A DNA stretch of 64,000 nt from a virus (taxonomy: Duplodnaviria > Caudoviricetes), in IMG/VR virus record IMGVR_UViG_3300028591_000109, positions 1 to 64,000 of that record, one strand, 5' to 3'. The notes beneath the pieces are model-generated. The model was not told the DNA's origin, made no database searches, and saw only the letters and a program-made list of their open reading frames with translations. This document shows, piece after piece, positions 1 to 64,000 of the stretch (positions within the stretch are counted from its first letter, which is position 1; each line of letters starts with the position of its first letter). The translations under genes were made by a program, and so were the position numbers.

Positions 1-115
1 CCAAATCGGCGGCCTTTTCTACGGTGGCGGTGGCCTGTGCTGCGTTCTTTACTTTGTTTTCCTGTGCGGCGGCGGCGTTCTGTGCGGCGGCGGCGTTTGT
101 TTCGTTCTTTTTCAT
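1..115 (-). CDS. Partial Ala-rich hypothetical protein (MKKNETNAAAAQNAAAAQENK...), runs off the left edge
   Basis: ATG at 115 (minus) after an AT-rich leader; open to the window edge; upstream Bacteroidota promoter at 261-293. Confidence 0.6.
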   Translation of the reverse strand, partial: MKKNETNAAAAQNAAAAQENKVKNAAQATATVEKAADL

Positions 116-260
116 AACTTTAATTTTTTAGATGTTTGAATATTGATTTTTTATTGCTTCGGCCTGTGGCCTGTTTGTTTCGTTCTTTTGCCTGTGCTGC
201 GGCGGCGTTTCGCTGCGGCGGCGGTGGCGGTGGCGTGCCGTTTCGGTACGTTTTCGGCGG

Positions 261-293
261 CAAAGTTACGCATTTTTTGTTATATGTTCCAAA
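261..293 (-). promoter_or_regulatory. Bacteroidota sigmaA-type promoter (TTTG...TAACTTTG)
   Basis: Minus strand reads aatTTGGaac...gcgTAACTTTGccg, matching the -33/-7 consensus. Confidence 0.7.
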
Positions 294-383
294 TTTTTTC
301 GTAACTTTTTTATGTAAAAAGTGTTATTTAGATTTTTCTTTGCACTAAAGTATTGATTTTCAGCACGTTCCGCACATTCCGCC

Positions 384-1320
384 GTGCCGTTTCTAAATAA
401 GGTATTTTCGTTTCGTATTGATTTACAGGCATTTACGGCGTTTTTCTGCGTTTTTGTGCCGTTCCTGTGGCATCGGTGGCGGCGGCGTTCCTGTTATGTA
501 CCTTATTTATGCGAAACGAAACGGCGGCGGCGTTCCTGTGCTGCGTTCCTGTGGCGGTGGCATCATCTTCGGCGGTGGCGTTCCGTTCCTGTGTGCTGCG
601 TTCCGTTCCTGTTTGGTGGCGGTGGCATCATTTTCGGCGTTTCGCTTTTCTTTACATTTGGAACGGCGGCGGCATCGGTGGCGGTGGCATCATCATCGGC
701 ACGGCGGCGGCGTTCCGTTCCTGTGGCATCATCATCGGAAAACAGGCACGGCGAAAACGGAACGGCATTTTTATTTAGAATCTGTCTAAATTGCTTTCTA
801 AATATGTTCGCACATGTATATGGTAAGAACGCGTACCATTATGGCGCCTGCGCGTGGATCTGGAAAGATTTAATATTAAATCTTTTCAGATTTCGCTTTT
901 CTCCGATGCTGTGGATATGTTCCCCACGGCAAAATTATCGGCGTTTTGTGTGCGCAAACAATTTGGCCAAAAATGCCTGTTTTTCTAATTTTGCGGCATC
1001 ATTTTGTAAATTTTTCAGAATATCAAAACAGGAACGGCGGCGGCGGCATCGGTGGCGGCGTTCCGTTCCTGTGGCATCATCATCGGCACGGCGGCGGCGT
1101 TTTTTCGTTTTCGATTTTCTTTACATCGGCACGGCGGCGGCATCATCTTTGGCGGTGGCGTTCCTGTGGCATCGGTGGCGGTGGCGTTCCGTTCCTGTGT
1201 GCTGCGTTCCGTTCTTTATTGTGTGCGGCGGCATCGGCATCGGTGGCGGCGGTGGCATAAATGCGGCGGCGTGCGGCGAGGCCGCACCCGCCGCCCAGCA
1301 GCAGCGAGGCGCGGGGTGTA
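384..1320. repeat. Low-complexity modular repeat tract
   Basis: Recurring modules GGCGGCGGCGTTCCGTTCCTGTGGCATCATCATCGGCAC and GTTCCTGTGTGCTGCGTTCC; plus-strand ORFs here are low-complexity artefacts. Confidence 0.75.
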
Positions 1321-1396
1321 ATTATCTGATAATCAAAATTTTACGAAAAAAAAGTACATTGGAGATTAAATAGACAGTGTCTAAATAAAAGAACAA

Positions 1397-1429
1397 AGGG
1401 GTAAAGCTGCGCGAAAACAGCCTTACCCC
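1397..1429 (-). terminator. Probable intrinsic terminator of the 1529-2050 gene
   Basis: Imperfect stem GGGGTAAAGCTG...CAGCCTTACCCC with an A-rich flank on the left. Confidence 0.45.
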
Positions 1430-1528
1430 GATGGAATATTTACCGAATATGTATTCAGTCTTTCAACAGTCCCTTGTCGCCTCCCGGCCCGTCTGGCATC
1501 ACCGACCTATACCTTATTTATATATAGG

Positions 1529-2050
1529 CTACTGCCGGTCGTCGCTGCCCACCACCTTGATACTGTCGAGCATACCGGCAACGGCCAGCAGCTCGGCATT
1601 GATACGGTCAACGTGTTCCTGAGAAATGCAGCCGTAAGCCTTCGATGTAGTGGAGCGCAGGGTGATGGAAATCTTGTCGCCCTTCCATCCAAGCGTATTG
1701 TAAAGAAATTTACTTAACTTAAAATAGCGGTGCAGGGTCTTCACCTGCTCTATGGTGGCAGGGTCGTAGGTAGCACCCCGGTTGTTGGTGTACGTCTGGT
1801 CGCTGCCGAAGACGATCTTCGCCTTGCGTATCTCTGCAGCCATCACCTCCAGGGCGGCGTTGAGCTTCTGCAGCGTAGGCGCGGGGAAGTTACGCGCCAC
1901 GCCGTTCCTATCCTTATTATGACGGAAGCATCCGTTCACCATCGTCATGCTCACGCCCATCAGCTCCGAGAGTGTCGTGATGTTCACCCCCTGGCTGGTT
2001 AGATACTTATAAAGGAAGTCCTGCGAAACCTTTTCTTTTTCCATATTCAT
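1529..2050 (-). CDS. HTH (XRE-like) DNA-binding protein, possible repressor
   Basis: N-terminal GVNITTLSELMGVSMTMVN HTH-like pattern; two similar halves (LNAALEVMA / INAELLAVA); TACCTTTG promoter at ~2078-2085. Confidence 0.6.
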   Translation of the reverse strand: MNMEKEKVSQDFLYKYLTSQGVNITTLSELMGVSMTMVNGCFRHNKDRNGVARNFPAPTLQKLNAALEVMAAEIRKAKIVFGSDQTYTNNRGATYDPATIEQVKTLHRYFKLSKFLYNTLGWKGDKISITLRSTTSKAYGCISQEHVDRINAELLAVAGMLDSIKVVGSDDRQ

Positions 2051-2554
2051 GTGTAGCTTTTAAATTGTAATCCGCTGCAAAGGTAACGCTTTTTTTGTTA
2101 TCATCCAAACCTTTTCCCAATTATTTTTCTCAGACCCCTAAAATTTAACATTTAGATGGCTGATGGCTGAAAGGCTACGGGTAGGCGCGACAGCGGGAAT
2201 TGGAAGATGGAAGATGTGGCGGCGCATACGAGCGTTAAAGTGTATTAAATGTGTGCGACAAATTTGCGCGATTTGCCCAAAGGCTGATTGTCAGATATTT
2301 ATATAATGCCCTGACGGGCAGAAATTGATTAAAAATTAAATAAAAATATTTTTAGACCATTTTTATTTCCATTTCTTCGACGAGCGAAGCGAGACGAATC
2401 TCGATTACTTGCCGACAGGCAATCCCGAAAGCCACACAAAAAAAGCCCGCCCTTGCTCGAAGGGCAGGCCCAGGTTCGCGGGGTCAATCCGCAGAACACC
2501 AACAATCGGTTATTTTATTCTTGCCTGTCGGCGACATTCTTCACTCTTCACTCT

Positions 2555-2995
2555 TCATTCTTCACTCTTAATGAAGACGGTCTTGGTCTTCGCCGGGGGC
2601 TGATGCTTGCCACCCTGGTACTTCAGGGCCATGCGGGCGCGGATGGGCGGGTCGTTGGGGTGGCGCTCGAAGGAGCGGCGCGTGGGGTCGAAGCGCTGGT
2701 CGTCGATGACCTCTCGCTTGAACGATTTTGTGGGGCAGAACTTCAAGCGCTTGGTGGGCGGCAGGTGGCGCAGCTCGTGCTTGTCCTTGTAAGTGTACCA
2801 GTGCTCCCGTTCCGGCAGGTCCTGCGTGTAAAAGGTGCCGAACGACTCAATGGGTACGCAGCCCGCGCCCTCGGCCATCTGGTAGCGGATCTCGTCGAAT
2901 GTCGCCATGAGCACCTGCTCCACCGTGGCCCTGCAGATGCCGCTGCGCTTCACCACTGCGGCGATAAGAATGCCTTTATATTTTCCTGGACTCAT
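2555..2995 (-). CDS. HU/IHF-family DNA-binding protein
   Basis: VVKRSGICRATVEQVL...IESFGTF...PPTKRLKFCP matches the HU/IHF pattern. Confidence 0.75.
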   Translation of the reverse strand: MSPGKYKGILIAAVVKRSGICRATVEQVLMATFDEIRYQMAEGAGCVPIESFGTFYTQDLPEREHWYTYKDKHELRHLPPTKRLKFCPTKSFKREVIDDQRFDPTRRSFERHPNDPPIRARMALKYQGGKHQPPAKTKTVFIKSEE

Positions 2996-3183
2996 CGTTT
3001 TTAAATGAAGAATGAAGAATGAAGAATGAAGAATTTGCTACCGCCCTCCGACTTATTCTTTGGGTCGTCGCTTTCGCTCCTCAAAATTATATTTAGAATT
3101 ATATTTATAATTTTATTTAGAATAATTTTAAACCAAATTTTAAATAGAAATTTTAAATCAAATTTCAAGCGTAGCGCCCACTA

Positions 3184-3699
3184 CTACTCGTTGGGGTCAG
3201 TGCTGCCGCCACCTTCAGTGCCGCCGCCCTGGTCGTCAGGGTTGGTGGGGTCGGTGGTGTCGGTTGGGGTTTCCTCTTCGTCGGCCTTCTCGGTGACGCG
3301 CTTCCACGACACGCTCTGGGCGAACGACTGCTGCACGGCCTGGGCGATGGTGGCGCCGATGGTGCTGCGGGCGTTCTGGACGTTGAGCATGTCGGCGGTG
3401 GCGACCTTCTTCACGGTGCCGTCGTCGTTGAGTTCGTCCTTCACGGAGCACGATATCTGGGGGAAGATGGTGATTTCGTCGCCCAGCTTCACACGGTGGC
3501 CGCGACTGGCACTGCGCAGTGCCACGCGCATGTAGCGCTTGATGATGGTGGGAATGAGGTCGGGCGAGATGCCCAGGCCCTCTACCACCTCGTCCTTCAT
3601 GTCGTCGCAGGTAAGGGTAGAATATGATTGTGTAGCCGCGTAGAACGAGTGAGTGCCTACGGCGTTGTTCTCTTTGACGGTGTATTTTATAACTGCCAT
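3184..3699 (-). CDS. Bacteroidota HU-like (HU-HIG type) DNA-binding protein
   Basis: YA...LT.DD...GHRVKLG...IFPQIS motif and Gly/acidic tail ending DPNE; paralog of 39545-40087. Confidence 0.7.
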   Translation of the reverse strand: MAVIKYTVKENNAVGTHSFYAATQSYSTLTCDDMKDEVVEGLGISPDLIPTIIKRYMRVALRSASRGHRVKLGDEITIFPQISCSVKDELNDDGTVKKVATADMLNVQNARSTIGATIAQAVQQSFAQSVSWKRVTEKADEEETPTDTTDPTNPDDQGGGTEGGGSTDPNE

Positions 3700-4091
3700 A
3701 ACTGAACTATTAAAGGGTTAAACTTCTCGTTGTCTCTGTCCTGACTTCCAGCAATCAGAGTTCTGACTGCCAGCAATCAGAGTTCTGATTTCTCAGCACG
3801 CCTATAATATAGCGTGCGGGCGCGGACGTGTAAAGGGCAAAGTCGTTTGGAACGCAAGTGTTAATTTTTCGTAAAGGTGTGCGACAAATTTGCGGGTTTT
3901 GCCCATGGGTTGATTGACAGGGATTCTGGGATGCACTTCGTGCAGAAATTTTCAGACTGCGCCCTATCGGGCGGAAATTTTTCAAATTGGTTTCAAATTA
4001 TTCAAATCTTCTTTTTGAGAAATTCTGAATTAAATTTGTATAATTTCCAGCCGTAAGGCTGTAGTCTCTAATTTCTACGCGAAGCGTATCT

Positions 4092-4403
4092 TCACACCGT
4101 GAGCCGGAAGTCATCAGCCCGGAGGATGCAGCAGTCACGAAGTTTCCTCGTCTGGCCGCTGGCGGTGAATTGGACGAGCCTGGTACCGGCGGCGACATCG
4201 ACGGAGATGGTGACACATTCCTCACCACGGATCACGTCACCATTCGAGGCGGCGATATACCATACTCTGAACGGTATGCGCTCCACGACCTGTTCCACCC
4301 GGTAGCCACCCTTGCCGTCGGGCAGGCGGCGGTTGACGAGCCGCGTGCGCTCGGCTACGCGACGGAGCTCTGAGAGCGCCAATGTCTTTAATGTTTGTGC
4401 CAT
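4092..4403 (-). CDS. Phage hypothetical protein
   Basis: 103-aa ORF with coding-like bias; GTRLVQF..SGQTRKLRD motif. Confidence 0.65.
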   Translation of the reverse strand: MAQTLKTLALSELRRVAERTRLVNRRLPDGKGGYRVEQVVERIPFRVWYIAASNGDVIRGEECVTISVDVAAGTRLVQFTASGQTRKLRDCCILRADDFRLTV

Positions 4404-4512
4404 ACTTGAAACTTGAAACTTGAAACTATGTTGTTAAACTATGTAAAATGTGTGCGACAAATTTGCGGCTTTTGCCCACTGCTTGATTATCAGCGAGTTC
4501 CGTTAATGGTAA

Positions 4513-4689
4513 TCAGGGATCGTAGAGATACACCCGTCGCTGGTTGTACTCGTCGGGCATGGTGATGTAGAGGTCGCACTCCAGTTCGTCCTGCAGGGCC
4601 ATCAGTTCGTCGAAGGTGTTGACAACGCTGCGGTCTTGAGGCAGACGGTTGTAGGCGCGCGTTGGCGTGTGGGATATGATAAAACACAT
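4513..4689 (-). CDS. Small hypothetical protein (MCFIISHTP...YLYDP, 58 aa; not in the ORF track)
   Basis: Translated by hand; directly downstream of 4718-5440 on the same strand. Confidence 0.5.
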   Translation of the reverse strand: MCFIISHTPTRAYNRLPQDRSVVNTFDELMALQDELECDLYITMPDEYNQRRVYLYDP

Positions 4690-4717
4690 ATTCTTGGTCG
4701 TTTGGGGATTACCGCTT

Positions 4718-5440
4718 TTACTTGCTGAAGATCCTGCGCCACCAGCGGCGGGTGATCCAGGCGGCTGCGGCGAGGACGATGCCGATGATGAGCCACTGCA
4801 GGTGGTCGGCCAAGCGGCGGTACCAGGGGCGGTTGTCCTGGGGCACGGGGGTGACGGTGTTGTGAGTGGAGTCGGTCTGCTCGCGGTGACTCATGGCGGC
4901 ATCGAGGCGCTGCTGCCAGATGCTGTCCTGACGGTCGATGGCGGTCTGTAGGCGGTTCTCCATCTCGCGCTCGATGCGAAGGGCGAGCTGCTGCTGCTCC
5001 TGATGGAGGTCGCGGGAGATGGTGCGCTGCTCCTGACGGACGGCGCGGCCCAGCGAGTCGGTGGTGGTGGTGACGGTCTCGGTGATGAGTTCCTTCTGGT
5101 CGGTACTGCTGTGCTGCTCCGCACTGGACTGGCTGACGCGCTCGCGGAAGAGGGAGTCCATGCGCTCATGCCAGCTGGTCATGTGGGCATCGACGGCGGC
5201 CTGGATGGCCATCGTGTCGATGGCACTGTGGTGATGCTCCGCGCGCTCCACGTTTTTCGGAGTGGCGCAGGAGCCGAGCAGAGCGCAGAGGATGATGGCG
5301 AGGACGAAGGCCACGGCATAGGTGGCACAGCCATAGAAAGCATGTGTATAGCACAGCTGCTCCCGCTCTTCAGGCGTGAGGTTCTTCATGTCCGGCAGTT
5401 CCTGCGGCATGAGGTCGATGGGGTTGTAGGGGTGGTCCAT
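4718..5440 (-). CDS. Lipoprotein with C-terminal TM helix, unimolecular-spanin-like
   Basis: Hydrophobic segment with lipobox LLGS-C, helical middle, C-terminal TM WLIIGIVLAAAAWI then basic tail. Confidence 0.55.
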   Translation of the reverse strand: MDHPYNPIDLMPQELPDMKNLTPEEREQLCYTHAFYGCATYAVAFVLAIILCALLGSCATPKNVERAEHHHSAIDTMAIQAAVDAHMTSWHERMDSLFRERVSQSSAEQHSSTDQKELITETVTTTTDSLGRAVRQEQRTISRDLHQEQQQLALRIEREMENRLQTAIDRQDSIWQQRLDAAMSHREQTDSTHNTVTPVPQDNRPWYRRLADHLQWLIIGIVLAAAAWITRRWWRRIFSK

Positions 5441-5872
5441 ATCGCTGAATGTTTTTCGGCTAAGATAATGCGCCGGGGCGGCGGCGGCAAGGGCGGGATG
5501 CGATGGATGATGGATGATGGAAGATGGATGACCCCGACGCGCACTTCTTCCTTCAGCCTTCAGCCCTCAGACATCAAAAAAAATAGCAGCCACCCGAATG
5601 CTACAACGGAGCGGCTGCCGGAACGAGAGGAGCTACACGTGAACCTCCCGATGGGTTGCCGGAGTGACCCGGCAAAAACAAACTACTAATCTACTAAAAC
5701 AAATCAAAAAATGCGTGGCGCCATCGCGGCGGCAAAGGAATTGTTGTACAAGAAGCGCCTCGCGGCGGCGTATGAAGAAATTCATTCTATAGAGTAAGCG
5801 GCGCAGACGCGGGGCGTGGTGGTGTGGAGGGCAGACCCGCGTTTTAGGTGGCGGGTGAACTGCGCCGCTGTG

Positions 5873-5944
5873 TTGCGGAAGATGGGTTCGCACCATCGAC
5901 CTCCGGGTTATGAGCCCGGCGAGCTACTACTGCTCCATTCCGCG
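5873..5944 (-). tRNA. tRNA-Met(CAT), initiator type
   Basis: Cloverleaf CGCGGAA/TTCCGCA with C1:A72 mismatch; anticodon stem CCGGG/CCCGG, loop CTCATAA; TAACTTTG promoter at ~5985. Confidence 0.9.
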
Positions 5945-6768
5945 CTGTTTGTTCACAGAGCTGTCGAAGAACGCTTTGCGGTTGCAAAGTTACGAAATAA
6001 TCTTGTATCTCGCAAGAAATCAGCGAGTTATCAGAAAGGTGGCGCGAAAGACAGTTGGGAGTTCACAGCGTTATTCGGCGGTTATTTTGCGCCGTGATAC
6101 CTTGTAAGTGGTTGATAATCAGTTATTTATCAGAAAATTTTGCGGTTATTTTGCGGTTTTTGTTGAAAAAGTAATGTAAAAAATAAATTTTTGATTTCCC
6201 TATATATAGTATATAACTATCTGATTATAAGCCTTTTATTTTATTTGAGAGCCTCTTATTTACATAGATAGTGGGTGTAAGGGAGTGTCGCGCGTGTGGA
6301 TTGAAGAGTGTATAGCAGAGAACATCCAGAGAAACAAAAATAATTTTAGGTTTGTGAAAAATAGGGCCTTTTCTGATAACTCGCCTTTTGAGTGCCTGCA
6401 ATCGGTTGTTTATCAGATAGTTACAAGGTATCAGACGTCGAATAACTTTTTGGCCGTTTTTTAGGGTTAAAATCTGCGTAACTTGCTGACTATCAATGGT
6501 ATCACAAAAGTTATCAGAAAACGGCGACGTCTGTGAACTTTCGGCTTTTTCTGATAACTTTCGATGTAAACTATTTTTATTTTCAGGCGGCAGGCGGTGG
6601 CGGCGAAACTCTTTTTAACGCAAATTTCCACGAATGGGCCACGAATTTCTCGGAAATAATTAGTAACTTTGCACCGTAGGTGCGAGTCTGCTCACGCTCG
6701 GCCATTGATGCAAGCATCGTGGCTCTCGCTTAATCGCAGACTTCGCAGCCGTTATTACTGAATACCTA

Positions 6769-7377
6769 ATGGCTAAGAGCACGAAGATGCCGGCGATTGC
6801 CTGGCTGCGGGTAACGGAGTTTTTAAGGGGGTGGTTAGATTATGAGTTTGGCAGTAAGGTGATGGTCAACGGCCGTCGCGTAGTATGTCTGCAGCATCTG
6901 GACGGTATGCGGGACGTCATGCGCATGGAGACCGTCGACGACATGGAGCTGTCGCCAGACCTGCCGGTGGAGCTGTCGCTGTCGGCCTCACGCTACGGAC
7001 TTATCTCTGCGGCGATGACGCTGAGTCCGGAGGCTACGGAGCGCATGTATCACCTGTCGCTGGAGCAGTTGCAGCAATTTGTTCCGATAGAGTGTCCGCG
7101 CGTGAGGCTGACCGACGAGGGACTGCTGCGCGAATGGGGCGGCGACGCGATGCTGGGCGACGCACAGGCCAAGGCGCTGCTACGCCTTCTGAGAGAGGCG
7201 TTCTGGGAGGACGTGGAGCAGTTCGCCAGGCGCTATGCCCGACAGCGTGAGGGCGAGAAATATGCGCAGGAGGATATGATAGAGGCGTTCTGTCGGATGA
7301 CCAAGACCAGCGAGCTGCATATCGAGGCGATCAGACGGGAGTGGCAGCGAAGATGTAAGAGGGCTGATGTAAGATAA
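6769..7377 (+). CDS. Hypothetical protein (202 aa)
   Basis: Clean ORF downstream of the TAACTTTG promoter at ~6664. Confidence 0.7.
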   Translation: MAKSTKMPAIAWLRVTEFLRGWLDYEFGSKVMVNGRRVVCLQHLDGMRDVMRMETVDDMELSPDLPVELSLSASRYGLISAAMTLSPEATERMYHLSLEQLQQFVPIECPRVRLTDEGLLREWGGDAMLGDAQAKALLRLLREAFWEDVEQFARRYARQREGEKYAQEDMIEAFCRMTKTSELHIEAIRREWQRRCKRADVR

Positions 7378-7602
7378 AGAGCGCCCTATCGGGCGGAAAT
7401 TTTTCAAATTGGTTTCAAATTATTCAGACATGCTTTTGAGAAATTTGAATTAAATTTGAGCAATTTCCAGCCGATAGGCTGCTAATATTCTTGGGTCACT
7501 TCGCTCAAAATACAGAACCGCCACAAAAAGGGAACTTTTTCGAGATGGCTGAAGGATGATGGATGATGTATTGCTATGCGGATTGCGCTCAGCCATCTTC
7601 CA

Positions 7603-8562
7603 TCAGCCATCAGCCTTCGCTTTCTTCTCCAGTGTGCGCAGCGACTGGCCCCAGAGCATGGCAGCGGTGGTGACGCTGTGCAGGCGGTCGAGGATAGCTG
7701 GACCGTACTCGCCGTAGTGGTCGGCAATGGTGGCAGCGAAGGGCCAGGAAGCGGCGGGATAGTTGGCGGGACAGGGCTGGGGCGAGAGACTGGTGGCAAT
7801 GATGAGCAGTAGTCCGCGCTGCTCGGCAAGGTCGAGGATGTCGAGGATAGAGGTGTCGCGGTTCTTGTAGCGGTAGATCGGTTCGCGGCCCATGTCGTCG
7901 ATGATGAGGGCACGCTGGCGCAGCAGTTCCTCCTTGCTGATGACAGGGGCTGTTCCCGACTTGGCAGAAGGATGGAGAATGTCGTAGAGGTCGGCGGCGC
8001 TGATGACGCGCAGGTTGCGCTGGAAGACGGCTGGCAGTATGCGGGTGACGAGGGTGGTCTTGCCTGTGCCGGAGGCTCCGAAGATGAACAGCCCCCTACC
8101 CCGGTTGTCGGTCTTGCTCCGGTTGTCGGCGAGCCACTGGGCCACGCGGTCGTAGCCGGAGAGCCACTGTGTGCGACCTTTAAAGAGGCGGCGCATCTCG
8201 GTGGTCATGCGGAGCTGTGCGTCGGGTATCTGGAACGAGGGGATGGATGCCTGCGGCGCGGTGAGGAAGTCGATGGGCTGTCCGTCGGCATTGGACAGGA
8301 TGCGATACTGAAGGGTGACGCCGTGGCCGAAGGCTTGCTTCAGGGCGGCTTCGATGAGCGGCACGTAGAAGTGCTCGATGTAGTCGTAGACATGGCGGGC
8401 GGGCACGCGGAGCAGGAGCACGTTGGCGGCAGGATCGTAGCTCTCGAAGGTGACGGGGACGAACCATGTGGTGAACGTCCAGTCGTCGACGCGGGACTGT
8501 ATCAGCCGGAGGGCTTCAGCCCAAAGGAGGGAGTAGTCTTTGTCGTGCATAGCGGTTACCAT
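7603..8562 (-). CDS. DnaA N-terminal domain fused to a DnaC/IstB-like AAA+ ATPase (putative helicase loader)
   Basis: LW..AL..I...V....FTTWF.P....Y...LLLRVP resembles DnaA domain I; Walker A GASGTGKT; Walker B LIIDDMG; overlaps the rep stop. Confidence 0.75.
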   Translation of the reverse strand: MVTAMHDKDYSLLWAEALRLIQSRVDDWTFTTWFVPVTFESYDPAANVLLLRVPARHVYDYIEHFYVPLIEAALKQAFGHGVTLQYRILSNADGQPIDFLTAPQASIPSFQIPDAQLRMTTEMRRLFKGRTQWLSGYDRVAQWLADNRSKTDNRGRGLFIFGASGTGKTTLVTRILPAVFQRNLRVISAADLYDILHPSAKSGTAPVISKEELLRQRALIIDDMGREPIYRYKNRDTSILDILDLAEQRGLLLIIATSLSPQPCPANYPAASWPFAATIADHYGEYGPAILDRLHSVTTAAMLWGQSLRTLEKKAKADG

Positions 8563-10163
8563 AGTTTAAGTTCGGGAGATTCAGAGGGGGCGGTGGACTG
8601 CTGTGATACAGCAGTAGATGGGACGGCGGCGGGGATTTCCTCGGCGGGGGTAAAGATGTCTTGGAGTTCGTTCTTGCAGAAATTGGAGAGCGACTTCTTG
8701 GCAAAGTCGTGGATGGCGGTGCGGCGGTCGGCGGCATAGCGCTTCTCTATGTTCTGCCGGCGGGTGTCAGTGGTGGCCGTCTGGAGGGCAGCGTCACGCT
8801 CGGCATCGAGGGCGTCGAGACGGCGGCATACCTCCCACTGGGGCTTGCGGCTGCTGAGTCCGTCGATGATATAGTCCACCTTCTCTTCGAGTTGCTGCAG
8901 TGAGCCGGAGGCGATGCGAGTGTAGGAGAGTGCCTTGTCGTAGTGCAGGTAGAGCTGCTCGGTCATCTTGCCAATGATGCGCCGCTGCTGTGCGTTGATG
9001 TCGCGCCCGTCCTGTATCTGCCGGCCCAGCGATGACACATGTAGGGTAAAGATGATGCGGTCGGCCACCTCTACGCGGGTGTTGCGCGAAGTGTCGGTGC
9101 GCTTCGTCACCTCTATATCCAGGTTGTACTCTACGCGCGGCGGTACCGATGTCGTGCCATCGTCGGCGGGTTTCGGGGCCATGCGCAGGAAGTCCTCGCG
9201 GATGGGTTCGAGCACACGCTTCTGGAAGAGCGACAGCTTGGGATAGACGCCCATCAGGACGTGACGTTCGTCGGGAGCGTTGATGCGCACGGTATGACTA
9301 TCGGGCAGTTCCTGGATGACGTTCTTGCCGCCGTCGGGATTCTGGTCGATGCCGAGGGTGGTGCGCAGTGCCGTCCACGAGAAGTCGAAACGGGTGAAGC
9401 CGCGCGACCAGTAGAGCGAGAGGAACCAGTAAAGACGAATGCTGTACTTGCACTTGAAATCGAGCGTCACGTCAAGGTAGTGCCCATAGCGGTAAGGGTC
9501 GAACAGGCGGTCGGCCACCAGTCCGCTCATACTGATGGCGATGGCGGGCTTTCCGGTGTACTCCCAATGGAAGAGGTGGTTGGGTGCAGAGGGCGGCACG
9601 GGGTCTACCCCACCCTTTGCGTTGCGGTGGGCTTCGGGGTCGTTCCACCGCTTCACGGCTCCGAGGGCCGTTGGCTGGAAGAGTTGCTTCTTAGTGGTGG
9701 AACGTCCGTTGCGCTCGTCGTCGAACTCCCATTCCACGTTGATGTCGCCCATCTTCATCACCGTATCGAAGGCTTCCTGATAGTGGCGCGGCGCAATGCC
9801 GAGGTCGCGCAGGGGGAAGCGGAACTCGTAGTCTCCTAAGTCAGTGAACTGCGACTGCGACTTCTTGGTAATCTTTCCTGCTTCCTCCTCGAACTGCAGC
9901 ATGAGCTGCCCGTCGGTAGTGCCGTTGGCCGTCATGTCGATACGCTTGCGGACAAGTGCCTGAATCTTGTGCAGCACGGCATCGACAATGGCCAGTTCGG
10001 TGCGGGTGATGCCGCCACTGCGCTCGCCGTCGGCTCCCGACAACTTGCCGCCGTAGCGTGCCACGGCGAAGGCGATGGGGATAATGACCGAGCCGTCCTG
10101 CTGGAGCGGTACGGTCTGCTTCTGTCTGACGGGCTTTGCAGCCTCTTTCTTTTTTGCTGGCAT
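8556..10163 (-). CDS. Plasmid-type replication initiator (Rep_3/RepB-like winged helix)
   Basis: FKCKYSIRLY..L...W, LRTTLGI and YPKLSLFQKRVLEP match Rep_3 motifs; start at MPAKKK follows the TATCTTTG promoter (~10241-10248); iterons upstream. Confidence 0.75.
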   Translation of the reverse strand: MPAKKKEAAKPVRQKQTVPLQQDGSVIIPIAFAVARYGGKLSGADGERSGGITRTELAIVDAVLHKIQALVRKRIDMTANGTTDGQLMLQFEEEAGKITKKSQSQFTDLGDYEFRFPLRDLGIAPRHYQEAFDTVMKMGDINVEWEFDDERNGRSTTKKQLFQPTALGAVKRWNDPEAHRNAKGGVDPVPPSAPNHLFHWEYTGKPAIAISMSGLVADRLFDPYRYGHYLDVTLDFKCKYSIRLYWFLSLYWSRGFTRFDFSWTALRTTLGIDQNPDGGKNVIQELPDSHTVRINAPDERHVLMGVYPKLSLFQKRVLEPIREDFLRMAPKPADDGTTSVPPRVEYNLDIEVTKRTDTSRNTRVEVADRIIFTLHVSSLGRQIQDGRDINAQQRRIIGKMTEQLYLHYDKALSYTRIASGSLQQLEEKVDYIIDGLSSRKPQWEVCRRLDALDAERDAALQTATTDTRRQNIEKRYAADRRTAIHDFAKKSLSNFCKNELQDIFTPAEEIPAAVPSTAVSQQSTAPSESPELKLW

Positions 10164-10319
10164 AGTTGTGTAGCTGTTTGATGTCTGATGTATGAGGGCT
10201 GATGGCTGAGCAACTGCCCGTTTGTTCGTTGTAGCGGTTGCAAAGATAAGCATTATTTTTGTAACCGCCAAATTATTTCTCACTTATTTTCAAGTGATTG
10301 TGGTTTTATTATACGGAAT

Positions 10320-10620
10320 GTTACGACCTTGCGGCGGCAAACTTTCTGATAATTGGGCGATTATGCAGGGGTCGTAACTTTTTGGGTAATCTCAGGATAT
10401 TGCTTTTTGTTACGAGGTAGGCTTTTTGTTACCACCCACCGTGAATAGATTGCTTTTTGTTACGAGCCCCGCTGCATGGCTATTGCTTTTTGTTACGACC
10501 TTTATTGCTTTTTGTGCCGACCCCAGCCGGAGAAACGTTGCTATTTGTTACCGGCTTTTATGCTTTTTGTTACCATTCTTATTGCTATTTGTTACGACCT
10601 TTATAGCCTTTTGTTACGAC
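10320..10620. repeat. Iteron array (TTGCTTTTTGTTACGACC consensus), probable origin
   Basis: About 9 direct copies, several ~22 bp apart; inverted GGTCGTAAC copies at ~10370, 10812 and 10888; AT-rich stretch 10660-10770. Confidence 0.8.
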
Positions 10621-10951
10621 CATGTACGTTAACCTGCTGATAATCAATGCCAACTTCGGCCTTATATTATTATAATCTCTATAATCGTTAGAAAAGAATA
10701 AGACATAAAAACAGATATAATAAATATCACTTATATGATTTTCTTTCTGCTCTTAATAAATAGGAAAGCGATATAGCATTTTGCTCCGAACTGTCCGGGC
10801 TGACAGAATGGGGTCGTAACTTTTTGCATAATTTTTGCGGAACAGGCTTTGGGGATCGAATCGCCGAAAGCCCTTTGCCAACGGGAGGGTCGTAACATTT
10901 TCGAGATATTTGCGCCTTGCATCTTAGCGGCTCCGTCGGTATATTACGGTC

Positions 10952-11161
10952 ATGGCAAAGACTTATAAGAACACAACCTCCATAAAGACGGAGGACAAAG
11001 AATACTTGAAGCATGTGTGCGGCGAGTGTAAACGCTGCACACCCGTTACGACATTCAACACACTGACGGTGAAGGACCGGAAGCCCACGCTGGGGCGGTG
11101 TCCGGAAAGTACGTGTAGCGTGCTGCTGTCGCAACGGGCGTGTCCGAAGATCGAGTTGTAG
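10952..11161 (+). CDS. Small Cys-rich (zinc-binding-like) protein
   Basis: CGECKRC...GRCP...ACP; preceded by CGCCTTG-N20-TATATT. Confidence 0.65.
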   Translation: MAKTYKNTTSIKTEDKEYLKHVCGECKRCTPVTTFNTLTVKDRKPTLGRCPESTCSVLLSQRACPKIEL

Positions 11162-11201
11162 GCGGCGAGGTTTGTCCTATTGGAAACTGCCCTACCCTAT
11201 T

Positions 11202-11636
11202 CTACTTACGCCGCTTGGCGGCCACTTTGTCGCGCTCCCAGCCGTACTCGCTGTCGAGGGCGGCGGCTTCGTCGAACTGTTCCTGGGTGATAAGTCCCTC
11301 GGCCAGCAGACCGCGCAGGAACCAGCGGCGGCCTATGTGCTTGATGGTCTGGTTGTAGGCGGGGACATCCTTTGAGTTATACTTCACCTTGATATCGACG
11401 ATCTGCTTGATGCTCTCGGGAATGGCCACGGTGATGAAACATGGTTTCTCGGCGGCTATGCCCGTGGGAGGCTGGGGCGCTTCCTCTGCCCCACCCTGCT
11501 CTTGCGGTTCGGCGGTGACGGATGCGTCAAGTTGCTGGTTGCGCTGCTTCAGACGCTCGCGCAGTTCTATCTGGTTCTCGGTGGTGTCGGTCGCCTGCTT
11601 GCGGCGGTTCCGGCCTGCGTTCATATCGAATGGCAT
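11202..11636 (-). CDS. Small ParA partner (putative centromere-binding, ParG/omega-like)
   Basis: Directly downstream of parA; disordered N-terminus, then FITVAIPESIK beta-helix-helix (RHH-like) pattern. Confidence 0.55.
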   Translation of the reverse strand: MPFDMNAGRNRRKQATDTTENQIELRERLKQRNQQLDASVTAEPQEQGGAEEAPQPPTGIAAEKPCFITVAIPESIKQIVDIKVKYNSKDVPAYNQTIKHIGRRWFLRGLLAEGLITQEQFDEAAALDSEYGWERDKVAAKRRK

Positions 11637-11703
11637 AATCTGATATTCGTTTTAGTTGTGATGTTGTTTATACGATTAGTTGCAATGTTGCAACATAAAA
11701 GAG

Positions 11704-12543
11704 TTACACTGTTGCGTCTTTGAGTTTCTTCTGGATGTCGTTTGCCAACAGGGTGTATTCCTCGGCCACGGGGCAGCTGCTGTCGAAGTCGTAGATGCTG
11801 ACGTGATGGAAGAGCGACTTGCTGACGGCGCTGCGTCGCGAGATGGCCGTGTGGAATATCTGGTCGCCGAACTTCTCGCGCAGTGCCTGCTCCGACTGCT
11901 TGGCCTCGGTGAGGTTGGCCTGTCGCATGGTGATGATGGCACCGAGCACGTCAAGCCGGTCGTTGTCGTTCTGCTGAATGTCGTTCACGTAGGCCAGATA
12001 GTTGTCGAGTCCGTCGATGGCGAACCCTTCGAGCGATATAGGGATGATCAGGGCGGTGGCGGCGATATGCACATTATCGGTGGCGCGTCCGGGATTACCT
12101 GGTGTGTCCATGAGGATGTAGTCGAAGCTGCTGCCCCACTCCGTCAGCCCTTCGCCGGTACGGTCGTCGATGGGGCGCTTGAAGGCACGTGCCAGCATGT
12201 TGCCGGGGTTGCGCAGCATGGTCAACTTACTCTCCACCTCGTCCATGCTGATAGAGCTGGGCGTGTAGTAGAGTCCGCTCTCGTCGCGATAGACGGGGAT
12301 GTCGGCTCCGCGAGTGAGTGTGTCGAAGATGGTGGGATCGCCCTGCAGTTCGCGCTGCGGGTCCCAGTCGGTGCATGAGGTGAGATTGCACTTGTAGTCG
12401 AAGTCCATGACAAGCACGCGGAATCCCTGCAGGCGCAGGGCCGTGGCGAGGTTGAGCGTGGTGGTGGTCTTGCCTACCCCACCCTTGAAGTTGCCGACTG
12501 CTATTAGTCCGTGCAACTGTGTCTTAGCATTTTTCTTTTTCAT
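11704..12543 (-). CDS. parA: ParA/Soj-family partition ATPase
   Basis: Deviant Walker A NFKGGVGKTT; RVLVMDFD; DYILMDTP; no N-terminal HTH (type Ib-like). Confidence 0.9.
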   Translation of the reverse strand: MKKKNAKTQLHGLIAVGNFKGGVGKTTTTLNLATALRLQGFRVLVMDFDYKCNLTSCTDWDPQRELQGDPTIFDTLTRGADIPVYRDESGLYYTPSSISMDEVESKLTMLRNPGNMLARAFKRPIDDRTGEGLTEWGSSFDYILMDTPGNPGRATDNVHIAATALIIPISLEGFAIDGLDNYLAYVNDIQQNDNDRLDVLGAIITMRQANLTEAKQSEQALREKFGDQIFHTAISRRSAVSKSLFHHVSIYDFDSSCPVAEEYTLLANDIQKKLKDATV

Positions 12544-12574
12544 TGTCGTGTAGCTTTTATATATTTATAAATAA

Positions 12575-13110
12575 TGTTGTGTAGTTGCCGTTATGTTCTG
12601 TTGCAATGTTGCAAGGTTACGTCTTTGCAGGGTTGTAGCATCGTCCTGCTGTCGTGCTGTCCTGTTGCGCTGCTGCTGCATTGCAGTTTTGCGGTGTTGC
12701 GTTGTCGCTCTGCCGCCGTGTTGTAGCATCTTTCTGCTGTTACTCTGCCGTGTTGCAACTAATCTGTGTTGTTACAGTGTGCAGCGTCAGTGTTGCAGTG
12801 TTACGTCTTCGCGGTGCAGCGGTGTTGCGCTGGCAATGTGTTGCAATGTTGCAATGCAGCGATGGAACGCTGTTGCTTTGTTGCGGTGTCACAATGTTGT
12901 GGATTTGTGTATATCCGTTGTAGCGAGTGCAAAGATAGGAATTTATTTTGAAACTACAAAGAAAATTAGGAAAAATGTTGCAAAGAGGCAGCAGAAAATT
13001 GGAAAAGTGTTGTAACAACGCAATGAGGCAGCATAAAATAGTAACAATGTTGCAAAGTTATTCTGTGGCGGTGTTGCCGTTATAATGTGTTGCAATGTTG
13101 CAACAGAATA
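12575..13110. repeat. Degenerate TGTTGC(A) heptad array around the parA promoter (candidate centromere)
   Basis: Many TGTTGC/TGTTGCAA/GTTGT units at ~8-bp spacing on both sides of TATCTTTG (~12930, minus); more copies at ~11655-11720. Confidence 0.65.
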
Positions 13111-13165
13111 ATATTATTCCCTCGCAAAACATCTTCCATCAACCATCACACATCAGCCATCTTTA

Positions 13166-13327
13166 CCTGCCTTGACTTTGCCGAGTGCAGGCTTCACCTC
13201 AGCATAGATTGCAAGCACTGCTTGCGTCTATGCTCTCGGTTCGCACTGCCCTTGGCTTTGCCGAGAGCAGTCACGCTCTGGAAAGCTCATTCAAGCATGG
13301 CTTTCCTCTCGCTTAACCCTGCCCTTG
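13166..13327 (+). mobile_element. Two tandem palindromic REP/MITE-like inserts bounded by CTGCC(C)TTG duplications
   Basis: First unit nearly identical to 22345-22434; internal hairpin GCATAGA.GCAAGC...GCTTGC.TCTATGC. Confidence 0.55.
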
Positions 13328-13447
13328 CTTTTGGATTGTGGCTATTGTATTTTGGGCAAAAAGACAAATTTGCGATTAAGCGAAGGCCGTGATGTTTGCA
13401 TCGACGGCTGAGCGTGAGCAAGTTCAAACGAAGTTTAAAACGGCGAT

Positions 13448-14764
13448 ATGATCAAGAAGATACTTGTACGCGACTACCTGAAAGGGTATGGAGAAATGAC
13501 GGCGGAGGAGCGCAAAGCGTTCGTCGGCAGGGTGGGGGAGTGGCTGACCTCCGACGGGGCGCGGCTGCTGGAGATCACCGACAGGCCGATGGCGAAGAGC
13601 CAGAGCCTGATGACGATCACGACACGGTGGACGGCGGAGGACACCAAGGCGGTGACGGATGGCATCATGCTGATGTCGGCGCTTGTCGGCGTGGCCGATA
13701 CGTGGCTGCCGACGCAGATTTATATGCGGTCGGCGTATCGGGCCGTGAGGCAGGTGTATATCATTCTGAATAGCTTGATTGGTGTCGGCGCGAAAGGAAA
13801 GGCCGACGGACTGAATGTGACGATAAATCCGATAACTGGGGCCCCGATGTTGCCGCCAAAGGTAGTAACGCGGGGTAATGGAAAGACTTCTGAAACAGCT
13901 GCACGACTACAAGACAAAGGGTGGCAGGGACATCTTCAGCCTGTTCCGGAGATGAAGAAACTGCCGAAGGCTGAACAGATGACGAAACATCCTGGAATTG
14001 AAAAGGGGAGCGGCGTCGCTCTACAACCTCTGGCCAAAAGCGCCGCCGGAGCCGGAGCGGGCAAACCGCAGGCACTCCCCTCTTCTGTTGTTGACACAGG
14101 CCAGACTGAGAAGCCGCTGCCGATGATTAAGACCGTCGGCAAGGAGTATGACGCGGCGACGGACACGGTGAGGGTGCAGTGCGCTGTGGTGCCGGCACGT
14201 CCGAGGCATATCGACCAGTACGTTCACCTGCTGCCGAAGGCGACGCAGGAGCGGGCTGCGGGATATGGGGAACTGATGCGGCAGTACGGCGAGGCGCGCG
14301 ACAATATGCAACTGCTGATGGACGACGACCATGCGAGCGCAAAGAGCCGCGAGCAGTGGGCAAAGCAGGCGACGAAGATTGACAAGAAGATACGGGCGCT
14401 AAAGGAAGAGCTGGACCGGGAGTGGGATAAGGTGGCGGAGAGCGGGCGCGTCCGCACGGATGCCTTCGGCAACGCTTTCCTGGTTCCCGACGGAGAATCG
14501 TCGAACACGACGGCTGACGGAGAAGGCGGGGAGCAGGAGCCTGTGGAACTTACCAGCGAGCAGAAGAAGCGACGCAGGGAGCTGCGGAAGTGGCTTATTG
14601 ATCTGCGACGTGGCAAGGAGGGAAAGGACAGGGAGAAGCGCATCGAGCAGTGGCGCGTGAACTGGCAGGAATATCTGACGCTGGAGCCGAGGGAGAAGGC
14701 TCTGGAGGACGAGAAAATCTTGGAAGCAGCAAAGCACTTCGGAATCAAGTTAAGTGAAGAGTGA
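13448..14764 (+). CDS. Hypothetical phage protein (438 aa, helical domains with a Pro/Lys linker)
   Basis: Long ORF with GCGATATG start context, downstream of GCCCTTG-N20-TATTTT. Confidence 0.75.
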   Translation: MIKKILVRDYLKGYGEMTAEERKAFVGRVGEWLTSDGARLLEITDRPMAKSQSLMTITTRWTAEDTKAVTDGIMLMSALVGVADTWLPTQIYMRSAYRAVRQVYIILNSLIGVGAKGKADGLNVTINPITGAPMLPPKVVTRGNGKTSETAARLQDKGWQGHLQPVPEMKKLPKAEQMTKHPGIEKGSGVALQPLAKSAAGAGAGKPQALPSSVVDTGQTEKPLPMIKTVGKEYDAATDTVRVQCAVVPARPRHIDQYVHLLPKATQERAAGYGELMRQYGEARDNMQLLMDDDHASAKSREQWAKQATKIDKKIRALKEELDREWDKVAESGRVRTDAFGNAFLVPDGESSNTTADGEGGEQEPVELTSEQKKRRRELRKWLIDLRRGKEGKDREKRIEQWRVNWQEYLTLEPREKALEDEKILEAAKHFGIKLSEE

Positions 14765-14956
14765 AAAGTGAAGAGTGAAGAATTTGCTTCCGCTCGGAGA
14801 AATAAGCGGTTCGACTCCGCTCGCTGGCCGAGGTTCGGTAAGTGCAGACACAGGTTCGATTCCTGTCATCCAAACGGATGTGCTGGTGCGTACTGAGGCC
14901 ATTTCTTTTTAAACACAAATTATCACGAATTATTCATCAATAAAACATTAGGCGAT

Positions 14957-15232
14957 ATGGAAGAAAAGAAAATGAGCATTCTCGACCAGTATATGTTCGC
15001 CTGGTCGGTACTGAGCGACGAGACGATTATTGGAAGAGACCGCATGACGGCAGAAGAACAGAATGCCGTAGAGGTCACGATGACGTATCTCACCAAGAGG
15101 TATATGGACCGGGCAATGTCGGTCCTGCGCTGCGGAACAAAGAAAGACGACCCTGTATTGGAATTTACCAACGACGTGCTCAGACAGCGTATCATGGAGT
15201 TCAATGAACACCTGAAGCGGGAGAAAGAATAA
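14957..15232 (+). CDS. Hypothetical protein
   Basis: ORF with GCGATATG start context. Confidence 0.7.
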   Translation: MEEKKMSILDQYMFAWSVLSDETIIGRDRMTAEEQNAVEVTMTYLTKRYMDRAMSVLRCGTKKDDPVLEFTNDVLRQRIMEFNEHLKREKE

Positions 15233-15239
15233 CACGGAC

Positions 15240-15310
15240 AGGAGATTGGTGTAATGGCAGCACATGAGATTCTGACTCTCAGGGCAGGGGTTCGAGCCCT
15301 CTATCTCCTA
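15240..15310 (+). tRNA. tRNA-Gln(CTG)
   Basis: AGGAGAT/ATCTCCT acceptor stem; D-arm TGGTGTAATGGCAGCAC; anticodon arm TGAGA-TTCTGAC-TCTCA; T-loop GGTTCGAG. Confidence 0.85.
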
Positions 15311-15335
15311 CAGATAACACAAAACGGAATAGACT

Positions 15336-15905
15336 ATGACTTTTCATTCGATAGTGCGCAGTTGGTGTAAAAGATATCCGCCGATGCGCGACAGGAAGAA
15401 GAACCGACGGTTCTATATCGCCAAAAGCATCGACGGCGTGAGGTCGATGCCAAAGAACATTTCGACGAAGTTCTCGCCCTGCGTCGTGATGGAGGCTGGG
15501 GAACAGGGCGAGATAGACGGCGGACTGGCAACGTGGAACTACCCTGTGTATTTCTTCGTGAGGGCAGAGCGGCTGGAGGACAGCGACGCGCTGGCGGTGG
15601 CGTATAAGGAGGCAACGTATCACGCGATGCGCTTCTATGCGTGGCTGAAGAGAAGACACGAGGAGGATTCGCCGAACGGAGATTTCGGGCGCATCAATCT
15701 GGAAGACCGCCTGTACGTGGAGCCAATAGGGCCTCTGGAGGACGGCTGGGCTGCTGAGATGATACAATTTGAGCGCATGGAGCCGATAGAACTCTGCGTG
15801 GATGACGAGCTTGACCCGGAGGACTTTATGCCGGAGGATGAAGATGACGGCGAGCAGTCCGACGGAGATGCGCCGGGCACGGAGGCGGACGGCGAGCAGG
15901 GATAG
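15336..15905 (+). CDS. Hypothetical protein, possibly a tail-completion/terminator-like virion protein
   Basis: 189-aa ORF with an acidic tail; the structural role is inference only. Confidence 0.55.
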   Translation: MTFHSIVRSWCKRYPPMRDRKKNRRFYIAKSIDGVRSMPKNISTKFSPCVVMEAGEQGEIDGGLATWNYPVYFFVRAERLEDSDALAVAYKEATYHAMRFYAWLKRRHEEDSPNGDFGRINLEDRLYVEPIGPLEDGWAAEMIQFERMEPIELCVDDELDPEDFMPEDEDDGEQSDGDAPGTEADGEQG

Positions 15906-15952
15906 GAGCTGCGGCACTGCTGCAGCATACGGAACGAGAAACGGAATAGACG

Positions 15953-16297
15953 ATGGCACAGAACGACGGAGAAGAAAAGACGCCGCTGAAGGTGACGGAC
16001 ATCGACGCACTGAAGGAGAATGTGAGGATGGCGGTGGATGAGTTTGCCGAAAGGTGGATCTCGATGCCGGGGTTCGGACTTGACGTTGAAGTGATGAGCG
16101 TGAGCCAGTTGCGGGATGCTATGGGGCTCAGGGCCTCTATCGACTGGGGCGACCCGTGGCCAGCAGCGGAGAAGGAACTGATAGAGCATGGCTTCCGCTG
16201 GCACTGGCTTGGCGGGCAGCGGGTGATGTATCTCCGCGAGAGGGATGACTTCGTGCCGAATACGGGGTGGAGCGATGCGGAGGAGGTGAAGGTATGA
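15953..16297 (+). CDS. Hypothetical protein, paralog of 19288-19629
   Basis: Shares QLRDAMGLR and RVMxLRERDDF...GW..AEEV. Confidence 0.75.
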   Translation: MAQNDGEEKTPLKVTDIDALKENVRMAVDEFAERWISMPGFGLDVEVMSVSQLRDAMGLRASIDWGDPWPAAEKELIEHGFRWHWLGGQRVMYLRERDDFVPNTGWSDAEEVKV

Positions 16298-16452
16298 AAG
16301 ACTTTACGATGAAAGGACCGGTAAGATTCGCCTGCAAGCGCGACGCCCATCCGAGAAGGGGGCAGATGAACTGGTGGGAGGATATGGGCTACTATAAGTC
16401 TAAGACGGCCAAACGGCAGAAGTTGAAAAAAGACATAGAAAGAGATCTTTGA
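16294..16452 (+). CDS. Small basic hypothetical protein (MKDFTMKG...)
   Basis: ATGA overlap with the upstream stop. Confidence 0.55.
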   Translation: MKDFTMKGPVRFACKRDAHPRRGQMNWWEDMGYYKSKTAKRQKLKKDIERDL

Positions 16453-16460
16453 AAACATTG

Positions 16461-16767
16461 GGGGGTATTCTGGTTTTGATTGCTGATGGAAGGCAAGGAA
16501 TCGTGCAGGCAGTCATGCCTTGAAATGGCAGAACAAATAAACGCTAAGGTTGTCGATATGACTCCCCGCGCCCAGATGCTGGCAGCAGCATAAGCGCCTC
16601 GCGGGTGGCTTGCGAAGGAACATAAAGGCCACGGCTCACGTTTTCCGCGTTTTCTCAAAATGCGGTGGTGGAACGCTCGCCCGACAAGAGTCTGGTCAGC
16701 CCCGACGCACGTGATGAAGTTCCTATAATAAGTCAGTAAGACGAGGGTTCGACTCCCTCTACCTCCA
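16461..16767 (+). ncRNA. ssrA: tmRNA (tag peptide AKVVDMTPRAQMLAAA)
   Basis: GGGGGTA/TACCTCC-A acceptor stem with G3:U70; 5' TTCTGGTTTTGA; 3' T-arm GAGGGTTCGACTCCCTC; tag ORF 16543-16593 after AATAAAC ending in LAAA-stop. Confidence 0.9.
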
Positions 16768-16817
16768 CGAATAAACCGGGTTTCGGCCCATAGTATTAAC
16801 TTAATTTTTATGCAACG

Positions 16818-17501
16818 ATGAAAAAGGATTTTTTCGCAAAAGTGATGGGGGTGCTGCTGTTGGCAGTGATGGCCCTCGTGTGCAGCTGTAGCTCCTGCAA
16901 GGGAGAGACGGCTAAGATTGACGACCCCGTGGTGGTGTACCATGACTACGACGGCGTGGTGCAGGACTTTACGGCTGGTGTGGGCCATATCCAGGCGCTG
17001 CACAGGCAGACGATGTACGGGCTGATTCAGCATCTGCAGGACGAGGGGCACACGATTGACCCGAACGGCAAGTACCAGTGGCGCAACAGCCTCGTGATAC
17101 TGAACGACACGGTGACGATGGAGAACGTCGACGACCTGCACGTGGTCAGCATCAGGGATGTATTCTTCTACTGGGACAACCAGCGCGGCCCGCAGGTGCA
17201 GTATATCACCGACCACGTAAAGTACGGCACGCAAATCCCCTGGCCTATCAACGACGTGTGGATTGAGGACAAGGACATGAGCGACAAGCCTATCAAACTC
17301 AGTGCCGAGCAGGCTCTCATGCGACTGAAGGAATGGAACGGTATTCTTCCCAAGGACTGCAACTTTATCATTCTGCGTCTTCCCGTTGGCCCCAAGGATT
17401 GTAACCCTCAATGGACTTTCGGCGACGTGGACGACGTGCTGTTTATCGACGCGGTGACGGGCGAAATCAGAGATTACGACCCGGCCTTCTCGCGACAATA
17501 A
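16818..17501 (+). CDS. Lipoprotein with PepSY-like C-terminus
   Basis: Signal peptide with CSCSSC; C-terminal WTFG...LFIDAVTGEI. Confidence 0.7.
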   Translation: MKKDFFAKVMGVLLLAVMALVCSCSSCKGETAKIDDPVVVYHDYDGVVQDFTAGVGHIQALHRQTMYGLIQHLQDEGHTIDPNGKYQWRNSLVILNDTVTMENVDDLHVVSIRDVFFYWDNQRGPQVQYITDHVKYGTQIPWPINDVWIEDKDMSDKPIKLSAEQALMRLKEWNGILPKDCNFIILRLPVGPKDCNPQWTFGDVDDVLFIDAVTGEIRDYDPAFSRQ

Positions 17502-17678
17502 CGGGGATGGGCGATATAGTTCCACGACGGGACTGACAACGACCCATCCCCATAAAAGGCTCGACGGTCTCTAAAACCGTGACGAGCTACTTTTGGCAAA
17601 CTTAATACTACCGCAGCGGCCGTGCCGCCTTGTTATCCTCGGCATGGGCCGCTGCGACTTTAGCAACACAAGGACAAT

Positions 17679-18300
17679 ATGGCAAGAAAGAGAATCAGCA
17701 AGCAACCTATCTACGACCTCGCCGGGCGCTGCATCGGCTACGAGGCCCCGGAGAAAGACATCCGCATTATCGAGTGCGAGAAGTGTCAGGCCGACCGTAT
17801 CATCTGTCAGCACCACTATTCGCATAAGGTAACAAAGAACTCTTTTGTGTCGCTGCTGGTTTTCTATATGGGGGGGGGTAGAAGGTGCTTTGCAATGCGG
17901 TTACGGCATACGCCCGAAGATAAAGGGCGAGTACAAGCCAGACGAGGTGCGCGAGTTCGACCGCATGTGGCTGTCGGACGTAATGCCGAAGTTCAGCGAA
18001 ACCATCACCCTCTCGCTCTTTCATCACTACATGCGTCTGGCCCACCCAGAGGTGAAGGTACTCATCTCCTACGCCGACACCACTGCAGGAAACAATGGGA
18101 CTATCTATCGGGCTGCCAACTATGAACTGATAGACAGGCTGCGGGCGGATTTCTACCTCCTGCCTTCTGGCGAGCGTGTGCATCCCGTCTCAATGTGGCA
18201 CCGCCACGGCACACGTGCATGGGATTTCCTGCAACGGCAATACCCCGGCATCGTGCATATCAGGGACGGCGAACAGTTGAAATTCATCAAGCGACTATAA
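17679..18300 (+). pseudogene. Mom-like (GNAT) adenine-modification gene frameshifted at a G9 tract
   Basis: First frame has IICQHHYSHK; second frame has EFDRMWL..P..SE and LISYAD..GNNGTIYRAANY; junction at poly-G 17870-17878; G8 would fuse the frames. Confidence 0.75.
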
Positions 18301-18318
18301 CACAAACACAAAAACAAT

Positions 18319-19107
18319 ATGGCAAAGACTTATAAGAAAGGAAGCAAGGGTGGGGGAGTAGAGATGCTGCAGCGGCTGCTGCAGGAGCGGGGCTACCAGC
18401 TGACGGCTGACGGCGACTACGGCCCCAGGACGGTGGCGGCGGTGACGGCGTTCCAGCAGGCGGAGGAACTGGTGGCCGACGGCATAGCGGGACGGAAGAC
18501 GATGGCGCGGCTGGCGGGGGTGACGCTGACGGAGGCGTTCATCCGTCAGCACATCACGTTTGCACCGGGGCGGGCGGTGAACTACATCGCCATCCACTAC
18601 ACCGCCGGGAGCCGTAGCACACGCGGGGCGGCGAAGGCCAACCGCGACGTGTTCACCAAGCGCCCTGCGAGCGCCGACTTCGTGGTGGACGACGAGCAGA
18701 CTATTCAGGTGAACCCCGACATCGACAGCTACTACTGCTGGGCAGTGGGCGACAAGCGGAATCCCTGGACGGGCGGCGCACGGCTCAGCGGTAAGGCTAC
18801 GAACCGCAACACCGTCAGCATTGAGATGTGCTCCACGCTCAGCAAGGGTACGTCGGCATCGGCTCCCAACCATGAGGGCTGGACGCTGAGCGACGCCGTG
18901 ATAGCGAGGACGCTGCGCCTGGTGCGCTACCTGATGATGGCCTACGACATACCCCGCGAGCGCGTCGTGCGCCACTACGACGTGACGGGCAAGCTATGCC
19001 CCGGCGTGCCGGGCTGGAACGACGGCCCGCTGTTCGACACCGCAGGGAAGCAGACAAACCGGAAGAGCGACAGCCACAAGTGGGCGGAGTTCATCGCGGC
19101 GATATGA
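18319..19107 (+). CDS. Endolysin: peptidoglycan-binding domain + Amidase_2 N-acetylmuramoyl-L-alanine amidase
   Basis: DGDYGPRT..AV.AFQ...DGIAG; YIAIHYT, SIEMC, VRHYDVTGKLCPG. Confidence 0.9.
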   Translation: MAKTYKKGSKGGGVEMLQRLLQERGYQLTADGDYGPRTVAAVTAFQQAEELVADGIAGRKTMARLAGVTLTEAFIRQHITFAPGRAVNYIAIHYTAGSRSTRGAAKANRDVFTKRPASADFVVDDEQTIQVNPDIDSYYCWAVGDKRNPWTGGARLSGKATNRNTVSIEMCSTLSKGTSASAPNHEGWTLSDAVIARTLRLVRYLMMAYDIPRERVVRHYDVTGKLCPGVPGWNDGPLFDTAGKQTNRKSDSHKWAEFIAAI

Positions 19108-19287
19108 ACGATGTCCTGACGGACAGAAATTAGAGACTACAGCCTGCCGGCTGGAAATTTATCAAATTTAATCCAAATTATTAAAGACTGGAAAAATTTG
19201 AAACTAATTTGAATAATTTCCCGCGTAGCGGTTTTCTCAAAATTTCTCGGCGCAAGCCGATGACATAAACAACACAACACAAAGGCT

Positions 19288-19629
19288 ATGGCACGTAAAC
19301 GTAACGACGACGACGAGCAGGAGGTGAAACGGTTGATGACCGTCGAGGAAATCTCCGAGAGCATCGAGGACAGGGTGACGGCGTTCTGCCAGCAGTATAT
19401 CTCGCTGCCACGGCTGATGATGCCGTGCGAGGTGATGGATATCGGGCAGCTGCGCGACGCGATGGGACTGCGCGTGATGCCAGAGGGCGACGCATGGCAG
19501 GCTGCCGAGCAGATGCTGAAGGAGCACGGCATGACGCTGCACAGGATGGGCAACATGCGGGTGATGTTCCTCCGCGAGCGCGACGACTTCATAGAGGCCG
19601 ACGGCTGGACCGAGGCCGAGGAGGTGTAG
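19288..19629 (+). CDS. Hypothetical protein, paralog of 15953-16297
   Basis: Shared motifs as above. Confidence 0.75.
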   Translation: MARKRNDDDEQEVKRLMTVEEISESIEDRVTAFCQQYISLPRLMMPCEVMDIGQLRDAMGLRVMPEGDAWQAAEQMLKEHGMTLHRMGNMRVMFLRERDDFIEADGWTEAEEV

Positions 19630-19692
19630 GCCGCTGTGATACAGCAGCAGACAGAATGAAAACGGCACAAACGACTAAACGAGATAACGACA

Positions 19693-20394
19693 ATGGCTAA
19701 TTTCGCATACAACATTCCTGTGGAAGTGCAGCGCGGCATCGCCATGCACTTCGAGATGGACGTGCCCATCGTGGACCTCGACCTGACGAAACCGCAGAAG
19801 ACGCGCCTCACGCGGGTGAAGGCCATCTATATGGCATGGCTGAGTAATCCGTACATCAATCCGCTGGAGATGTCGCGCTCGATGCTGAAGGCTGAGAGCA
19901 GCGAGAGGGGCAACCGCACCGACGCGGGCAACCTGCTGAACGCGGCAAAGAAGGACGTGGCGTGGTTTAAGTGGGTACAGAAGCACTACCTCGAACTGCC
20001 CTCGCGCAAGGAGCTGCAATACAAGGGGCTGCGCACTGCCGAGGACATGATCATTGCAGGCAGGGAGGCGGGCAACTGGCTGACGGTGAACGACGGCATG
20101 AAGCAGATGTATAGGTTCGGCGGGCTGGACCGCCCGGAGGAAGATCCGCAGCACGTGAACGATGCCGCCTACCAGGAGCTGATACCAACGACCGACGTGA
20201 CCAAGGTAGACCCCGACCGCAAGCGCATTAGTGCCGCACGACGGCTGGAGCTGGCATCGAAGTGGGGCGCACACATCGACGAACACGGCGTGCTGATAGA
20301 CAAGGACGGAAAGGTGGTAGGCGGACAGCAGCCGAGGGACGAGGAAACAGGAGCAGCGGAGATGCCGCTGTCCACAGAACCAGACGAGGAATAG
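19693..20394 (+). CDS. Putative terminase small subunit
   Basis: Helical 233-aa ORF ending 3 bp before the large subunit; called by position. Confidence 0.55.
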   Translation: MANFAYNIPVEVQRGIAMHFEMDVPIVDLDLTKPQKTRLTRVKAIYMAWLSNPYINPLEMSRSMLKAESSERGNRTDAGNLLNAAKKDVAWFKWVQKHYLELPSRKELQYKGLRTAEDMIIAGREAGNWLTVNDGMKQMYRFGGLDRPEEDPQHVNDAAYQELIPTTDVTKVDPDRKRISAARRLELASKWGAHIDEHGVLIDKDGKVVGGQQPRDEETGAAEMPLSTEPDEE

Positions 20395-20397
20395 CGT

Positions 20398-22323
20398 ATG
20401 GCAAGGAAAGGATTCAGCGACACGGACAGCGACGCAACGCTGGGGCGCATGCTGCCACTCTCGGAGCCGCAGAAGGACTACGACGACGAGGACGAGGACG
20501 GCGAGCGACAGGCACCGTCGCAGCGATACATCTACGAGAACGAGGCCCAGTCGAAACGCCGCACCTACCGCTGCCGTGAGACCTACGAGGTGGCGGGGCG
20601 CGGTACGGGCAAGACCACCGACATAGCCGAGCACGTGAAGGAGGTGTCGATGCGCATACCCCGTTCTACCAACGTGTTCCTGGGCTGCAGCGTGAAGCAG
20701 CTCTACCTGAAGACGTGGCCCGCCGTGGTGAAGGGACTGGAGATGATGGGCATGGTGGAGGGGCGCGACTTCATGCGCCAGCGACCGCCCGCCAAACTGC
20801 ACTGGCCGATGCCGCTCTCGAAGCCCCGCTCGTGGGAGAACGTGACTATCTTCCCGACGGGCGCGGCCTGGTATTCGATATCAATGGCAGTACGCGCCAG
20901 TGTGAACGGCATGACACTCTCGTCGGCAGCCAGCGACGAGACGCGCTATCTGCCTTTCCAGAAAATCAAGGAGGAACTGTTTCCTGCCCTGCGCCCCGAG
21001 CTGATAGCCAAGGGCAGCGGACTGACGGGTGACGGATTCCGCAACACCGCCAAGTACACTTTCGGCTACAACAAGGACTATAACCCCCTGTATCTCTCGA
21101 AGTTCTTTGTCAGCGACCCTGCCATCACGCAGAAACAGGCCGTCTGGGAGCAGGAGGAGCTGAACCAGACCGTAGACATCAACCACGAGATAGACCTCAT
21201 GCTGGCCGAAGCCGAGGAGATGCCCGAACTGTGGCACGTTGACGGGTTCCTGAAGCGCATCAACCAACTCCGTTGTCAGAGTAAGATTTTCTTCCGTTTC
21301 AGCAGTCTTGCCAATATCGAGATATTGGGCGAGGACTGGTTCCGCGAGATGCGCCGCTCACTGCCCGATATCATGTACCGCATCCAGATACTCGGTCAGC
21401 GCAAGGGACTGGCCCGCGATGGGTACTACTGCAACTTCGATATCGACATCCACGGCTATCATCAGAGTGATATGGAGACGATGGACCGTCTGCTCTCCAA
21501 CTACACCACCCACTACTCGCGCACCGGACTGGACCAGGCACACAACCCCACCGAGATAGAATACGAGGCCATCGACCTGCGGCGCACCGCCAAGGTCAGC
21601 GACTGCTCGCTGGACGTAGACCTGGACTACTCGCTTCCTATCCGACTCGCCTTCGATTATAATGCCAACCTGAACTGTGCCGTGCTGGGTCAGTTGCGCC
21701 GCTTCGACGGACGCGAATCGCTCATGGTGCTGAAGAGCATGTTCACCATGAACGAGCAGAAGATACGAGCCCTCTGCAAGAACATCTGCACTTACTACCG
21801 CCCGTTCATCGACCGTGGCGGCGACTTCATCTACTACTTCGACTCGACGGCAAAACAGGGAGCCTCGCTGGCCTACGCCGTAGAGGGAGCACAGGCGCAG
21901 AACTTCAACGATGTGGTCATCGAGGAGATGCGCCGCCACGGTGCCAGAGTCACACCTGTTGACATCGGCGCACCCATGAAGCACAACCAGAAGTTCCAGA
22001 TGATATGCGACGTGTTCAGCTTCCAGCAGGGACCCGCCGTGCGCATCAACGCCGACGAGGATCGCAACGAGTATCTGATAACGGCCATGGAGAACTGCGC
22101 CACCGAACAGACCGCCACCGGCATACGCAAATACAAAGGAGGTGAGAAGCTGAAAGCCACCACCGAGGGCGCGGAAGGCGCGATAGATCCAAGAGTCAGA
22201 ACCGACGTAACAGATGCCTTCGACACGCTGTTGATAGGCTGCAAGTTCTATACCAACGGTGTCAGGGCCATCGGCGGCAGACTGCGCGGAAGGTTTCAGA
22301 ACTTGGCGGGCATACCGCACTAA
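20398..22323 (+). CDS. terL: Terminase large subunit
   Basis: Walker A AGRGTGKT; Walker B-like AASDE; nuclease acidic motifs LAFDYN and TDVTDAFD. Confidence 0.85.
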   Translation: MARKGFSDTDSDATLGRMLPLSEPQKDYDDEDEDGERQAPSQRYIYENEAQSKRRTYRCRETYEVAGRGTGKTTDIAEHVKEVSMRIPRSTNVFLGCSVKQLYLKTWPAVVKGLEMMGMVEGRDFMRQRPPAKLHWPMPLSKPRSWENVTIFPTGAAWYSISMAVRASVNGMTLSSAASDETRYLPFQKIKEELFPALRPELIAKGSGLTGDGFRNTAKYTFGYNKDYNPLYLSKFFVSDPAITQKQAVWEQEELNQTVDINHEIDLMLAEAEEMPELWHVDGFLKRINQLRCQSKIFFRFSSLANIEILGEDWFREMRRSLPDIMYRIQILGQRKGLARDGYYCNFDIDIHGYHQSDMETMDRLLSNYTTHYSRTGLDQAHNPTEIEYEAIDLRRTAKVSDCSLDVDLDYSLPIRLAFDYNANLNCAVLGQLRRFDGRESLMVLKSMFTMNEQKIRALCKNICTYYRPFIDRGGDFIYYFDSTAKQGASLAYAVEGAQAQNFNDVVIEEMRRHGARVTPVDIGAPMKHNQKFQMICDVFSFQQGPAVRINADEDRNEYLITAMENCATEQTATGIRKYKGGEKLKATTEGAEGAIDPRVRTDVTDAFDTLLIGCKFYTNGVRAIGGRLRGRFQNLAGIPH

Positions 22324-22344
22324 GTAGGGTAGGGCGGCACTTCT

Positions 22345-22434
22345 CCTGCCCTTGGCTTCGCCGAGTGCAGGCTTCGCCTCGGCATAGATTGCAAGCGCGG
22401 CTTGCATCTCTGCTCTCGGCTCGCACTGCCCTTG
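22345..22434 (+). mobile_element. Palindromic REP/MITE-like insert with CTGCCCTTG duplication
   Basis: Near-identical to 13166-13254. Confidence 0.55.
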
Positions 22435-22485
22435 ATTTCCAGCCCTCTCACCCCTATCTTCATCTCAAAAATCCGACACAAGATT

Positions 22486-24318
22486 ATGACTAAGCACAAG
22501 AACAACAGAGGTAATGCGGGCAGCATCATCCACCGTCCGAAGACCTTCTCGGAATATCAGAAGCTCGACCGTTCGCTGCGGGAGCGTGGGTTTGTGGCAC
22601 TCGACGTGCTCAACGGCAAGGTGCGCTCTCTTTCCCTCGGCGACCGCGACCCGTCGAAGGGTGAGGCACAGTCGATGGCCTCCGGCATGAGTTGCGGCAC
22701 GCTGAGCAACGGCCCGCTGTCGCAGGTGGCATGGTCGTTCGACAGCACCGACTCCATGCCGACCTCCATCAGCGACAAGGACGGCAAGCCGCTTGGACGC
22801 GGCTACATCAAGTGGGGGCCGAAGGACAACCTGCCCGGCGTCATCTACTCGCTGGCCAAGGCAAGCCCCTACACCGCCGCACCGCTGCGCTACCTGGCCG
22901 ACCTGGCCACGGGACTGGGCGTAAGGCTGATGTACCACTTTGAGGACGACACCTACTGCGAGTTCCAGCACGCGGGCTTCAACCTGCGGCTGCGCTACGA
23001 GCAGGCCCGCAAGGGAGAGCAGCAGGACGAGTACGGCGGCGACATGGCTATTGACCCCGCTGCCGCCCCCGGTGAAGATCCGCTGAAGCCCATCACCGAG
23101 ATAGCCCCCGAGAACCGTCCGAAGAAGCGGCTGCAGGGCATCGGCCCCGACTACTGGGAGCAGGCTTATTACGAGTGGGAGCGCACATGGGAGGGCTACG
23201 ACGAGCAGGACGACAGCGGCATGGAGCGCCACGTACCCGGCGTGAAGCAGTTTCTGGAGGAGAACAACCTCGACCTGCACCTCTCGCAGTGCATGCTCGA
23301 CTTCATGTACTACGACCTCTTCTTCCCCACCGTCGGCTTCGAGCGAGGCCGCCGTGGCCGCTGGGACCCGCGCATCGTGAAGATAGGTCAACTGAAAATC
23401 ACAGACGGCATCCGCTATGAGGCGATGTCGGAATACCGCCATATCCAGCACGTGTATTTCGGTGAGCGCTTCAGGGCGAAGGGCATCGGCGAGCACAACA
23501 CGATAGGAGCTCACGACGACAAGGTGACGATGTACCCCGTCTGCGAGGCCACCGCCCGCGTCAGCGACATGCGCTACCTCGTCTCGTCGAACCAGCGCAC
23601 CCGCATCAACGCCCGCCCGACGTGGGCCGTCTGCCCCGTCTATTATGGTAATAAGAATTACTATCAGCAGCCCGACTGGTGGAGCATCTTTACATCCAAG
23701 GCTTACGACTTCTCCAGCACCATCCTCTACGACAAGGCGAAGCAGCGCGAGAACAACACCACCTGGGGGCGTATCATCTACATCTCGCTCGACTACCTCG
23801 ACATGGTGTTTGCCGACAATGGCATTGCCGGCGACAAGGATAAGCAGCAGGAGTTTATCGACGAACTGGATCAGAACGTAGAGACGTTCCTGCAGCAGCG
23901 CGAGAACAACGGCAAGATGATGCGCCAGTTCATGTGGCTCGGCCAGGACGGCAAGGATCACCACAACGTCGAGATAGTCGATGTGAAAGAGACCACCAAC
24001 GACGCGGTGAAGGCAGGCAAGGAGGAGCTGGAACTCTCCACATCGCCCATCTTCCTCGCCTTCGGTGTTGACCCCCGTGACATCGGTGTGCCGATGGTCA
24101 GCGCCTCGAACGGCGGCACGGCCCTGCGCGAGATACGTCTGATGAAACAGCAGCTTCTCAACGTGCGGCAGCGCATGTACCTCCGCTTCCTGATGGATGT
24201 CTTCACGTTCAACAGGTTCGACTCGCATCTGGAGCCGATTGTACGCCAAATGAGTTTCACGACCTTGGACCGTAATCCGACGGGTATGGTCGAAACGGTA
24301 GCGGGGCAGGGGGCGTAG
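22486..24318 (+). CDS. Portal protein (Bacteroidota phage type)
   Basis: Follows TerL; YIKWG.KDNLP, YYQQPDW.SIF, L..RENNGK, IFLAFGVDP...GGTALRE and TTLDRN motifs. Confidence 0.75.
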   Translation: MTKHKNNRGNAGSIIHRPKTFSEYQKLDRSLRERGFVALDVLNGKVRSLSLGDRDPSKGEAQSMASGMSCGTLSNGPLSQVAWSFDSTDSMPTSISDKDGKPLGRGYIKWGPKDNLPGVIYSLAKASPYTAAPLRYLADLATGLGVRLMYHFEDDTYCEFQHAGFNLRLRYEQARKGEQQDEYGGDMAIDPAAAPGEDPLKPITEIAPENRPKKRLQGIGPDYWEQAYYEWERTWEGYDEQDDSGMERHVPGVKQFLEENNLDLHLSQCMLDFMYYDLFFPTVGFERGRRGRWDPRIVKIGQLKITDGIRYEAMSEYRHIQHVYFGERFRAKGIGEHNTIGAHDDKVTMYPVCEATARVSDMRYLVSSNQRTRINARPTWAVCPVYYGNKNYYQQPDWWSIFTSKAYDFSSTILYDKAKQRENNTTWGRIIYISLDYLDMVFADNGIAGDKDKQQEFIDELDQNVETFLQQRENNGKMMRQFMWLGQDGKDHHNVEIVDVKETTNDAVKAGKEELELSTSPIFLAFGVDPRDIGVPMVSASNGGTALREIRLMKQQLLNVRQRMYLRFLMDVFTFNRFDSHLEPIVRQMSFTTLDRNPTGMVETVAGQGA

Positions 24319-24454
24319 GCGCTACGCTAAATGAGAAATGACCATTTTAACTTCGTTGAAATGCCTCACGCTCGACAATGCTGATGCGAGCATCGTATTG
24401 CTCTCGCTTAATCGGCATTTTCGTGAGGTCACGAAAATGGTAGCGAAACAAGCA

Positions 24455-24489
24455 AATCGGCGACAAACACCCACATTTGTCGCCGATTA
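24455..24489. terminator. Hairpin between convergent operons
   Basis: AATCGGCGACAAA...TTTGTCGCCGATT perfect stem. Confidence 0.65.
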
Positions 24490-24492
24490 TCA

Positions 24493-24642
24493 TTATTGAT
24501 TATCGTTTTTATGGATTTTAATCCCTCTCACTTGCCGTGCGCCGAGCTTCTTCTTGAAGTCGTCCACCAGCAAGTCAGTCACTTGTTGCTCGTCCAATTC
24601 CTCCTGGGAATAAACGCGCATCACTATTCTGTAGAATGGCAT
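24493..24642 (-). CDS. Small hypothetical protein (MPFYRIVMRVY..., 49 aa; not in the ORF track)
   Basis: Translated by hand; AT-rich leader. Confidence 0.5.
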   Translation of the reverse strand: MPFYRIVMRVYSQEELDEQQVTDLLVDDFKKKLGARQVRGIKIHKNDNQ

Positions 24643-24671
24643 ATTGTTTCAGTTCGAGTTAATTTAAAAAG

Positions 24672-24809
24672 GAGAGCACGCCGTAACAACTGGCAGGATT
24701 TTCACCTGCATCTGGCTGGCGAGACCCAGTCGTCTCCGTCCTGTTTTATCCGTTGATGTAACTGGCATCGCGGGTTGGTGCAAACTACAACTGTCTTTGG
24801 CGTGCTCTC
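24672..24809 (-). ncRNA. Candidate structured RNA (~138 nt)
   Basis: 11-bp closing stem GAGAGCACGCC/GGCGTGCTCTC; internal GCAGG-TGAAAAT-CCTGC hairpin. Confidence 0.4.
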
Positions 24810-24814
24810 ATTCG

Positions 24815-25075
24815 CTATTCCTTTAACAGTTTTGGATTGTCATGTATGTTGTCGATAACCTCCATGCTGTATGTACGGATGATGTGAGGTGTCCACCCTT
24901 GGTCGTCGCCGCTGCCGTCCGATTCGCCAGCCAGCGGCTTCAGGCTTACCCTGTAGCCTTCCAGCTTGTCGGCTTTGTCGCCAAAGACTTCCTCGACGTT
25001 GCACTTCACTGATTCCTGCACCCTGTCCAGATCTTCATCCGTCAGCTGGTATATGCCTGTGGTGATTTCTTTCAT
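24815..25075 (-). CDS. Chimeric ORF: N-terminus of the 26489-26974 paralog fused to a YopX-like C-terminus
   Basis: MKEITTGIYQ...IIRTYS then MEVIDNIHDNPKLL. Confidence 0.65.
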   Translation of the reverse strand: MKEITTGIYQLTDEDLDRVQESVKCNVEEVFGDKADKLEGYRVSLKPLAGESDGSGDDQGWTPHIIRTYSMEVIDNIHDNPKLLKE

Positions 25076-26001
25076 ACGCCGCCCTCCTTTTCTTCTTCCC
25101 GTCTCTTCTCCAGTTCCTCGTGCAGTTCCTCCAGCATTTTCTTTTGCGCCGCTATGGTCATCCGGCACACATCTTCTGGCAGTGTGCCGTCGCGCAGCAT
25201 CCGTTCATACGTCTCCAGTGTTCTCTCGTGTCCTGCGATATCAAGAAGGATGTCGGTATAGAGCCGTTCTTTTGTACCGAGAGTAATATAGTCAGTCATA
25301 CGCCCTGGCAGTTTTATTGGTGGTGTCTTCGTAACCTCGCAGATAACTCGCTGCATGTCGTCGGCCTTCACCAGACCGCGACGCACCAGCTCGCGCATCA
25401 CCTCCCACTGTTCTTCTATCATGCGGCAACGGCTGCTGATGGATGTCATCGAGTCGTCGCTGATGCGGCGCATCACGGCTATCAGTTCCTCGCGGGTCAT
25501 CTCCTCGGTGGGCTTGTCGTACAGGTTTGTCCGCATGTCGCAGTACAGGTGTCTGTCAGCCCATGCCGCTACGCTGCCCGCAATCTTCACCTTGCTGCCG
25601 AAGCGGGTGAGAGGGTAGGGAGCCGTGCCGTCGAGCATAATTACAGGCCGTTGGATGGACTTCCCGTAGTTGCCAACTCCCACAAAGTGCAACTGCATGT
25701 ACCAGCTCTTGTTGCCTTCGTCGAACACCACGGCAAAGCCGATGTCTGCTTTCCTGAAGAATGTTTCTAACAGATACGCCCCCCTTTCCGATATATCCAG
25801 CTTATCGAGCGGACAGGTCATGGTGACGTTCCACTCTGCAAACCCGGTGTCCTCGCTATGCACTTCCCATCCGCTGCCCGCCAGCGCGTATCCTCTCGGC
25901 GGCATCCGCGAGTCCACGGTCACTTCGTTTCTGTCTTTCGACACAATCACCTCGTCCTTCAGCGGAATAAAGATGACATTCTCTCTTACTTCGTTGTCCA
26001 T
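25072..26001 (-). CDS. Hypothetical protein; N-terminal domain paralogous to 41617-42147
   Basis: IP..D.V.VSK..N.VTVD, FF.RKA...F and G.APYP.T.F shared. Confidence 0.7.
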   Translation of the reverse strand: MDNEVRENVIFIPLKDEVIVSKDRNEVTVDSRMPPRGYALAGSGWEVHSEDTGFAEWNVTMTCPLDKLDISERGAYLLETFFRKADIGFAVVFDEGNKSWYMQLHFVGVGNYGKSIQRPVIMLDGTAPYPLTRFGSKVKIAGSVAAWADRHLYCDMRTNLYDKPTEEMTREELIAVMRRISDDSMTSISSRCRMIEEQWEVMRELVRRGLVKADDMQRVICEVTKTPPIKLPGRMTDYITLGTKERLYTDILLDIAGHERTLETYERMLRDGTLPEDVCRMTIAAQKKMLEELHEELEKRREEEKEGGV

Positions 26002-26079
26002 GTTGCTATTCTTTCAAAAGTTAGCTTCGTTGACTTTTGTCACGACTCGGCCAAATCATAATCCATTCTGATTCGGCTC

Positions 26080-26457
26080 TCACTGCTCCAAAAGTTCTGG
26101 ATTGTCGTGGATGTTGCCGATGACCTCCATGCACGAAGATTTGTGAAATATCGGCCCGCAACCGTGGCCACGAAACGAGAAACCGTTTGTGATGTCTGAC
26201 CAAACGACCTCTTGCACATACCTGCAGCCATTCACTACGGTAGCCACCACGTCGCCCTCATATATCTCCTGCCCGTTCTTGTCCTTCAGACCCGTGTACT
26301 CGCCGCGTGTCTCGGGGGCAATTTCATAATCGTCCCACGACTTGCCATCGGCAAACTCGTCGGGGCAGACGAAGTGTGCGCCACGGTTTGTCAGGTAAAA
26401 ACCATACAGCCACACACCGTTCTTGCGGTTAAATCCGCGAAACTTACTTTCTCTCAT
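26080..26457 (-). CDS. YopX-family protein
   Basis: MRESKFRG...GEYTGLKDKNG.EIYEGD...EVIGNIHDNPELL. Confidence 0.85.
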   Translation of the reverse strand: MRESKFRGFNRKNGVWLYGFYLTNRGAHFVCPDEFADGKSWDDYEIAPETRGEYTGLKDKNGQEIYEGDVVATVVNGCRYVQEVVWSDITNGFSFRGHGCGPIFHKSSCMEVIGNIHDNPELLEQ

Positions 26458-26488
26458 ATCGCTTATCGTTTCGTTTTTTGTTCAACTT

Positions 26489-26974
26489 CTATAACACACA
26501 TTTGCGCCCGCCTCCTTTTCTGATTCTGTTCATTTCCAGTTGCAATCTTCGCCTTATACGCGGGTAGTTGGCGATAGGGAAGCTGTAGTACACATCGCAC
26601 TTGTTGGCGAATGCGGCCCACTTGCCATCGCTGGTGACGGCCACCAGCCGCATTTCCTGCATCTTCTTCCTGCGCTTCTTCTCCTTGCGGGGTAGCCGCT
26701 GCGGGCGGAGCCTGTACTCCTGGCGCGGAGTCAGCCTGGGCGGCTCATCGGCTGCCGTGGCCTCCATGCTGTATGTGCGGATGATGTGAGGCCCCCACCC
26801 TTGGCCGTCGCCGCTGCCGTCCGATTTGTCATCCAGCGGCTTCAGGCTTACCCTGTAGCCTTCCAGTTTGTCGGCTTTGTCAAAGACTTCCTCGACGTTG
26901 CACTTCACTGACTCCTGAATCCTGTCCAGGTCTTCGTCCGTCAGCTGGTATATGCCTGTGGTGATTTCTTTCAT
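26489..26974 (-). CDS. Hypothetical protein
   Basis: ATGA overlap with the upstream gene; 5' half duplicated at 24860-25075. Confidence 0.7.
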   Translation of the reverse strand: MKEITTGIYQLTDEDLDRIQESVKCNVEEVFDKADKLEGYRVSLKPLDDKSDGSGDGQGWGPHIIRTYSMEATAADEPPRLTPRQEYRLRPQRLPRKEKKRRKKMQEMRLVAVTSDGKWAAFANKCDVYYSFPIANYPRIRRRLQLEMNRIRKGGGRKCVL

Positions 26975-27363
26975 ACGCTGTCCTCCTTTTCTTTCTTCGG
27001 CACAAGGTCGCTGATATACGCCCAGCGTTCCATGTGCCAGTTCTCCCAGTCGGCGGCGATGCCACCGGCGGCAGGGGCCAGCATGTCACCGTCGGCATAA
27101 TACTTCCCCGCCGTACCGCAGCCGTCGCCCTCGTCAATCAGTATCTGGCTTTCGTCATCGGGCCGCTCAGTCTTCGGGTGCCAGACACGCGACTGCTGGA
27201 ACATAGCGCCCACCTCCAGGTATTCCCTGACGGCATCCTCGGGGATAGGGTACTCCCAGTCGTTCTTATGATAGGCATAAAATCCGTGTCCACAAATCAT
27301 CGTTGCCAGCTCTTCAAGCGAGTCGGCCATCTGCATAAGCTGTCTGTTAGATTCCCGTATCAT
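26971..27363 (-). CDS. Hypothetical protein (first gene of the leftward array)
   Basis: Start at MIRES; WHP..ERP...RWAYISDL phage-type motif. Confidence 0.7.
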   Translation of the reverse strand: MIRESNRQLMQMADSLEELATMICGHGFYAYHKNDWEYPIPEDAVREYLEVGAMFQQSRVWHPKTERPDDESQILIDEGDGCGTAGKYYADGDMLAPAAGGIAADWENWHMERWAYISDLVPKKEKEDSV

Positions 27364-27383
27364 ACATGAGCAAACAAAAAAAT

Positions 27384-27549
27384 ATCGGCCACACGTGGGC
27401 GGTGTCAAGTCCTCTGTGCGATTTGGACTCCGGGAGGCTTTCGCCTTCCCGACGCCGGCGGTGTGGCCGATGGGTAATTATTCTATAAATTATGGCAAAC
27501 AATAATGCCGCTCAGGGTGGTAGCGGCATCACCGCACAGATGGTTTGAC
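27384..27549 (-). ncRNA. Structured leader RNA, left copy (c4/CI-like antisense/attenuator)
   Basis: 11-bp outer stem; inner GGGAAGGC-GAAA-GCCTCCC hairpin; loop CGCACAGA..TTGAC complementary to its own 5' GTCAA..TCTGTGCG; followed by a T run. Confidence 0.65.
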
Positions 27550-27665
27550 GGTGCAAAGATACGGAAAAGATTCCGAACGACAAAAAATAATACCGAAATA
27601 TACCGAAAAATTCCGAAAATTTTGTTGGCTGATTCCGAAAATTGTTTTATCTTTGCACCGTCAAA
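27544..27665. promoter_or_regulatory. Back-to-back Bacteroidota promoters with T(A/T)CCGAA operator-like repeats
   Basis: Perfect inverted TTTGACGGTGCAAAGATA / TATCTTTGCACCGTCAAA; five T(A/T)CCGAA copies at 27571, 27591, 27601, 27611 and 27633. Confidence 0.75.
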
Positions 27666-27843
27666 CATACTCAATGCGGGCAAAGGCCTCGCAATACATA
27701 CTTACTTGCAGCGGCGGGGCTCTGTGCCAACAATCATCAGAGACAACAAACAGAATCATATCGGTCACAACCGCGTCGGGAAGGCGAAAGCCTCCCGGAG
27801 TTCGCAGCATTGAGGAACTTGACAGCGCGTAGTTGTGGCCGAT
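27660..27843 (+). ncRNA. Structured leader RNA, right copy
   Basis: Outer stem 27760-27771/27832-27843; same GAAA hairpin; loop GCATTGAG..TTGAC complementary to its own 5' GTCAA..CTCAATGC. Confidence 0.65.
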
Positions 27844-27860
27844 TATATATATAATAAGGT

Positions 27861-28115
27861 ATGACCAGAGAACAGCAGATAGCCCGTTGGGCGGCAGTCG
27901 TTGACATCGTGCTGACCGCCGAGAACAACATTCCGGAAGAGGAGAAGCAGGCGCTCATAGTTGCCAAAGGCGCGGGCCACAGCTTGGAGCAGCGGGCCAT
28001 CGAGCGATATATCCACGCCGTCGCCACTGAGATTGTTGAGCACGGCGGCATGGCCTTCGAGGGCGACGGCGAGAGTGAAAATGACGGACTGATTGACCCT
28101 TACAATGGAGACTGA
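27861..28115 (+). CDS. Hypothetical protein (first gene of the rightward array)
   Basis: ORF directly after the leader RNA. Confidence 0.7.
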   Translation: MTREQQIARWAAVVDIVLTAENNIPEEEKQALIVAKGAGHSLEQRAIERYIHAVATEIVEHGGMAFEGDGESENDGLIDPYNGD

Positions 28116-28121
28116 ACGACT

Positions 28122-28304
28122 ATGACAAGGAAACAGAAACCCACAACACCCCACCGCCGCACACGCGAGGAGCTGGTCGTCGACACCTTCCTCTACATGA
28201 TTCGCCACGGCGAGGCGGTGCGCAAGGAAGTAGAATTTTTCAACCGCTTCGGCGGTGTAGAGACCAAAGAAATCTATAAGGTAGAACCGAACAAAAAGAA
28301 ATAG
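28122..28304 (+). CDS. Hypothetical protein
   Basis: Tightly packed co-oriented ORF. Confidence 0.6.
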   Translation: MTRKQKPTTPHRRTREELVVDTFLYMIRHGEAVRKEVEFFNRFGGVETKEIYKVEPNKKK

Positions 28305-28326
28305 TTATTCACCAATTTAAAACATT

Positions 28327-29184
28327 ATGATTATGGACCAGAAAACAATCAAGCGGCTCAGTGCCGTGGCAGCCTCGGTGCTGCTCGTGTTAATCATCTT
28401 CTTCGCCTGCTGCACGGTGGTCGACAGCGGAGAGGTGGGCATCAAGTTCCACAAGTGGTCGGCCTCTGAGCAGGACTACGGCGGCGTAGAGGGAACGTGC
28501 AAGGGCTGGGTATTCTACAACCCCATCACCACCTCTGTGTTTACCTACCCCACATTCACGCAGCGCAAGCAGTATGAGACCATCAAGGTGAACGCCAAGG
28601 ATGCCTCCATCTTCGAGATGGACCCAACGATTGCCTACCATATCAACCCGGCCAAGGCGTGCGACATCTTCGTGAAATACCGCGTCGATGTGAAGTCGCT
28701 GGAAGACGGCTACATCCGCACCTGTATCTACGAAGCCTACCGCACCTGCGCCAACCAGTACACCTCGGACTCGCTGATGTCGAACCGTGCCAACTTCGAG
28801 CGCGACGTGCGCAGCCGACTGGAAAAGTCGATGATGGCAGAGGGCTTCCTCGTCGAGGAGTTCACGTCGAAGATTACCCCGCCCGCCTCGCTGACGAGTA
28901 TGATAGATAGTAAGAACGCTGCAATTCAATCTGCCCTGAAGGCAGAGAATCAGGTGAAGGAAGCCGAAGCCAACGCGAAGATCGACGTGGCCAAGGCCGA
29001 GGGCGCTGCGAAGGCCATGCGCATCAAGGCCGATGCCGAGGCATACTATAACAAAACCATCGCCGCCTCTTTGAGCCCGATGATTATCCAGGAGGACATG
29101 ATTGAGAAGTGGGACGGCAAGATGCCGCAGATAGTAGGCGGCAACGGCATGATGCTCGACGTGAGTAAAGTAATAGGTAAGTAA
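28327..29184 (+). CDS. SPFH/Band 7/prohibitin-family membrane protein
   Basis: N-terminal TM, VDSGEVGI, Ala/Glu coiled coil, IEKWDGKMP. Confidence 0.85.
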   Translation: MIMDQKTIKRLSAVAASVLLVLIIFFACCTVVDSGEVGIKFHKWSASEQDYGGVEGTCKGWVFYNPITTSVFTYPTFTQRKQYETIKVNAKDASIFEMDPTIAYHINPAKACDIFVKYRVDVKSLEDGYIRTCIYEAYRTCANQYTSDSLMSNRANFERDVRSRLEKSMMAEGFLVEEFTSKITPPASLTSMIDSKNAAIQSALKAENQVKEAEANAKIDVAKAEGAAKAMRIKADAEAYYNKTIAASLSPMIIQEDMIEKWDGKMPQIVGGNGMMLDVSKVIGK

Positions 29185-29221
29185 GGCTATAGGAACATCA
29201 ACTATCATATATATCCTGAGC

Positions 29222-29506
29222 GTGGTAGCGTCGCTATATGCGACCTATCTGATCGCCTACTGCCTGTACGACGTGCCCGACAGTTGGGAGAAGCGCGAGC
29301 CGAAACGGATTGTCCTGCCGAGAATAGCCTACATCACATTCTTGCTGGTATCTGTCATCCCTGGACTGAACATCCTGTTCGTCTTAGCATTCTTAATCGG
29401 AGCCATACTCTTCAAAGCTATGAATCAATGGCAGATTAAGTCCTGGCTCTTCGAGAAACCCGAAGTGAAAGCCGACATCACCGACAATAACCCTGAAAAG
29501 AAATAA
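29222..29506 (+). CDS. Small membrane protein
   Basis: Hydrophobic segments including IPGLNILF; start uncertain. Confidence 0.55.
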   Translation: MVASLYATYLIAYCLYDVPDSWEKREPKRIVLPRIAYITFLLVSVIPGLNILFVLAFLIGAILFKAMNQWQIKSWLFEKPEVKADITDNNPEKK

Positions 29507-29510
29507 GACT

Positions 29511-30302
29511 ATGCTACTGATGCTTACCAATCGCTGCCACATGGAATGTCCGCACTGTATGCAGGACGCCAGACCAGACGGGCAGCACATGACTGAAGAT
29601 ACATTCGACCAGGTGCTCGCGCTGATAGGTGAGGCGCGGCCGCCGGTCGTCACCGTCACCGGCGGTGAGCCCACCGAGCACCCGCACTGGGCTGAGTGGA
29701 CGCGCCACATCCTGAACACAAAGGGTGTCGCCCTCGTGTCGATATGCACCAACGGCGCGTGGATCGAGGACACGAAGGAGCGACTGAAGATGGCGCGGCT
29801 TATCCGCGAGTCAAAGGGGCGCGTGAAGGTGCAGGTGTACTCCCACCCGAAATACTATCAGGACCACGAGTGGACCGTGAGCCACGCCGCGCAGTACCGC
29901 TCCATCGGCTGCATCGCCGACTTCAACAGTCCTATCTTCATGCAGGATCTGGGACGTGCCCGCGAGAACTGCCGCGAGGAGACCGAAGCCTCCGACCACG
30001 TGCCGTCGTGCATCAACTCTCACCTCGTGGCTGTGCAGGCCCACTCGCTGAACCACTTCTTCCTGATGTGCGCCAGTGCCGGCAAGTTCTGCCGTCCGCT
30101 CATCTCGCCCGACGGCGGCGTACACATGTCCGAGTCGCGCCTCTGTCCGCAGGTGGCCCATGTCAGCGACGGTGCCGCCACGGTGTTCCGCAAGATGCAA
30201 CAGAGCCGCCCCTGCCGTGGCTGCCGCCTGTACCAGAACTTCGAGCGCCGCTTCCCCCGCGAGCTGCAAATATTAGACAACCCCATCACCTACCGACAAT
30301 AG
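29511..30302 (+). CDS. Radical SAM protein with Cys-rich (SPASM/Twitch-like) C-terminus
   Basis: TNRCHMECPHC, TGGEPT, CTNG, C-terminal CxxC. Confidence 0.85.
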   Translation: MLLMLTNRCHMECPHCMQDARPDGQHMTEDTFDQVLALIGEARPPVVTVTGGEPTEHPHWAEWTRHILNTKGVALVSICTNGAWIEDTKERLKMARLIRESKGRVKVQVYSHPKYYQDHEWTVSHAAQYRSIGCIADFNSPIFMQDLGRARENCREETEASDHVPSCINSHLVAVQAHSLNHFFLMCASAGKFCRPLISPDGGVHMSESRLCPQVAHVSDGAATVFRKMQQSRPCRGCRLYQNFERRFPRELQILDNPITYRQ

Positions 30303-30306
30303 AAAT

Positions 30307-30765
30307 ATGGTAAACAGCAACGAACTTATGCGCGGCAACTGGCTCTTCTTCCGCAATCAGGCGAACGCCTTCGCCTTCCGCGTGGAGAATGTGACGAAGA
30401 GGAAGGTGGGCTACCATGCCGAACCTGGAGAGAGCCGTATGTACTACCTGCGGCTGTGCGAGTGCCATCCCATTTCCCTGGATGCACGGCAGCTGGAGAA
30501 GAACGGGTTTGAGAAGGTGGAGCAACCCGGATGCGCCAACCCATACCACTGGCGCCTGGCCGTCTATGAGGACGACATCAAGGATCCGTCGATGTTGCTC
30601 TACAGCATCGTGGCATACAAGACTCCCTTCCGAGGTATGTATGTCAATATCTTCAACCCTTCGGACTGCGAACCTATCAAGTTCACGAAGCAGATAGAGC
30701 ACCTCCACGAGCTGCAGAACGCCCTCCATCTCTGCGGCATCGAGAAAGAGATTATTGCGTATTAA
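30307..30765 (+). CDS. Phage protein, paralog family A (ELM.G...LEKNGF...LHELQ)
   Basis: Shares both termini with 34169 and 35032. Confidence 0.75.
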   Translation: MVNSNELMRGNWLFFRNQANAFAFRVENVTKRKVGYHAEPGESRMYYLRLCECHPISLDARQLEKNGFEKVEQPGCANPYHWRLAVYEDDIKDPSMLLYSIVAYKTPFRGMYVNIFNPSDCEPIKFTKQIEHLHELQNALHLCGIEKEIIAY

Positions 30766-30790
30766 CAATTTAAAAGCTACACGAAAGATT

Positions 30791-31492
30791 ATGAAACAAG
30801 AGAATACAGACCGCTCGGCGACGCAAGGAGACGCTTGCCAGAGCAAGAACCGACAGGCCGCAGAAGCGCAGCAGCTGCGTGAGAAGTCAGCATTTATCAA
30901 TCAGGTGACGAGCTTCGCTGAATATATGCAGAAGGAGTTTATCAACGACAGCGACGGCGACATGGGGCTGATTATCTGCGCCGCCGACCGCACCTGCGAC
31001 AAGGCCAGCGACGAGCGGACGGGCGCGTGCCACATCGTGCTCGGTGGCGGGTACATCAACACCATCTCGCTTGCCTCGATGATGCAGCAGGAGCAGATGC
31101 AAGACCTCTTCCACAAGGCCCGGATATTGAGCAGCACCGACGGCAGCAACGGCTACATGGCCGACGAGTTGCGCCGACTGCGCCGTAGGCTGAACCGCGA
31201 CTATGCCTTTCTGGTCCTGCCGATAGGCTACAGCCTCCTGCTCACAGTGCTCACCGTATTCAGTTCAGCTTTCCATTTGACAACCACCATCGCCAGCGTA
31301 TTCCTAATGGCTTTCCTCACCATGCTCATCTTCAGCGACATCAAAGACCTGCGCCGCAAGGCCCGCCGCCTCGCCGACAGCATCGACGGCGACCGCCGGG
31401 AGCGCCGCCACATGTTCGGTGCCGCCATGATGGGGATGCTCGCCCAGATGGCACACCGCGACCGCGACGATGACGATGATGATGATGAATAA
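30791..31492 (+). CDS. Membrane protein (2 TM) with poly-Asp tail
   Basis: Two hydrophobic helices; start at MKQENT. Confidence 0.7.
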   Translation: MKQENTDRSATQGDACQSKNRQAAEAQQLREKSAFINQVTSFAEYMQKEFINDSDGDMGLIICAADRTCDKASDERTGACHIVLGGGYINTISLASMMQQEQMQDLFHKARILSSTDGSNGYMADELRRLRRRLNRDYAFLVLPIGYSLLLTVLTVFSSAFHLTTTIASVFLMAFLTMLIFSDIKDLRRKARRLADSIDGDRRERRHMFGAAMMGMLAQMAHRDRDDDDDDDE

Positions 31493-31514
31493 CCGAACCA
31501 AAACAATAAAGCGT

Positions 31515-32045
31515 ATGCCACAAATCAAACTATCGCAGGACGACGCGGCGTTTCTGCGCGACCTGCAACACGAACTGCTCACGCAGCCCAACGACGGCAA
31601 CGCCGACCCTGTGTATTGGGGCGTGATAGAGACACGCGAAGAGCCCGCGCCGGAGGACTGCGGCGAGGCCCGCATCTACAACTGCGACGGCGACTGCTCG
31701 GTGATGACGCTCGACGAAGCCGTGGCGTGGGTGAACGAGAACATAGAGGACGAAGACCTGATATTCCTCTGGGACACGCTCGACCACGACGACATCGACA
31801 CCGTGTTTGAGTTCATCCACGACGAGATGGGCATCAGCTCTGCCAGCGTGGTATGGACGGAAGAGCACAGCCGCGTGAGCGAAGATACCGGTGCCTTCCT
31901 CACCAAGCGGGCCTGCCAGGAGTATATCCGTCGCTACGGCTACAACCACTCGCGACCCCACACCTACGCCATGACGGCCTACCGAAACTACGAGCTGGCA
32001 CGGCTGCTGAAGATTCTGAAGACAATGGAAATCAAGGAGGACTGA
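31515..32045 (+). CDS. Hypothetical acidic phage protein
   Basis: L.TQ.NDGNADP.YW and FLTKRAC..YI..YGYN motifs; ends KED-stop. Confidence 0.75.
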   Translation: MPQIKLSQDDAAFLRDLQHELLTQPNDGNADPVYWGVIETREEPAPEDCGEARIYNCDGDCSVMTLDEAVAWVNENIEDEDLIFLWDTLDHDDIDTVFEFIHDEMGISSASVVWTEEHSRVSEDTGAFLTKRACQEYIRRYGYNHSRPHTYAMTAYRNYELARLLKILKTMEIKED

Positions 32046-32222
32046 ATGATGAAAGCAAAACTATATGATGACAACCGTGTTATAGAGATTGTTGACTGCA
32101 ACGATGTTGACAGCATCTGCAACCCCTGTGACCACAGCAGTTACATAGAGGTCCGCATGCGAGACCACTCAACTATATTGTGTGACGACTTTGTTTTTAT
32201 GTTAGAAGGAGAGGAGGACTGA
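32046..32222 (+). CDS. Small hypothetical protein (58 aa; not in the ORF track)
   Basis: Translated by hand; lies between two GGAGGACTGA junctions. Confidence 0.55.
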   Translation: MMKAKLYDDNRVIEIVDCNDVDSICNPCDHSSYIEVRMRDHSTILCDDFVFMLEGEED

Positions 32223-32225
32223 GCA

Positions 32226-32747
32226 ATGGCAGAAACCAAGACAACAAAGCACAGCCTGACTGTGGCAAAGGCCACGAAGCAGGAGTTCAAACGTGTGTGG
32301 AGCTTCGTGCATGCGATGGAGAACCTGTTTGACTCGCGCAGCTTCTTCAGCAGCGAGGAGGACTGGCGCGGGTGGGACGATACTGACCCCGACAAGCGGC
32401 TCATGCTGCGCATAGAGAAGGAGCTGATAGCCGACGGCGAGGCGACGTGGGACGGGCATCCCGAAAACGACAAGATACTCTTTGCCTTCATCAAGCGCAA
32501 GTGGCACGAGGCCAATTACTCGGGCAGCGTGGGGCGCATCCTCTTCGACTGCGAGACGCTGATAGACAACTGCTGCGACCCGAAACTCGACCACCTGGAG
32601 TTCAAGCCCAGCATCATGTATGCCGAGCAGCGTGCCCTCGAAAAGATAGAGAAGATTATCCAGCGCGGCGAGAATCGCGGCCTCACGGCCGACAAGATTA
32701 TCGAGCGCATCAAGAAACGTATCGAGGACGAGAAGAAGGAGGACTGA
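32226..32747 (+). CDS. Hypothetical protein
   Basis: ORF ending KED-stop. Confidence 0.7.
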   Translation: MAETKTTKHSLTVAKATKQEFKRVWSFVHAMENLFDSRSFFSSEEDWRGWDDTDPDKRLMLRIEKELIADGEATWDGHPENDKILFAFIKRKWHEANYSGSVGRILFDCETLIDNCCDPKLDHLEFKPSIMYAEQRALEKIEKIIQRGENRGLTADKIIERIKKRIEDEKKED

Positions 32748-32752
32748 GCATT

Positions 32753-33205
32753 ATGGCACTGAACGAAAAGATGCTGCCGATTGGCAAGAAAGATAAACAA
32801 AGAAACGGAACAAGCAAAATAGAACCTATGGAACAGAAACCAATCAAGATACTGCACCAGCCACTGAAGACTAAGTGGTACCGGATGATAGAGGCTGGCG
32901 AGAAGTCGGAGGAATACCGGGAGGCGACAGCCTATTGGTGCAAGAGATTCTGTGGTTTTAACACACTGCTGTTTTCCTTTCGTTACGGCTACGAGGACAT
33001 CAACAAGGCTGGCTACACCCACGTTCAGTTCTCGTTGGGTTATCCGAAGAAGAACGATGAGTCGCGCCGCATGACCTTCGAGTTGAAAGGCATCGAGTAC
33101 CGCGAGGGTCGTGAGGAATGGGGCGCGGAGAAAGGCAAGAAATACCTCGTCGAAATACTGGGCCGACGCACCACGCTCGACGGAACAAAACTATGGGAGG
33201 ACTGA
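32753..33205 (+). CDS. ASCH/PUA-like domain protein
   Basis: L...KWY.MI.AGEK.EEYRE...YW.KR and V.FSLGY. Confidence 0.7.
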   Translation: MALNEKMLPIGKKDKQRNGTSKIEPMEQKPIKILHQPLKTKWYRMIEAGEKSEEYREATAYWCKRFCGFNTLLFSFRYGYEDINKAGYTHVQFSLGYPKKNDESRRMTFELKGIEYREGREEWGAEKGKKYLVEILGRRTTLDGTKLWED

Positions 33206-33208
33206 GCG

Positions 33209-33430
33209 ATGAAGATACGACTGATAGAGAATGCGATGTGTGCCCACGACCTGCATGAGCTGACGAACTACCCGCGACCGTGGTTCAAGGCGAAGCCAAC
33301 GCTGCCAAAGGGCACTGTGCTGACAGTGAAAGAGCAATGGACCAACTTTTTCGGCTCCTACTACCGTTGTGATCATGAGAACGGCACATACGACATCAAG
33401 CGCAGCGAGGCAGAGATAATAGAAATGTAA
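33209..33430 (+). CDS. Hypothetical protein
   Basis: Coupled small ORF. Confidence 0.65.
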   Translation: MKIRLIENAMCAHDLHELTNYPRPWFKAKPTLPKGTVLTVKEQWTNFFGSYYRCDHENGTYDIKRSEAEIIEM

Positions 33431-33452
33431 ACATTTAATAAAGCTAACGATT

Positions 33453-33689
33453 ATGGCATGCAACTGTATTAAAGACATCGAAGAGAAACTGAAAAAGCAG
33501 TACGGAGAGACTGCATGTGTAAACAAGGGCTACATGAGCGACGGCACCATCCGCGCGGTAGTAGAGGGCCTGTATCACAAGACGAAGCGCAACGGCGACC
33601 ATGAGCAGAAATGGACGGAGGTAAGCCTGCTGGCCACCTACTGCCCATTCTGTGGCAAGCCTTATGAAGAAAAAAAGAAGGAGGACTGA
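33453..33689 (+). CDS. Zinc-ribbon small protein
   Basis: CNC...YCPFCGK. Confidence 0.7.
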   Translation: MACNCIKDIEEKLKKQYGETACVNKGYMSDGTIRAVVEGLYHKTKRNGDHEQKWTEVSLLATYCPFCGKPYEEKKKED

Positions 33690-33692
33690 ATT

Positions 33693-34118
33693 ATGCCAAT
33701 ATTAAACATTGAACTGAGTGACTATGATGCGCTCAGAGACAGAGTGAAACAACTGGAGTGTGAGAACAAGAACCTTTCGGAGGCCATCGAAGAAAAAGCA
33801 GAGGATGGCCGTCTGAGGGTTATCAAGAAGACGGTGACAATAACGCGCAATCCGTGGAAGGCGATTAACGAACACGCATTGGACTCATGCACAGAGAAGT
33901 ACGAGTTCCTGAACTTCGACGATATTGAACAGGAGGCCAAGAGCCAGTTCTATAAGGACATGGCCAACCGCATCCAGAGCCAGGAGCGGCAGGAAATCTC
34001 TGAATTGAAAGAGCAGTTAAAACGCAGCCAGCAGCATCTTGACAGTTCGCTCGGACGCATCGACCGCCTGATGAAACGCAACTGGTGGGACAGACTGTGG
34101 AATAAAGGAGTGGGATAA
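33693..34118 (+). CDS. Coiled-coil hypothetical protein
   Basis: Ends RNWWDRLWN. Confidence 0.7.
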   Translation: MPILNIELSDYDALRDRVKQLECENKNLSEAIEEKAEDGRLRVIKKTVTITRNPWKAINEHALDSCTEKYEFLNFDDIEQEAKSQFYKDMANRIQSQERQEISELKEQLKRSQQHLDSSLGRIDRLMKRNWWDRLWNKGVG

Positions 34119-34168
34119 AGCAATGCCCAGATACCGGATAGAATTAAAGGCATTAGAATAAGAGCGAT

Positions 34169-34564
34169 ATGGAAGCAAAAGAGTTAATGGCTGGCGACAT
34201 CGTTAAGCAGAAACACAGCGGACTGATTCTGAAAGTCTCTGCAATAGTACCGCCGTACATCAGAGCAGAAGGTGAAGACGGACAGTTTCACGAAGACACC
34301 GTAGAGCCAATACCATTGGCAAAGGAAATATTTGAGCAGAACGGATTTAAGAAGTTTAACTTCCGCGACATAGAGGCGTGGTGGCTTGACACTCTGACAA
34401 GCGTATCGCTATGGTGTCGTGAGCTAAATGACAATCCAAAGGAAGGCTGGATGATTCGCATTGATTCGCCTCTCGCATCACATTGTAGCAAGGTTGAGTT
34501 CTTGCATCAGTTACAACAAACTCTGCGGCTATGTCGTATAGAAAAAGAAATACTAACAGTATAA
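34169..34564 (+). CDS. Phage protein, paralog family A
   Basis: MEAKELMAGD...EPIPL...NGF...LHQLQ...IEKEI. Confidence 0.75.
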   Translation: MEAKELMAGDIVKQKHSGLILKVSAIVPPYIRAEGEDGQFHEDTVEPIPLAKEIFEQNGFKKFNFRDIEAWWLDTLTSVSLWCRELNDNPKEGWMIRIDSPLASHCSKVEFLHQLQQTLRLCRIEKEILTV

Positions 34565-34575
34565 TTAGACAAACA

Positions 34576-35028
34576 ATGAAGTACATTGACGCAGATAAAA
34601 TCAAGGCCGAGATAGACAAACTCACAGAAAGCCTGACGAAGAGTTGCAACCCTGACCCGCTTGGCACGACGGAGGAATGTATGGTCGCCGCAGAGATAGA
34701 GGCACTGGGTTTGGTAAAGGACGCCATCGACAAGATGCAGCAGGAACAGCCGACACCACCAGGCATTGAAAAGGAAAGCAAAAAGAAAGGTTGGCTTGAC
34801 TATGGAGAGATGATGAGCGAGATAGGATTGTACCGATACAATGCGATACAACGCATCAAGGCGCACAAGGAAGAGTTCGACCCTCTCACCATTCCCAACC
34901 TCTATCACGTCGCAGAATATTATAAGGCTGTTGGCGAAGAGGTTGTCTGCTGTTGTTTGCAAGCATACGGCAAGGACTTCCGATTTGACCAGGAAGATGT
35001 AAGAGAAATCATTAGTAAGGAGGACTGA
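34576..35028 (+). CDS. Hypothetical protein (MKYIDADK)
   Basis: Common phage N-terminal motif; ends KED-stop. Confidence 0.7.
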   Translation: MKYIDADKIKAEIDKLTESLTKSCNPDPLGTTEECMVAAEIEALGLVKDAIDKMQQEQPTPPGIEKESKKKGWLDYGEMMSEIGLYRYNAIQRIKAHKEEFDPLTIPNLYHVAEYYKAVGEEVVCCCLQAYGKDFRFDQEDVREIISKED

Positions 35029-35031
35029 GCG

Positions 35032-35457
35032 ATGATGAAAGCAAATGAATTGATGACTGGGGCCTTTGTGTATTTCAACTGTTTCGACGGGAGCAAGATT
35101 GTTGTGCGCGAGACTGGCTTCAAGGACGGGATTGTGTATGGTGATTCAAAGAAGGGCTCGCATTGGTGCAATATTGAGAAAGTAGAGCCTATCCCCATCA
35201 CGCCGGAAATCCTTGAAAAGAATGGGTTTACTGAAACGAAAAACTATTATCCATACCCAACCTATAAACATGAAGTGAATGGCAAGAAGTTTTTAGTAAG
35301 AGTTGCTTTCCCGGAGGATAGTAAGGCGACAAATAGAATAAAGCCTTTTGTTGAAGTAGATGCAAGGTGGTGCTGGCATAATAGCGATTGCGAGTTTGTT
35401 CATAAGTTGCAGTACGTGCTTCATTTGTGTGAGATAGAAAAGAATATAGAGTTATGA
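35032..35457 (+). CDS. Phage protein, paralog family A
   Basis: ANELMTG...EPIPIT.EILEKNGF...VHKLQ...IEKNI. Confidence 0.75.
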   Translation: MMKANELMTGAFVYFNCFDGSKIVVRETGFKDGIVYGDSKKGSHWCNIEKVEPIPITPEILEKNGFTETKNYYPYPTYKHEVNGKKFLVRVAFPEDSKATNRIKPFVEVDARWCWHNSDCEFVHKLQYVLHLCEIEKNIEL

Positions 35458-35482
35458 ATAAAGCAAGATAATTTTGTAGTAT

Positions 35483-35761
35483 ATGGAAGAATCACAGAAA
35501 CAGGCGATGATTGACGCCTACAAGGAAAGGCTTCTGAGCCAGGCTAACGGCATGGAGGAGTCGGTGCTGATGCAGATGTGCTTGACGGCGTTTCGGCATG
35601 GCATTGAGAATACGCTGGCCGAGGTAGAGCCGAAACAGCAGAGACTGAAGAAGCTGGCCGACGCCATGTATCACGCGGCGCAGTACCTGACTACCGACGC
35701 CTCGCATCTTCACAAGGCGATGGACGAATATCATCAATTTGTTATTCAGAACAAAATATAG
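35483..35761 (+). CDS. Hypothetical protein
   Basis: Co-oriented ORF. Confidence 0.7.
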   Translation: MEESQKQAMIDAYKERLLSQANGMEESVLMQMCLTAFRHGIENTLAEVEPKQQRLKKLADAMYHAAQYLTTDASHLHKAMDEYHQFVIQNKI

Positions 35762-35767
35762 AGCGAT

Positions 35768-36193
35768 ATGGCAACAGAAGAAAAGAAACTGTACGGGTTT
35801 GGCGTAAACGACACAAGCCTGTTTGGAGAGACGTTTGAGGCTGTGGACGAGCTGATAGAGTTCGCGCAGACGGAGTTTGACAATGAGAACAGCGACTATT
35901 TTGACGACGAAGACCAGCATTGCATACTCGTGAGTGCCGTTAAGCGTGTGGCCCCTTTCGACTTTGCGCCATCACTGGACGACATTGCCGATCAGATGAC
36001 CGACCGTTTCTATTCGGAGCACAATATCGACGACGACGCAGAAGCCAGCTATTATCCGAAGGAGGAAGCCAAGAAAGAATGGAAGGCATTTGTCGAGAAG
36101 TATTTCGACATTCCCTACACGCTCATCGGATATGCCGATGTGGGCTGGTACAATCTGAAAGAGCATCGTTGGACGGAAATGAAGGAGGACTGA
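35768..36193 (+). CDS. Acidic hypothetical protein
   Basis: GCGATATG start; ends KED-stop. Confidence 0.7.
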   Translation: MATEEKKLYGFGVNDTSLFGETFEAVDELIEFAQTEFDNENSDYFDDEDQHCILVSAVKRVAPFDFAPSLDDIADQMTDRFYSEHNIDDDAEASYYPKEEAKKEWKAFVEKYFDIPYTLIGYADVGWYNLKEHRWTEMKED

Positions 36194-36194
36194 T

Positions 36195-36386
36195 ATGATG
36201 GGAACAAACGTAATCACGCTTACGCCCAAGTGGGAGTATCGGAGAGAGACAAACCTGACGATGGAGGCACTGACGGAGATAGGACAAGACGGTTGGGAGC
36301 TGACAGGATATTCAACCATCGGCACCTTAGAGTGCTATATATTCAAGCGCCCCGTCTATGACATTCCCGAAAGACCTGAAGTGTAA
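36195..36386 (+). CDS. DUF4177-like small protein
   Basis: KWEY...L...GQDGWEL...YIFKRP. Confidence 0.65.
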   Translation: MMGTNVITLTPKWEYRRETNLTMEALTEIGQDGWELTGYSTIGTLECYIFKRPVYDIPERPEV

Positions 36387-36404
36387 TTAAACATCAAGAG
36401 TGAT

Positions 36405-36611
36405 ATGAAGAAACGTAACTGGATATGTTATACCGCAATCTTTATGCTTGCCTGGCTACTGCTCGACATCGGCTTCGGCATGGATCGTTATACGAAGTTC
36501 CTGTCGTGGCAGTGGCACCTGGGCTTTGTGCTGAGAAATGCCGGCGCCATCCTGCTACTGCTGCTGGGCAACTTCGTAGGGATGAAGACGAACAAAGGAA
36601 GGGAGGACTGA
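36405..36611 (+). CDS. Small membrane protein
   Basis: Two hydrophobic segments. Confidence 0.65.
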   Translation: MKKRNWICYTAIFMLAWLLLDIGFGMDRYTKFLSWQWHLGFVLRNAGAILLLLLGNFVGMKTNKGRED

Positions 36612-36614
36612 TCA

Positions 36615-36821
36615 ATGACCAAGAAAGAAGAAGCCATTCTGACCAACCTCGTCAAGACGTTACAGGAATACGAGGATGAGTGCTATCGACAGATGGCATA
36701 CATGAACGAGCATAAGTTTGAGATGGAGCGCGAAGCCATCAGATACAAGCAACAGGCGTACAACCGCAGTTGGCTGGAGGTGGCAAATGCTATTGATAAA
36801 ATTAAAAAGTTGGAGAAATAA
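36615..36821 (+). CDS. Hypothetical protein
   Basis: Coupled ORF. Confidence 0.65.
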   Translation: MTKKEEAILTNLVKTLQEYEDECYRQMAYMNEHKFEMEREAIRYKQQAYNRSWLEVANAIDKIKKLEK

Positions 36822-36825
36822 AAGT

Positions 36826-37359
36826 ATGGACGAACAAAAAATCATTACACTGAGTCACCTAAAGAATTGGGTGGATGATTGGGTGAGAAAATGCCACAAG
36901 AATAATGTGGACCCCAGTGACGTGCCCTTCCTTATTGAGAACGACAGACGCCAATACCGTCCATTCTCGGGCAATATCGGTTTTGGTAGCCGTGGCGTAA
37001 CGGTGTCCATTGTATACTTCAATAGCGACATCGTGCGCTACGAACCCAAAGACGAGCGGCCCGAAGGCGGCGGCGAATACTGGAAGAGCCGTGGCGCGTC
37101 AGACTCTGACGTAAGCGGTTTTGTGGCGAGCCGTGCCGCAGGAATGCGACTGCTGCGCATGGTGCGCTATGTGCTCGACACCGACGAGCCGAAGACGTGG
37201 CTCGACTACCGCGAGTTCGAGCCGAACTGGATTCAGTTCAAGTTCTCTGCCGATGAATTTGACGTGGAGAAACTCGACCAGATGGCCCGCGCCAACGGCG
37301 ACGTGCTGACCGAGACCATCGTCAGGCTGTGCGTGAAGAATAACAATAAGGAGGACTGA
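36826..37359 (+). CDS. Hypothetical protein
   Basis: Start at MDEQK; ends KED-stop. Confidence 0.7.
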   Translation: MDEQKIITLSHLKNWVDDWVRKCHKNNVDPSDVPFLIENDRRQYRPFSGNIGFGSRGVTVSIVYFNSDIVRYEPKDERPEGGGEYWKSRGASDSDVSGFVASRAAGMRLLRMVRYVLDTDEPKTWLDYREFEPNWIQFKFSADEFDVEKLDQMARANGDVLTETIVRLCVKNNNKED

Positions 37360-37362
37360 GCG

Positions 37363-38046
37363 ATGAAGAAAACAATAAAAGCCAGATGCACGCAGAAAGT
37401 GTATGCAGAAGACATCCTGCTGTTCTATAGTGGAGAAGTGTATCAGTTTGAAGTGACAGACTTCCTTTGTTCTAAACCAGATGGGTGTGACTCTGAGCCC
37501 CATAAGGATGCAGAACGACCGATATTGCCACAGTTATATGACCACCTCCACTATACGAACAAGCGCGGTCATTTCTATTTCGATTTCTATGACCGCGACT
37601 ATGCTGAACAATACGGCAAACCATGTTTTGAAGACTGCTTTAACGAAATCAATATGGAACTGACATCAGAAAATGTGGAACGGGTATTCAGAGAATGCCT
37701 GTCCGACGAGAACGAGGGCGACAATGTGCGCCTCGTAGAAGCTGTGCTGGCCAATGTAAAGATGGCCATGCGTCGTGACAAATTGAAATTCTATCAGGAG
37801 GAAATACAGGGTATGCTCATGCAACTGCCCCGAAAGTTCCGCGAGACGGACAGTGGCGGATGGTCGTTCCTGAATCTTTGCACCCGCGAGGACGGGACGC
37901 AGTGGACTGGCAGCCACGCTATGATGGAACAACTGGTAATCCTCGGCATCGGAAGTGGCAAGATGAAATATCTGCTGCCGAAACCAATGTGGAATATTCT
38001 GCCTGGCGGTATGCCATATTTGGCTGTGCTGGACAAGAATTTGTAA
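37363..38046 (+). CDS. Two-domain hypothetical phage protein
   Basis: C-terminal GGWSFLNLC...G.QWTG...LPGGMPY module. Confidence 0.7.
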   Translation: MKKTIKARCTQKVYAEDILLFYSGEVYQFEVTDFLCSKPDGCDSEPHKDAERPILPQLYDHLHYTNKRGHFYFDFYDRDYAEQYGKPCFEDCFNEINMELTSENVERVFRECLSDENEGDNVRLVEAVLANVKMAMRRDKLKFYQEEIQGMLMQLPRKFRETDSGGWSFLNLCTREDGTQWTGSHAMMEQLVILGIGSGKMKYLLPKPMWNILPGGMPYLAVLDKNL

Positions 38047-38057
38047 ATAAGACTGAT

Positions 38058-38543
38058 ATGATAGACTACATGAAAGAGGCTAAGATACTGTATCTGGCCG
38101 ATGTACTGGAAGACATTGCGAAGGAGATGGAGAGGGATTTCCACAACCGTCCGTTCTGCAAGAGCATCAACGACATCGTGAAAGAACTGCGCGAGACACT
38201 GGCCCTTACGACTCCGACAGATCCGGCGAATATGCGGGAGGAGCGAATACAAATCAAGCGCATCGAGAAGCGACACATGATGGCCCCCGTGCCAGGTATG
38301 CCGGACAGCGAGATGCCGCGCTACGAGGACAGTAGCAGACGATGGATCATCAGCGAACTGCTCGACTACATCCGAAAAGAGAATCTGATACGGGTGCGCA
38401 AGGACAAGACCGAACAGGGCTGCACGATATTAACTGCCTCGCTGATAGTGGGTATTGAGCAGGAGCCGGACATCCCAAGGATTGAAGAACAAGTCACCTT
38501 TGTCGATTCGCTGGCCAAGTATCTGGACGAAACAAGACAATAA
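38058..38543 (+). CDS. Hypothetical protein
   Basis: Start at MIDYMK. Confidence 0.65.
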   Translation: MIDYMKEAKILYLADVLEDIAKEMERDFHNRPFCKSINDIVKELRETLALTTPTDPANMREERIQIKRIEKRHMMAPVPGMPDSEMPRYEDSSRRWIISELLDYIRKENLIRVRKDKTEQGCTILTASLIVGIEQEPDIPRIEEQVTFVDSLAKYLDETRQ

Positions 38544-38676
38544 AAGAAGAAACGCAAGGCAAAGGCCAAGGCGCAGAAGCAGAGCCGCCGCAAGAACCGC
38601 AAGCACTGAGATAATTTTTAACTCCAATTTTTAAATAATTTCCCCGACCGAAAGGGAGGGCTAAACAACAACGATT

Positions 38677-39132
38677 ATGGAACAACAGAATCATGACCAG
38701 ATGGCCGAGCAGTATATCTCGGCAGTTGAGAAACAGAAACAGTCGGAGAGCTACACTCCCGACCAGTCATTCACACGCGGCGACATGGAGACGTGCTTCG
38801 TCGCCGGCTGTCAGTCGATGGAGCGGCTGCAGGAGGGTTGCACGGGCACGTTCGGGCAGGCCATCGGCTCGTTGAAGCACGGCTTCAAGGTGGCCCGCGA
38901 GGGATGGAACGGCAAGGGCATGTGGCTCTGGCTGAAACAGGAGGCGATGGTGAAGAGCGAATGGTGCCACGATCAGGCACTGAAGGCCATTGCTGACAAG
39001 AACGGCGGGCAAATTTACGCCGGTGGATGTATCTGTCTGAAGACTGCTCAGAACACCATACAGAGCGGATGGAACCCGTCACAGCCTGACGTACTGGCTG
39101 TAGACTGGGTATTGGTTAATCCCGAAGAGTAA
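38677..39132 (+). CDS. DUF2829 (Tad2-like) protein
   Basis: FGQAI..LK.G.KVAR.GWNGKGMW and GW.PSQ.D.LA.DW signature. Confidence 0.8.
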   Translation: MEQQNHDQMAEQYISAVEKQKQSESYTPDQSFTRGDMETCFVAGCQSMERLQEGCTGTFGQAIGSLKHGFKVAREGWNGKGMWLWLKQEAMVKSEWCHDQALKAIADKNGGQIYAGGCICLKTAQNTIQSGWNPSQPDVLAVDWVLVNPEE

Positions 39133-39544
39133 CCCGCCCGACCGATGGGGCACAGTATTAACATCATTCACAATTAAGACCCCCGACAACGACGACCTGA
39201 AGAACCTGGCCAAGGGCTGCATCACAGCCGCCAAGGTACTGGCCGACGAACTGGAAGAGGACTACAAGAATGAGCCCGTGGACGGAGGCTTCAAGCGCTG
39301 CGCCGAGAAGGAAACCTTCTTCGACAACTACGTGAACTGGAGCAAGACCGTCTGACGGAGTCGCCGCCCTTGACCTGCGCCGGACAGGGGATTAACTTTT
39401 GGGGTAGGCTCTCATTAAGGAGAGCCACCCATAAAAGTCCACTTTAGCGCGGGTAAAAGTCCACCCCCGCCTGAGACGACGGAAACAACGCCCCGCAGGG
39501 GCACATTATTAACATATTTATTCACAACAAAACAACAGAACATC

Positions 39545-40087
39545 ATGGCACAGAACAAGTACCAGATCATCGAGTTCAAGCCGACGGCCAACCAGGTCGG
39601 CATGTCGCACTCGTTCTACGCACAGGCCGTAGTAGACAACGTAATCACCAACAAGGAGCTGGCCAAGAAGATAGAGGCCCGTGGCATCAGCCGCGCCGCC
39701 GAAATCAAGGCCGTGCTCGAAGAGGCAGCCAACATCATCATCGAGGAGGTCAAGGAGAACAACCGCGTGCAGCTCGAAGCCGACGGCGGCGTGCTCGTCA
39801 GCATCTTCCCCACCGCCACCGGCAGCATCAGCGACAAGGACGTCGTGGCCAACCCCACGAAGTACCCCGGCAAGACCGTGGCCGAGGAGTCGATGCTCAC
39901 CGCCGACATGGTGAAGTGGAGCCTCGGAGCCCGCATCGGCTCCAACCTGGCCAAGCAGTTCGCCCAGCAGAAGTCCGCACAGAAGGTAGCCTACAGCGCC
40001 ACCTCGACACCCGCCGACCCTGAGAGTGGCAACAGCGACGGCGGCGGCTCAGACGAGGGCGGCGAATCGGGCGATCCCAATGAGTAA
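39545..40087 (+). CDS. Bacteroidota HU-like DNA-binding protein
   Basis: HSFYAQ...LAKKI...NRVQL; paralog of 3184-3699; ends DPNE. Confidence 0.7.
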   Translation: MAQNKYQIIEFKPTANQVGMSHSFYAQAVVDNVITNKELAKKIEARGISRAAEIKAVLEEAANIIIEEVKENNRVQLEADGGVLVSIFPTATGSISDKDVVANPTKYPGKTVAEESMLTADMVKWSLGARIGSNLAKQFAQQKSAQKVAYSATSTPADPESGNSDGGGSDEGGESGDPNE

Positions 40088-40196
40088 TCTCACGCGAAAG
40101 GCGGGCGGTGTGGGTTAGCGTGAGGCCCACGGATATCTTTCAGCCGTGCCAGCATCGTCCGCCGATTTTCTAAACAATTAAGAGCGATATAAACCT

Positions 40197-40502
40197 ATGC
40201 CGAAGCTGACTATCAACTACGCTTGCATTGCGGACGTGGTGCAGGTGGAACCTAAGCCGACGGACAATCAGCGGAAGAACCGCAAGGTCATCCTGCATGT
40301 TGACGAAGAGGATTTCTTCGACATGCTCGACCATGTGAACCCGAAGAACATCGTCAAGTATCTCGACATGCGGGGCATACCGCACCGCGAGCCGGCGAAC
40401 ATCGTGGTCAAGGTGGAGCCCGACGCAAGCGGACTGAAACTGCGCCATTCGCTGAAGCGGGTAGCAGCCGAACTAAAGAATGCGAGAAGAGACAACCAGT
40501 GA
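40197..40502 (+). CDS. Hypothetical protein
   Basis: Co-oriented ORF. Confidence 0.65.
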   Translation: MPKLTINYACIADVVQVEPKPTDNQRKNRKVILHVDEEDFFDMLDHVNPKNIVKYLDMRGIPHREPANIVVKVEPDASGLKLRHSLKRVAAELKNARRDNQ

Positions 40503-41308
40503 TGAGAAACTACCGTGAACTATCCGACGAGGAGGTGCAGCAACTGGAGCAGCTCTACCCCGTGACCCCGAACCGCAGGCTCAGCCAGATGTTCGGCGTG
40601 TCGGTGGATGCCATCCAGGACCACTTCGCACGGCCACGGGGCTGGCAGAAAGACCAGGCATCCATCAAGCTCGCCACGCACGGCACCTACCACCGGCTGA
40701 CCGAGCGCGAGGAGCAGTGGATTATTCGCCACTACCACAACACCCGCAACGGCGACATCATGGAGAAGTACGGCATAGGCGAGAGCACGCTTCACCGCGT
40801 GGCACGGAAGCACGGGCTGAAGAAGACCGACCGCTTCATGCGCCGGATGCAGCGCGAGGCCGTGGCGCACTCGCAGGTGGCTTTCGCGGAGCACGGCGAG
40901 AGTGAAAGGGCTGCGGAGCGGGCACGTCAGCAGTGGGCAGAGCGCAAGGCCACGGGCGACTACGGAGGCGTGGGCTTCAAGAAAGGCGAGTCGAACAAGA
41001 CCCGCATGTCGCCCCGCCGCTACAAGGCGATGCTGCAGAAGATACAGCGGAAGCGCAACGAGACCATACGCCGCGACCGCATCCGCATCCACTGGGGCAT
41101 GGAGCCGAAAACGAAGCTGGTGAAGCAGTGGGACAACAAGCCCGACTGGCGCAAGAGCCACTACCGCTACAAGTTCCGACAGTTCGGCTACGAGGTGGAA
41201 CCCGACAGCCGCGACGTCTATTACTTCGCCGACACCGTGCGCCACCCCATCATGGAGCGCAACGCCCGGAAGCACGGCTTCAAGATACTTCCGGCAGAAG
41301 AAGAGTGA
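40499..41308 (+). CDS. Tandem-HTH DNA-binding protein
   Basis: Repeats Y..T.N..L...FGVS and Y..T.N..I...YGI..STL.RVARK.GLKK. Confidence 0.7.
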   Translation: MMRNYRELSDEEVQQLEQLYPVTPNRRLSQMFGVSVDAIQDHFARPRGWQKDQASIKLATHGTYHRLTEREEQWIIRHYHNTRNGDIMEKYGIGESTLHRVARKHGLKKTDRFMRRMQREAVAHSQVAFAEHGESERAAERARQQWAERKATGDYGGVGFKKGESNKTRMSPRRYKAMLQKIQRKRNETIRRDRIRIHWGMEPKTKLVKQWDNKPDWRKSHYRYKFRQFGYEVEPDSRDVYYFADTVRHPIMERNARKHGFKILPAEEE

Positions 41309-41414
41309 AGACTCGCTTTAGCGCTTTCATCAAGCGAAGCGACTGAAAGAATTTTTAAACATAATTTTTAACCAATTTCTCGCCGACAGGCGACTAAAAA
41401 CAAGAGCGACAACA

Positions 41415-41594
41415 ATGAAAGTAAAGAAACACTACGAGCAGGATCACGTCATCCTGTATGTGACGGAGGGCGACCTGCAGACCACCATCACCCTGGAGAG
41501 CGACCGACAGATGAAGCGGCTGGCCGACTGCCTCACAGACCTCTACCGCACCGACGGCAGGGAGGTGAGCATCGGGGAGGGCATTGAACATTAA
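41415..41594 (+). CDS. Small hypothetical protein (59 aa; not in the ORF track)
   Basis: Translated by hand, MKVKKHYEQD...; follows an AT-hairpin cassette. Confidence 0.6.
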   Translation: MKVKKHYEQDHVILYVTEGDLQTTITLESDRQMKRLADCLTDLYRTDGREVSIGEGIEH

Positions 41595-41616
41595 ACAACA
41601 AACAATCAAGAGCGAT

Positions 41617-42147
41617 ATGAAACAAGAGATTTTAATTGTGCCTTTTATAGGCGACGTGAAAGTGTCGAAGAACACCAACACGGTAACGGTAGACTATGAC
41701 AGGGCTAAATGGGGTGACAAGCTGAAAGGCTATAGGCTGATGGGCAAAGCCAACGAATGGCAGATGGTGGGTGAAGGAGTCCCGCACACCGACCCCAACG
41801 TGTGGAACTGGGAAACCTGCATCTCCGGGCGCATAGACACCGAGTTCGAGTCAGAAGATGAAGTGGCTGTGCTGTGCTTCTTCCTCAGAAAGGCCGGGGT
41901 GAGCTTTATGATATTGGTGGATAACGGCAAAGGGCGCTATCTGTTCATGCGCTGTCTCGATGCGAAGATCAATCTCAGTCCTTTCAGTCAGACTGTAGTA
42001 TTCTCCGGCGACGCCCCATACCCTTTCACCTATTTCGACGGCGAGGTTGAGGAAGCCGGCAGAGCCGTAGACCTGGCAGAAAAGTGTATCGAAGAAGGAC
42101 TTCGGCAAACACAGGTCTGGGAAAACATAATCGGCAGAAATCTCTGA
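41617..42147 (+). CDS. Hypothetical protein, paralog of the 25072-26001 N-domain
   Basis: Shared motifs; GCGATATG start. Confidence 0.7.
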   Translation: MKQEILIVPFIGDVKVSKNTNTVTVDYDRAKWGDKLKGYRLMGKANEWQMVGEGVPHTDPNVWNWETCISGRIDTEFESEDEVAVLCFFLRKAGVSFMILVDNGKGRYLFMRCLDAKINLSPFSQTVVFSGDAPYPFTYFDGEVEEAGRAVDLAEKCIEEGLRQTQVWENIIGRNL

Positions 42148-42212
42148 ATAATTTTTAATCCAATTTTTAACAAATTTCTCGCCGCAAGGCGATACAAAAA
42201 ACAAAGAGCGAT

Positions 42213-42374
42213 ATGAAAATAGTAAGATTTGACAGCAAAGGAAACTGCCAGTTCATTTATTTTAACTGGCGCAAGTTTAAGTTTGAAACATCGTGCTGGG
42301 CAAACAGCCTTCAGGGACTGCTCGGCAAGACGAGTGAGAAGAAACATCTGATAATCGGCCTGTGGAATCATTAA
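42213..42374 (+). CDS. Small hypothetical protein (53 aa)
   Basis: AAGAGCGATATG start after an AT-hairpin cassette. Confidence 0.5.
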   Translation: MKIVRFDSKGNCQFIYFNWRKFKFETSCWANSLQGLLGKTSEKKHLIIGLWNH

Positions 42375-42563
42375 AGGAGGACTGAGCCATGGGAGAAATG
42401 AAATGGAGCTTTAACCTGTTCGGCATCCGTATCGGATGGTACAAACACTTTTCAGCCGTTTGTTACGACCGCAGGAACCGACTCTTGCAAATCGGCAAAC
42501 TGGAAATCTGGTTCTATGGATTGAATTAAGCGAAGGAAGATAACGACAAAAACAAAGAGCGAT

Positions 42564-42983
42564 ATGGAACAGATTACACTGACAAGAGAAGAACTGCTGG
42601 AGCTGGCGAGGGTGGTGACATCCCACCTCGACGACCGGCTCGTGCCCTACAGCCGCGAAGAACTGCGGGCAATGGCATGGATAGAGGGCTTCATGTTTGC
42701 AAAGCGTCATCAACAGAAGGCCGAAGACGAGAAAGAGCCTGCACCAGCGCCCGCCCCCTGCTGCATACAGGACATCCTGCGCAACGTGGTAAGCGAAATG
42801 CTGAGCTACTGGCTCCTGTGTACCGAAGACTACGGACCCTTCCGTAAGGGCGAGCGCTACTGGCTTGAACTATTGGAGAGTGGCCGTGTCTGCGGGCGCA
42901 GCGACAACATAAAGGGAGAGAAAACCGACATCACCCTCGTCGAGTTACTGAGTTGCTTCGAGGTGACGAACGACAAAGTTTAA
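42564..42983 (+). CDS. Hypothetical protein
   Basis: GCGATATG start. Confidence 0.7.
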   Translation: MEQITLTREELLELARVVTSHLDDRLVPYSREELRAMAWIEGFMFAKRHQQKAEDEKEPAPAPAPCCIQDILRNVVSEMLSYWLLCTEDYGPFRKGERYWLELLESGRVCGRSDNIKGEKTDITLVELLSCFEVTNDKV

Positions 42984-43005
42984 CCCTATAAAAACAAAGA
43001 GCGAT

Positions 43006-43482
43006 ATGAGAACAATCAAATTCAGAGGACAAAGGATTGATAACGGGGAATGGGAATATGGCGACCTTGTTCATGATGACATTGGCGGATGCTACGTATT
43101 CCCGACTGAATGCAAAGGTTTATACCGAAACAACGAGGTCGTCTCGCAGTCTGTTGGCCAATTCACTGGTCTGAAGGACAAGAACGGACGCGACATCTAC
43201 GAGGGCGACATACTGCGCTCCGACGACTACCCGTTCTGCGACGACGGCAACGACAACTACATGGGCGTCGTGTTCTGCGCCACAGACGATGCCGTCGGCA
43301 TGTTTCAAGTCATGCTGTTCGTGCTCAAATCATCGGAGAAGAGAGGCATCAGCAGCTTCATCAACAAGTGCTTCTACGACCTTGACCTGACCAAGGTGGA
43401 AGTAATCGGCAACATCTTCGACAACAAAGGACTCTTCCGCGACAGCGACGAGAAAATCCTGAAATGGTATCTGGAGGACTAA
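43006..43482 (+). CDS. YopX-family protein
   Basis: MRTIKFRG...VGQFTGLKDKNG.DIYEGD...EVIGNIFDN. Confidence 0.85.
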   Translation: MRTIKFRGQRIDNGEWEYGDLVHDDIGGCYVFPTECKGLYRNNEVVSQSVGQFTGLKDKNGRDIYEGDILRSDDYPFCDDGNDNYMGVVFCATDDAVGMFQVMLFVLKSSEKRGISSFINKCFYDLDLTKVEVIGNIFDNKGLFRDSDEKILKWYLED

Positions 43483-43498
43483 CTCTCAACTCTGAACT

Positions 43499-44575
43499 AT
43501 GAACTATGAACTGAAGTCCATCCCCCAGTCCTGGAGCGAGCTCTCCTGGCAGCAGCTCTGCGGCTGCTGGCGGGCAAAGATGCGCTACGGCGGCAATGCC
43601 GACGTGGCACGCGCCGCCGGGCTGCTGGCCGTCTGCGGGCTGACCGTGGATGGCCGCGAGCCCGCCGACACCCGGACCGGCGAGAGCATCTACCGCCTGA
43701 AGGACCGGGACGGGCAGACGTGGACGGCGACGGCCCGCGAACTCGCACACCTCGCACGGCAGACGATGCCGTGGTTCGACTGGCCCTATGGTGACCAGGG
43801 CGACAAGGAAGAGCGCGACGAACAGGACAAGGTAATCCGCGAGCGCCGCGAGGGACATCCGGGTTACGTCAACCGCAACCAACAAGACTGGCGGGACGCC
43901 ATGGTGCTACAGGAAGAGACGGTCGAGGTGGCAGGTGTCACCTTCGCCCTGCCGCAGGGCGCATGCTCCAACATCACCTGGCACCAATACCGCTCGCTGC
44001 AGGCCATCGCGCCGCAGCTGTGGCAGGACGGACTCACCGACGACGAGGCACGCTCGCTTCACGCACAGTTTCTGGCCTACATCCTCGTGCCCGCCCCGCC
44101 GACGGCAGACACCGGCGACCGCTTTCACACCCGTCCCTCGTTCCGCTATGATGCCGAGCGGGCCGAAGCCAGCGTCCAGTTCTGGGAAGAGCGTTTGCGA
44201 GTTGAGAGTTTAGAGTTGAGAGTTGAGAGTTCTGACCGCAACGGGAGCGCGGGAGCAAATTCTTCACTCTTCACTCTTCACTCTTCACTTATACTCTTCC
44301 ACATCTGCTTCCAGGTATGGCAGACAGCGGTGGCGAACTTCTACCCCTCCGTGTTCCCCCTCCTCTTCGGCGGCGGCAAGAGCGACCCCCTGCACACCGC
44401 CCTCACCGGCGAGACAGACACCATCAATGCCGTGATGAAGTACCAGGGCTACAGCTCGCCCGAGCAGGTCTATAACACCGAACTGCCCATCATCCTCGGC
44501 ACGCTGAACACGATGAGTAAAGAGGCAAAGGAGATTGAGAAGATAAAGTCGCAGAGCCACAGAGGGAGGAAGTGA
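43499..44575 (+). CDS. Hypothetical protein (possibly tail-assembly related) with an in-frame heptamer-repeat insert
   Basis: IP.SW.EL.W N-terminus; insert RVESLELRVESS...SSLFTLHSSL at ~44195-44290. Confidence 0.65.
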   Translation: MNYELKSIPQSWSELSWQQLCGCWRAKMRYGGNADVARAAGLLAVCGLTVDGREPADTRTGESIYRLKDRDGQTWTATARELAHLARQTMPWFDWPYGDQGDKEERDEQDKVIRERREGHPGYVNRNQQDWRDAMVLQEETVEVAGVTFALPQGACSNITWHQYRSLQAIAPQLWQDGLTDDEARSLHAQFLAYILVPAPPTADTGDRFHTRPSFRYDAERAEASVQFWEERLRVESLELRVESSDRNGSAGANSSLFTLHSSLILFHICFQVWQTAVANFYPSVFPLLFGGGKSDPLHTALTGETDTINAVMKYQGYSSPEQVYNTELPIILGTLNTMSKEAKEIEKIKSQSHRGRK

Positions 44576-44627
44576 GTTATTGACGGAAAGAAATTATCAG
44601 AAATTACCATTTATTATTTATAGCGAT

Positions 44628-45536
44628 ATGAACAAAGACAAAAATCTCTACAAGATTGAGAACAAGCTCGGCATATTCTACATCGTAGCCGAAACGTTCG
44701 ACGAAGCCGCCAACGAACTGAAGGCGCGGCTCGACCAGGCCGACTACGGCTTCTTCCAGTACCGCGACATCCCGTCAATCGAGCACGTCGCCACGCAGTC
44801 GTTCTATATTGACGGCTCGAAGCAGTCGTTCTCCGACAGCAAGCCCAACCTCATTATCTCAGGCAGCGACCCAATCTGCCAGCGCGAGTTTGCCGAGCAG
44901 ATGGCTTTGAAGTGCGAGGAATATGAGAAGCTGAAGCATGACTATGACCAGATGGCGGCAGACCTGGCCGATGCCAACGAGCAACTGCTGAAGATGCAGG
45001 CCGAGGCAGAAAAGAAGCAGGAGGTGTATGACGACTACGTGGCCAAGGCAGAGAAAGCCTACGGCGACCTGCTCGACGAGAACCGACGGCTGGCAGAATC
45101 GACGGACGAACAGGAAAGTCTGCAGCATCTACAGCAGAAACTGGACGATGCGCTGGCTGAGAACCGCCAGCTGCACGAGCGGTTGAGCGGCGTGACCGCC
45201 ACTACTGGCTCCTACATGATAGCCGTGGAGCGCGAGCGGCAGGTAAAAGACGAAGGCTACAATGCCGAGCACGACCAGGCGCATGAGCCGATGACGCTGG
45301 CAAGAGCCGCCGTGAGCTATATCCTCTGCAACGACGAGAAGAAGCGCAAGATTGCCAAGACTACATACTGGCCGTGGGAGGACAAGTACTACAAGCCGCG
45401 CGACATGAAGCGCAATCTCATCCGCGCCGGTGCTCTCGTAGCTGCCGCCATCGACCGTCTGCTGGCCGAGGACATCCAGTCGCCCGTCGAGCCGTGCGAC
45501 AAATGTCCAGACGAAGTATCTCCCGATAATTTTTAA
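44628..45536 (+). CDS. Multi-module phage protein: coiled coil plus conserved ER.RQ...EGY..EHD...WPW domain
   Basis: C-terminal IAVERERQ...HD...LARAA..Y...WPW...KP...RNLIRAGAL..A.IDRL. Confidence 0.7.
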   Translation: MNKDKNLYKIENKLGIFYIVAETFDEAANELKARLDQADYGFFQYRDIPSIEHVATQSFYIDGSKQSFSDSKPNLIISGSDPICQREFAEQMALKCEEYEKLKHDYDQMAADLADANEQLLKMQAEAEKKQEVYDDYVAKAEKAYGDLLDENRRLAESTDEQESLQHLQQKLDDALAENRQLHERLSGVTATTGSYMIAVERERQVKDEGYNAEHDQAHEPMTLARAAVSYILCNDEKKRKIAKTTYWPWEDKYYKPRDMKRNLIRAGALVAAAIDRLLAEDIQSPVEPCDKCPDEVSPDNF

Positions 45537-45588
45537 CCCAATTTTTAACCAATTTCCCTGCGAAAGCAGGCAAAAACAAAAGAGCGAT

Positions 45589-45858
45589 ATGGCAGACAAT
45601 AGAATGTACCTCAGATGTAAGGGATGCGGAGCAGAGATGATGCTCGCGAAAATGGGAGGGATTTGGATGGACTGGTTTTTCGTAAAAACCAACGGGGCCA
45701 AAGGCAGGGAACTGAGCGAGTTCCTTGAAGCCCACAGCCACTGTTGCGATGATGTCGATCCCGACCTGCTCGACTGGAAAGACTGGCGACAGGCACGGCC
45801 CTTCGAGCTCGTCTATGAGAACGACGACGACTGGCAAAAGAAGAAATCCCTAAAGTAA
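45589..45858 (+). CDS. Zn-binding hypothetical protein
   Basis: MYLRCKGCG...H..C. Confidence 0.7.
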   Translation: MADNRMYLRCKGCGAEMMLAKMGGIWMDWFFVKTNGAKGRELSEFLEAHSHCCDDVDPDLLDWKDWRQARPFELVYENDDDWQKKKSLK

Positions 45859-45899
45859 CTGACAGACGAATCACACATTTAATTATTTATAAGAGCGAT

Positions 45900-46379
45900 A
45901 TGAATAAGGAACCAATACCAATGCCGACAAGCAATCGGATTGTTCAGATTCTGACAAAGAAGAAGCAGCTCTATGCCATCGCCCCTGACGAGCACAATGC
46001 GCAGGTGGAAGCCGAGCGCAGGGCCTATCACGAGCGGCGGTGCCGCGAGAGCGAGGGCTACAAGCGGGTGTACGAGTACATCACCGGGGCGTTTCAGAGG
46101 GTGCGCGAGCAAGTGAGCCAGGGGCTTACGATGACGCAGCAGACCATGCAGCAATGCAATGCGGACACGACGGGCGCAACGACACCCAATGAAGGCACCG
46201 CCCCGAAGGTGGACTCCCTCTCCAGTCTCTTTGCCGTCGGCATCCTCGGCTGGATGCTTGGCATCCCCATCGGCGACCCTGAATTCCGGCTCGACATGGA
46301 GGCCGACAAGGAATACATCGAAGAATATGTCAAGGCCGAGACCGAGTTCATCCACCGTCTCGTGCCGGAGGTAAGGTAA
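45900..46379 (+). CDS. Hypothetical protein
   Basis: GCGATATG start. Confidence 0.65.
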   Translation: MNKEPIPMPTSNRIVQILTKKKQLYAIAPDEHNAQVEAERRAYHERRCRESEGYKRVYEYITGAFQRVREQVSQGLTMTQQTMQQCNADTTGATTPNEGTAPKVDSLSSLFAVGILGWMLGIPIGDPEFRLDMEADKEYIEEYVKAETEFIHRLVPEVR

Positions 46380-46400
46380 CAGACAAAAGACAATGCAACA

Positions 46401-47357
46401 ATGATTGAACCCGACAACATTTACAACATGGACTGCCTCGAAGGGCTGCGGCAGATGGAGGACGAGACGGTGGACTGCTGCGTTACGTCGCCGCCCTACT
46501 TCGCCCTGCGCGACTACGGCTGCGAGGGGCAGATAGGACTGGAGCAGTCGCCGGAGGAGTACATCGCCCGGCTCTGCGACGTGTTCCGCGAGGTGCTGCG
46601 CGTGATGAAGCCCGAGGCGACGTGCTGGGTGGTCATCGGCGACACCTACAACTGTTACCGTGGTGCCACCACCCGCCAATATTACGACACGAAGTTCGCT
46701 GGAGAAAGCGGGCACCCTGCCCGTCCATCGGGCTTCGGGCTGGAATGCAAGAATCTGAAAGACAAAGACCTGATAGGCATACCATGGATGCTGGCCTTTG
46801 CCCTGCGCGGCATGGGCTTCTATCTGCGGCAGGACATCATCTGGCAGAAGCCGAACCCGATGCCGGAGAGCGTGAAGAACCGCTGTACCAAGTCGCACGA
46901 GTACATCTTCCTGCTTACCAAGCAGCCGCGCTACTACTTCAGCGTAGATGCGCTGCGCGAGCCTGCCAATACCGGCATCCGTGCCCACGAGTACAACCAC
47001 CGAAAGGTGAAATTTACCGTGCCAGGGCACCGCCAGATGCAGTTCCGTGGCGGCAATCAGAGCGACGGCTTCCGCAACAAGCGCGACGTGTGGCAGATAC
47101 TGGTCAAGCCCGGCTATGAGGGCCACCACGCCACCTTCCCCGTGGAGCTGCCCCTGCAGTGCATTGCCCTCGGCTGTCCGCAAGGCGGTCTGGTGCTCGA
47201 CCCTTTCATGGGCACGGCCACCACTGCCGTCGCCGCCTACCGCATCAGCCGCCACTATGTTGGCTTCGAGCTGTCACCCGACTATCACGCTATCTGTCTG
47301 GAGCGCCTGCGCCAGGAGCGACAGCAGCAGCGACTGGAGTTTGATGAGGAAGAATGA
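46401..47357 (+). CDS. Amino-methyltransferase (N4C/N6A, beta class)
   Basis: Motif IV TSPPY precedes motif I VLDPFMG; IIWQKPN; HHATFP. Confidence 0.9.
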   Translation: MIEPDNIYNMDCLEGLRQMEDETVDCCVTSPPYFALRDYGCEGQIGLEQSPEEYIARLCDVFREVLRVMKPEATCWVVIGDTYNCYRGATTRQYYDTKFAGESGHPARPSGFGLECKNLKDKDLIGIPWMLAFALRGMGFYLRQDIIWQKPNPMPESVKNRCTKSHEYIFLLTKQPRYYFSVDALREPANTGIRAHEYNHRKVKFTVPGHRQMQFRGGNQSDGFRNKRDVWQILVKPGYEGHHATFPVELPLQCIALGCPQGGLVLDPFMGTATTAVAAYRISRHYVGFELSPDYHAICLERLRQERQQQRLEFDEEE

Positions 47358-47432
47358 CAGACAATTTATAACAAGAGAAACAAGAATCAATAACAAGAGT
47401 TTACAACCCTTTAATATTAAATTAACAAAATT

Positions 47433-47873
47433 ATGGAAAATTGGATTTTAGTTAAAAACCTGGAAGGCAAAGATATAAAAGTTCGCCAGAGACGGGCTTA
47501 CGGTGACATCTTTGTTGACGAGCAAGGTAAGGAATACCTGGCGAATGTTCTTGACTTTACCGGCGCACGTCTTGCGATACCCGACTTCAACGAACAGAAT
47601 AAGGAGAGCCTGAATGCGCTGAAGGATATGATGAAGTCGATGGACGCCAAGGCTATTGCCGACCACAAGGCCGTGATTGCCGAGTTCGAGTATTGGAGAA
47701 AGCTGCGTAGTGAAATTTTCATGGAAATGTATCGCGACCACTTGGCCAAAAACGGCAGCAGAATGTCTGAGGACGATCTGCTGAACAAGGCGAAGTACCT
47801 TGTCAATCAGCTATGGCAACAAGACCAGGATTTCATATCTGACAAAAAGGTGTTTCATATTCCTGTCAAATGA
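47433..47873 (+). CDS. Hypothetical protein
   Basis: Co-oriented ORF with ATGA overlap to the next gene. Confidence 0.7.
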   Translation: MENWILVKNLEGKDIKVRQRRAYGDIFVDEQGKEYLANVLDFTGARLAIPDFNEQNKESLNALKDMMKSMDAKAIADHKAVIAEFEYWRKLRSEIFMEMYRDHLAKNGSRMSEDDLLNKAKYLVNQLWQQDQDFISDKKVFHIPVK

Positions 47874-49516
47874 ATAAAAAATTAACGCGCATGAAACAAA
47901 TAACTGCATTATACATCGACCTGTTCTGCGGGGCAGGCGGCACGTCGAGCGGCGTGGAGTATGCGCGGCTGGACGGGAGGAAGTGCGCCGAGGTGGTGGC
48001 GTGCGTCAACCACGACGCGAATGCCATCAAGTCGCACAAGGCAAACCATCCGCACACGCTCCACTTCACCGAGGACATCCGCACACTGGAGCTGTCGCCG
48101 ATGTTGAAGCATCTGGAGAAGAAGCGCCGGCAGTACCCCAAGGCAAAGGTGGTGCTGTGGGCGAGCCTTGAATGCACGAATTTCTCGAAGGCGAAGGGCG
48201 GACAGCCGCGCGATGCCGACAGCCGGACGCTGGCCGACCACCTGTTTCGCTACATCGAGGCGCTGCAGCCCGACTATATCCAGATTGAGAACGTGGAAGA
48301 GTTTATGTGCTGGGGTGCGCTCGACGAGAACGGCAAGCCCGTGAGCCGCGACCAGGGCAGCGACTACCTGCGGTGGGTGAGACAGGTGCAGGCCTACGGC
48401 TACGACTTCGACTGGCACGTGCTGAACGCTGCCGACTTCGGGGCCTACACAAGCCGTAAGCGCTTCTTCGGGCTGTTTGCTAAGAAGGGACTGCCGATAG
48501 CGTTCCCACATCAGACGTATGCCAAGCAGACCGTGGCTTTTGCGTCGCAGGCCGTCGGCAACCTCTTCCCCGACCAATACAAGCCGTGGCGGGCCGTGCG
48601 CGAGGTGCTCGACCTCGACGACGACGGCGAGAGCATCTTTGTGCGCCGCAAGCCGCTATGCGAGAAGACGCTGGAGCGCATCTATGCCGGACTGGTGAAG
48701 TTCGTGGCGGGAGGCAAGAAGCAGCACGAGGCGTGGATATTGAAGTACAACTCGATGAACCAGCAGAACCACCACAATGCGCCGTCCATCGACGAGCCGT
48801 GCCCCACGGTGGCTTGTCAGAACAGACTCGGACTGGTGAAGTGCCAGTTCCTCTCGAAGCAGTTCAGTGGCGACCCCGACAGCAAGAACATCGACATCGA
48901 GCAGCCCGCCGGCACCGTGACCACCATCGACCACCATGCCTTTGTGACGGCATACTATGGTAACGGATTCAACTCGTCGATTGACAGTCCGGCGCCCACC
49001 GTTACCACCAAGGACCGGATTTCGCTGGTAACGACAAAGTTCATGGATAACCAGTACGGCAAGAGTAAGCCGTCATCTATCGACGGGCCAGCGCCGACGC
49101 TTGTCAACAATCCCAAGCAGAAGATTGTGTCGGCGCAGTACCTGATGAACCCTCAGTACCAGAGCAACGGCGGCAGCATCGACAACCCTTGCTTCACGTT
49201 GATAGCGCGGATGGACAAGATGCCGCCTTATCTGATTACCACCAAGGAGGGTGCGGTGGTCATCGCCATCTATGAGAGCGACAGCCCGTGGACGCGCAAG
49301 GTGAAGGAGTTCATGGCCGCATACGGTATCGTTGACATCTGTATGCGTATGCTGAATATCGGCGAGCTGAAGCGCATCATGGGCTTCCCCACCGACTACG
49401 TGCTCATCGGCACCCAGGCCGAACAGAAGAAATACATCGGCAATGCCGTGGAGGTTAACATGAGCCGCGTGCTCTGCGAAGCCCTATGCAGGAAAATTAA
49501 GAATATGAACAAATAA
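47870..49516 (+). CDS. C5-cytosine DNA methyltransferase with five TRD-like repeats
   Basis: DLFCGAGG, ASLEC, IENV, R.R.F, RML...EL..IMGFP, IGNAV; repeats S/D-I-x-x-P-x-x-T. Confidence 0.9.
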   Translation: MNKKLTRMKQITALYIDLFCGAGGTSSGVEYARLDGRKCAEVVACVNHDANAIKSHKANHPHTLHFTEDIRTLELSPMLKHLEKKRRQYPKAKVVLWASLECTNFSKAKGGQPRDADSRTLADHLFRYIEALQPDYIQIENVEEFMCWGALDENGKPVSRDQGSDYLRWVRQVQAYGYDFDWHVLNAADFGAYTSRKRFFGLFAKKGLPIAFPHQTYAKQTVAFASQAVGNLFPDQYKPWRAVREVLDLDDDGESIFVRRKPLCEKTLERIYAGLVKFVAGGKKQHEAWILKYNSMNQQNHHNAPSIDEPCPTVACQNRLGLVKCQFLSKQFSGDPDSKNIDIEQPAGTVTTIDHHAFVTAYYGNGFNSSIDSPAPTVTTKDRISLVTTKFMDNQYGKSKPSSIDGPAPTLVNNPKQKIVSAQYLMNPQYQSNGGSIDNPCFTLIARMDKMPPYLITTKEGAVVIAIYESDSPWTRKVKEFMAAYGIVDICMRMLNIGELKRIMGFPTDYVLIGTQAEQKKYIGNAVEVNMSRVLCEALCRKIKNMNK

Positions 49517-49527
49517 AAATTAAGCGT

Positions 49528-50475
49528 ATGAAAATCTTATCAAGACCTAAGAAGAATGCCCAGGAGTATGGCAGATGGGCGGTGAACCCGTACCTCGGAT
49601 GCACGGGAGGCTGCCTATACTGTTACAGGAATACCGGCCCCGGGAAAAAGGTCATCGGAGGTTCGGCAGTCCGGCTGAAGAAAGGTGTGGTGAGTAACAA
49701 CCATGCCTATCACCTGGCGATGGCTGAAATCATCGAGTACAAGGACGAAATCATCCGTGACGGAGGGCTGTTTATGACCTTCACGTCAGATCCCTGTTTG
49801 CCAGAGACCAATAAACTATTCACGCAGATACTTGCAGACTGCATCCGCGACCACGGCATTCCTGTCACGTTACTCACTAAGCATTATGCGGATGTATATT
49901 CGTGGATAAATGAACTGAGAATAGAAATTCACACCTTTTTTGTCGATGGTGGCGAAAGTCCGGCGAGATATAACTGTGACAATCTAAGCCGCCTTGCTAT
50001 CGGCTATACCCTGACGGGTCACGACGAGCTGGAACCTAACGCCCCTTCTAACGCTAATCGCATAAAGGATATGGCGCATATCAAGGACTTTATCGGTGGC
50101 GACAAATTCCACGTCTGGGCCAGCATCGAGCCGGTCATTGACTTCGACTCCAGCTTCCGCATGATACAGCAGGCGCTCGACGCGGGCTGCCGGCACTTCA
50201 AGATCGGACTGATGACCGAGCGCACGAAGGTGTGCCGACGGGGCTTCACGCTGGGCGGCAAGACCTTCGAGCCCTACGACCCCGCCCGCTGCCTGGCCTT
50301 CGTGCAGGACGTGATGCAGCAGACCCGCGGCCGCGCCACCGTCTATTGGAAGCAGTCGTTCCGTGAATTTATCGGCGGCACCGGCAAGCACCGCCTGTTC
50401 ACCGACGACGAGCTGCACAAGATCTTCGACGACTATCCCAATTCCGTCGGCAAGGACTGGAACTTCTGGAAATAA
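49528..50475 (+). CDS. Radical SAM protein (SplB/DUF5131-like)
   Basis: NPYLGCTGGCLYCY, TSDP, LLTK, WASIEP. Confidence 0.75.
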   Translation: MKILSRPKKNAQEYGRWAVNPYLGCTGGCLYCYRNTGPGKKVIGGSAVRLKKGVVSNNHAYHLAMAEIIEYKDEIIRDGGLFMTFTSDPCLPETNKLFTQILADCIRDHGIPVTLLTKHYADVYSWINELRIEIHTFFVDGGESPARYNCDNLSRLAIGYTLTGHDELEPNAPSNANRIKDMAHIKDFIGGDKFHVWASIEPVIDFDSSFRMIQQALDAGCRHFKIGLMTERTKVCRRGFTLGGKTFEPYDPARCLAFVQDVMQQTRGRATVYWKQSFREFIGGTGKHRLFTDDELHKIFDDYPNSVGKDWNFWK

Positions 50476-50519
50476 AGAATTACATCATCCATCAAACATC
50501 AAACATCAGACATCACATT

Positions 50520-50693
50520 ATGGTACATTTCGGAAAGAAGCAGGACGACGAACTGCAGATCATCGTCACCGGCCAGGACATCGAGGCCCTGCGCCGCATG
50601 ATTGTCTCATCCTCGCTCATGGAGCGCCGCACGTTCTATGGGCTGAAAGAGTACATTGAAACGGAGTATAAGGACATTATCACCAAACAATGA
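50520..50693 (+). CDS. Small hypothetical protein (57 aa)
   Basis: Translated by hand, MVHFGKK...; ATGA overlap with the next gene. Confidence 0.55.
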   Translation: MVHFGKKQDDELQIIVTGQDIEALRRMIVSSSLMERRTFYGLKEYIETEYKDIITKQ

Positions 50694-51085
50694 AAACAAA
50701 AGAACAACTGGAGCGCTGCCGCATGAAGCCTTCACCGACGGCAATGGCAGCAACCGCAGCCCTGGTGGGCTACGAGGGCGGCGAGGGACTACTCACGCCG
50801 CAGTACATCGAAGACGAGCACGGTGTCTATTCCACCGGCATGTTTCTCTACAAAGGCAAGCAGATTATCATCACCATCGACGACGGACTGTGGCACCTCT
50901 CGGCATCGTCGAACCACACGCTGGGCTACTACGAACTGAAGGAACTGCGCTACGAATTCATGCCCGACGACATGACCGTGGCCCAGATATTCCCCCGCCG
51001 CGAGTCGTTCGTCAACCTGCACGAGAACTGCTTCCATCTGTGGCAGCTCCGACCAGGAGCCTACAGCGAGGAGCCAGAGGAATAA
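50690..51085 (+). CDS. Conserved phage hypothetical protein
   Basis: WHLS.S...QIFP....VN.H.NC.HLW motif. Confidence 0.7.
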   Translation: MKTKEQLERCRMKPSPTAMAATAALVGYEGGEGLLTPQYIEDEHGVYSTGMFLYKGKQIIITIDDGLWHLSASSNHTLGYYELKELRYEFMPDDMTVAQIFPRRESFVNLHENCFHLWQLRPGAYSEEPEE

Positions 51086-51112
51086 GAGTAATAACAACAA
51101 AACAAAACGATT

Positions 51113-51679
51113 ATGAGCACAAAAGCAGCAATCAAGATTACCAAGGGAGGGCGCACGGCGTGGTTCTACCGCCATGCCGAAGGCCACGAGAACGGACTGG
51201 GACTGGAGCTACAGCAGCTTATGGACTCCTCGTCAAGAAGACTCACGCTGTCAAACGTGGTGCAACTGATTATCAAGTCGGTGCCGGAAGTTGAACTGAC
51301 CGACGAGCAGCCTGACTACGTGTACTACGGCTACGTGATGGACCTCGACGCCTGGACGCTGAAATGCTACTACCTTATCGACCAGGCACACCCCGGCTGG
51401 CGCGACGAGAACGAGGTGCCGATACGGCGCGAGAACGGCTTCATAGACCGACTGGTGAAGACCATGCGCGGCAACGAAGACGTGCTGGCCTACTGCGCCG
51501 GCATCGAGCGCGAGGGCAATACCGACTATTTCCACTTCCTCGGCATCGGCGGCGACCGCTGGACCACTCCACTCCGCGAGGCAGACGTGTGCCTGCTGGA
51601 GGACAATGCAGCACTCACCGAGATAAAGCGTATGTTCAGGCAGATGGCAGAGAAGACGAAAAAGGAGGACGGCGTATGA
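51113..51679 (+). CDS. Hypothetical protein (YRH..G motif)
   Basis: MST.A.I...YRHAEG...G.G..L. Confidence 0.7.
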   Translation: MSTKAAIKITKGGRTAWFYRHAEGHENGLGLELQQLMDSSSRRLTLSNVVQLIIKSVPEVELTDEQPDYVYYGYVMDLDAWTLKCYYLIDQAHPGWRDENEVPIRRENGFIDRLVKTMRGNEDVLAYCAGIEREGNTDYFHFLGIGGDRWTTPLREADVCLLEDNAALTEIKRMFRQMAEKTKKEDGV

Positions 51680-52074
51680 AGATTATAGACCGCGAGACAT
51701 TCAAGCGGATGCCGAAAGGCACCGTGTTCTGCAAGTTCCCAAGGCTGAACAAGCAGACGAACAGCTACGACAACTATCTGTTCAGCATACAGACGCCCTG
51801 CATACTCGACGGGCCATGGGACGTGGACTTCTATAGCACGGAGATAGGCAACCTTGACGCCTGCGCCGCACAGTCTGATTCGGAGAACGACGACATCCTC
51901 ACAGACATGGAGCAGCATCTGGGCAAGGAATATCCCTTTGAGCACTGGACGGGGCGCGACGGCATGTTCGAGGACAACGACGAGGTGGGCTTTGCCATCT
52001 ACTCGCGTCAGGAGGTGCAGCAGATGATTGACCTGCTGCAGCAAGCCCTCAAAGACGGCTATCAAGAAGAATAA
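51676..52074 (+). CDS. Hypothetical protein
   Basis: MKIIDRETF..MP.GTVF...RDG.F motif; ATGA overlap. Confidence 0.7.
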   Translation: MKIIDRETFKRMPKGTVFCKFPRLNKQTNSYDNYLFSIQTPCILDGPWDVDFYSTEIGNLDACAAQSDSENDDILTDMEQHLGKEYPFEHWTGRDGMFEDNDEVGFAIYSRQEVQQMIDLLQQALKDGYQEE

Positions 52075-52135
52075 TTTTTAATCTAATTTTTAACTAATTT
52101 CCCTGCGACAGCAGGCTTAAAAAACAAGAACGATT

Positions 52136-52690
52136 ATGAGCAGTGAAGAAAAATGGTTGCCCATAAAGGATGCACCAGAAAGTTACGAGGTAAGTTCTTT
52201 AGGGAATGTGCGCTCTATCGGCTTTAAGAATCAATGGGGATTCCACCGACGAAAGAGTCCAAAGATGCTCAAACCTCAATACAATTACAAGGGATATAAG
52301 ATGGTTATGCTTTGCATCAAGAATAAAAAAGTTGGCAGACTTATCCACCGTCTCGTCGCTGAAGCCTTTATCGGATTATTAGACGGCAAAGAAGTAAACC
52401 ACGTCAACGGAATTAAAGATGATAACCGCGTAGAGAACCTGGAACTTTGTACTCACTCCGAAAATATGCAGCACGCATATCATGTACTCGGAATCCCAGC
52501 CACTCGGCAGCGAGCATATAGCGCGAAGCGAAAGGCCATCCAATGCCTTGATAGCAATGACCAGGTTGTAGCAGAGTATATGAGCGCAAGAGAAGCCGCT
52601 GAGAAAATCGGGCATAGCCACGCTCAAATATCTATTGCGGCTCGGAAGGAAGGAGAAGTGTATGGTTTCAAATGGAGATATAAACAATAG
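52136..52690 (+). CDS. NUMOD4-HNH homing endonuclease with NUMOD1-like C-terminus
   Basis: W.PI...YEVS..G.VRS; IHRLVA.AF; VNH.NG.K.DNR..NLE; SA.EAA; lower GC than neighbours. Confidence 0.9.
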   Translation: MSSEEKWLPIKDAPESYEVSSLGNVRSIGFKNQWGFHRRKSPKMLKPQYNYKGYKMVMLCIKNKKVGRLIHRLVAEAFIGLLDGKEVNHVNGIKDDNRVENLELCTHSENMQHAYHVLGIPATRQRAYSAKRKAIQCLDSNDQVVAEYMSAREAAEKIGHSHAQISIAARKEGEVYGFKWRYKQ

Positions 52691-52708
52691 TATTTAATTA
52701 ACAAAGAA

Positions 52709-53173
52709 ATGATTATGAGACAGATTCAAGCAACATGGTTTGAGTGCAAGATTCGTTACGAGAAGACAATGGAGGACGGCTTGCAGAAGAAAGTGACAGA
52801 ACAGCATGTCGTGGATGCCCTCAGTTTCAGCGAGGCCGAGCAGCGCATCATCGAGGAAATGTCCGCCTACATCAGCGGTGAGTTCGAGGTGACCGACGTG
52901 AAGAAGGCACCTTACAAGGAGGTGTTCTTCGACGACAAGAGCGACCGCTGGTACAAGGCCAAGCTCGCGTTCATCACCATCGACGAGAAGACGGAGAAGG
53001 AGAAGCGCAGCAACGTCACCTACCTGGTGCAGGCCGCCACGCTCGACGGCGCCGTAACCCACATCAACGAAGTGATGGACGGCACGATGATAGACTACGA
53101 GAAGTCGAACATCGCCGAGACCAAGATTATGGATGTCTTCGAGTACAAGAAAGAGGAGGACAGCGAGGTGTGA
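52709..53173 (+). CDS. DUF4494-like Bacteroidota protein
   Basis: WFECKIRYEK..E.G..KKV.E...VDALSF.EAE.RI. Confidence 0.8.
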   Translation: MIMRQIQATWFECKIRYEKTMEDGLQKKVTEQHVVDALSFSEAEQRIIEEMSAYISGEFEVTDVKKAPYKEVFFDDKSDRWYKAKLAFITIDEKTEKEKRSNVTYLVQAATLDGAVTHINEVMDGTMIDYEKSNIAETKIMDVFEYKKEEDSEV

Positions 53174-53281
53174 TTTTTTAAACACGAATTGCCACGAATT
53201 GAACACGAATTTTTCACGAATAATCATTTATGGAAATTCATGGATAATTAACGGCAATTCGTGTTAAAACAAAAACAAGCA

Positions 53282-53707
53282 ATGAAGAAACAGAAAGTTT
53301 ATATCTCTGGCCCGATGACTTCGAGCGACAGCGAGGAGCAGGCGCGGAACGTTCAGGCGTTCCACGACTGCGCCACGCTGCTGCGGGCCTCGGGCTGCCG
53401 ACCCGTGAACCCGGCCAACGCCTGGCCCTGCCGGTTCAAGTGGCTCTACAAGGCGATGGAGCGCCTGCTGGGCGAGGACGGTGCCTACCGCACGGTGCTC
53501 GTCTATGACCTCTGGCTACTGTCCCGCTCGGACAACATCTGCATGATAGACGGCTGGCAGCTGTCGCGCGGCGCAAAGATTGAGGAGGGCTTCGCCTTCC
53601 GTCTCGGCATCGTCCGAAGTCACACCTACGACCCAAAGCAGAAGAAGCTCATGCCCTTTCAGAAAGACAAGAAGAAGCGTAAATTAGAAACATCAAACAA
53701 AGAATAG
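53282..53707 (+). CDS. DUF4406 / nucleoside deoxyribosyltransferase-like protein
   Basis: KVYISGPMT...VNPA...GW..SRGA.IE. Confidence 0.8.
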   Translation: MKKQKVYISGPMTSSDSEEQARNVQAFHDCATLLRASGCRPVNPANAWPCRFKWLYKAMERLLGEDGAYRTVLVYDLWLLSRSDNICMIDGWQLSRGAKIEEGFAFRLGIVRSHTYDPKQKKLMPFQKDKKKRKLETSNKE

Positions 53708-53711
53708 CAAA

Positions 53712-54122
53712 ATGGATCTTACAGGAACAATCATTCAAGTGATGCCCGCACAGTCGGGCGTCTCGCAGCGTAGCGGCAATCCGTGGATGTCGCAGGAGTA
53801 TGTCATGGAAGTGCCCGGCCAGTGGCCGCGCCACATCGTCTTCCGTATCTTCGGTGAAGACCGCATCAAGCAGTTCAACATTCAGCAAGGCGAGCAGAAC
53901 GTCACCATCCAGTTCGACATCGACGCACACGAGTACAACGGTCGCTGGTTTAACGAAATCCGCTGTTACAACGTGCTCCGATCAGTCGGGCAGCAGCCGT
54001 ATCAGCAGCAGGCTCAGCCGTCAGCCGTCAGCCCTCAGCCATCGCCGGCCCCATTCCCGCCGCAGGTGAACGCCCAGGGCCAGCCAGCAGGACAGCAGGG
54101 AACCGACGACCTGCCGTTCTGA
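53712..54122 (+). CDS. DUF3127 single-stranded DNA-binding protein
   Basis: G.S...GNPW..QEY...FDIDA.EYNGRWFN; C-terminal DDLPF. Confidence 0.85.
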   Translation: MDLTGTIIQVMPAQSGVSQRSGNPWMSQEYVMEVPGQWPRHIVFRIFGEDRIKQFNIQQGEQNVTIQFDIDAHEYNGRWFNEIRCYNVLRSVGQQPYQQQAQPSAVSPQPSPAPFPPQVNAQGQPAGQQGTDDLPF

Positions 54123-54194
54123 TACAGGGTCGCTACGCTCGAAATTATTTTTAAAATTATTATTTAAAATTTTATTTAGAATTTATTTGGCGAT

Positions 54195-54776
54195 ATGACA
54201 GACAACGTAAGACAAGAGACATTCGACCTCGTGACCATGACGCGGCAGGCCCAAGAGAACGTAAAGGACAACCGCGAGTATAAGAAACTGAGCAAGGAAC
54301 TGGCACAGCTCAACCCACGGCGCGACCTGCTGAAGTACCAGCTCGTGCAGACCAAGATGCGCTACATGGAGCAACAGGAGCTGGAGCGGCTGCAGCAGCG
54401 GGAGATGAACCGCCGCAAGGACATCAAGGCAATAGCCGAGATGCTGCAAGGCGAACAGCGACAGCAGTACGACGAACTGCTGTCGGGCATCTCGCTGCTG
54501 CTCGACCTGATGGACTCGACGTTCAGCGACCTGAACCTGCTGCTGATGCGCAACAAGGTGGGCATACAGATAGACAAGTTCCCCGAACTGCAGGCCGCCC
54601 GCAAGATGCTGTGGGACATGGCGAACGACGAGCAGGACAAGATGCCGCAGTACCGACACGACCTCTGGGCCGACGAGAGCGAACGGCTCTACAAGCACCT
54701 GCGCGACCGCATGGCCATATACCGCCGCAAGGTGGAGCGCGAGGAAGCACGGATGGATAAGCAGCAGGGCGCATAA
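54195..54776 (+). CDS. Helical hypothetical protein
   Basis: GCGATATG start. Confidence 0.7.
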   Translation: MTDNVRQETFDLVTMTRQAQENVKDNREYKKLSKELAQLNPRRDLLKYQLVQTKMRYMEQQELERLQQREMNRRKDIKAIAEMLQGEQRQQYDELLSGISLLLDLMDSTFSDLNLLLMRNKVGIQIDKFPELQAARKMLWDMANDEQDKMPQYRHDLWADESERLYKHLRDRMAIYRRKVEREEARMDKQQGA

Positions 54777-54809
54777 CGTATTCACACATATAATATATAT
54801 AAGAGCGAT

Positions 54810-55880
54810 ATGACACATGCATCAGTATTCAGCGGCATCGGCGGCCCGGAGGTGGCGGCAAGCATGCTCGGATGGGAGAACCTGTTCCACTGCGAGATCA
54901 ATCCCTTCGGTCGCGCCGTGCTCGACTACTGGTACCCTAACGCAGAATCGTATGAAGACATCACAAAGACAGACTTCACAGAGTGGCGCGGACGCATCGA
55001 CGTGCTCACAGGCGGATTCCCCTGCCAGCCGTTCAGTTTTGCCGGGAAGCGACGAGGCGCGGATGATGACCGCTACCTCTGGCCTTTCATGTTTAAGTGC
55101 ATCGACCAGATCAGACCCACTTGGGTCGTTGGTGAAAACGTTGCTGGCATCGTCACGATGGTCGAGCAGGGCCAGACTATTGACATGGCGGACGCGCCAA
55201 CTTTGTTCGACGAGGACGGTGCCGTTCACCGATACGAATACCGCAGCACCTTCACCCTCGAACGAATCTGCCGTGACCTCGAAACGCACGGATACGATGT
55301 CCAGCCGGTGCTTATTCCAGCTTGTGCCGTCGGAGCCCCTCACAGACGAGACCGAGTGTTCATCGTCGGACGTAGAATTTCTGCCGACACCGAAAGCGTC
55401 GGACAACTCGACGGGGATAGGCAAGAACGAAGTGCCATACTTGGACGGTCACATCTGGAGGCGACCCAACGGGGTGTCGATGCGACTGAGTTCTATGGCA
55501 AATCGGAATCTCCTGCCGACACCTCAGATGCAGGACTACAACACGGGCATCAGTCAGAAGGCGAAGGCTGCAAAACTGGAGCGATACAAGGACAGGGGCA
55601 TAATCCCTTCTGGGACGTATATGCTCAGGCAGATGGCTATCGAGGGGAAACTGCCGAAGCCGAATGGTCTGGTTGTGCCGGAAACGGACGGTGGCAACAC
55701 TTCCCGACTGTCTCCCCTGTTCACCGAGGAAATGATGGGCTTCCCTTTGATGTGGACTGCCTTACCATACCTTTCACCAAATGGCGCAACGAGGCCCTCA
55801 AAGCCTACGGCAACGCCATCGTCCCGCAAGTGATGTACGAGATATTCCGCGCTATCGAGCAAGTAGAAAACGAAAGATAA
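54810..55880 (+). CDS. C5-cytosine methyltransferase alpha polypeptide (motifs I-VIII and X, no motif IX)
   Basis: SVFSGIGG, GGFPCQ, ENV, PHRRDR, YGNAIVP. Confidence 0.9.
   Translation: MTHASVFSGIGGPEVAASMLGWENLFHCEINPFGRAVLDYWYPNAESYEDITKTDFTEWRGRIDVLTGGFPCQPFSFAGKRRGADDDRYLWPFMFKCIDQIRPTWVVGENVAGIVTMVEQGQTIDMADAPTLFDEDGAVHRYEYRSTFTLERICRDLETHGYDVQPVLIPACAVGAPHRRDRVFIVGRRISADTESVGQLDGDRQERSAILGRSHLEATQRGVDATEFYGKSESPADTSDAGLQHGHQSEGEGCKTGAIQGQGHNPFWDVYAQADGYRGETAEAEWSGCAGNGRWQHFPTVSPVHRGNDGLPFDVDCLTIPFTKWRNEALKAYGNAIVPQVMYEIFRAIEQVENER
54817..55833 (+). CDS. Overlapping +1-frame beta polypeptide carrying TRD repeats and motif IX (true start uncertain)
   Basis: 338 codons open; LPTPKASD, LPTPQMQD, RLSPLFTEEMMGFPLMWT. 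Confidence 0.7.
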   Translation: MHQYSAASAARRWRQACSDGRTCSTARSIPSVAPCSTTGTLTQNRMKTSQRQTSQSGADASTCSQADSPASRSVLPGSDEARMMTATSGLSCLSASTRSDPLGSLVKTLLASSRWSSRARLLTWRTRQLCSTRTVPFTDTNTAAPSPSNESAVTSKRTDTMSSRCLFQLVPSEPLTDETECSSSDVEFLPTPKASDNSTGIGKNEVPYLDGHIWRRPNGVSMRLSSMANRNLLPTPQMQDYNTGISQKAKAAKLERYKDRGIIPSGTYMLRQMAIEGKLPKPNGLVVPETDGGNTSRLSPLFTEEMMGFPLMWTALPYLSPNGATRPSKPTATPSSRK

Positions 55881-55882
55881 TA

Positions 55883-56293
55883 ATGACAATGACAAAGAAA
55901 ACATCAACACCTATTGACCCGGAGTTCCAGAAGTTCTGGGACGCATACGGCCTGAAGCGCGACCGTGTGGCCGCCGAGCGGGCGTGGCGGAAGCTCTCGA
56001 AGGGCGACCGCCGCGCCGCCCTTGCGGGCATCGCCCGCTACCGCGACGACTGCGAGGCACGGGGCATCCAGCGCATGTACGCCCAAGGCTATCTGAACCA
56101 CCGACGGTGGGAGGATGAACAGGAAGACCCCACCCCGACCCTCCCCTGTATGGGAGGGAGTGATATGCACAGAAGCGACGCCACCGCCGCCAAAGGTAAC
56201 TACTCCCCTCCATCACAGGGAAAGGCTACGGGTAGGCGCGACAGCGGGAATGAGGACGGGGGTGGGTCTCTCCCCGACATGGCGATATGGTGA
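55883..56293 (+). CDS. Phage replication-protein C-terminal-like domain with REP-derived tail
   Basis: F..FW.AY..K.....AE.AW.KL...YLN.RRWEDE. Confidence 0.65.
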   Translation: MTMTKKTSTPIDPEFQKFWDAYGLKRDRVAAERAWRKLSKGDRRAALAGIARYRDDCEARGIQRMYAQGYLNHRRWEDEQEDPTPTLPCMGGSDMHRSDATAAKGNYSPPSQGKATGRRDSGNEDGGGSLPDMAIW

Positions 56294-56381
56294 CGCTTAT
56301 TTCAGGCCGACAGGCCGAATAATTTTTAATCTAATTTTTGAATAATTTCTGCCCGACAGGGCATCCCAAAACAAGAAGACA

Positions 56382-56570
56382 ATGACACAGAAAATCATCT
56401 ACTACTTAGTCCTGGCGCTGGTGCTCGTAGCAGTGCCGATGGCCCTTGCCTGGCTGCTGCCTATCCGCCTGATGGTGGGCGTGCTGGCCGTTACCCAACT
56501 GCTCACGCTTATCATCGTGGGCGCAGTAATCCAAGACCTAAAACCCCGCAAAGACCATGAGCAAGAATAA
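56382..56570 (+). CDS. Small 2-TM membrane protein
   Basis: Two hydrophobic helices. Confidence 0.65.
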   Translation: MTQKIIYYLVLALVLVAVPMALAWLLPIRLMVGVLAVTQLLTLIIVGAVIQDLKPRKDHEQE

Positions 56571-57048
56571 ACACCAAGACCTCCAGCCCTGGCTCGATTA
56601 TTTCAAGATGTTGCAGCAGTACGAGGCCAAGGGCTTCCTACAAATGAACCCCAAGGAGCATGAGGCATACATCACCCGCGCCGCGCTGCTGACGCTAAAC
56701 CCCACCCCGGCCCTCCCCGAAGGAGAGGGGGATTCCGCTAACGGCAAAGCTCTTCACGACACTGTGACCCGCCTCCGTGCCTACGCCGCCTACCGCTGGG
56801 CCCCTACCGTCGGCCAGCAGCATCCCGTCGACATAAACGACCCCGATGCTGAGATACCCGTCATTCCCATCGAGGAACTGACCGCCTACTTCTCGCAGCC
56901 CTTCGCCATCCACATCGTCAAGGAAGACTACCCCCACGACCTGCTGCTCACGCTGCTGCTCCAGCAGAAGCGCTCATGGCGCACGGCATGGCGCACCGTT
57001 GACACCATCGAAGTTATCGACTACACAGAAATTGAAAAACAGACATGA
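56557..57048 (+). CDS. Hypothetical protein
   Basis: Co-oriented ORF containing a REP-derived PTPALPEGEG. Confidence 0.65.
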   Translation: MSKNKHQDLQPWLDYFKMLQQYEAKGFLQMNPKEHEAYITRAALLTLNPTPALPEGEGDSANGKALHDTVTRLRAYAAYRWAPTVGQQHPVDINDPDAEIPVIPIEELTAYFSQPFAIHIVKEDYPHDLLLTLLLQQKRSWRTAWRTVDTIEVIDYTEIEKQT

Positions 57049-57857
57049 CAGCCGAACAAGAGAACTTACTACGCAGACATTACGCCGACACGCGGACAGA
57101 CCTGTTGGCAGAAGAACTGGGCGTGAGCTACCGTACCGTGTGCCGGTGGGCAGCCAGCCTTGGACTGAAGAAGCATGAGGACTTCCGGCAGGGCTTCAGT
57201 GCCATCAACGGCAGCATGGAGCGCAACTGGAGCCACCGCCCGAAAGGCGCAGGCGCAAAACTCTCGGCAGAGGTGACGGAATACCTGCGCCGACACTATG
57301 CCACGACCGACAACCGCGTGCTGGCCGCCCACTTCCAGGTGAACGACCGTACCATCCGCCGCTGGGCCGACAGGCTCGCGCTGCGCAAGGACAACGACTG
57401 GATAAATATGCACCGTGCAGTCAGACACGGCATGACGCCCGAACAGCGGTTCCAGCTGGTAGCCACCGTCCGCGAACTCTACCCAGACGGCTTGCACGAC
57501 GAGGAGCTTGTAAGGCGTACAGGCTATAGTTTCAGTTCTATTCAGGTGATTGCGGGAAAATATGGCATCCGCCGCTCAGAAGAGTGCATCCGTCGCCATC
57601 AGCAGAAAATAGGTGAAATCAGTAAACGACTGGCCGCTGAAGGAAAACTGAAACACGAAAAGACCCGCCAGCTGGAAGCCGTGGTGCAACGCGAGTATGC
57701 CACCGCCGATAACGATGAACTGGCACGTCGGCTTGGCATCAGCATCGGGTATGTAAAACAGATGGCCGGCCGGCTCGGACTGAAGAAAACCCGCGAGTAT
57801 CGCAGCGAACAGTTACGAAGACCAAGGAAAAATCGTAAATCACAAAAGAACAAATGA
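57045..57857 (+). CDS. Tandem-HTH DNA-binding protein (4 repeats)
   Basis: L.RHY..T....LA..LG.S...V...A..LGL.K repeated. Confidence 0.75.
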   Translation: MTAEQENLLRRHYADTRTDLLAEELGVSYRTVCRWAASLGLKKHEDFRQGFSAINGSMERNWSHRPKGAGAKLSAEVTEYLRRHYATTDNRVLAAHFQVNDRTIRRWADRLALRKDNDWINMHRAVRHGMTPEQRFQLVATVRELYPDGLHDEELVRRTGYSFSSIQVIAGKYGIRRSEECIRRHQQKIGEISKRLAAEGKLKHEKTRQLEAVVQREYATADNDELARRLGISIGYVKQMAGRLGLKKTREYRSEQLRRPRKNRKSQKNK

Positions 57858-58330
57858 CCAAACCTAAATTCATTTACGGCGATCGCATCCGCCGAAAGGC
57901 GGGCGGGCCGATAGAGACCGTCCACGACATCAGCGCGACGGCCTACTACTTCGAGGGCGGGGGCTTCTGCCTGCGCGAGGACGAGGACTGCTACCGCTTA
58001 GAGGAAGCGGCTACGGGCTTCTTCCGCGTGGCAGACACCATCGACGGCATCAACCTGCACGACCACTCCAGCCACGGCTACGAAGACATGGCCGACTACC
58101 GCCGCGCCTTGCAGCAGCTCGTCGAGCGGTGGGGCGGGCGCACGGGCCAGTACGTCGGCTCGCGCCACCAGTTCCTGCGCCTGAAGTTTGCCGACCTCTA
58201 CCAGTGCGTCAGCGAGGAAGCATGGCTGCCGCTGTATCTCCTGAAGGCCGCTCCCATCCCCGAGCGCTTCCTCCAGCCGCCCCCCGACCCGTTCATCGAA
58301 GAACTCGACCGGGCCATGTGGGGAGAGTGA
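57854..58330 (+). CDS. Hypothetical protein
   Basis: ATGA overlap. Confidence 0.7.
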   Translation: MTKPKFIYGDRIRRKAGGPIETVHDISATAYYFEGGGFCLREDEDCYRLEEAATGFFRVADTIDGINLHDHSSHGYEDMADYRRALQQLVERWGGRTGQYVGSRHQFLRLKFADLYQCVSEEAWLPLYLLKAAPIPERFLQPPPDPFIEELDRAMWGE

Positions 58331-58447
58331 TGGCTGATGGAAGATGGAAGATGGAAGATGTGTGCGTCGGGGTCAGCCCTCATCCCTCAGCCCTCAGCCA
58401 TCCCTACTGCCCTTGAACTTCGTCGCCCAGCGACATATCTTGCCGGC

Positions 58448-59077
58448 ATGACACTGAAAGAGAAAATACAGAAATACTTCCGACGCAAGGCTGCCACCCA
58501 GACCCCTCGGCAGGAGGGGCAGGGGGTGGAGCCTGTTCCCCTCCGCATCGAGGGCGTGAAGCCAGCACCGCTCACACCCGAGCCCGACGACGCGGAGCTG
58601 GCGGCGCAGGCGCTGCTGGAGACGATGTGCGATGTAAGAAGTAAGAAGGAAGATGTAAGAGACGCTGCCGCCGACGCACATCAGCCATCATCCATCAGCC
58701 ATCAGCCATCGAAAAGCCATCAGCCATCAGTACGCGACGCTGCCTACTACCGGCGTCTGGCTGAGCGTATTCGTCTTGCACGGGACCAGGCGACATTGCG
58801 CACGATGCGCTTCGTAACATGGTGCGAGCAGGAGCTTGAGAAGCGTGACCTGCCCATAGAAGGCAAGGGCTCTCTGGCACAGATGGAAGCAGAACTCTAC
58901 AAGCGCATCGACACCATCGAGCGCGTAGGCGGCGAGCTAAAACACCGCTGGCAGCATTGCCTCGCAACCGTCATCGTCCGCCGCATGGAGGAAGAGAGGG
59001 AGGCGACGGAAGATGGAAGACGGAAGATGGAAGACGGAAGCGGCGAGGGCGGCGACCCGTCCGACCCCAATGAGTGA
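58448..59077 (+). CDS. Hypothetical protein ending DPNE, with heptamer-repeat-derived segments
   Basis: Start at MTLKEK, 7 bp after the GCCCTTG-N20-TATCTT promoter. Confidence 0.65.
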   Translation: MTLKEKIQKYFRRKAATQTPRQEGQGVEPVPLRIEGVKPAPLTPEPDDAELAAQALLETMCDVRSKKEDVRDAAADAHQPSSISHQPSKSHQPSVRDAAYYRRLAERIRLARDQATLRTMRFVTWCEQELEKRDLPIEGKGSLAQMEAELYKRIDTIERVGGELKHRWQHCLATVIVRRMEEEREATEDGRRKMEDGSGEGGDPSDPNE

Positions 59078-59178
59078 AGCAGCGAGAGCAGTGCCATGCT
59101 CGCATGAGCACTGCCGAGTCGCGACCACTCTTCGACCGTAAGGTCAATGAGTAACATCGTAGGGTATTCTCTGAAAAT

Positions 59179-59230
59179 AAAAGCCCGTCATCCGGCATCA
59201 GCATCCGGACGGCGGGCTTTCTTTGTTTTT
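59179..59230 (+). terminator. Intrinsic terminator
   Basis: AAAGCCCGTC...GGCGGGCTTT stem followed by a T-rich run. Confidence 0.65.
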
Positions 59231-59331
59231 CCATCACCCATCATCCATCTTCCATCTTCCATCAGCCATCATCCCCTCTCGCCCTTGATTTTGACGACAC
59301 ATAGCCCTATCTTCCCCACAAAAAAACGACT

Positions 59332-59871
59332 ATGGCAGACAACAGACCAACGGCCCTGCAGCACGACCCATACGGCGAGAACATCGAACTGATGAAGTTC
59401 GACTGGCGCGACGAGCGCGTGATGAAGTGGATAGCCAAGTTCACGGAGTTCGGCGAACTCGACTCCAAGGGCAACATCCAGCGGCAGCGGGCCATACAGT
59501 CGGGCGCACTGCTGCGCTCCGTCAAGTGGCGCACGTGGAACGACTGCGGCGGCAACCGCCAGGTGTTCGAGGCCAAGTATCTCTACTACTCCAAGTTCGT
59601 CGAGCTGGCCCTCGGGCGCAGCATGCCGTTCATCGGCCTGCCTCCCGCCATCGCCGGGCGCAAGTGGCAGCCCATCCGCATGCCCGACGGTCGCCCGCGC
59701 CGTGCCAAGCCCTCGATACCCACCGAGATGCGCAAGCAGGCATCGAAGTTCATCACCATGCTCGAAGACCGCTACTCCTACCACGGACTGGCCCTCATGG
59801 TCTATGCCCTCGGGCCCTCGGTGCAGAACCGCAGGCTCATACAGCGCCTGCTCGACGAGGGCCGCGCCTGA
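59332..59871 (+). CDS. Putative neck/tail-completion protein
   Basis: SGALLRSV...Y..FVE...GR; immediately upstream of the tape measure gene; called partly by position. Confidence 0.55.
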   Translation: MADNRPTALQHDPYGENIELMKFDWRDERVMKWIAKFTEFGELDSKGNIQRQRAIQSGALLRSVKWRTWNDCGGNRQVFEAKYLYYSKFVELALGRSMPFIGLPPAIAGRKWQPIRMPDGRPRRAKPSIPTEMRKQASKFITMLEDRYSYHGLALMVYALGPSVQNRRLIQRLLDEGRA

Positions 59872-59925
59872 GCCCGCCATCATCCCCACAACACAACAAA
59901 CAACACATAGACACAGCATACCACT

Positions 59926-62900
59926 ATGAGCAGACGAAATCAAGACTTAGTGTCAAGAGTAAAATTCGAGGTAGACTCCCGTATGGCCAGCGCCTCGATG
60001 AAGGCCCTGCAGAAAGAGTCGGCAGACCTGAACGAGCGTATCAACGAAGTGAACGCCAGCATCAAGGCCCTCGGCGACGTGCCCGACGACAACCCCACAC
60101 TGCAGGCATACCGCAAGCAGCTGCGCGGACTGGAGAGCGACCTGAAGGACGTGAACACCACGATGAAGGACTACACCCGTGGCGTGAAGGCAGCAGGCGA
60201 ACTCTACCGCCACTACGCCATGGGCAACATCGAGGACATGAGCATCAAGGCCATACGCGCCGGCGTGAACGGCATGAAGAAACGGCTCGACAACCTGAAG
60301 GCGGGCGGCGACCCGGGCGACGCTGAGGAGATGCGACTGATAGAGGCCATCACCACCGAGGCCGACGTGGTGGTGAAGCGCTTCAAGACCGACTACCAGA
60401 ACGTGGTGGAGGAGATAGCCCGGGGCGGCACCGTCACCGAGCAGACCCTGAAGCGCACACGCGACGGGCTGGCCGACCTGATGCAGACCGCCGAGACCGA
60501 GGCCGAGAAGAACGAGCTGACCAACTACTGGCAGAAGGTGGGGGCAGCTATCGAGGCCGTAGCCGTGGAGAACCGCCGTCTGCGCGGCGAGGTGGCCGAC
60601 CGCGAGGAAGCCATGCGCATAGCCTACGCCACCGACCACGACGGCAGTCAGCAGGCCATACACGATGCCGAGGCACGCGCCGATGCCGCCCGCCGCGAGA
60701 ACGACGAGCTGCGCCAGCGGCTCGACCTGAAGCAGCAGCAGCGCCGCGAGCTGGAGCAGAAGATGGAAAACAATAGCATCCAGCAGCAGACGCTCACGGA
60801 CCGGCGCGACGAACTGAAGGCACAGGAGAAGGAGGACCGCGCCATACGCAAGCAGCGCGTGGACGATGCCAACAAGGAGCTGAACGCCGCCCGCCGTGCC
60901 GCAAAGACCCAGCAGCAAGCCTACGACGAGCAGAAGCAGACCGTGGAGAAACTGCGCACCGAAGTGCAGGGGCTGACCGACGACATCAGGAAGATGGGGG
61001 AGGTGAAGGCGGAGCCGAAGATTGACACGAGTAAATTGGAACGTCAGTTGGAGGTAGCCAAGCGCGACCTCGCTGAGATAGCCGAGGACGAGCGCAAGGC
61101 CAATGAGGCATTGAAGCAGTTCGGCATTACCACAGCCGACATCACCGACGATGCCAAGTTGCAGGCCGCCGCCGAGAAAGCCCTGAAAGAGGAAGAGGAA
61201 TCGCGGCTCGAACTGGCCAAGCAGATGCTGCAGGTACGCAAGCAGATAGGCCAGGAGGAACTGAAAGACTCACGCATCGTAGGCTCAAAGGACACGCAGG
61301 CTTTCTATGCCAAGAACAAGGGCGTGCTCGACGATGAATATTGGAAAAGCGAGGCGGGCGGCGGCAGCATCAGTCGCATGTATAAATACCTGAACGACAT
61401 CAGCGACGACCCCGAAGCCAAGGCTGAGTTCAAGGAGCAGGTGGGTATGACCGTGAAGGATGCCATGCGAGTGGCCGGCCAGCGGATGCGCGAGGTGGTG
61501 CAGGAGGCCATGAAGCGCGGCATCAAGATTGACGATGCGCTCAGCGACTTCGCCGACGGCTACGGTCACGGCCCTGCCACGAAGATTGAAGAGTTCATGC
61601 GCGAGTTCAACGAGACCGTTGGCGATAAGGAAGACGAACTAATAAAGAAGCGTCGTGAAAAGCTCGATGCCATTGCCGATGTCGTCTATGATCCAGGCGA
61701 GGAAATGGCATCACGCGACGAACGTCTGCGTCTGGCCAAGGAATCGCTGAAAGGCGTGGGCGAAGGCTACTACGGCAACGGCAAGCCCCTCTCCGAATCA
61801 TATAAGGAACAACAGGCAGAGGTGACCCGTCTGGAGAGTGAGATGAAGAAACTCAGCGAGACGAGTCAGCAGTCTGCCCAATCCTCCGAGCAGCTGGCAC
61901 AGAAGCAGGAACAGCTCTCGCAGAAGACCGCCGAGCTGAACCAGCAGCAAGACAAGCTGAACGGAATGGTGGACGAGACCGTGACCGCCAACCAGCGCTT
62001 AGCCAAAGCCGAACAGGAACAGACCGACGCCCGCAACGCACAGGCCGAAGCCAAGGAACACGAGGGCGAGGCCGTCAAGAAAGTGGAAGACGAACTGCGC
62101 GGACTCACCGACGAGCAGCTGAAGAACGCCCAGGCATACAGCCACCTCACCGAGGAAATCAACACCGACACCGCCGCCATGCAGCGCAACATCACCACCG
62201 AGCAGGAAGCCACCCGCGAGGCCGACCGACTGCGCTCCGGCAGCATCGACAAGATGGAGCAGGCACTGGCTCGCCTCCGTGAGTCGAACCGCAAGCTCGA
62301 CCCCACCATCGACAAGGAAGAGTGGGAACGCGGCGAACGCGCCATCGGCCAGCTCAACCTCCGCCTCGAAGAACTGAAGAAGCAGTCGGCAGAACTACGC
62401 CGCGAGCCCGTGCTCGACATGATGACCCAGCGCATGCAGTCGCTCGGCACCCTCTCCAGCGACACCCTCACCGAGACCAAGAAATTCTGGGAAACGATGG
62501 TAGCCGGCGCACAGAAAGGCTCGACGGAGCTGGCCGACTACGAGCAGCACCTGAAGAGCATCGCCCTGGAGGAGCAGGCCCGCGTCCGCGAACAGGGACG
62601 TGAAGCCTTCGCCTTCTTCCAGCGCGAGGACTACCGCCGCACTAACGCCGCCGACACCGAGGAGCAGCGCAAGGCGCTCGTTGCCTACCGCGATGCGCTG
62701 CCAGCCGACGCCATCGACCACATAGAGGCCATCAACGCCCTGCTGGAGAAGCATGCGCAGTTTGTCAAGGAGGCTGCGGGCGAGTGGATGTCGCTCGAAA
62801 AGGCTATGGAACTGGCATCGAAGGCGGGCACCGACCAGTTTGCCGGTTCGGCAAAAGACATACAGCTCGCCACGCAGTCGCTGGAGCGGCAGCGCGACAC

Positions 62901-64000
62901 CATCATTGCCACCATCCGCGAGAAGCGCAACCTGGGGCAGGCCACCAAGGCCGAGGAAGACCAGCTGGCCGACCTGACGAAGAAGCTGCGCTCGCTGAAG
63001 TTTGAGCAGGATAACGTGAACATGTCGCAGGAGAAGATGCGGACGCTGATAGAGACACCTGCCAACGCCGTGAACCTCGACGAGCTGCGCGCCGCCATCA
63101 AGCGTGCCGACGGACAGCTGCGCCAGATGGAGCAGTCGCTCGGCCAGAACAGCTCGGAATATAAGCGTTTCGCCGAGCAGGTGCGCAACGCCAAGAACGT
63201 GATGAAGGAGATGGAGGGCCAGGCCAAGGCCAGCGCCACCGCCTGGGAGAAAGCCTTCAACCGCCTGAAGACCTACGTCGTGATGTATATGGGCTTTAAT
63301 GAGGTTTGGCAGAAGGTGAGCAATACCGCCCGCGACCTCATGGACCTCTCCGACCGCATGGGTGAGGTGCGCAAGACCACGGGCTTCACCGCCGACGAGG
63401 TGGGACGGCTTAGCGACAATCTGACAAAGCTCGACACGCGCACAAATTTGACGGGACTGATGGAGTTCAGTTCGCTGGCAGGTAGTGTCGGTTTGAAGAC
63501 ACAGGAAGCCGTGCAGGGATTCACCGAGGCTGCCAACATGCTTTCGGTGTCGCTGCCCGAACTGGGAAAAGAGGCAAGCCGCACGCTGATGAAGATCGCC
63601 GACGCGACGGGCGACCTGGAGAAGAACGGCAATAACGTCCGCGAGACGCTGGAGCGCGTGGGTTCTACGGTCATCGCCCTGCGTGCCAACTCGGCTGCTG
63701 CCGCCGGACCTATCACCGACTTTGTGAGCCGCGTCGGTGCGGTAGGTGCTCAGGCGGGCATCTCGATTGACCAGATAGCCGCATTGGGTGCTACGGTCGA
63801 TGCACTGGGTGGTCGCGTGGAGATGTCGGCCACGGCTCTGTCGCGAATGATACCGGCTATCAGAAATAATACGTTTGAGGTGGCGCAAGCCATCGGCATG
63901 ACCGAGAAGCAACTGAAACAGATGTCGGGTATCGACCAGATGGTGGCCGTGTTCAAGGCGCTGCACGACTCGGTGAAGAACTTCGACATGACCACCGAGG
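59926..64000 (+). CDS. Tail tape measure protein (partial, >1350 aa, runs off the right edge)
   Basis: Open from ATG 59926 to the edge; long coiled coil; TMP motif LSDRMGEVRKTTGFTADEV..L...L..LDTRT at ~63345. Confidence 0.85.
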   Translation, partial: MSRRNQDLVSRVKFEVDSRMASASMKALQKESADLNERINEVNASIKALGDVPDDNPTLQAYRKQLRGLESDLKDVNTTMKDYTRGVKAAGELYRHYAMGNIEDMSIKAIRAGVNGMKKRLDNLKAGGDPGDAEEMRLIEAITTEADVVVKRFKTDYQNVVEEIARGGTVTEQTLKRTRDGLADLMQTAETEAEKNELTNYWQKVGAAIEAVAVENRRLRGEVADREEAMRIAYATDHDGSQQAIHDAEARADAARRENDELRQRLDLKQQQRRELEQKMENNSIQQQTLTDRRDELKAQEKEDRAIRKQRVDDANKELNAARRAAKTQQQAYDEQKQTVEKLRTEVQGLTDDIRKMGEVKAEPKIDTSKLERQLEVAKRDLAEIAEDERKANEALKQFGITTADITDDAKLQAAAEKALKEEEESRLELAKQMLQVRKQIGQEELKDSRIVGSKDTQAFYAKNKGVLDDEYWKSEAGGGSISRMYKYLNDISDDPEAKAEFKEQVGMTVKDAMRVAGQRMREVVQEAMKRGIKIDDALSDFADGYGHGPATKIEEFMREFNETVGDKEDELIKKRREKLDAIADVVYDPGEEMASRDERLRLAKESLKGVGEGYYGNGKPLSESYKEQQAEVTRLESEMKKLSETSQQSAQSSEQLAQKQEQLSQKTAELNQQQDKLNGMVDETVTANQRLAKAEQEQTDARNAQAEAKEHEGEAVKKVEDELRGLTDEQLKNAQAYSHLTEEINTDTAAMQRNITTEQEATREADRLRSGSIDKMEQALARLRESNRKLDPTIDKEEWERGERAIGQLNLRLEELKKQSAELRREPVLDMMTQRMQSLGTLSSDTLTETKKFWETMVAGAQKGSTELADYEQHLKSIALEEQARVREQGREAFAFFQREDYRRTNAADTEEQRKALVAYRDALPADAIDHIEAINALLEKHAQFVKEAAGEWMSLEKAMELASKAGTDQFAGSAKDIQLATQSLERQRDTIIATIREKRNLGQATKAEEDQLADLTKKLRSLKFEQDNVNMSQEKMRTLIETPANAVNLDELRAAIKRADGQLRQMEQSLGQNSSEYKRFAEQVRNAKNVMKEMEGQAKASATAWEKAFNRLKTYVVMYMGFNEVWQKVSNTARDLMDLSDRMGEVRKTTGFTADEVGRLSDNLTKLDTRTNLTGLMEFSSLAGSVGLKTQEAVQGFTEAANMLSVSLPELGKEASRTLMKIADATGDLEKNGNNVRETLERVGSTVIALRANSAAAAGPITDFVSRVGAVGAQAGISIDQIAALGATVDALGGRVEMSATALSRMIPAIRNNTFEVAQAIGMTEKQLKQMSGIDQMVAVFKALHDSVKNFDMTTE

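Follow-up and report, generated by a model that had tools for sequence, protein, structure and literature searches.

We identified, in a 64,000-nucleotide window of viral DNA (the whole stretch analysed, from whose first letter all coordinates are counted), a segment from 7.6 to 13.1 kb that codes on the minus strand for a ParA ATPase, a 144-aa partner, a 535-aa replication initiator and a coupled ATPase. Judging from its sequence, this segment is probably the phage-plasmid maintenance module of an integrase-less tailed phage of ~141 kb from rumen Bacteroidaceae (Prevotella-like), a reading to which we assign a probability of about 0.65. The lack of an integrase, combined with a full plasmid-style origin and partition system, implies that the phage most likely persists as a low-copy plasmid. 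The phage-plasmid lifestyle is already known; the phage lineage is new. A sequence-only reading of this DNA had proposed an extrachromosomal prophage, and those of its predictions that could be tested in silico—the fold of the initiator, the absence of an integrase, the overlap of the genome ends and the occurrence of relatives as stand-alone contigs—all came out in favor of that proposal.

The whole phage genome comprises 141,567 bp, with a 127-nt overlap shared by both contig ends and no flanking host DNA, as expected of an unintegrated element; CheckV places its completeness at 100%. The IMG/VR entry lists it as linear, which counts against the plasmid reading. No Phage_integrase (PF00589), Resolvase (PF00239) or rve (PF00665) gene, the three recombinase families searched, was detected in the complete 141.6-kb genome, which extends a statement of integrase absence first made for 64 kb. 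Virion and lysis genes and plasmid replication and partition genes thus co-occur on one replicon: the anticipated large terminase (TerL) and tape measure lie on the same contig as the module, together with an endolysin. The portal claimed alongside them did not hold up in the same way, as the candidate at 22402–24318 has zero matches in Pfam or PHROGs; likewise, neither collection identified a capsid gene. The genome further encodes tRNAs, a tmRNA, a DarB-like protein (E = 3.6e-251) and a c4-2-like RNA, the latter scoring 34 bits (E = 3e-5), below the Rfam gathering score, with no repressor or antirepressor recognised nearby. Profile searches of the whole genome found no gene with DnaB_C or DNA_pol_A, and a 1168-aa 'primase' displays just a sub-threshold match to the DnaG zinc ribbon. 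No second replication module was recognised in the genome besides the initiator–ATPase pair.

The initiator is encoded by an ORF of 535 aa at 8556–10163(−), in a frame that stays open to 10283. It had been called a Rep_3-type protein, a claim that fails at the level of direct Pfam matches and stands at the level of remote profiles and fold. Thus, the protein matches no Pfam family at E ≤ 0.1, no PHROG and none of 72,556 PLSDB plasmids, and PF01051 searched against all six reading frames of the genome returned nothing at E ≤ 1. In contrast, a profile of the initiator family reaches the proteins P0015–P0023 with E-values from 5e-12 to 1e-3, five of which contain Rep3_C above the curated cut-off, and a widened profile (A2) matches the WH2 domain of the R6K π protein (2NRA; E = 6e-4). 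Further, Pfam detects Rep3_N and Rep3_C in the Rep proteins at the same position in two relatives (L013 and L011, respectively). The structure model (pLDDT 73.6) suggests a WH1–WH2 unit at residues ~25–380, followed by a helical C-terminal extension (~380–500). Its best Foldseek matches are π, RctB and RepE, with a probability of 0.99 but an E-value of only 8e-3 against 2NRA. VIA-align superimposes the model on π with a Z-score of 10.8 (217 of 252 residues aligned, rmsd 5.8), on RepE54 with a Z-score of ~10 and on RctB with 9.2, compared to 5.9 for the first unrelated chain. Remote sequence and model evidence together point to a divergent Rep_3-type protein with the WH1–WH2 fold of iteron initiators.

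The ATPase encoded immediately downstream (7603–8562(−)) resembles helicase loaders, and its start overlaps the stop of the initiator ORF by 7 nt, in agreement with the coupling noted earlier. It fuses DnaA domain I (residues 13–75; PF11638 DnaA_N, 2e-9) to a DnaC/IstB-like AAA+ module with the Walker A motif GASGTGKT (PF01695 IstB_IS21, 25.9 bits, above the cut-off; phrog_3277, a DnaC-like loader, 1e-14). Homologs with 30–40% identity follow Rep in L011–L013. In the distantly related P0015 and P0023, it is the Rep3_C protein itself that carries DnaA_N as a direct fusion.

This initiator–ATPase pair lies next to iterons, as had been claimed. A repeat search recovered nine direct copies of an 18-bp iteron, consensus TTGCTTTTTGTTACGACC, on the plus strand at 10400–10621, with spacings of 19, 31, 33, 22, 33, 22, 22 and 22 bp; seven copies fall within three mismatches against an expectation of 0.03, a result attained in none of 100 shuffles. 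Adjoining them at 10640–10760 is the predicted AT-rich stretch (73–82% AT), a candidate DNA unwinding element. No DnaA box was found within one mismatch across 10151–11250. Between the rep start and the iterons (10308–10390) sits a pair of inverted half-iterons, GTTACGACC and GGTCGTAAC, a similar element being kept in L001; this pair is a candidate rep operator. Two further inverted half-iterons (GGTCGTAAC at 10813 and 10889; 10810–10897(−)) lie beyond the AT-rich stretch as seen from the iterons. The same iteron precedes Rep in L001 and L004, whose Rep proteins are 67–79% identical, and a variant differing by one base precedes it in L005. Across the relatives, iterons are kept where Rep is kept and replaced where the Rep lineage changes. 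A small Cys-rich ORF of 69 aa (10952–11161(+)), which separates the origin from the partition genes, is an uncertain member of the module, with no Pfam or PHROG match and an empty tblastn search of the relatives.

The parA gene is confirmed at 11704–12543(−). Its 279-aa product matches PF13614 (3e-31), PF01656 (CbiA; 3e-23) and phrog_164 (4e-48), and is a small version without an N-terminal HTH that bears the deviant Walker A motif KGGVGKT at residues 20–26. It is 70–79% identical to the ParA of L011–L013; the best matches on plasmids are at most 34% identical, with the closest by score on a 167-kb Segatella copri plasmid. Directly downstream, at 11202–11636(−), lies the expected small partner gene, whose 144-aa product has 88 homologs with 63–95% identity, several of them on contigs of 107–142 kb. 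In their alignment, the basic N-terminal peptide FDMNAGRNRRK and a C-terminal domain of ~85 aa are conserved, whereas the acidic linker between them varies. Searches of Pfam and PDB and comparisons with PF18064 (CB_ParB_C) and PF09274 (ParG) gave no match. Its language-model neighbours, which serve as a lead only, are CB_ParB_C (0.93), DUF5388, RHH_3, McdB and MetJ, with CB_ParB_C, RHH_3, MetJ and DUF5388 spanning 0.86–0.93. We regard the partner as a candidate centromere-binding protein, putatively of the RHH fold.

Upstream of parA, adjoining its AT-rich promoter region (12544–12574), is an array of 41 units with the consensus TGTTGCrg in perfect 8-bp register (12575–12902(+)). The array had been described as one of heptads; its autocorrelation (0.47–0.49 at lags 8, 16 and 24 against ~0.2 at other lags) and exact register establish a period of eight instead. 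Twelve of the 13 genomic copies of the octamer TGTTGCAA fall in the array region, a number that none of 100 shuffles attains. A second block at 12976–13105(+), shifted by 1 nt relative to the first, has TGTTGCAA copies spaced by 72, 24, 16 and 8 bp and ends in a dyad, so that both blocks together hold ~50 octamers over roughly 530 bp. Another dyad built from the octamer, GTTGCAATGTTGCAACA, lies between parA and the partner gene (11679–11695), and L011–L013 have octamer copies at the equivalent place. These three relatives, which share the par type, display the identical octamer and a lag-8 peak, whereas L001, whose ParA is 38% identical and whose partner is a different one, has different octamers. 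We regard the array as a candidate centromere and operator. The only nearby 7-nt repeat, CCATCAA (3.7 copies at 13136–13161), resembles the many short 7-nt tandem repeats found across the window.

The block consisting of orf438, the array, parA and its partner, the origin, rep and the loader, and orf202 is syntenic in contigs of 96–142 kb, and many samples from sheep, goats and cattle show the same order of genes. These relatives are stand-alone contigs, some of which are binned in Bacteroidaceae MAGs from sheep and goat rumen; two such contigs, 122 and 97 kb long, have both TerL and ParA and no tyrosine integrase. The Prevotella-like host proposed earlier agrees with the names of the MAG bins (Prevotella sp. 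or Bacteroidaceae), from which the host label is taken, and with the Segatella copri plasmid that carries the closest plasmid ParA by score. Further, the cassettes are exchanged: one par module is paired with three other Rep_3 lineages, each bearing its own repeats (L011–L013), and one Rep and iteron type is paired with different octamers and a ParA of 38% identity. Such switching of rep and par specificity fits selection by plasmid incompatibility. In L005 and L006, parA is absent from its slot.

We propose that the initiator binds the nine phased iterons and opens the adjoining AT-rich stretch, upon which the translationally coupled DnaA-domain-I/AAA+ protein would recruit host DnaB. The phage itself encodes neither DnaB nor Pol A, and no DnaA box was found at the origin. 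The iterons and the flanking inverted half-iterons might provide copy control and autorepression. The 144-aa partner would coat the 8-bp-phased array of ~50 octamers at the parA promoter and work with the small ParA, which its conserved basic N-terminal tail may stimulate, comparable to ParG acting on ParF at parH and OF of TP228. Together, these replication and partition elements would maintain the phage as a circular plasmid prophage of low copy number.

Since no replication-initiation module other than the Rep/loader pair is recognisable, the origin may be used in lytic growth as well, or exclusively, as in lambda O/P. Under such an account, the phage would be virulent or in a carrier state, with Rep, iterons and loader forming a single lytic theta origin, and with ParA and its partner distributing genomes during transient pseudolysogeny. 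The lack of any recognised second replication module, repressor or antirepressor is compatible with this, as are the absence of parA from its position in some relatives and the combination of an initiator with a DnaC-like loader, which is the standard lambdoid layout. However, active partition with a ~50-unit centromere and iteron-based copy control suit mainly low-copy inheritance, and the rep/par cassette exchange among relatives, their presence in Bacteroidaceae MAG bins and the c4-like RNA likewise favor a plasmid prophage. On balance, we consider an exclusively lytic role unlikely.

A temperate phage that integrates by means of a recombinase from an unsearched or unrecognisable family, and for which the plasmid module is an accessory or a remnant, is very improbable. 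While the search spanned three families and many ORFs are without annotation, the complete genome has ends that overlap and no host flanks, the module genes are all intact, conserved and syntenic in many relatives, and the stand-alone MAG contigs of relatives are devoid of tyrosine integrases. Equally, a complete plasmid core next to a portal and capsid that Pfam and PHROGs fail to identify might suggest a large plasmid or defective element with captured phage structural genes that no longer makes infectious virions. We deem this scarcely probable given that TerL, tape measure, endolysin, tRNAs, tmRNA and DarB-like protein are all encoded, that CheckV finds the virus complete and that gene order is kept in samples from three ruminant hosts. 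The phage-plasmid remains our preferred reading.

Compared to the Rep_3 iteron plasmids (R6K π, mini-F RepE and pPS10 RepA; PF01051/PF21205), the module has in common the WH1–WH2 fold, direct iterons upstream of rep (here with 22/33-bp phasing), an AT-rich flank and inverted half-iterons close to the rep promoter. It differs in the size of the initiator, which at 535 aa has insertions and a ~120-aa helical tail, and in its lack of a DnaA box, with a dedicated coupled loader that would replace reliance on host DnaA/DnaC. The partition system resembles the type Ib ParF/ParG/parH system of TP228 in pairing a small ParA with a small following partner that has a flexible basic N-terminal tail, and in a long centromere/operator array that repeats every 8 bp and immediately precedes the operon; in TP228, 4-bp boxes with 4-bp spacers precede parFG (PMC3130281). 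In contrast to the 20 boxes of TP228, built from ACTC with AT spacers, the phage array has ~50 octamers over roughly 530 bp with a 6-bp core, TGTTGC, and the partner is without detectable ParG or CB_ParB_C similarity.

Enterobacteria and Bacillota are well-established hosts of phage-plasmids; to our knowledge, crAssphage is the sole case proposed in the literature for Bacteroidota. P1 has a type Ia ParA, an HTH-ParB, a short parS and a separate lytic replicon (repL). With P1 and the integrase-less mycobacteriophages with parABS, the present phage shares an integrase-less tailed-phage organization, an iteron-type replicon and active partition, and its c4-like RNA and DarB-like protein recall P1. 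Its partition is, however, type Ib-like, and it has no recognised second replicon; a P1-type ancestry of the partition system was rejected given the small HTH-less ParA and a partner without a ParB-type Pfam domain. The P1 subgroup is unreported in Bacteroidota, the host phylum here (10.1101/2023.11.10.566511). CrAssphage (Carjivirus communis), the proposed phage-plasmid of this phylum (PMC10983915), persists without integration, as the present phage probably does, but it belongs to an unrelated podovirus-like lineage and the term 'iteron' is not used for it in the accessible part of that source, whereas a classical circular-plasmid tool set is present here.

Lambda has its iterons within the O gene, whose product is not a Rep_3 WH–WH protein; it encodes an integrase and no partition system. 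Common to lambda O/P with ori-lambda and the present phage are an initiator that binds origin iterons and a loader of host DnaB, both predicted here; the differences lie in iterons outside rep, a Rep_3-type initiator, a partition system and the lack of an integrase.

If our reading is correct, persistence as a plasmid occurs among the large tailed phages of Prevotella-like rumen bacteria, and metagenomic calls of 'temperate' or 'virulent' would change, since such phages have no integrase. We see slightly less than an even chance for a broader proposal, namely that a widespread, undescribed family of ~100–140-kb phage-plasmids in rumen and gut Bacteroidaceae swaps rep/iteron and parA/partner/octamer cassettes under incompatibility selection, bypasses host DnaA by way of a mobile DnaA-domain-I module fused to Rep or loader, and offers Prevotella-like genetics its first natural kit for low-copy replication and partition. 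The ~6-kb segment with origin, rep, loader and par might serve as a stable vector backbone for the genetically difficult Prevotella and Segatella, and the ~50-unit, 8-bp-phased centromere and the shifting of DnaA domain I between Rep and loader offer handles for mechanistic work.

The complete virus record is a single IMG/VR entry of 141,567 bp (55.7% GC) with a CheckV completeness of 100%, and the window covers its first 64 kb. On checking its termini, we found that nt 21–147 are identical to the last 127 nt, as is typical of an assembly that is circular or terminally redundant; the 20-nt offset of this overlap explains the ‘linear’ label of the record. Its phage identity is supported by three predicted genes, those for the large terminase (TerL; 20398–22323; 23% identity to a Microcystis phage TerL over 88% of length, E 4e-33), an endolysin (18319–19107) and a tape measure protein (59926 to the end of the window; phrog_167, 6e-20). 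Thus, the terminase and tape measure named in the sequence-only reading are backed by matches, whereas the ORF it took as the portal (22402–24318) has no match in Pfam or PHROGs. The cumulative GC skew tracks gene orientation, with its minimum at the contig ends and its maximum near 109 kb, and therefore speaks neither for nor against an origin at the iterons.

Upstream of rep, the iteron array with an adjacent AT-rich stretch was recovered as previously proposed. The iteron TTGCTTTTTGTTACGACC is present in nine same-strand copies at 10400–10621, mostly 22 or 33 bp apart, with only two weak matches elsewhere in the 141.6 kb; the seven copies in the window within 3 mismatches compare with 0.03 expected. 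The AT-rich stretch (73–82% AT; 10640–10760) follows the iterons, inverted half-iterons (10320/10371 and 10813/10889) flank the origin core, and no DnaA box was found in the origin within 1 mismatch. A 69-aa Cys-rich ORF (CGECKRC ... C ... C; 10952–11161, + strand), without a homolog in the related loci, separates the origin from the partition genes.

The initiator, Rep (535 aa; 8556–10163, − strand), belongs to a narrow family: 5.8 billion clusters yielded 12 close homologs, and 1.84 billion yielded 13 representatives to its profile at E ≤ 1e-3. It has no PHROG family match and no direct Pfam match, either by protein search or in a genome-wide search with the Rep_3 model. The close-family profile has no match in the PDB, a scan of IMG/VR for Rep relatives found none, and tblastn against PLSDB was likewise without a match. 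Nevertheless, the Rep3_C domain scores above the Pfam cut-off in the distant representatives P0015–P0018 and P0023, of which P0015 and P0023 also carry a C-terminal DnaA_N domain, and the widened 18-sequence family profile matches the WH2 domain of R6K pi (E 6e-4). We discarded an earlier model built on an 11-sequence alignment (pLDDT 53) in favor of one built on the 18-sequence alignment (pLDDT 73.6), for which the best five Foldseek chains were those of pi, RctB and RepE. VIA-align superposed this model on pi with a Z-score of 10.8 (217 of 252 residues aligned), on RctB with 9.2 and on some forty RepE54 entries with about 10, with unrelated chains falling to 5.9. Thus, the Rep3_C-bearing relatives, the pi profile match and the fold alignments indicate that Rep is a divergent WH1–WH2 iteron initiator whose predicted structure contains insertions as well as a helical tail. 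The earlier label ‘Rep_3-type’ accordingly stands on remote profile and fold evidence, but not by the direct Pfam test.

The ATPase gene (7603–8562, − strand) follows rep, its ATG overlapping the rep stop by 7 nt. Its product combines a DnaA_N domain (2e-9) with an IstB/DnaC-like AAA+ module (25.9 bits, above the cut-off; phrog_3277, 1e-14), and homologs with 30–40% identity come after the initiator in the related contigs L011, L012 and L013. Neither DnaB_C nor DNA_pol_A is detectable anywhere in the genome; host enzymes must therefore be recruited, and the DnaA-domain-I/DnaC-like protein would be the obvious recruiter of these to the origin. In distant relatives, it is the Rep protein that carries DnaA domain I, which supports an inferred role of this loader at the origin. 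No initiation module other than Rep and the loader is recognizable in the genome, and the pair may therefore also drive lytic replication. Two candidates for a second replication module were rejected: the ‘methylase-helicase’ is a DarB-like protein, and all that the ‘primase’ shows is a zinc-ribbon match below threshold. The carrier of DnaA domain I varies: in P0015 and P0023 the domain is C-terminal on a Rep3_C initiator, whereas in this phage, as in L011 and L012, it is N-terminal on the DnaC-like loader.

As for partitioning, the presence of parA was borne out: it codes for a 279-aa protein (11704–12543, − strand; PF13614, 3e-31; phrog_164, 4e-48) with the deviant Walker A motif KGGVGKT. 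The adjacent 144-aa partner (11202–11636, − strand) is tripartite in alignments: its basic N-terminal peptide and its C-terminal domain are conserved, and the linker joining them varies. It has no match to Pfam, the PDB, CB_ParB_C or ParG, none of these sequence tests confirming an RHH fold, and none by tblastn against PLSDB; its language-model neighbors are CB_ParB_C, RHH_3, MetJ and DUF5388. The repeats at the AT-rich parA promoter region, described earlier as heptads, are in fact octamers: 41 units of consensus TGTTGCrg adjoin this region at 12575–12902 in perfect register, with autocorrelation peaks of 0.47–0.49 at lags 8, 16 and 24. A second octamer block lies at 12976–13105 and a dyad at 11679–11695. 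The array region holds 12 of the 13 genomic copies of TGTTGCAA, a count reached in none of 100 shuffles. This arrangement upstream of parA has the geometry of the TP228 parFG site, at which 20 four-bp boxes, set apart by four-bp spacers, are covered by ParG dimers (PMC3130281). One contig from a goat-gut run (depth 7.6) joins 12495 to 13154, and the whole octamer array would therefore be absent or replaced there, although the joint, obtained at a 90% likeness setting, is of low confidence.

Comparison with related contigs revealed modular exchange of these elements between the flanking genes orf438 and orf202, which are conserved throughout. Three contigs of 132–133 kb (L001–L003) share Rep (79% identity) and an identical iteron; in ParA, identity drops to 38%, and both the partner and the 8-bp arrays (TAAGCAAA, ATATACTC) are different. 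L011–L013 (96–122 kb) share the ParA type (70–79%), the partner (66–75%) and TTGCAACA octamers; their initiators differ from Rep, featuring Rep3_C, Rep3_N or no Pfam match, and L012 and L013 have repeats of their own, with few in L011. Plasmid incompatibility selects for just such swapping of the determinants of specificity, which would thus lend indirect support to a plasmid lifestyle. In two Rep-bearing rumen MAG contigs (L005, 3956–9410, and L006), parA is missing from its place between orf438 and the origin, where an S49 peptidase-like gene lies together with one for an InlB B-repeat protein; the same MAG has a 76%-identical ParA on a different contig.

The absence of an integrase, first noted for the window, now holds for the whole 141.6-kb genome: we found no tyrosine integrase, resolvase-domain recombinase or rve transposase in searches whose controls worked. 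Relatives of TerL are present in 17 of 401 sampled Bacteroidaceae genomes, and two MAGs each have a stand-alone contig (122 and 97 kb) that carries both TerL and a ParA, all integrase matches being on other contigs; the end overlaps of these contigs (23 nt in G226:C8, none in G121:C8) are too weak for a claim of circularity. With respect to the proposed Prevotella-like host, Rep relatives were found in Bacteroidaceae MAGs from sheep and goat rumen, partner homologs are labeled Prevotella sp. or Bacteroidaceae MAG, and the region is present in sheep, goat and bovine gut metagenome runs. Among plasmid matches to ParA, the highest score goes to one on the 167-kb plasmid of Segatella copri DSM 18205, where parA lies beside a replication initiation gene, followed by a small ORF. 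A sheep metatranscriptome yielded exact contigs over par and rep, and also over the terminase and putative portal, at similarly low depth, which cannot separate a plasmid state from lytic expression or carried-over DNA. We consider a phage-plasmid the best-supported reading, at a probability of roughly two in three (0.65), and the original observation of a plasmid-type replicon and partition module in a tailed phage essentially right, with the above corrections.

Likeness to P1 is confined to accessory traits, namely a DarB-like antirestriction methyltransferase-helicase (1696 aa; 118390–123480 of the whole record, − strand; phrog_10089, 3.6e-251), which lies outside the window, and a c4-like RNA, whereas the replicon and partition genes are not of the P1 type. 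The latter RNA (c4-2-like, RF02944; 27760–27845, + strand) falls short of the gathering score of 41, with 34 bits (E 2.9e-5 when 801 bp were searched). It neighbors genes for YopX (26080–26457), an SPFH/Band 7 protein (28327–29184) and a radical SAM protein (29511–30302), with no repressor or antirepressor recognized nearby. Phage-plasmids occur widely in gut phageomes (10.1101/2025.02.07.636470), and crAssphage, a proposed phage-plasmid (PMC10983915), is the precedent from Bacteroidota; the kind is thus already known, and what is new here is the lineage and some unusual details.

The phage also codes for translation-related functions: a tmRNA (16461–16770, + strand; RF00023, 64 bits against a gathering score of 47; ARAGORN tag peptide AKVVDMTPRAQMLAAA), tRNA-Met(CAT) (5872–5944, − strand), tRNA-Gln(CTG) (15240–15311, + strand) and, outside the window, an IF-1 homolog (104960–105262 of the record, + strand; PF01176, 3.9e-22) adjoining a gene for an Rv2179c-like 3'-5' exoribonuclease. 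The tmRNA contig has a depth of 26, the highest among phage-specific contigs of the RNA run, against about 5 elsewhere. Many 7-nt tandem repeats of 3–8 copies are situated at gene boundaries across the window (14753–14781 and, e.g., 2538, 3004, 5502, 7544, 7589, 13136, 44195, 44261, 50482 and 58336–59274). At 14752–14795, contigs of all four runs examined end loosely and the summed depth rises to 6351 against about 100, and the element there is therefore dispersed across many genomes in rumen metagenomes.

Follow-up and report, generated by a model that had tools for sequence, protein, structure and literature searches.

To our knowledge, RNA-based immunity of phages has been worked out only in the coliphages P1/P7 and P4. 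In the P1 record (AF234172), the promoter P1c4 is followed by the sites a1 (48255-48261) and b1 (48269-48276), both annotated as 'putative', then by c4 (48343-48419), by the sites a2 and b2, and by icd. The precursor of the P1 c4 RNA is cleaved by RNase P (Hartmann 1995, cited in PMC5320573). In phage P4, the CI RNA (order seqA - CI/seqB - seqC) pairs with seqA, upstream, and with seqC, downstream, which leads to premature transcription termination (PMC4825925); the title of a reference in that paper describes the P4 termination sites as antisense RNA-dependent. A further motif, c4-2, is presented by Weinberg et al. 2017 (PMC5737381) as probably being distantly homologous to an RNA already known. 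Rfam places C4, c4-2 and c4-a1b1 in one clan, CL00128, with a gathering cut-off of 41 bits for c4-2. The RNA that confers immunity in P1/P7 measures about 77 nt, is set free by RNase P and works in trans. One of the P4 termination sites is Rho-dependent. In the attenuation systems of the plasmids pT181, pIP501 and pAMbeta1, a small RNA binds the 5′ part of the nascent leader and blocks an anti-terminator, so that an intrinsic terminator forms; this control depends on copy number.

The locus described here lies in a 64,000-nucleotide stretch of Caudoviricetes DNA (the window; positions 1 to 64,000 of IMG/VR record IMGVR_UViG_3300028591_000109), part of a 141,567-bp Bacteroidota phage record that is complete according to CheckV. 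Two elements of about 88 nt, one in each of two divergent leaders, are predicted three-way-junction RNAs of the c4 clan. They share with P1/P7 c4 (Rfam C4, RF01695) a long outer stem, a tetraloop hairpin, a hairpin with an antisense loop and an antisense single-stranded junction box, and, like c4, each is encoded in the leader of its own operon. The polarity of pairing is also the same: within the target, the 5′ half is complementary to the junction box and the 3′ half to the loop. The upstream a1/b1 site lies just behind the promoter in both systems (27660-27677 and 27533-27549 in the window) and is followed by a hairpin and U-run; in addition, specificity shifts by matched substitutions, as it does between P1 and P7 (PMC5320573). 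The window differs in lacking both the a2/b2 site at the ribosome-binding region and a downstream icd or ant, in having two copies with distinct codes and divergent promoters where P1 has one copy, in host phylum and promoter type, and in its junction box, which is UUGAC in the window and CUGUCAA in P1. With the P4 CI RNA the elements have in common that they originate in the untranslated leader of the operon that they would control, and that they pair with a complementary site located upstream of themselves in the same type of transcript; CI, however, is a single RNA that also uses the downstream seqC, while the window has two RNAs. The regulators of pT181, pIP501 and pAMbeta1 are transcribed from the strand opposite their target, whereas those of the window lie on the same strand, downstream of it.

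Two divergent leaders, each with a c4-type element

Both RNA copies are located in the intergenic region 27364-27860, between a leftward gene starting at 27363 and a rightward gene starting at 27861. A repeat finder identified a perfect inverted pair, TATCTTTGCACCGTCAAAC, at 27543-27561 (minus strand) and 27648-27666 (plus strand); the preliminary description of the locus had read this pair as two promoters and given its length as 18 bp instead of 19 nt. The promoters of Bacteroidota deviate from the sigma-70 consensus, and their published consensus is TAnnTTTG; from their fit to it, the two arms are taken here to be promoters. The right arm contains a -7 box, TATCTTTG (27648-27655, plus strand), and a putative transcript start, GTCAAAC, from 27660, and the -7 box and putative transcript start of the left promoter lie in the other arm (27543..27561, minus strand). 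The promoter-plus-start motif has two matches in the window against 0.01 expected, and TATCTTTGCAcCGTCAAA is found upstream of nearly all homologs of the elements, as it is at the window promoter. Phased (A/T)(A/T)CCGAAA repeats, also located with the repeat finder, occupy the spacer between the promoters (27562..27647, no strand assigned), inside which four of the six matches to this repeat in the window fall. Such a spacer is possibly a protein-binding array.

The right leader (plus strand) begins with an a1/b1-like target, GTCAA-ACATA-CTCAATGC (27660..27677; 8-mer at 27670-27677), whose duplex with the right loop has a predicted energy of -18.7 kcal/mol. The fold then places a leader hairpin, GGCAAAGGCCTCGC ... 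GCGGCGGGGCTCTGTGCC, at 27679..27728; it has no U-run behind it and is kept in the R-type leaders of relatives. The c4-type element follows at 27758..27846. It consists of an outer stem, ATCGGTCACA/TGTGGCCGAT (27760-27769 / 27834-27843), enclosing first the GAAA hairpin and then the hairpin with the antisense loop GCATTGAG (27807-27814), and a TTGAC junction at 27819-27823. The left leader (minus strand) begins with the target GTCAA-ACCA-TCTGTGCG (27533..27549; 8-mer at 27540-27533), with a predicted duplex energy of -26.8 kcal/mol with the left loop. Next comes a terminator-like hairpin of -12.9 kcal/mol, GATGCCGCT/AGCGGCATT (arms 27505-27512/27522-27529), with the tail UAUUGUUUG (27493..27530 in all), which is U-rich but interrupted. 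The left c4-type element (27381..27473) has the outer stem ATCGGCCACAC/GTGTGGCCGAT (27384-27394 / 27461-27471), the antisense loop CGCACAGA (RNA sense; 27413-27420) in its second hairpin and the junction TTGAC at 27404-27408.

The two copies are 100% identical over a 29-nt stretch that includes the GGGAAGGC-GAAA-GCCTCCC hairpin (27427-27455 and 27773-27801). Each leader folds into a three-way junction of about 88 nt, and both leaders are more stable than all of 200 shuffled sequences (200/200; z -4.4 each). All the sequence features listed in the preliminary description were recovered at the positions given there, with the repeat finder and in the window sequence itself, and the observation of twin elements is confirmed as real and far beyond chance.

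Genes flanking the leaders

The first gene of the long rightward array (27861..28115, plus strand) starts 17 nt past the c4 stem, has no target site ahead of its ATG, and codes for a protein of 84 aa of no known family. The array extends for about 30 kb and includes genes for SPFH, radical SAM and several DNA methyltransferases; among its first five genes, the third is SPFH/Band 7, the fifth radical SAM, and the other three were assigned to no family. The short leftward array has five genes (27363 down to 24815), headed by a gene for a 130-aa protein (26971..27363, minus strand) of phrog_32914, function unknown. Among its genes one to four, the third codes for a YopX protein and two had no match. 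Searches of Pfam and PHROGs gave no match for the 84-aa protein and, for the 130-aa protein, this PHROG only; a protein-atlas comparison of the two first genes was uninformative. No icd or antirepressor gene (Ant, KilA or Bro family) was found among the five right and four left genes, several of which code for unmatched small proteins. Elsewhere in the record, upstream, lie a ParA-like and a DnaC-like gene; partition genes of plasmid type fit a phage-plasmid. The first genes behind the elements of relatives are diverse, three of them having GIY-YIG domains.

Homologs and relation to the c4 clan

A covariance model, R1, was built from five elements. Pattern scans of viral, genome and metagenome collections were followed by searches with the model; two large relatives, L029 and L030, were found through the promoter motif. 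About 100 R1 homologs, 73 of them distinct, were identified, some on contigs of phages from rumen and gut, others in assemblies of Prevotellaceae and Rikenellaceae. Among the named host assemblies are MAGs of Prevotella sp. (roe deer, sheep rumen) and of a member of the Rikenellaceae, as well as the isolate Hoylesella saccharolytica JCM 17484, which has a canonical copy on contig NZ_BAKN01000008.1 (locus L166:6363-6443). Within the 141,567-bp record, R1 matched only the two window copies, scoring 97.6 bits for the right element and 86.3 bits for the left. In an alignment of 77 sequences, 94% of the cells were paired and both sides changed in 18 of the 24 pairs; none of 500 shuffles reached a value as high, and slid controls gave 30-43%. 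The three-way-junction fold is thus supported by covariation across the 77 aligned sequences.

When compared with Rfam, the right copy matched c4-2 (RF02944) with 34 bits and an E value of 4.8e-5; the alignment spans all 79 positions of the model and has the same helices, but the score does not reach the cut-off of 41, and the first hairpin of the window elements is longer than that of c4-2. The left copy gave no match at E values up to 10. Over the whole region, and up to the same E value, c4-2 was the only family returned, with no match to CI RNA or to an IsrK-type RNA. However, two relatives found via R1, L066 (45.4 bits) and L046 (44.9 bits), exceed the c4-2 cut-off, which makes the window elements divergent members of the c4-2 family. 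R1 did not detect the c4 gene in P1 immI. The grounds for linking the region 27364-27860, as two diverged copies, to the leader module of P1 immI are therefore the Rfam clan, the fold plan and the architecture. The c4-like identity suggested in the preliminary description is upheld by the Rfam c4-2 match, by the common three-way junction and by the target topology of P1 immI.

Simpler searches were also run. An exact-word search of viral contigs with the 23-nt core gave no match, and neither did a blastn comparison of the entire intergenic region with 50,697 deposited phage records. The 19-nt hairpin alone, used as an exact word, was found at 23 loci, none of which matched R1.

Pairing between the loops and the 5′ ends of the transcripts

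The second hairpin's loop, together with the UUGAC junction, is complementary in both copies to the site at the 5′ end of the copy's own transcript. Since GTCAA in the target and TTGAC in the loop flank both 8-mer pairs, the duplex is bipartite, formed by 5 bp, an internal loop and 8 bp. For 70 of the 71 distinct elements with a recognisable leader, the first 26 nt and the loop/junction were predicted to form a strong bipartite duplex, the cognate duplex having a median energy of -22 kcal/mol versus -11.7 for non-cognate combinations. The variable cores can be sorted into about 31 code classes, in 29 of which the cognate helix spans 8-13 bp, as compared with a mean of 5.1 bp for non-cognate ones. 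The preliminary description had proposed from two copies that loop and 5′ end covary; the comparison of homologs was strongly positive in this respect, as pairing is preserved through some 31 codes.

Several homologs contain G-U pairs (GUCAG with UUGAC), and in one copy the constant box itself has changed with compensation (GTTCA with TGAAC). These two observations argue that pairing takes place at the RNA level and not between DNA sites. Copies that share one genome always differ in their codes, which agrees with the two specificities first ascribed to the window, and the twin layout is maintained in 12 loci.

The bipartite target occurs only once per copy in the window and in the whole 141.5-kb genome, save for one weak match. 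As a candidate additional target, GTCTA-N6-TCTGTGC at genome position 138276 lies downstream of the start of a leftward gene, with no ATG following, and was judged to be a chance match; a lone 8-mer at 62508, in coding-like sequence, was rejected as well. Cross-talk between the copies had been considered possible through CTCTGTGC (27720-27727, plus strand), inside the right leader hairpin. This match does not rise above background: matches of this kind in the twin loci are 6-8 nt long, and among unrelated leader/loop pairs 6-7 nt are the commonest lengths, with at least 8 nt in about 18%. The site moreover falls in the conserved GUGCC box.

Start-codon sites in relatives and a clade with the 5′ site alone

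In 39 distinct Bacteroidota relatives, a second copy of the code follows TGTCAAAA and either covers the start codon or stops 0-3 nt short of it. Most relatives display the full P1 order, namely promoter, a1/b1-like site, hairpin with U-run, c4 and a2/b2-like start-codon site. Going by this analogy, the start-codon copy of the code in the 39 relatives is the translational-repression design of P1. No a2/b2-like site was found in the window, in the 50 nt after each element across the clade to which the window belongs, or in the 141.5-kb genome. Judged from these sequences, the window clade has lost the start-codon site and keeps the 5′ site alone. Its members are the 12 divergent twin loci, with 269-309 nt between the elements; in nearly all of them, one code is CTCAATGC and the opposite one TCTGTGCG(G).

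Hairpins and U-runs in the leaders

A hairpin with a U-run, 45-60 nt from the start, is present in 52 of 71 Bacteroidota leaders. The P1 leader has the same module, GCGG-ACAA-CCGC...GCGGTATTTTTGTGTCC, directly after b1. That P1, too, has a leader hairpin and U-run behind the upstream site suggests by analogy that a termination step is conserved. The terminator has a 5′ arm that can first pair with bases at the target's 3′ edge (for example GCGGC/GCCGC, GGGGC/GCCCC or AGTGGC/GCCACT), and this anti-terminator helix is more stable than in shuffled sequences across the family (mean z -1.8; 27 of 50 below -1.64). A helix of this kind matches the logic of antisense-triggered attenuation, and also that of P4 CI. 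The anti-terminator of the pT181/pIP501/pAMbeta1 logic is, however, well supported in the wider c4-type family and not in the window, where that of the left leader, GCGG/CCGC, did not exceed shuffles (z -0.76; 21 of 100 equally stable). Minimum free energy folds contained the terminator in 43 of 52 leaders, alike with the target blocked or free, in a calculation in which RNAduplex over-extended some targets into the terminator arm. As equilibrium folds reveal no switch, a switch would need to be kinetic.

A terminator search of the right leader found none, since neither the leader hairpin nor the c4 stem is followed by a U-run, and a case for termination can therefore not be made for this leader. 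Behind the elements themselves, a T-run of at least 4 is present in 47 of 71 homologs. At the left element, a U7 run (27376..27382, minus strand) adjoins the outer stem, and stem and run together have the shape of an intrinsic terminator; the left c4 thus probably terminates its own small RNA.

Discussion

On balance, and by analogy with the coliphage systems, we lean towards a reading in which the c4 RNAs would be released from their leaders and would repress their own type of operon in trans, through the 5′ site, as two independent locks. Each c4 RNA would first be set free: the left one would probably end at its own stem and U7, and the right one would require processing or excision, as the P1 c4 RNA does by RNase P. 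The freed c4 RNA would then bind newly made transcripts of its own type at their 5′ site, whether these come from the same replicon or from a superinfecting relative, and such binding would lower expression of the operon. In this way, each of the two divergent early/accessory operons would be held by an RNA lock independent of the other. In the left leader, binding would allow the U-tailed hairpin, about 45 nt from the start, to form, and transcription would end prematurely, as it does in the immunity of P4. In the case of the right leader, Rho-dependent termination and RNA decay would both be guesses. Overall, the parallels with P1 and P4 suggest that c4 probably works at the 5′ site, with premature termination as the most plausible means.

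Target and loop always lie on one transcript, 76-98 nt apart, and such an arrangement could also serve a function in cis only. The 5′ site and its own c4 loop would then form a long-range pseudoknot that sets mRNA stability, processing or read-through of the c4-stem terminator, with no RNA acting in trans and no immunity. The window clade has no other genomic target, the full-length minimum free energy fold of the left leader does join its 5′ end to the loop region, and a1 and b1 are annotated in P1 merely as 'putative' targets, all of which would fit this view. We nevertheless regard it as unlikely. The homologous or analogous RNAs of P1 and P4 act in trans once processed (PMC5320573, PMC8198154, PMC4825925), and in 39 relatives the same loop is aimed at a start-codon site, which is the design of a repressor. 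Further, a natural chimera, L211, has a 5′ site that mismatches its own c4 but fits the c4 of another relative, L180; pairing in cis is thus not obligatory for an element to persist.

The cleavage of the P1 c4 precursor, and the lack of a terminator at the right element, which must be excised if it is to be a small RNA, raise the question of whether the fold is only a processing signal. The c4 structure would in that case be a tRNA-like substrate by which RNase P or another RNase cuts a long early transcript, with the 5′ complementarity guiding or timing the cut. Neither the approximately 31 matched codes nor the copies of the code at start codons would be needed for mere processing, and this explanation appears improbable. 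Finally, it is very improbable that the inverted GTCAA-N-8mer pairs are protein-binding or recombination sites in the DNA (operators or an invertible segment), with TTGACA-16-GATTAT as a sigma-70-type promoter: every target/loop pair is an inverted repeat in DNA, a sigma-70-like match lies within both elements, and a CCGAAA repeat array separates the promoters, but the surrounding helices covary as RNA, G-U replaces Watson-Crick pairs in several homologs, relatives have a third copy of the code in direct orientation on the start codon, and inversion of the segment would leave both promoters in place.

Repression in trans by released c4 RNAs, the reading favoured above, can be taken one step further, although only tentatively and with doubt prevailing. 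The a1/b1-type 5′ site might itself be the working target, where binding of c4 would make transcription of the leader stop prematurely. P1 and the Bacteroidota phages would then have an ancient module in common, and in the window clade it would be the sole mode of action; duplicated there with two non-interacting codes, it would provide a large Bacteroidota phage-plasmid with a double lock, free of protein, on its two divergent early operons. If true, it would explain the a1 and b1 sites that are labelled 'putative' in the P1 record.

As for the Rfam c4-2 motif, it was predicted computationally, and the literature covered gave no targets or mechanism for it. The preliminary description knew of no account of such an arrangement, and held that an existing Rfam family would take away its novelty. 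That claim does not stand as made, and novelty is reduced, since the fold belongs to a known family and clan (c4-2, CL00128) and the upstream a1 and b1 sites are annotated in P1. With a curated Rfam fold and a P1-like layout, the system is not of a new kind. Within the records and literature covered, what seems to be new are the 5′ sites matched through about 31 codes, the clade with the 5′ site only, the twin arrangement with two codes and the leader hairpin module common to P1.

The approximately 31 matched codes, which differ within genomes, constitute a natural set of separate antisense/target pairs. They might be used as programmable repressors for Bacteroides/Prevotella genetics, or to predict superinfection immunity groups among gut and rumen phages. 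The existence of a clade with the 5′ site alone shows that the upstream site is under selection by itself, and makes this clade a clean system in which to ask what role the a1/b1 sites play.

Spacer and sigma-70-like matches at the divergent c4 elements

The two divergent promoters are separated by an 86-bp spacer (27562–27647) carrying phased (A/T)(A/T)CCGAAA repeats at 27591, 27601, 27611 and 27633, with variants of the repeat at about 27570 and about 27560. Four of the six (A/T)(A/T)CCGAAA matches in the whole window fall inside this spacer. The array may bind a protein regulator. The repeats occupy a position comparable to that of the C1 operator at the c4 promoter of phage P1. Both c4 elements also contain a sigma-70-like promoter match at 10 of 12 positions (TTGACA, 16 nt, then GATTAT or GATATT), located at 27819–27846 on the plus strand in the right element and at 27408–27381 on the minus strand in the left. 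The TTGACA of these matches is the conserved antisense junction box of the c4 element, and the matches are probably without meaning in a Bacteroidota host.

Leader hairpin of phage P1 immI

In the immI leader of P1, a hairpin followed by a U-run (CCGCAGAT...ATTGCGGTATTTTTGTGTCC) lies immediately 3′ of the b1 site (L229:170–225; AF234172 48269–48324), and a small GCGG/CCGC helix precedes this hairpin. Record AF234172 contains no terminator annotation at this hairpin and U-run. The same module is present in most of the Bacteroidota leaders.

Genes on the phage and beside a relative

The right leader stands at the head of the long rightward array, which includes three DNA methyltransferase genes (46401–47357, 47870–49516 and 54810–55880; PHROGs E-values of 5e-73, 6e-74 and 2.5e-69, respectively). 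Rfam matches at gathering level identified a tmRNA gene (16461–16770) and two tRNA genes (5873–5944 and 15240–15310). The c4 copy of relative L123 lacks a start-codon site; its first gene (L123:1714–3033, minus strand) encodes 439 aa, and by eye the N-terminal sequence of the product resembles IS200/IS605-type TnpB/OrfB.

Possible code exchange among relatives

The leader of the L211 copy (copy at 1857–1942, minus strand) was identical to that of the L180 copy (at 404–492, plus strand) as far as the c4 core, past which the two loci differed in the loop, the start-codon site and the first gene. Since the leaders are identical up to the core while the L211 loop differs, the 5′ site of L211 matches the c4 of L180 and not its own. 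L211 is thus a natural chimera, which suggests that recombination within the conserved c4 core swaps a code-plus-gene cassette. A copy with a leader of 31 nt (L066:12577–12665), which scored above the Rfam c4-2 cut-off, had a constant box altered in both pairing partners, with GTTCA at the target and TGAAC at the junction. Finally, a canonical c4-2-type element was found in a cultured isolate, Hoylesella saccharolytica JCM 17484 (L166:6363–6443; NZ_BAKN01000008.1), with a matching site ahead of the next ATG (GTCAAAATCCTTTC...ATG); this strain could be used as an experimental system.

Follow-up and report, generated by a model that had tools for sequence, protein, structure and literature searches.

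Genes nested out of frame inside another gene of the same strand occur in phiX174, where B lies within A and E within D; the inner genes are started internally, and the functions encoded by the two frames are unrelated. Among the C5 DNA methyltransferases, M.AquI (CYCGRG) is a two-subunit enzyme that is split within the variable region (PMC3404938). Closer in its gene arrangement to the locus described here is M.EcoHK31I of E. coli HK31 (YGGCCR; Lee, Kam and Shaw 1995), a natural alpha/beta C5 methyltransferase whose beta gene lies wholly within the alpha gene in the other frame. As described in PMC2836561 and PMC3404938, both chains are needed, the N-terminal part of beta is required for its association with alpha, internal Met codons of beta can be used as starts, and the predicted TRD is in alpha.

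We analyzed a 64,000-nucleotide stretch of DNA (the window) from a 141.6-kb virus genome, that of a Bacteroidota phage. An earlier reading of the sequence (the original prediction) had pointed to a C5 methyltransferase gene with a second frame open throughout it and had inferred an architecture like that of M.EcoHK31I. We propose that a single C5 DNA cytosine methyltransferase is encoded at the locus in the form of two polypeptides, alpha and beta, from the same strand in two frames, and we give this reading a probability of roughly 0.78. The translation of beta, the assembly of the chains, the methylation activity and the role of the beta N-terminal part are all inferred only, as there is no direct evidence of beta or of the inactivity of alpha alone. 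The features are collected in Table 1.

Table 1. Coordinates in the window of the two methyltransferase frames, their predicted motifs and the neighboring genes
Feature	Position	Strand	Remark
SSB	53712-54122		neighbor
Alpha ORF (frame A, 356 aa)	54810-55880	+	putative catalytic large domain: motifs I, IV, VI, VIII, linker, motif X
Alpha motif I, FSGIGG	54828-54845	+	
Beta ORF (+1 frame, 293 aa + TGA)	54952-55833	+	wholly inside alpha; proposed small-domain chain
Alpha motif IV, GGFPCQPFS	55011-55037	+	includes the catalytic Cys
Beta N-terminal part, residues 37-134	55060-55353	+	over alpha motifs IV-VIII; both frames constrained
Second conserved +1-frame ATG (beta Met39)	55066-55068	+	possible alternative start
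Alpha motif VI, ENV	55134-55142	+	
Alpha motif VIII, PHRRDRVFIVG	55338-55370	+	
Beta variable region with LPTPxxxD modules	55378-55668	+	at TRD position
Beta module FLPTPKASD	55378-55404	+	
Alpha linker, residues 193-292	55386-55685	+	low-complexity; sequence and length unconserved; stop-free
Beta module LLPTPQMQD	55510-55536	+	
Beta degenerate module KLPKPNG	55648	+	
Beta motif IX block, SRLSPLFTEEMMGFPLMWT	55702-55758	+	aligns to canonical RRLTPREAARLQGFPDDY
Alpha motif X, YGNAIVPQV	55806-55832	+	overlapped by last codons and stop of beta
Replication-initiation-like gene	55883-56293		neighbor

In profile searches, alpha matched PF00145 (E 4.6e-35) and phrog_363 (E 2.5e-69), and more than 8000 protein clusters are homologous to it; the matches to PF00145 and TIGR00675 cover only residues 1 to ~190, and beyond that point family profiles meet alpha again only at motif X. 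Alpha could be aligned with M.HaeIII, M.HhaI and a canonical HMM, with motifs I (FxGxG, for AdoMet binding), IV (PCQ), VI (ENV) and VIII (RxR) all in frame A, and its motif X matched canonical GNAVPV in the alignment and satisfied the pattern GNxV/I. Motif IX and a recognition region between motifs VIII and X were absent from frame A, motif IX being found in the +1 frame only. Frame A has there a linker composed to 82% of G, S, E, D, Q, R, T, K, H, N, P and A, with 18% hydrophobic residues (G, A, E, D, S and Q predominate), and this linker differs in both sequence and length among alpha homologues, which range from 297 to 491 aa (alignment A1). One 562-aa alpha homologue in the same alignment, P0020, carries an internal duplication (YWFPNSKSYEDIT through motifs IV and VI; columns 180-270).

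Much of what the original prediction had read from the letters stood up to this mapping. Both frames are open as it had claimed (frame A over the alpha ORF, the +1 frame over 54817-55833, 338 aa); the motifs that it had named in alpha (I, IV, VI, VIII and X) were all recovered, as were the lack of motif IX and the unstructured-looking variable region, which proved to be of low complexity; and the coordinates of the LPTPxxxD repeats and of the motif IX-like block that it had placed in the +1 frame, at the matching position, were confirmed.

To score the readings against ordinary enzymes, we used an HMM built from 27 single-chain C5 methyltransferases and compared alpha alone, an alpha-beta-alpha hybrid and controls. 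The hybrid aligned end to end with the canonical HMM, and in this alignment SRLSPLFTEEMMGFPLMW of beta falls on motif IX (RRLTPREAARLQGFPDDY), immediately 5' of alpha motif X. The hybrid exceeded alpha alone by 8.6 bits, and did so in 37/37 genes, and it exceeded the control with a shuffled beta segment by 11.4 bits. Judged by these profile scores, the gain from the putative motif IX (~9 bits) is modest but consistent.

The number of LPTPxxxD modules differs among homologues, from 1 to 7 per gene, and the same LPTP cassette is found in different combinations among relatives. The second module of the window (55510-55668; LLPTPQMQDYNTGISQ...RQMAIEGKLPKP) recurs at 80-85% identity in P0121, P0122, P0123, P0126 and L001, whose other modules differ, a pattern that suggests cassette shuffling in the nested frame.

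Beta itself is poorly covered by existing resources. Its sole profile match was to phrog_1008 (named DNA methyltransferase; E 8e-21), no match was obtained in Pfam or NCBIfam, and a beta profile searched against the PDB found no solved methyltransferase. Beta-type ORFs have been called in ~1100 clusters, with 937 matching cluster representatives, all without a Pfam family and named hypothetical. Nearly all of these relatives end where the match to beta ends, and none of the 150 best had a motif X in frame after motif IX. In the ESM Atlas, beta reached 0.94 with a viral hypothetical cluster and 0.85-0.86 with PF00145 clusters; such scores can also arise when a real gene is read in a wrong frame. 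AF2 modeling from a 60-sequence alignment gave a mean pLDDT of 59, with only residues 75-130 (strands) and 160-190 confident and motif IX unresolved, and the model yielded nothing usable from Foldseek against the PDB or from VIA-align wide (best Z 2.4), a result that does not point to a novel fold. A rare natural ORF that joins an alpha N-terminal part to a beta C-terminal part (P0412; 17-sequence alignment) was modeled with a mean pLDDT of 45, too low for use.

When cellular genomes were scanned with the beta profile, 80 loci were obtained, mostly from Bacteroidales, with some from Leptospira, Cloacimonadota, Actinomycetes, Chlorobiota, Pedobacter, Chitinophaga and Saccharibacteria. The motif IX pattern was matched by 70 of them, and in 63 of these the frame of motifs IV and X is one base behind that of motif IX; in none of the 70 were motifs IV, IX and X all in one frame. 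Both frames are open in 52 loci. The exceptions include three loci with one stop in beta, two fusions of the alpha N-terminal part to beta (L106 and L134) and one locus with a 1-nt indel in motif X (L036). Eight chromosomal Bacteroides copies (L116, L117, L119, L121-L124 and L126, from B. faecalis, B. xylanisolvens, B. faecis, B. reticulotermitis and relatives) have one or two stops in alpha, one located in the linker and the other arising immediately ahead of motif X by a TGG-to-TGA change; motif I has apparently been lost from them, and their beta frame is open for 335-353 codons. These copies could represent decay, or beta could be useful on its own.

The Bacteroides copies with a broken alpha bear on the possibility that beta is translated but is not a methyltransferase subunit at all, being instead a separate protein, for example, a DNA-binding or anti-restriction protein, overprinted on the gene. 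The N-terminal part of beta, which has no counterpart in canonical enzymes and whose fold is unresolved, would also fit such a protein. We nevertheless regard it as improbable: beta has exactly the motif IX and recognition region that are missing from alpha, ordered and placed as in canonical enzymes, 63/70 loci from several phyla preserve the pairing, and the precedent enzyme M.EcoHK31I is one in which neither chain suffices.

Comparisons in the viral family bear on where the start of beta lies. For these comparisons, we fetched 80 viral loci with alpha, from which 40 distinct, delimitable genes were obtained (41-82% identity). The ATG at alpha codon 48 (54952 in the window) is kept in 38/40 homologues, the other two having GTG and ATA, and alpha Tyr48, on whose TAT codon this ATG depends, is written TAT in 39/40, whereas codon usage is mixed at the other conserved Tyr residues. 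The ATG has an A-rich leader, and it is the point at which avoidance of +1-frame stops begins in the family null described below. An upstream start at the ATG at 54817 was rejected; most homologues carry upstream +1-frame stops, at codon 9, 29 or 37, and the 54817 ATG is for this reason specific to the window. Thus, the 338-codon frame of the original prediction is indeed open in the window, but its conserved start is the ATG at 54952, and on the conservation evidence beta most likely begins there, as a protein of 293 aa, and not at 54817.

Because no constraint of their own was detected for beta residues 1-36, the true start of beta remains uncertain. The second conserved +1-frame ATG, at beta Met39, is kept by a GAT codon for alpha Asp86 in 36/40 homologues. 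An SD-like 4-mer (GAGG, GGAG or AGGA) precedes it in 38/40, against a background of 0.16, and this signal is confounded with the conserved SxEAR residues of beta; in the window (55045-55068), GAGG stands 5 nt 5' of the Met39 ATG. By analogy with the internal Met codons of M.EcoHK31I beta, Met39 may serve as an alternative start. The part of beta that lies downstream of residue 36 and over alpha motifs IV-VIII has several invariant residues (G44, L64, S67, W70, W79, S86, D114, S117 and L121).

The end-to-end alignment of the hybrid, which resembles a canonical monomeric C5 methyltransferase, would also be expected if a single chain were made through two programmed frameshifts, one of +1 after motif VIII and one of -1 after motif IX, such that the alpha N-terminal part, the beta modules with motif IX and alpha motif X were joined. 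The window does contain a CCCTTTG heptamer at GFPL. This heptamer is present in only ~14-19/36 homologues, the rest having TTTCCACCAG, and nothing is conserved after motif VIII; as no slippery site is conserved, the two-chain model is preferable to a double frameshift. Frameshifting would, moreover, leave unexplained the 140 stop-free and constrained +1-frame codons upstream of the supposed shift, the conserved +1-frame ATG and the stop-free frame A linker. The rare database chimeras of the alpha N-terminal part and beta change frame at many places, as random indels would. We consider a double frameshift quite improbable.

Alignment A4 contains a group of such near-identical genes (P0412, P0443, P0453 and P0463-P0474) in which the points of switching from frame A to frame B differ within ~20 codons, with at least seven junctions. 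An indel within that ~20-codon span would make reciprocal chimeras of alpha and beta. The junctions could be recurrent indels, tolerated since both frames are open, or assembly errors. Alignment A3, in which alpha and beta fragments are mixed, was misaligned by MAFFT and was left out.

How unusual an open +1 frame is can be judged from genes of the same kind. In the alpha gene, the +1 frame is interrupted by three stops, which are confined to the ends of the gene, and its open run measures 339 codons. The second C5 methyltransferase gene of the phage, at a G+C content of 0.58 (0.56 for alpha), has 26 stops in this frame and a longest run of 78 codons, and 26 canonical single-chain C5 methyltransferase genes of Bacteroidales have 15-40 stops and runs of 34-118 codons. 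In all 40 distinct viral homologues, +1-frame stops are confined to no more than the first 38 codons and to the last 20-30 codons; the +2 frame of the same genes has 10-33 stops. The original prediction had put weight on the +1 ORF staying open in homologues, and this it does in 40/40 distinct viral genes and in 52 of the 63 cellular-genome copies with the same frame layout.

For a family-wide null, we resampled synonymous codons from the alpha-only parts of the genes. The null fitted alpha codons 1-46, where 3.12 stops were expected and 2.90 were observed, and failed downstream of them: 1.82 +1-frame stops were expected over codons 48-86 and 6.09 over codons 86-192, and none was observed in either interval in 40/40 homologues. 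For the window by itself, synonymous permutation assigned no significance to the open +1 frame across alpha codons 48-190 (P ~0.5); the same test gave P values of ≤0.003 for homologues of lower G+C content. The evidence for a non-chance +1 frame is thus comparative, as it does not come from the window alone, and by these stop counts the open +1 frame is not due to chance.

Variation at the codon level bears on whether each frame is under selection. The synonymous codon entropy of alpha, controlled for degeneracy, amounts to 0.77-0.79 of the expected value for codons 1-72 and 325-350; where beta overlaps, it is 0.51 (codons 73-96), 0.41 (codons 97-120), 0.46 (codons 157-192) and 0.35 (codons 293-324). 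In codons 1-72 and 325-350 of alpha, the codon-position entropy follows the usual third-position pattern of frame A, and from beta residue 133 to 276, which takes in the LPTP and motif IX parts, the third position of beta is the most variable; the signature of variation at the beta wobble position is present in the motif IX block itself. Pairwise amino acid identity in frame B exceeds that in frame A for the module region (0.43 versus 0.31) and for motif IX (0.73 versus 0.61), and elsewhere frame B is the lower of the two. The frame A linker had no stops in 40 genes, against 1.2-9.8 expected if beta alone were coding; four loci that failed the motif X pattern were dropped from this test (L040 and L071, which are pattern misses; L036, because of its indel inside motif X; and L046). 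As the linker is unconserved in sequence and yet stop-free in frame A, both frames are apparently read through. We concluded that there is, in these patterns of variation, a separate signature of purifying selection on each frame.

That the +1 frame is untranslated and owes its openness to nucleotide-level constraint (codon bias, RNA structure or the composition of alpha) draws support from the nonsignificant result for the window alone and from the G+C richness of the window (0.56), and is barely credible given the permutation results at lower G+C, the failure of the family null only from the ATG onward, the 26 stops of the same-genome control gene at the same G+C, the variation on the +1-frame wobble in the module and motif IX parts and the fact that no reverse frame is kept open.

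Two antisense ORFs at the locus, 54822-55424 (minus strand, 200 aa) and 55554-55910 (minus strand, 118 aa), were rejected as genes. No reverse frame is kept open in the homologues, each having 4-27 stops, and the antisense ORFs are therefore most likely by-products of composition.

In the two-chain enzyme that we propose, alpha would form the catalytic large domain, with motifs I-VIII, a disordered linker of which only the absence of stops is needed, and the motif X helix. Translation of beta would begin within the alpha message, at the conserved ATG and perhaps at Met39 too, and beta would supply what alpha lacks, namely, motif IX and a variable set of LPTPxxxD recognition modules; its N-terminal part may hold the two chains together. 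Alpha and beta would then assemble, and the enzyme would methylate phage DNA, probably as protection from host restriction. No nuclease partner was seen near the methyltransferase, from which we infer that it is most likely a protective phage methyltransferase. With respect to the M.EcoHK31I-like architecture, the original prediction is supported: a nested beta with motif IX agrees with the openness of the frame in homologues and with the signs of selection. It is refined in that beta most likely starts at 54952, that the recognition modules lie here in beta, unlike the predicted TRD of M.EcoHK31I, and that beta is constrained over motifs IV-VIII as well.

Two other genes of the window may be relevant to DNA modification. 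A nucleoside 2-deoxyribosyltransferase-like gene (53261-53707, plus strand; phrog_355, E 1.3e-16) belongs, with the methyltransferase and the neighboring SSB and replication-initiation-like genes of Table 1, to one replication module and may bear on nucleotide or DNA modification. The second C5 methyltransferase gene, which served as the same-genome control (47870-49516, plus strand, 548 aa), encodes a single chain in whose frame both motif IX (RMLNIGELKRIMGFPTDY) and motif X are found; the variable region of this enzyme contains five SIDxPxPT-like repeats, possibly a sign of several recognition modules.

In each of the two frames of the locus, one part appears to be ancestral and the other to be overprinted. 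A wider account built on this, reciprocal overprinting, is possible but doubtful. The recognition region and motif IX of a single-chain ancestor would have been shifted into the +1 frame, where a new N-terminal part later arose over motifs IV-VIII; in their place, the main frame would have retained only a linker free of stops and of sequence requirements. The recognition chain, freed to swap LPTP cassettes, would have made the enzyme a modular, possibly multispecific, protective methyltransferase, and the layout would be the normal one, largely unannotated, in thousands of phage and prophage enzymes in several phyla.

Annotation does miss the second frame, as the original prediction had expected of standard gene callers: the protein collection has only alpha for this contig, and in the cultured Bacteroides phage BKO1-TP3, which has the same layout, a single CDS is annotated over it. 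Such annotation gives half of the enzyme and leaves the specificity-determining part in no gene, so that predictions of methylation specificity and restriction evasion made from such records are blind to it. A literature search found no paper that describes the two-frame layout across the family. Provided that both chains are made, one gene lies here inside another on the same strand over 880 nt, with ~240 codons under selection in two frames, and the layout is kept across a family that numbers over 8000 protein clusters, a spread that goes far past M.EcoHK31I, the one example from the laboratory. The family would then offer a large natural data set on the origin and maintenance of long overlapping genes and on the tolerance of a split enzyme for cassette exchange, and BKO1-TP3 on B. 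koreensis is a cultured phage-host pair with the same layout.

Set against known systems, what is new is the presence of the putative recognition modules in beta, the overlap over motifs IV-VIII and a layout that is the rule in a very large family; a nested beta had been proven for one E. coli enzyme. When read as alpha-beta-alpha, the locus has the same catalytic motifs in the same order as canonical monomers such as M.HhaI and M.HaeIII (PF00145), whereas those have 15-40 +1-frame stops, and their TRD and motif IX are encoded in the main frame. It resembles the phiX174 pairs in having one gene wholly inside another on the same strand, in a different frame and with an internal start, and it differs from them in that the frames would encode complementary parts of one enzyme, with an overlap of ~880 nt. 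With M.AquI it shares the division of a natural C5 methyltransferase into two polypeptides within the variable region; the small chain of M.AquI, however, contains both motifs IX and X and follows the large chain, whereas the small chain of the phage is nested and motif X is on the large chain. An M.AquI-type split, with IX and X together on the small subunit, is accordingly not what is seen, as motif X belongs to frame A both in the window and in 63/70 genome loci. The likeness is closest to M.EcoHK31I, the phage beta being nested in alpha on the same strand in the other frame and conserved in homologues. The M.EcoHK31I TRD, however, is predicted in alpha, where the phage enzyme has only an unconserved linker, its recognition-like modules being in beta; the phage beta, at 293 aa, also overlaps motifs IV-VIII; and M.EcoHK31I is part of a restriction-modification system, whereas the phage enzyme stands without a nuclease gene in view nearby, as a methyltransferase whose two chains would be encoded one within the other.
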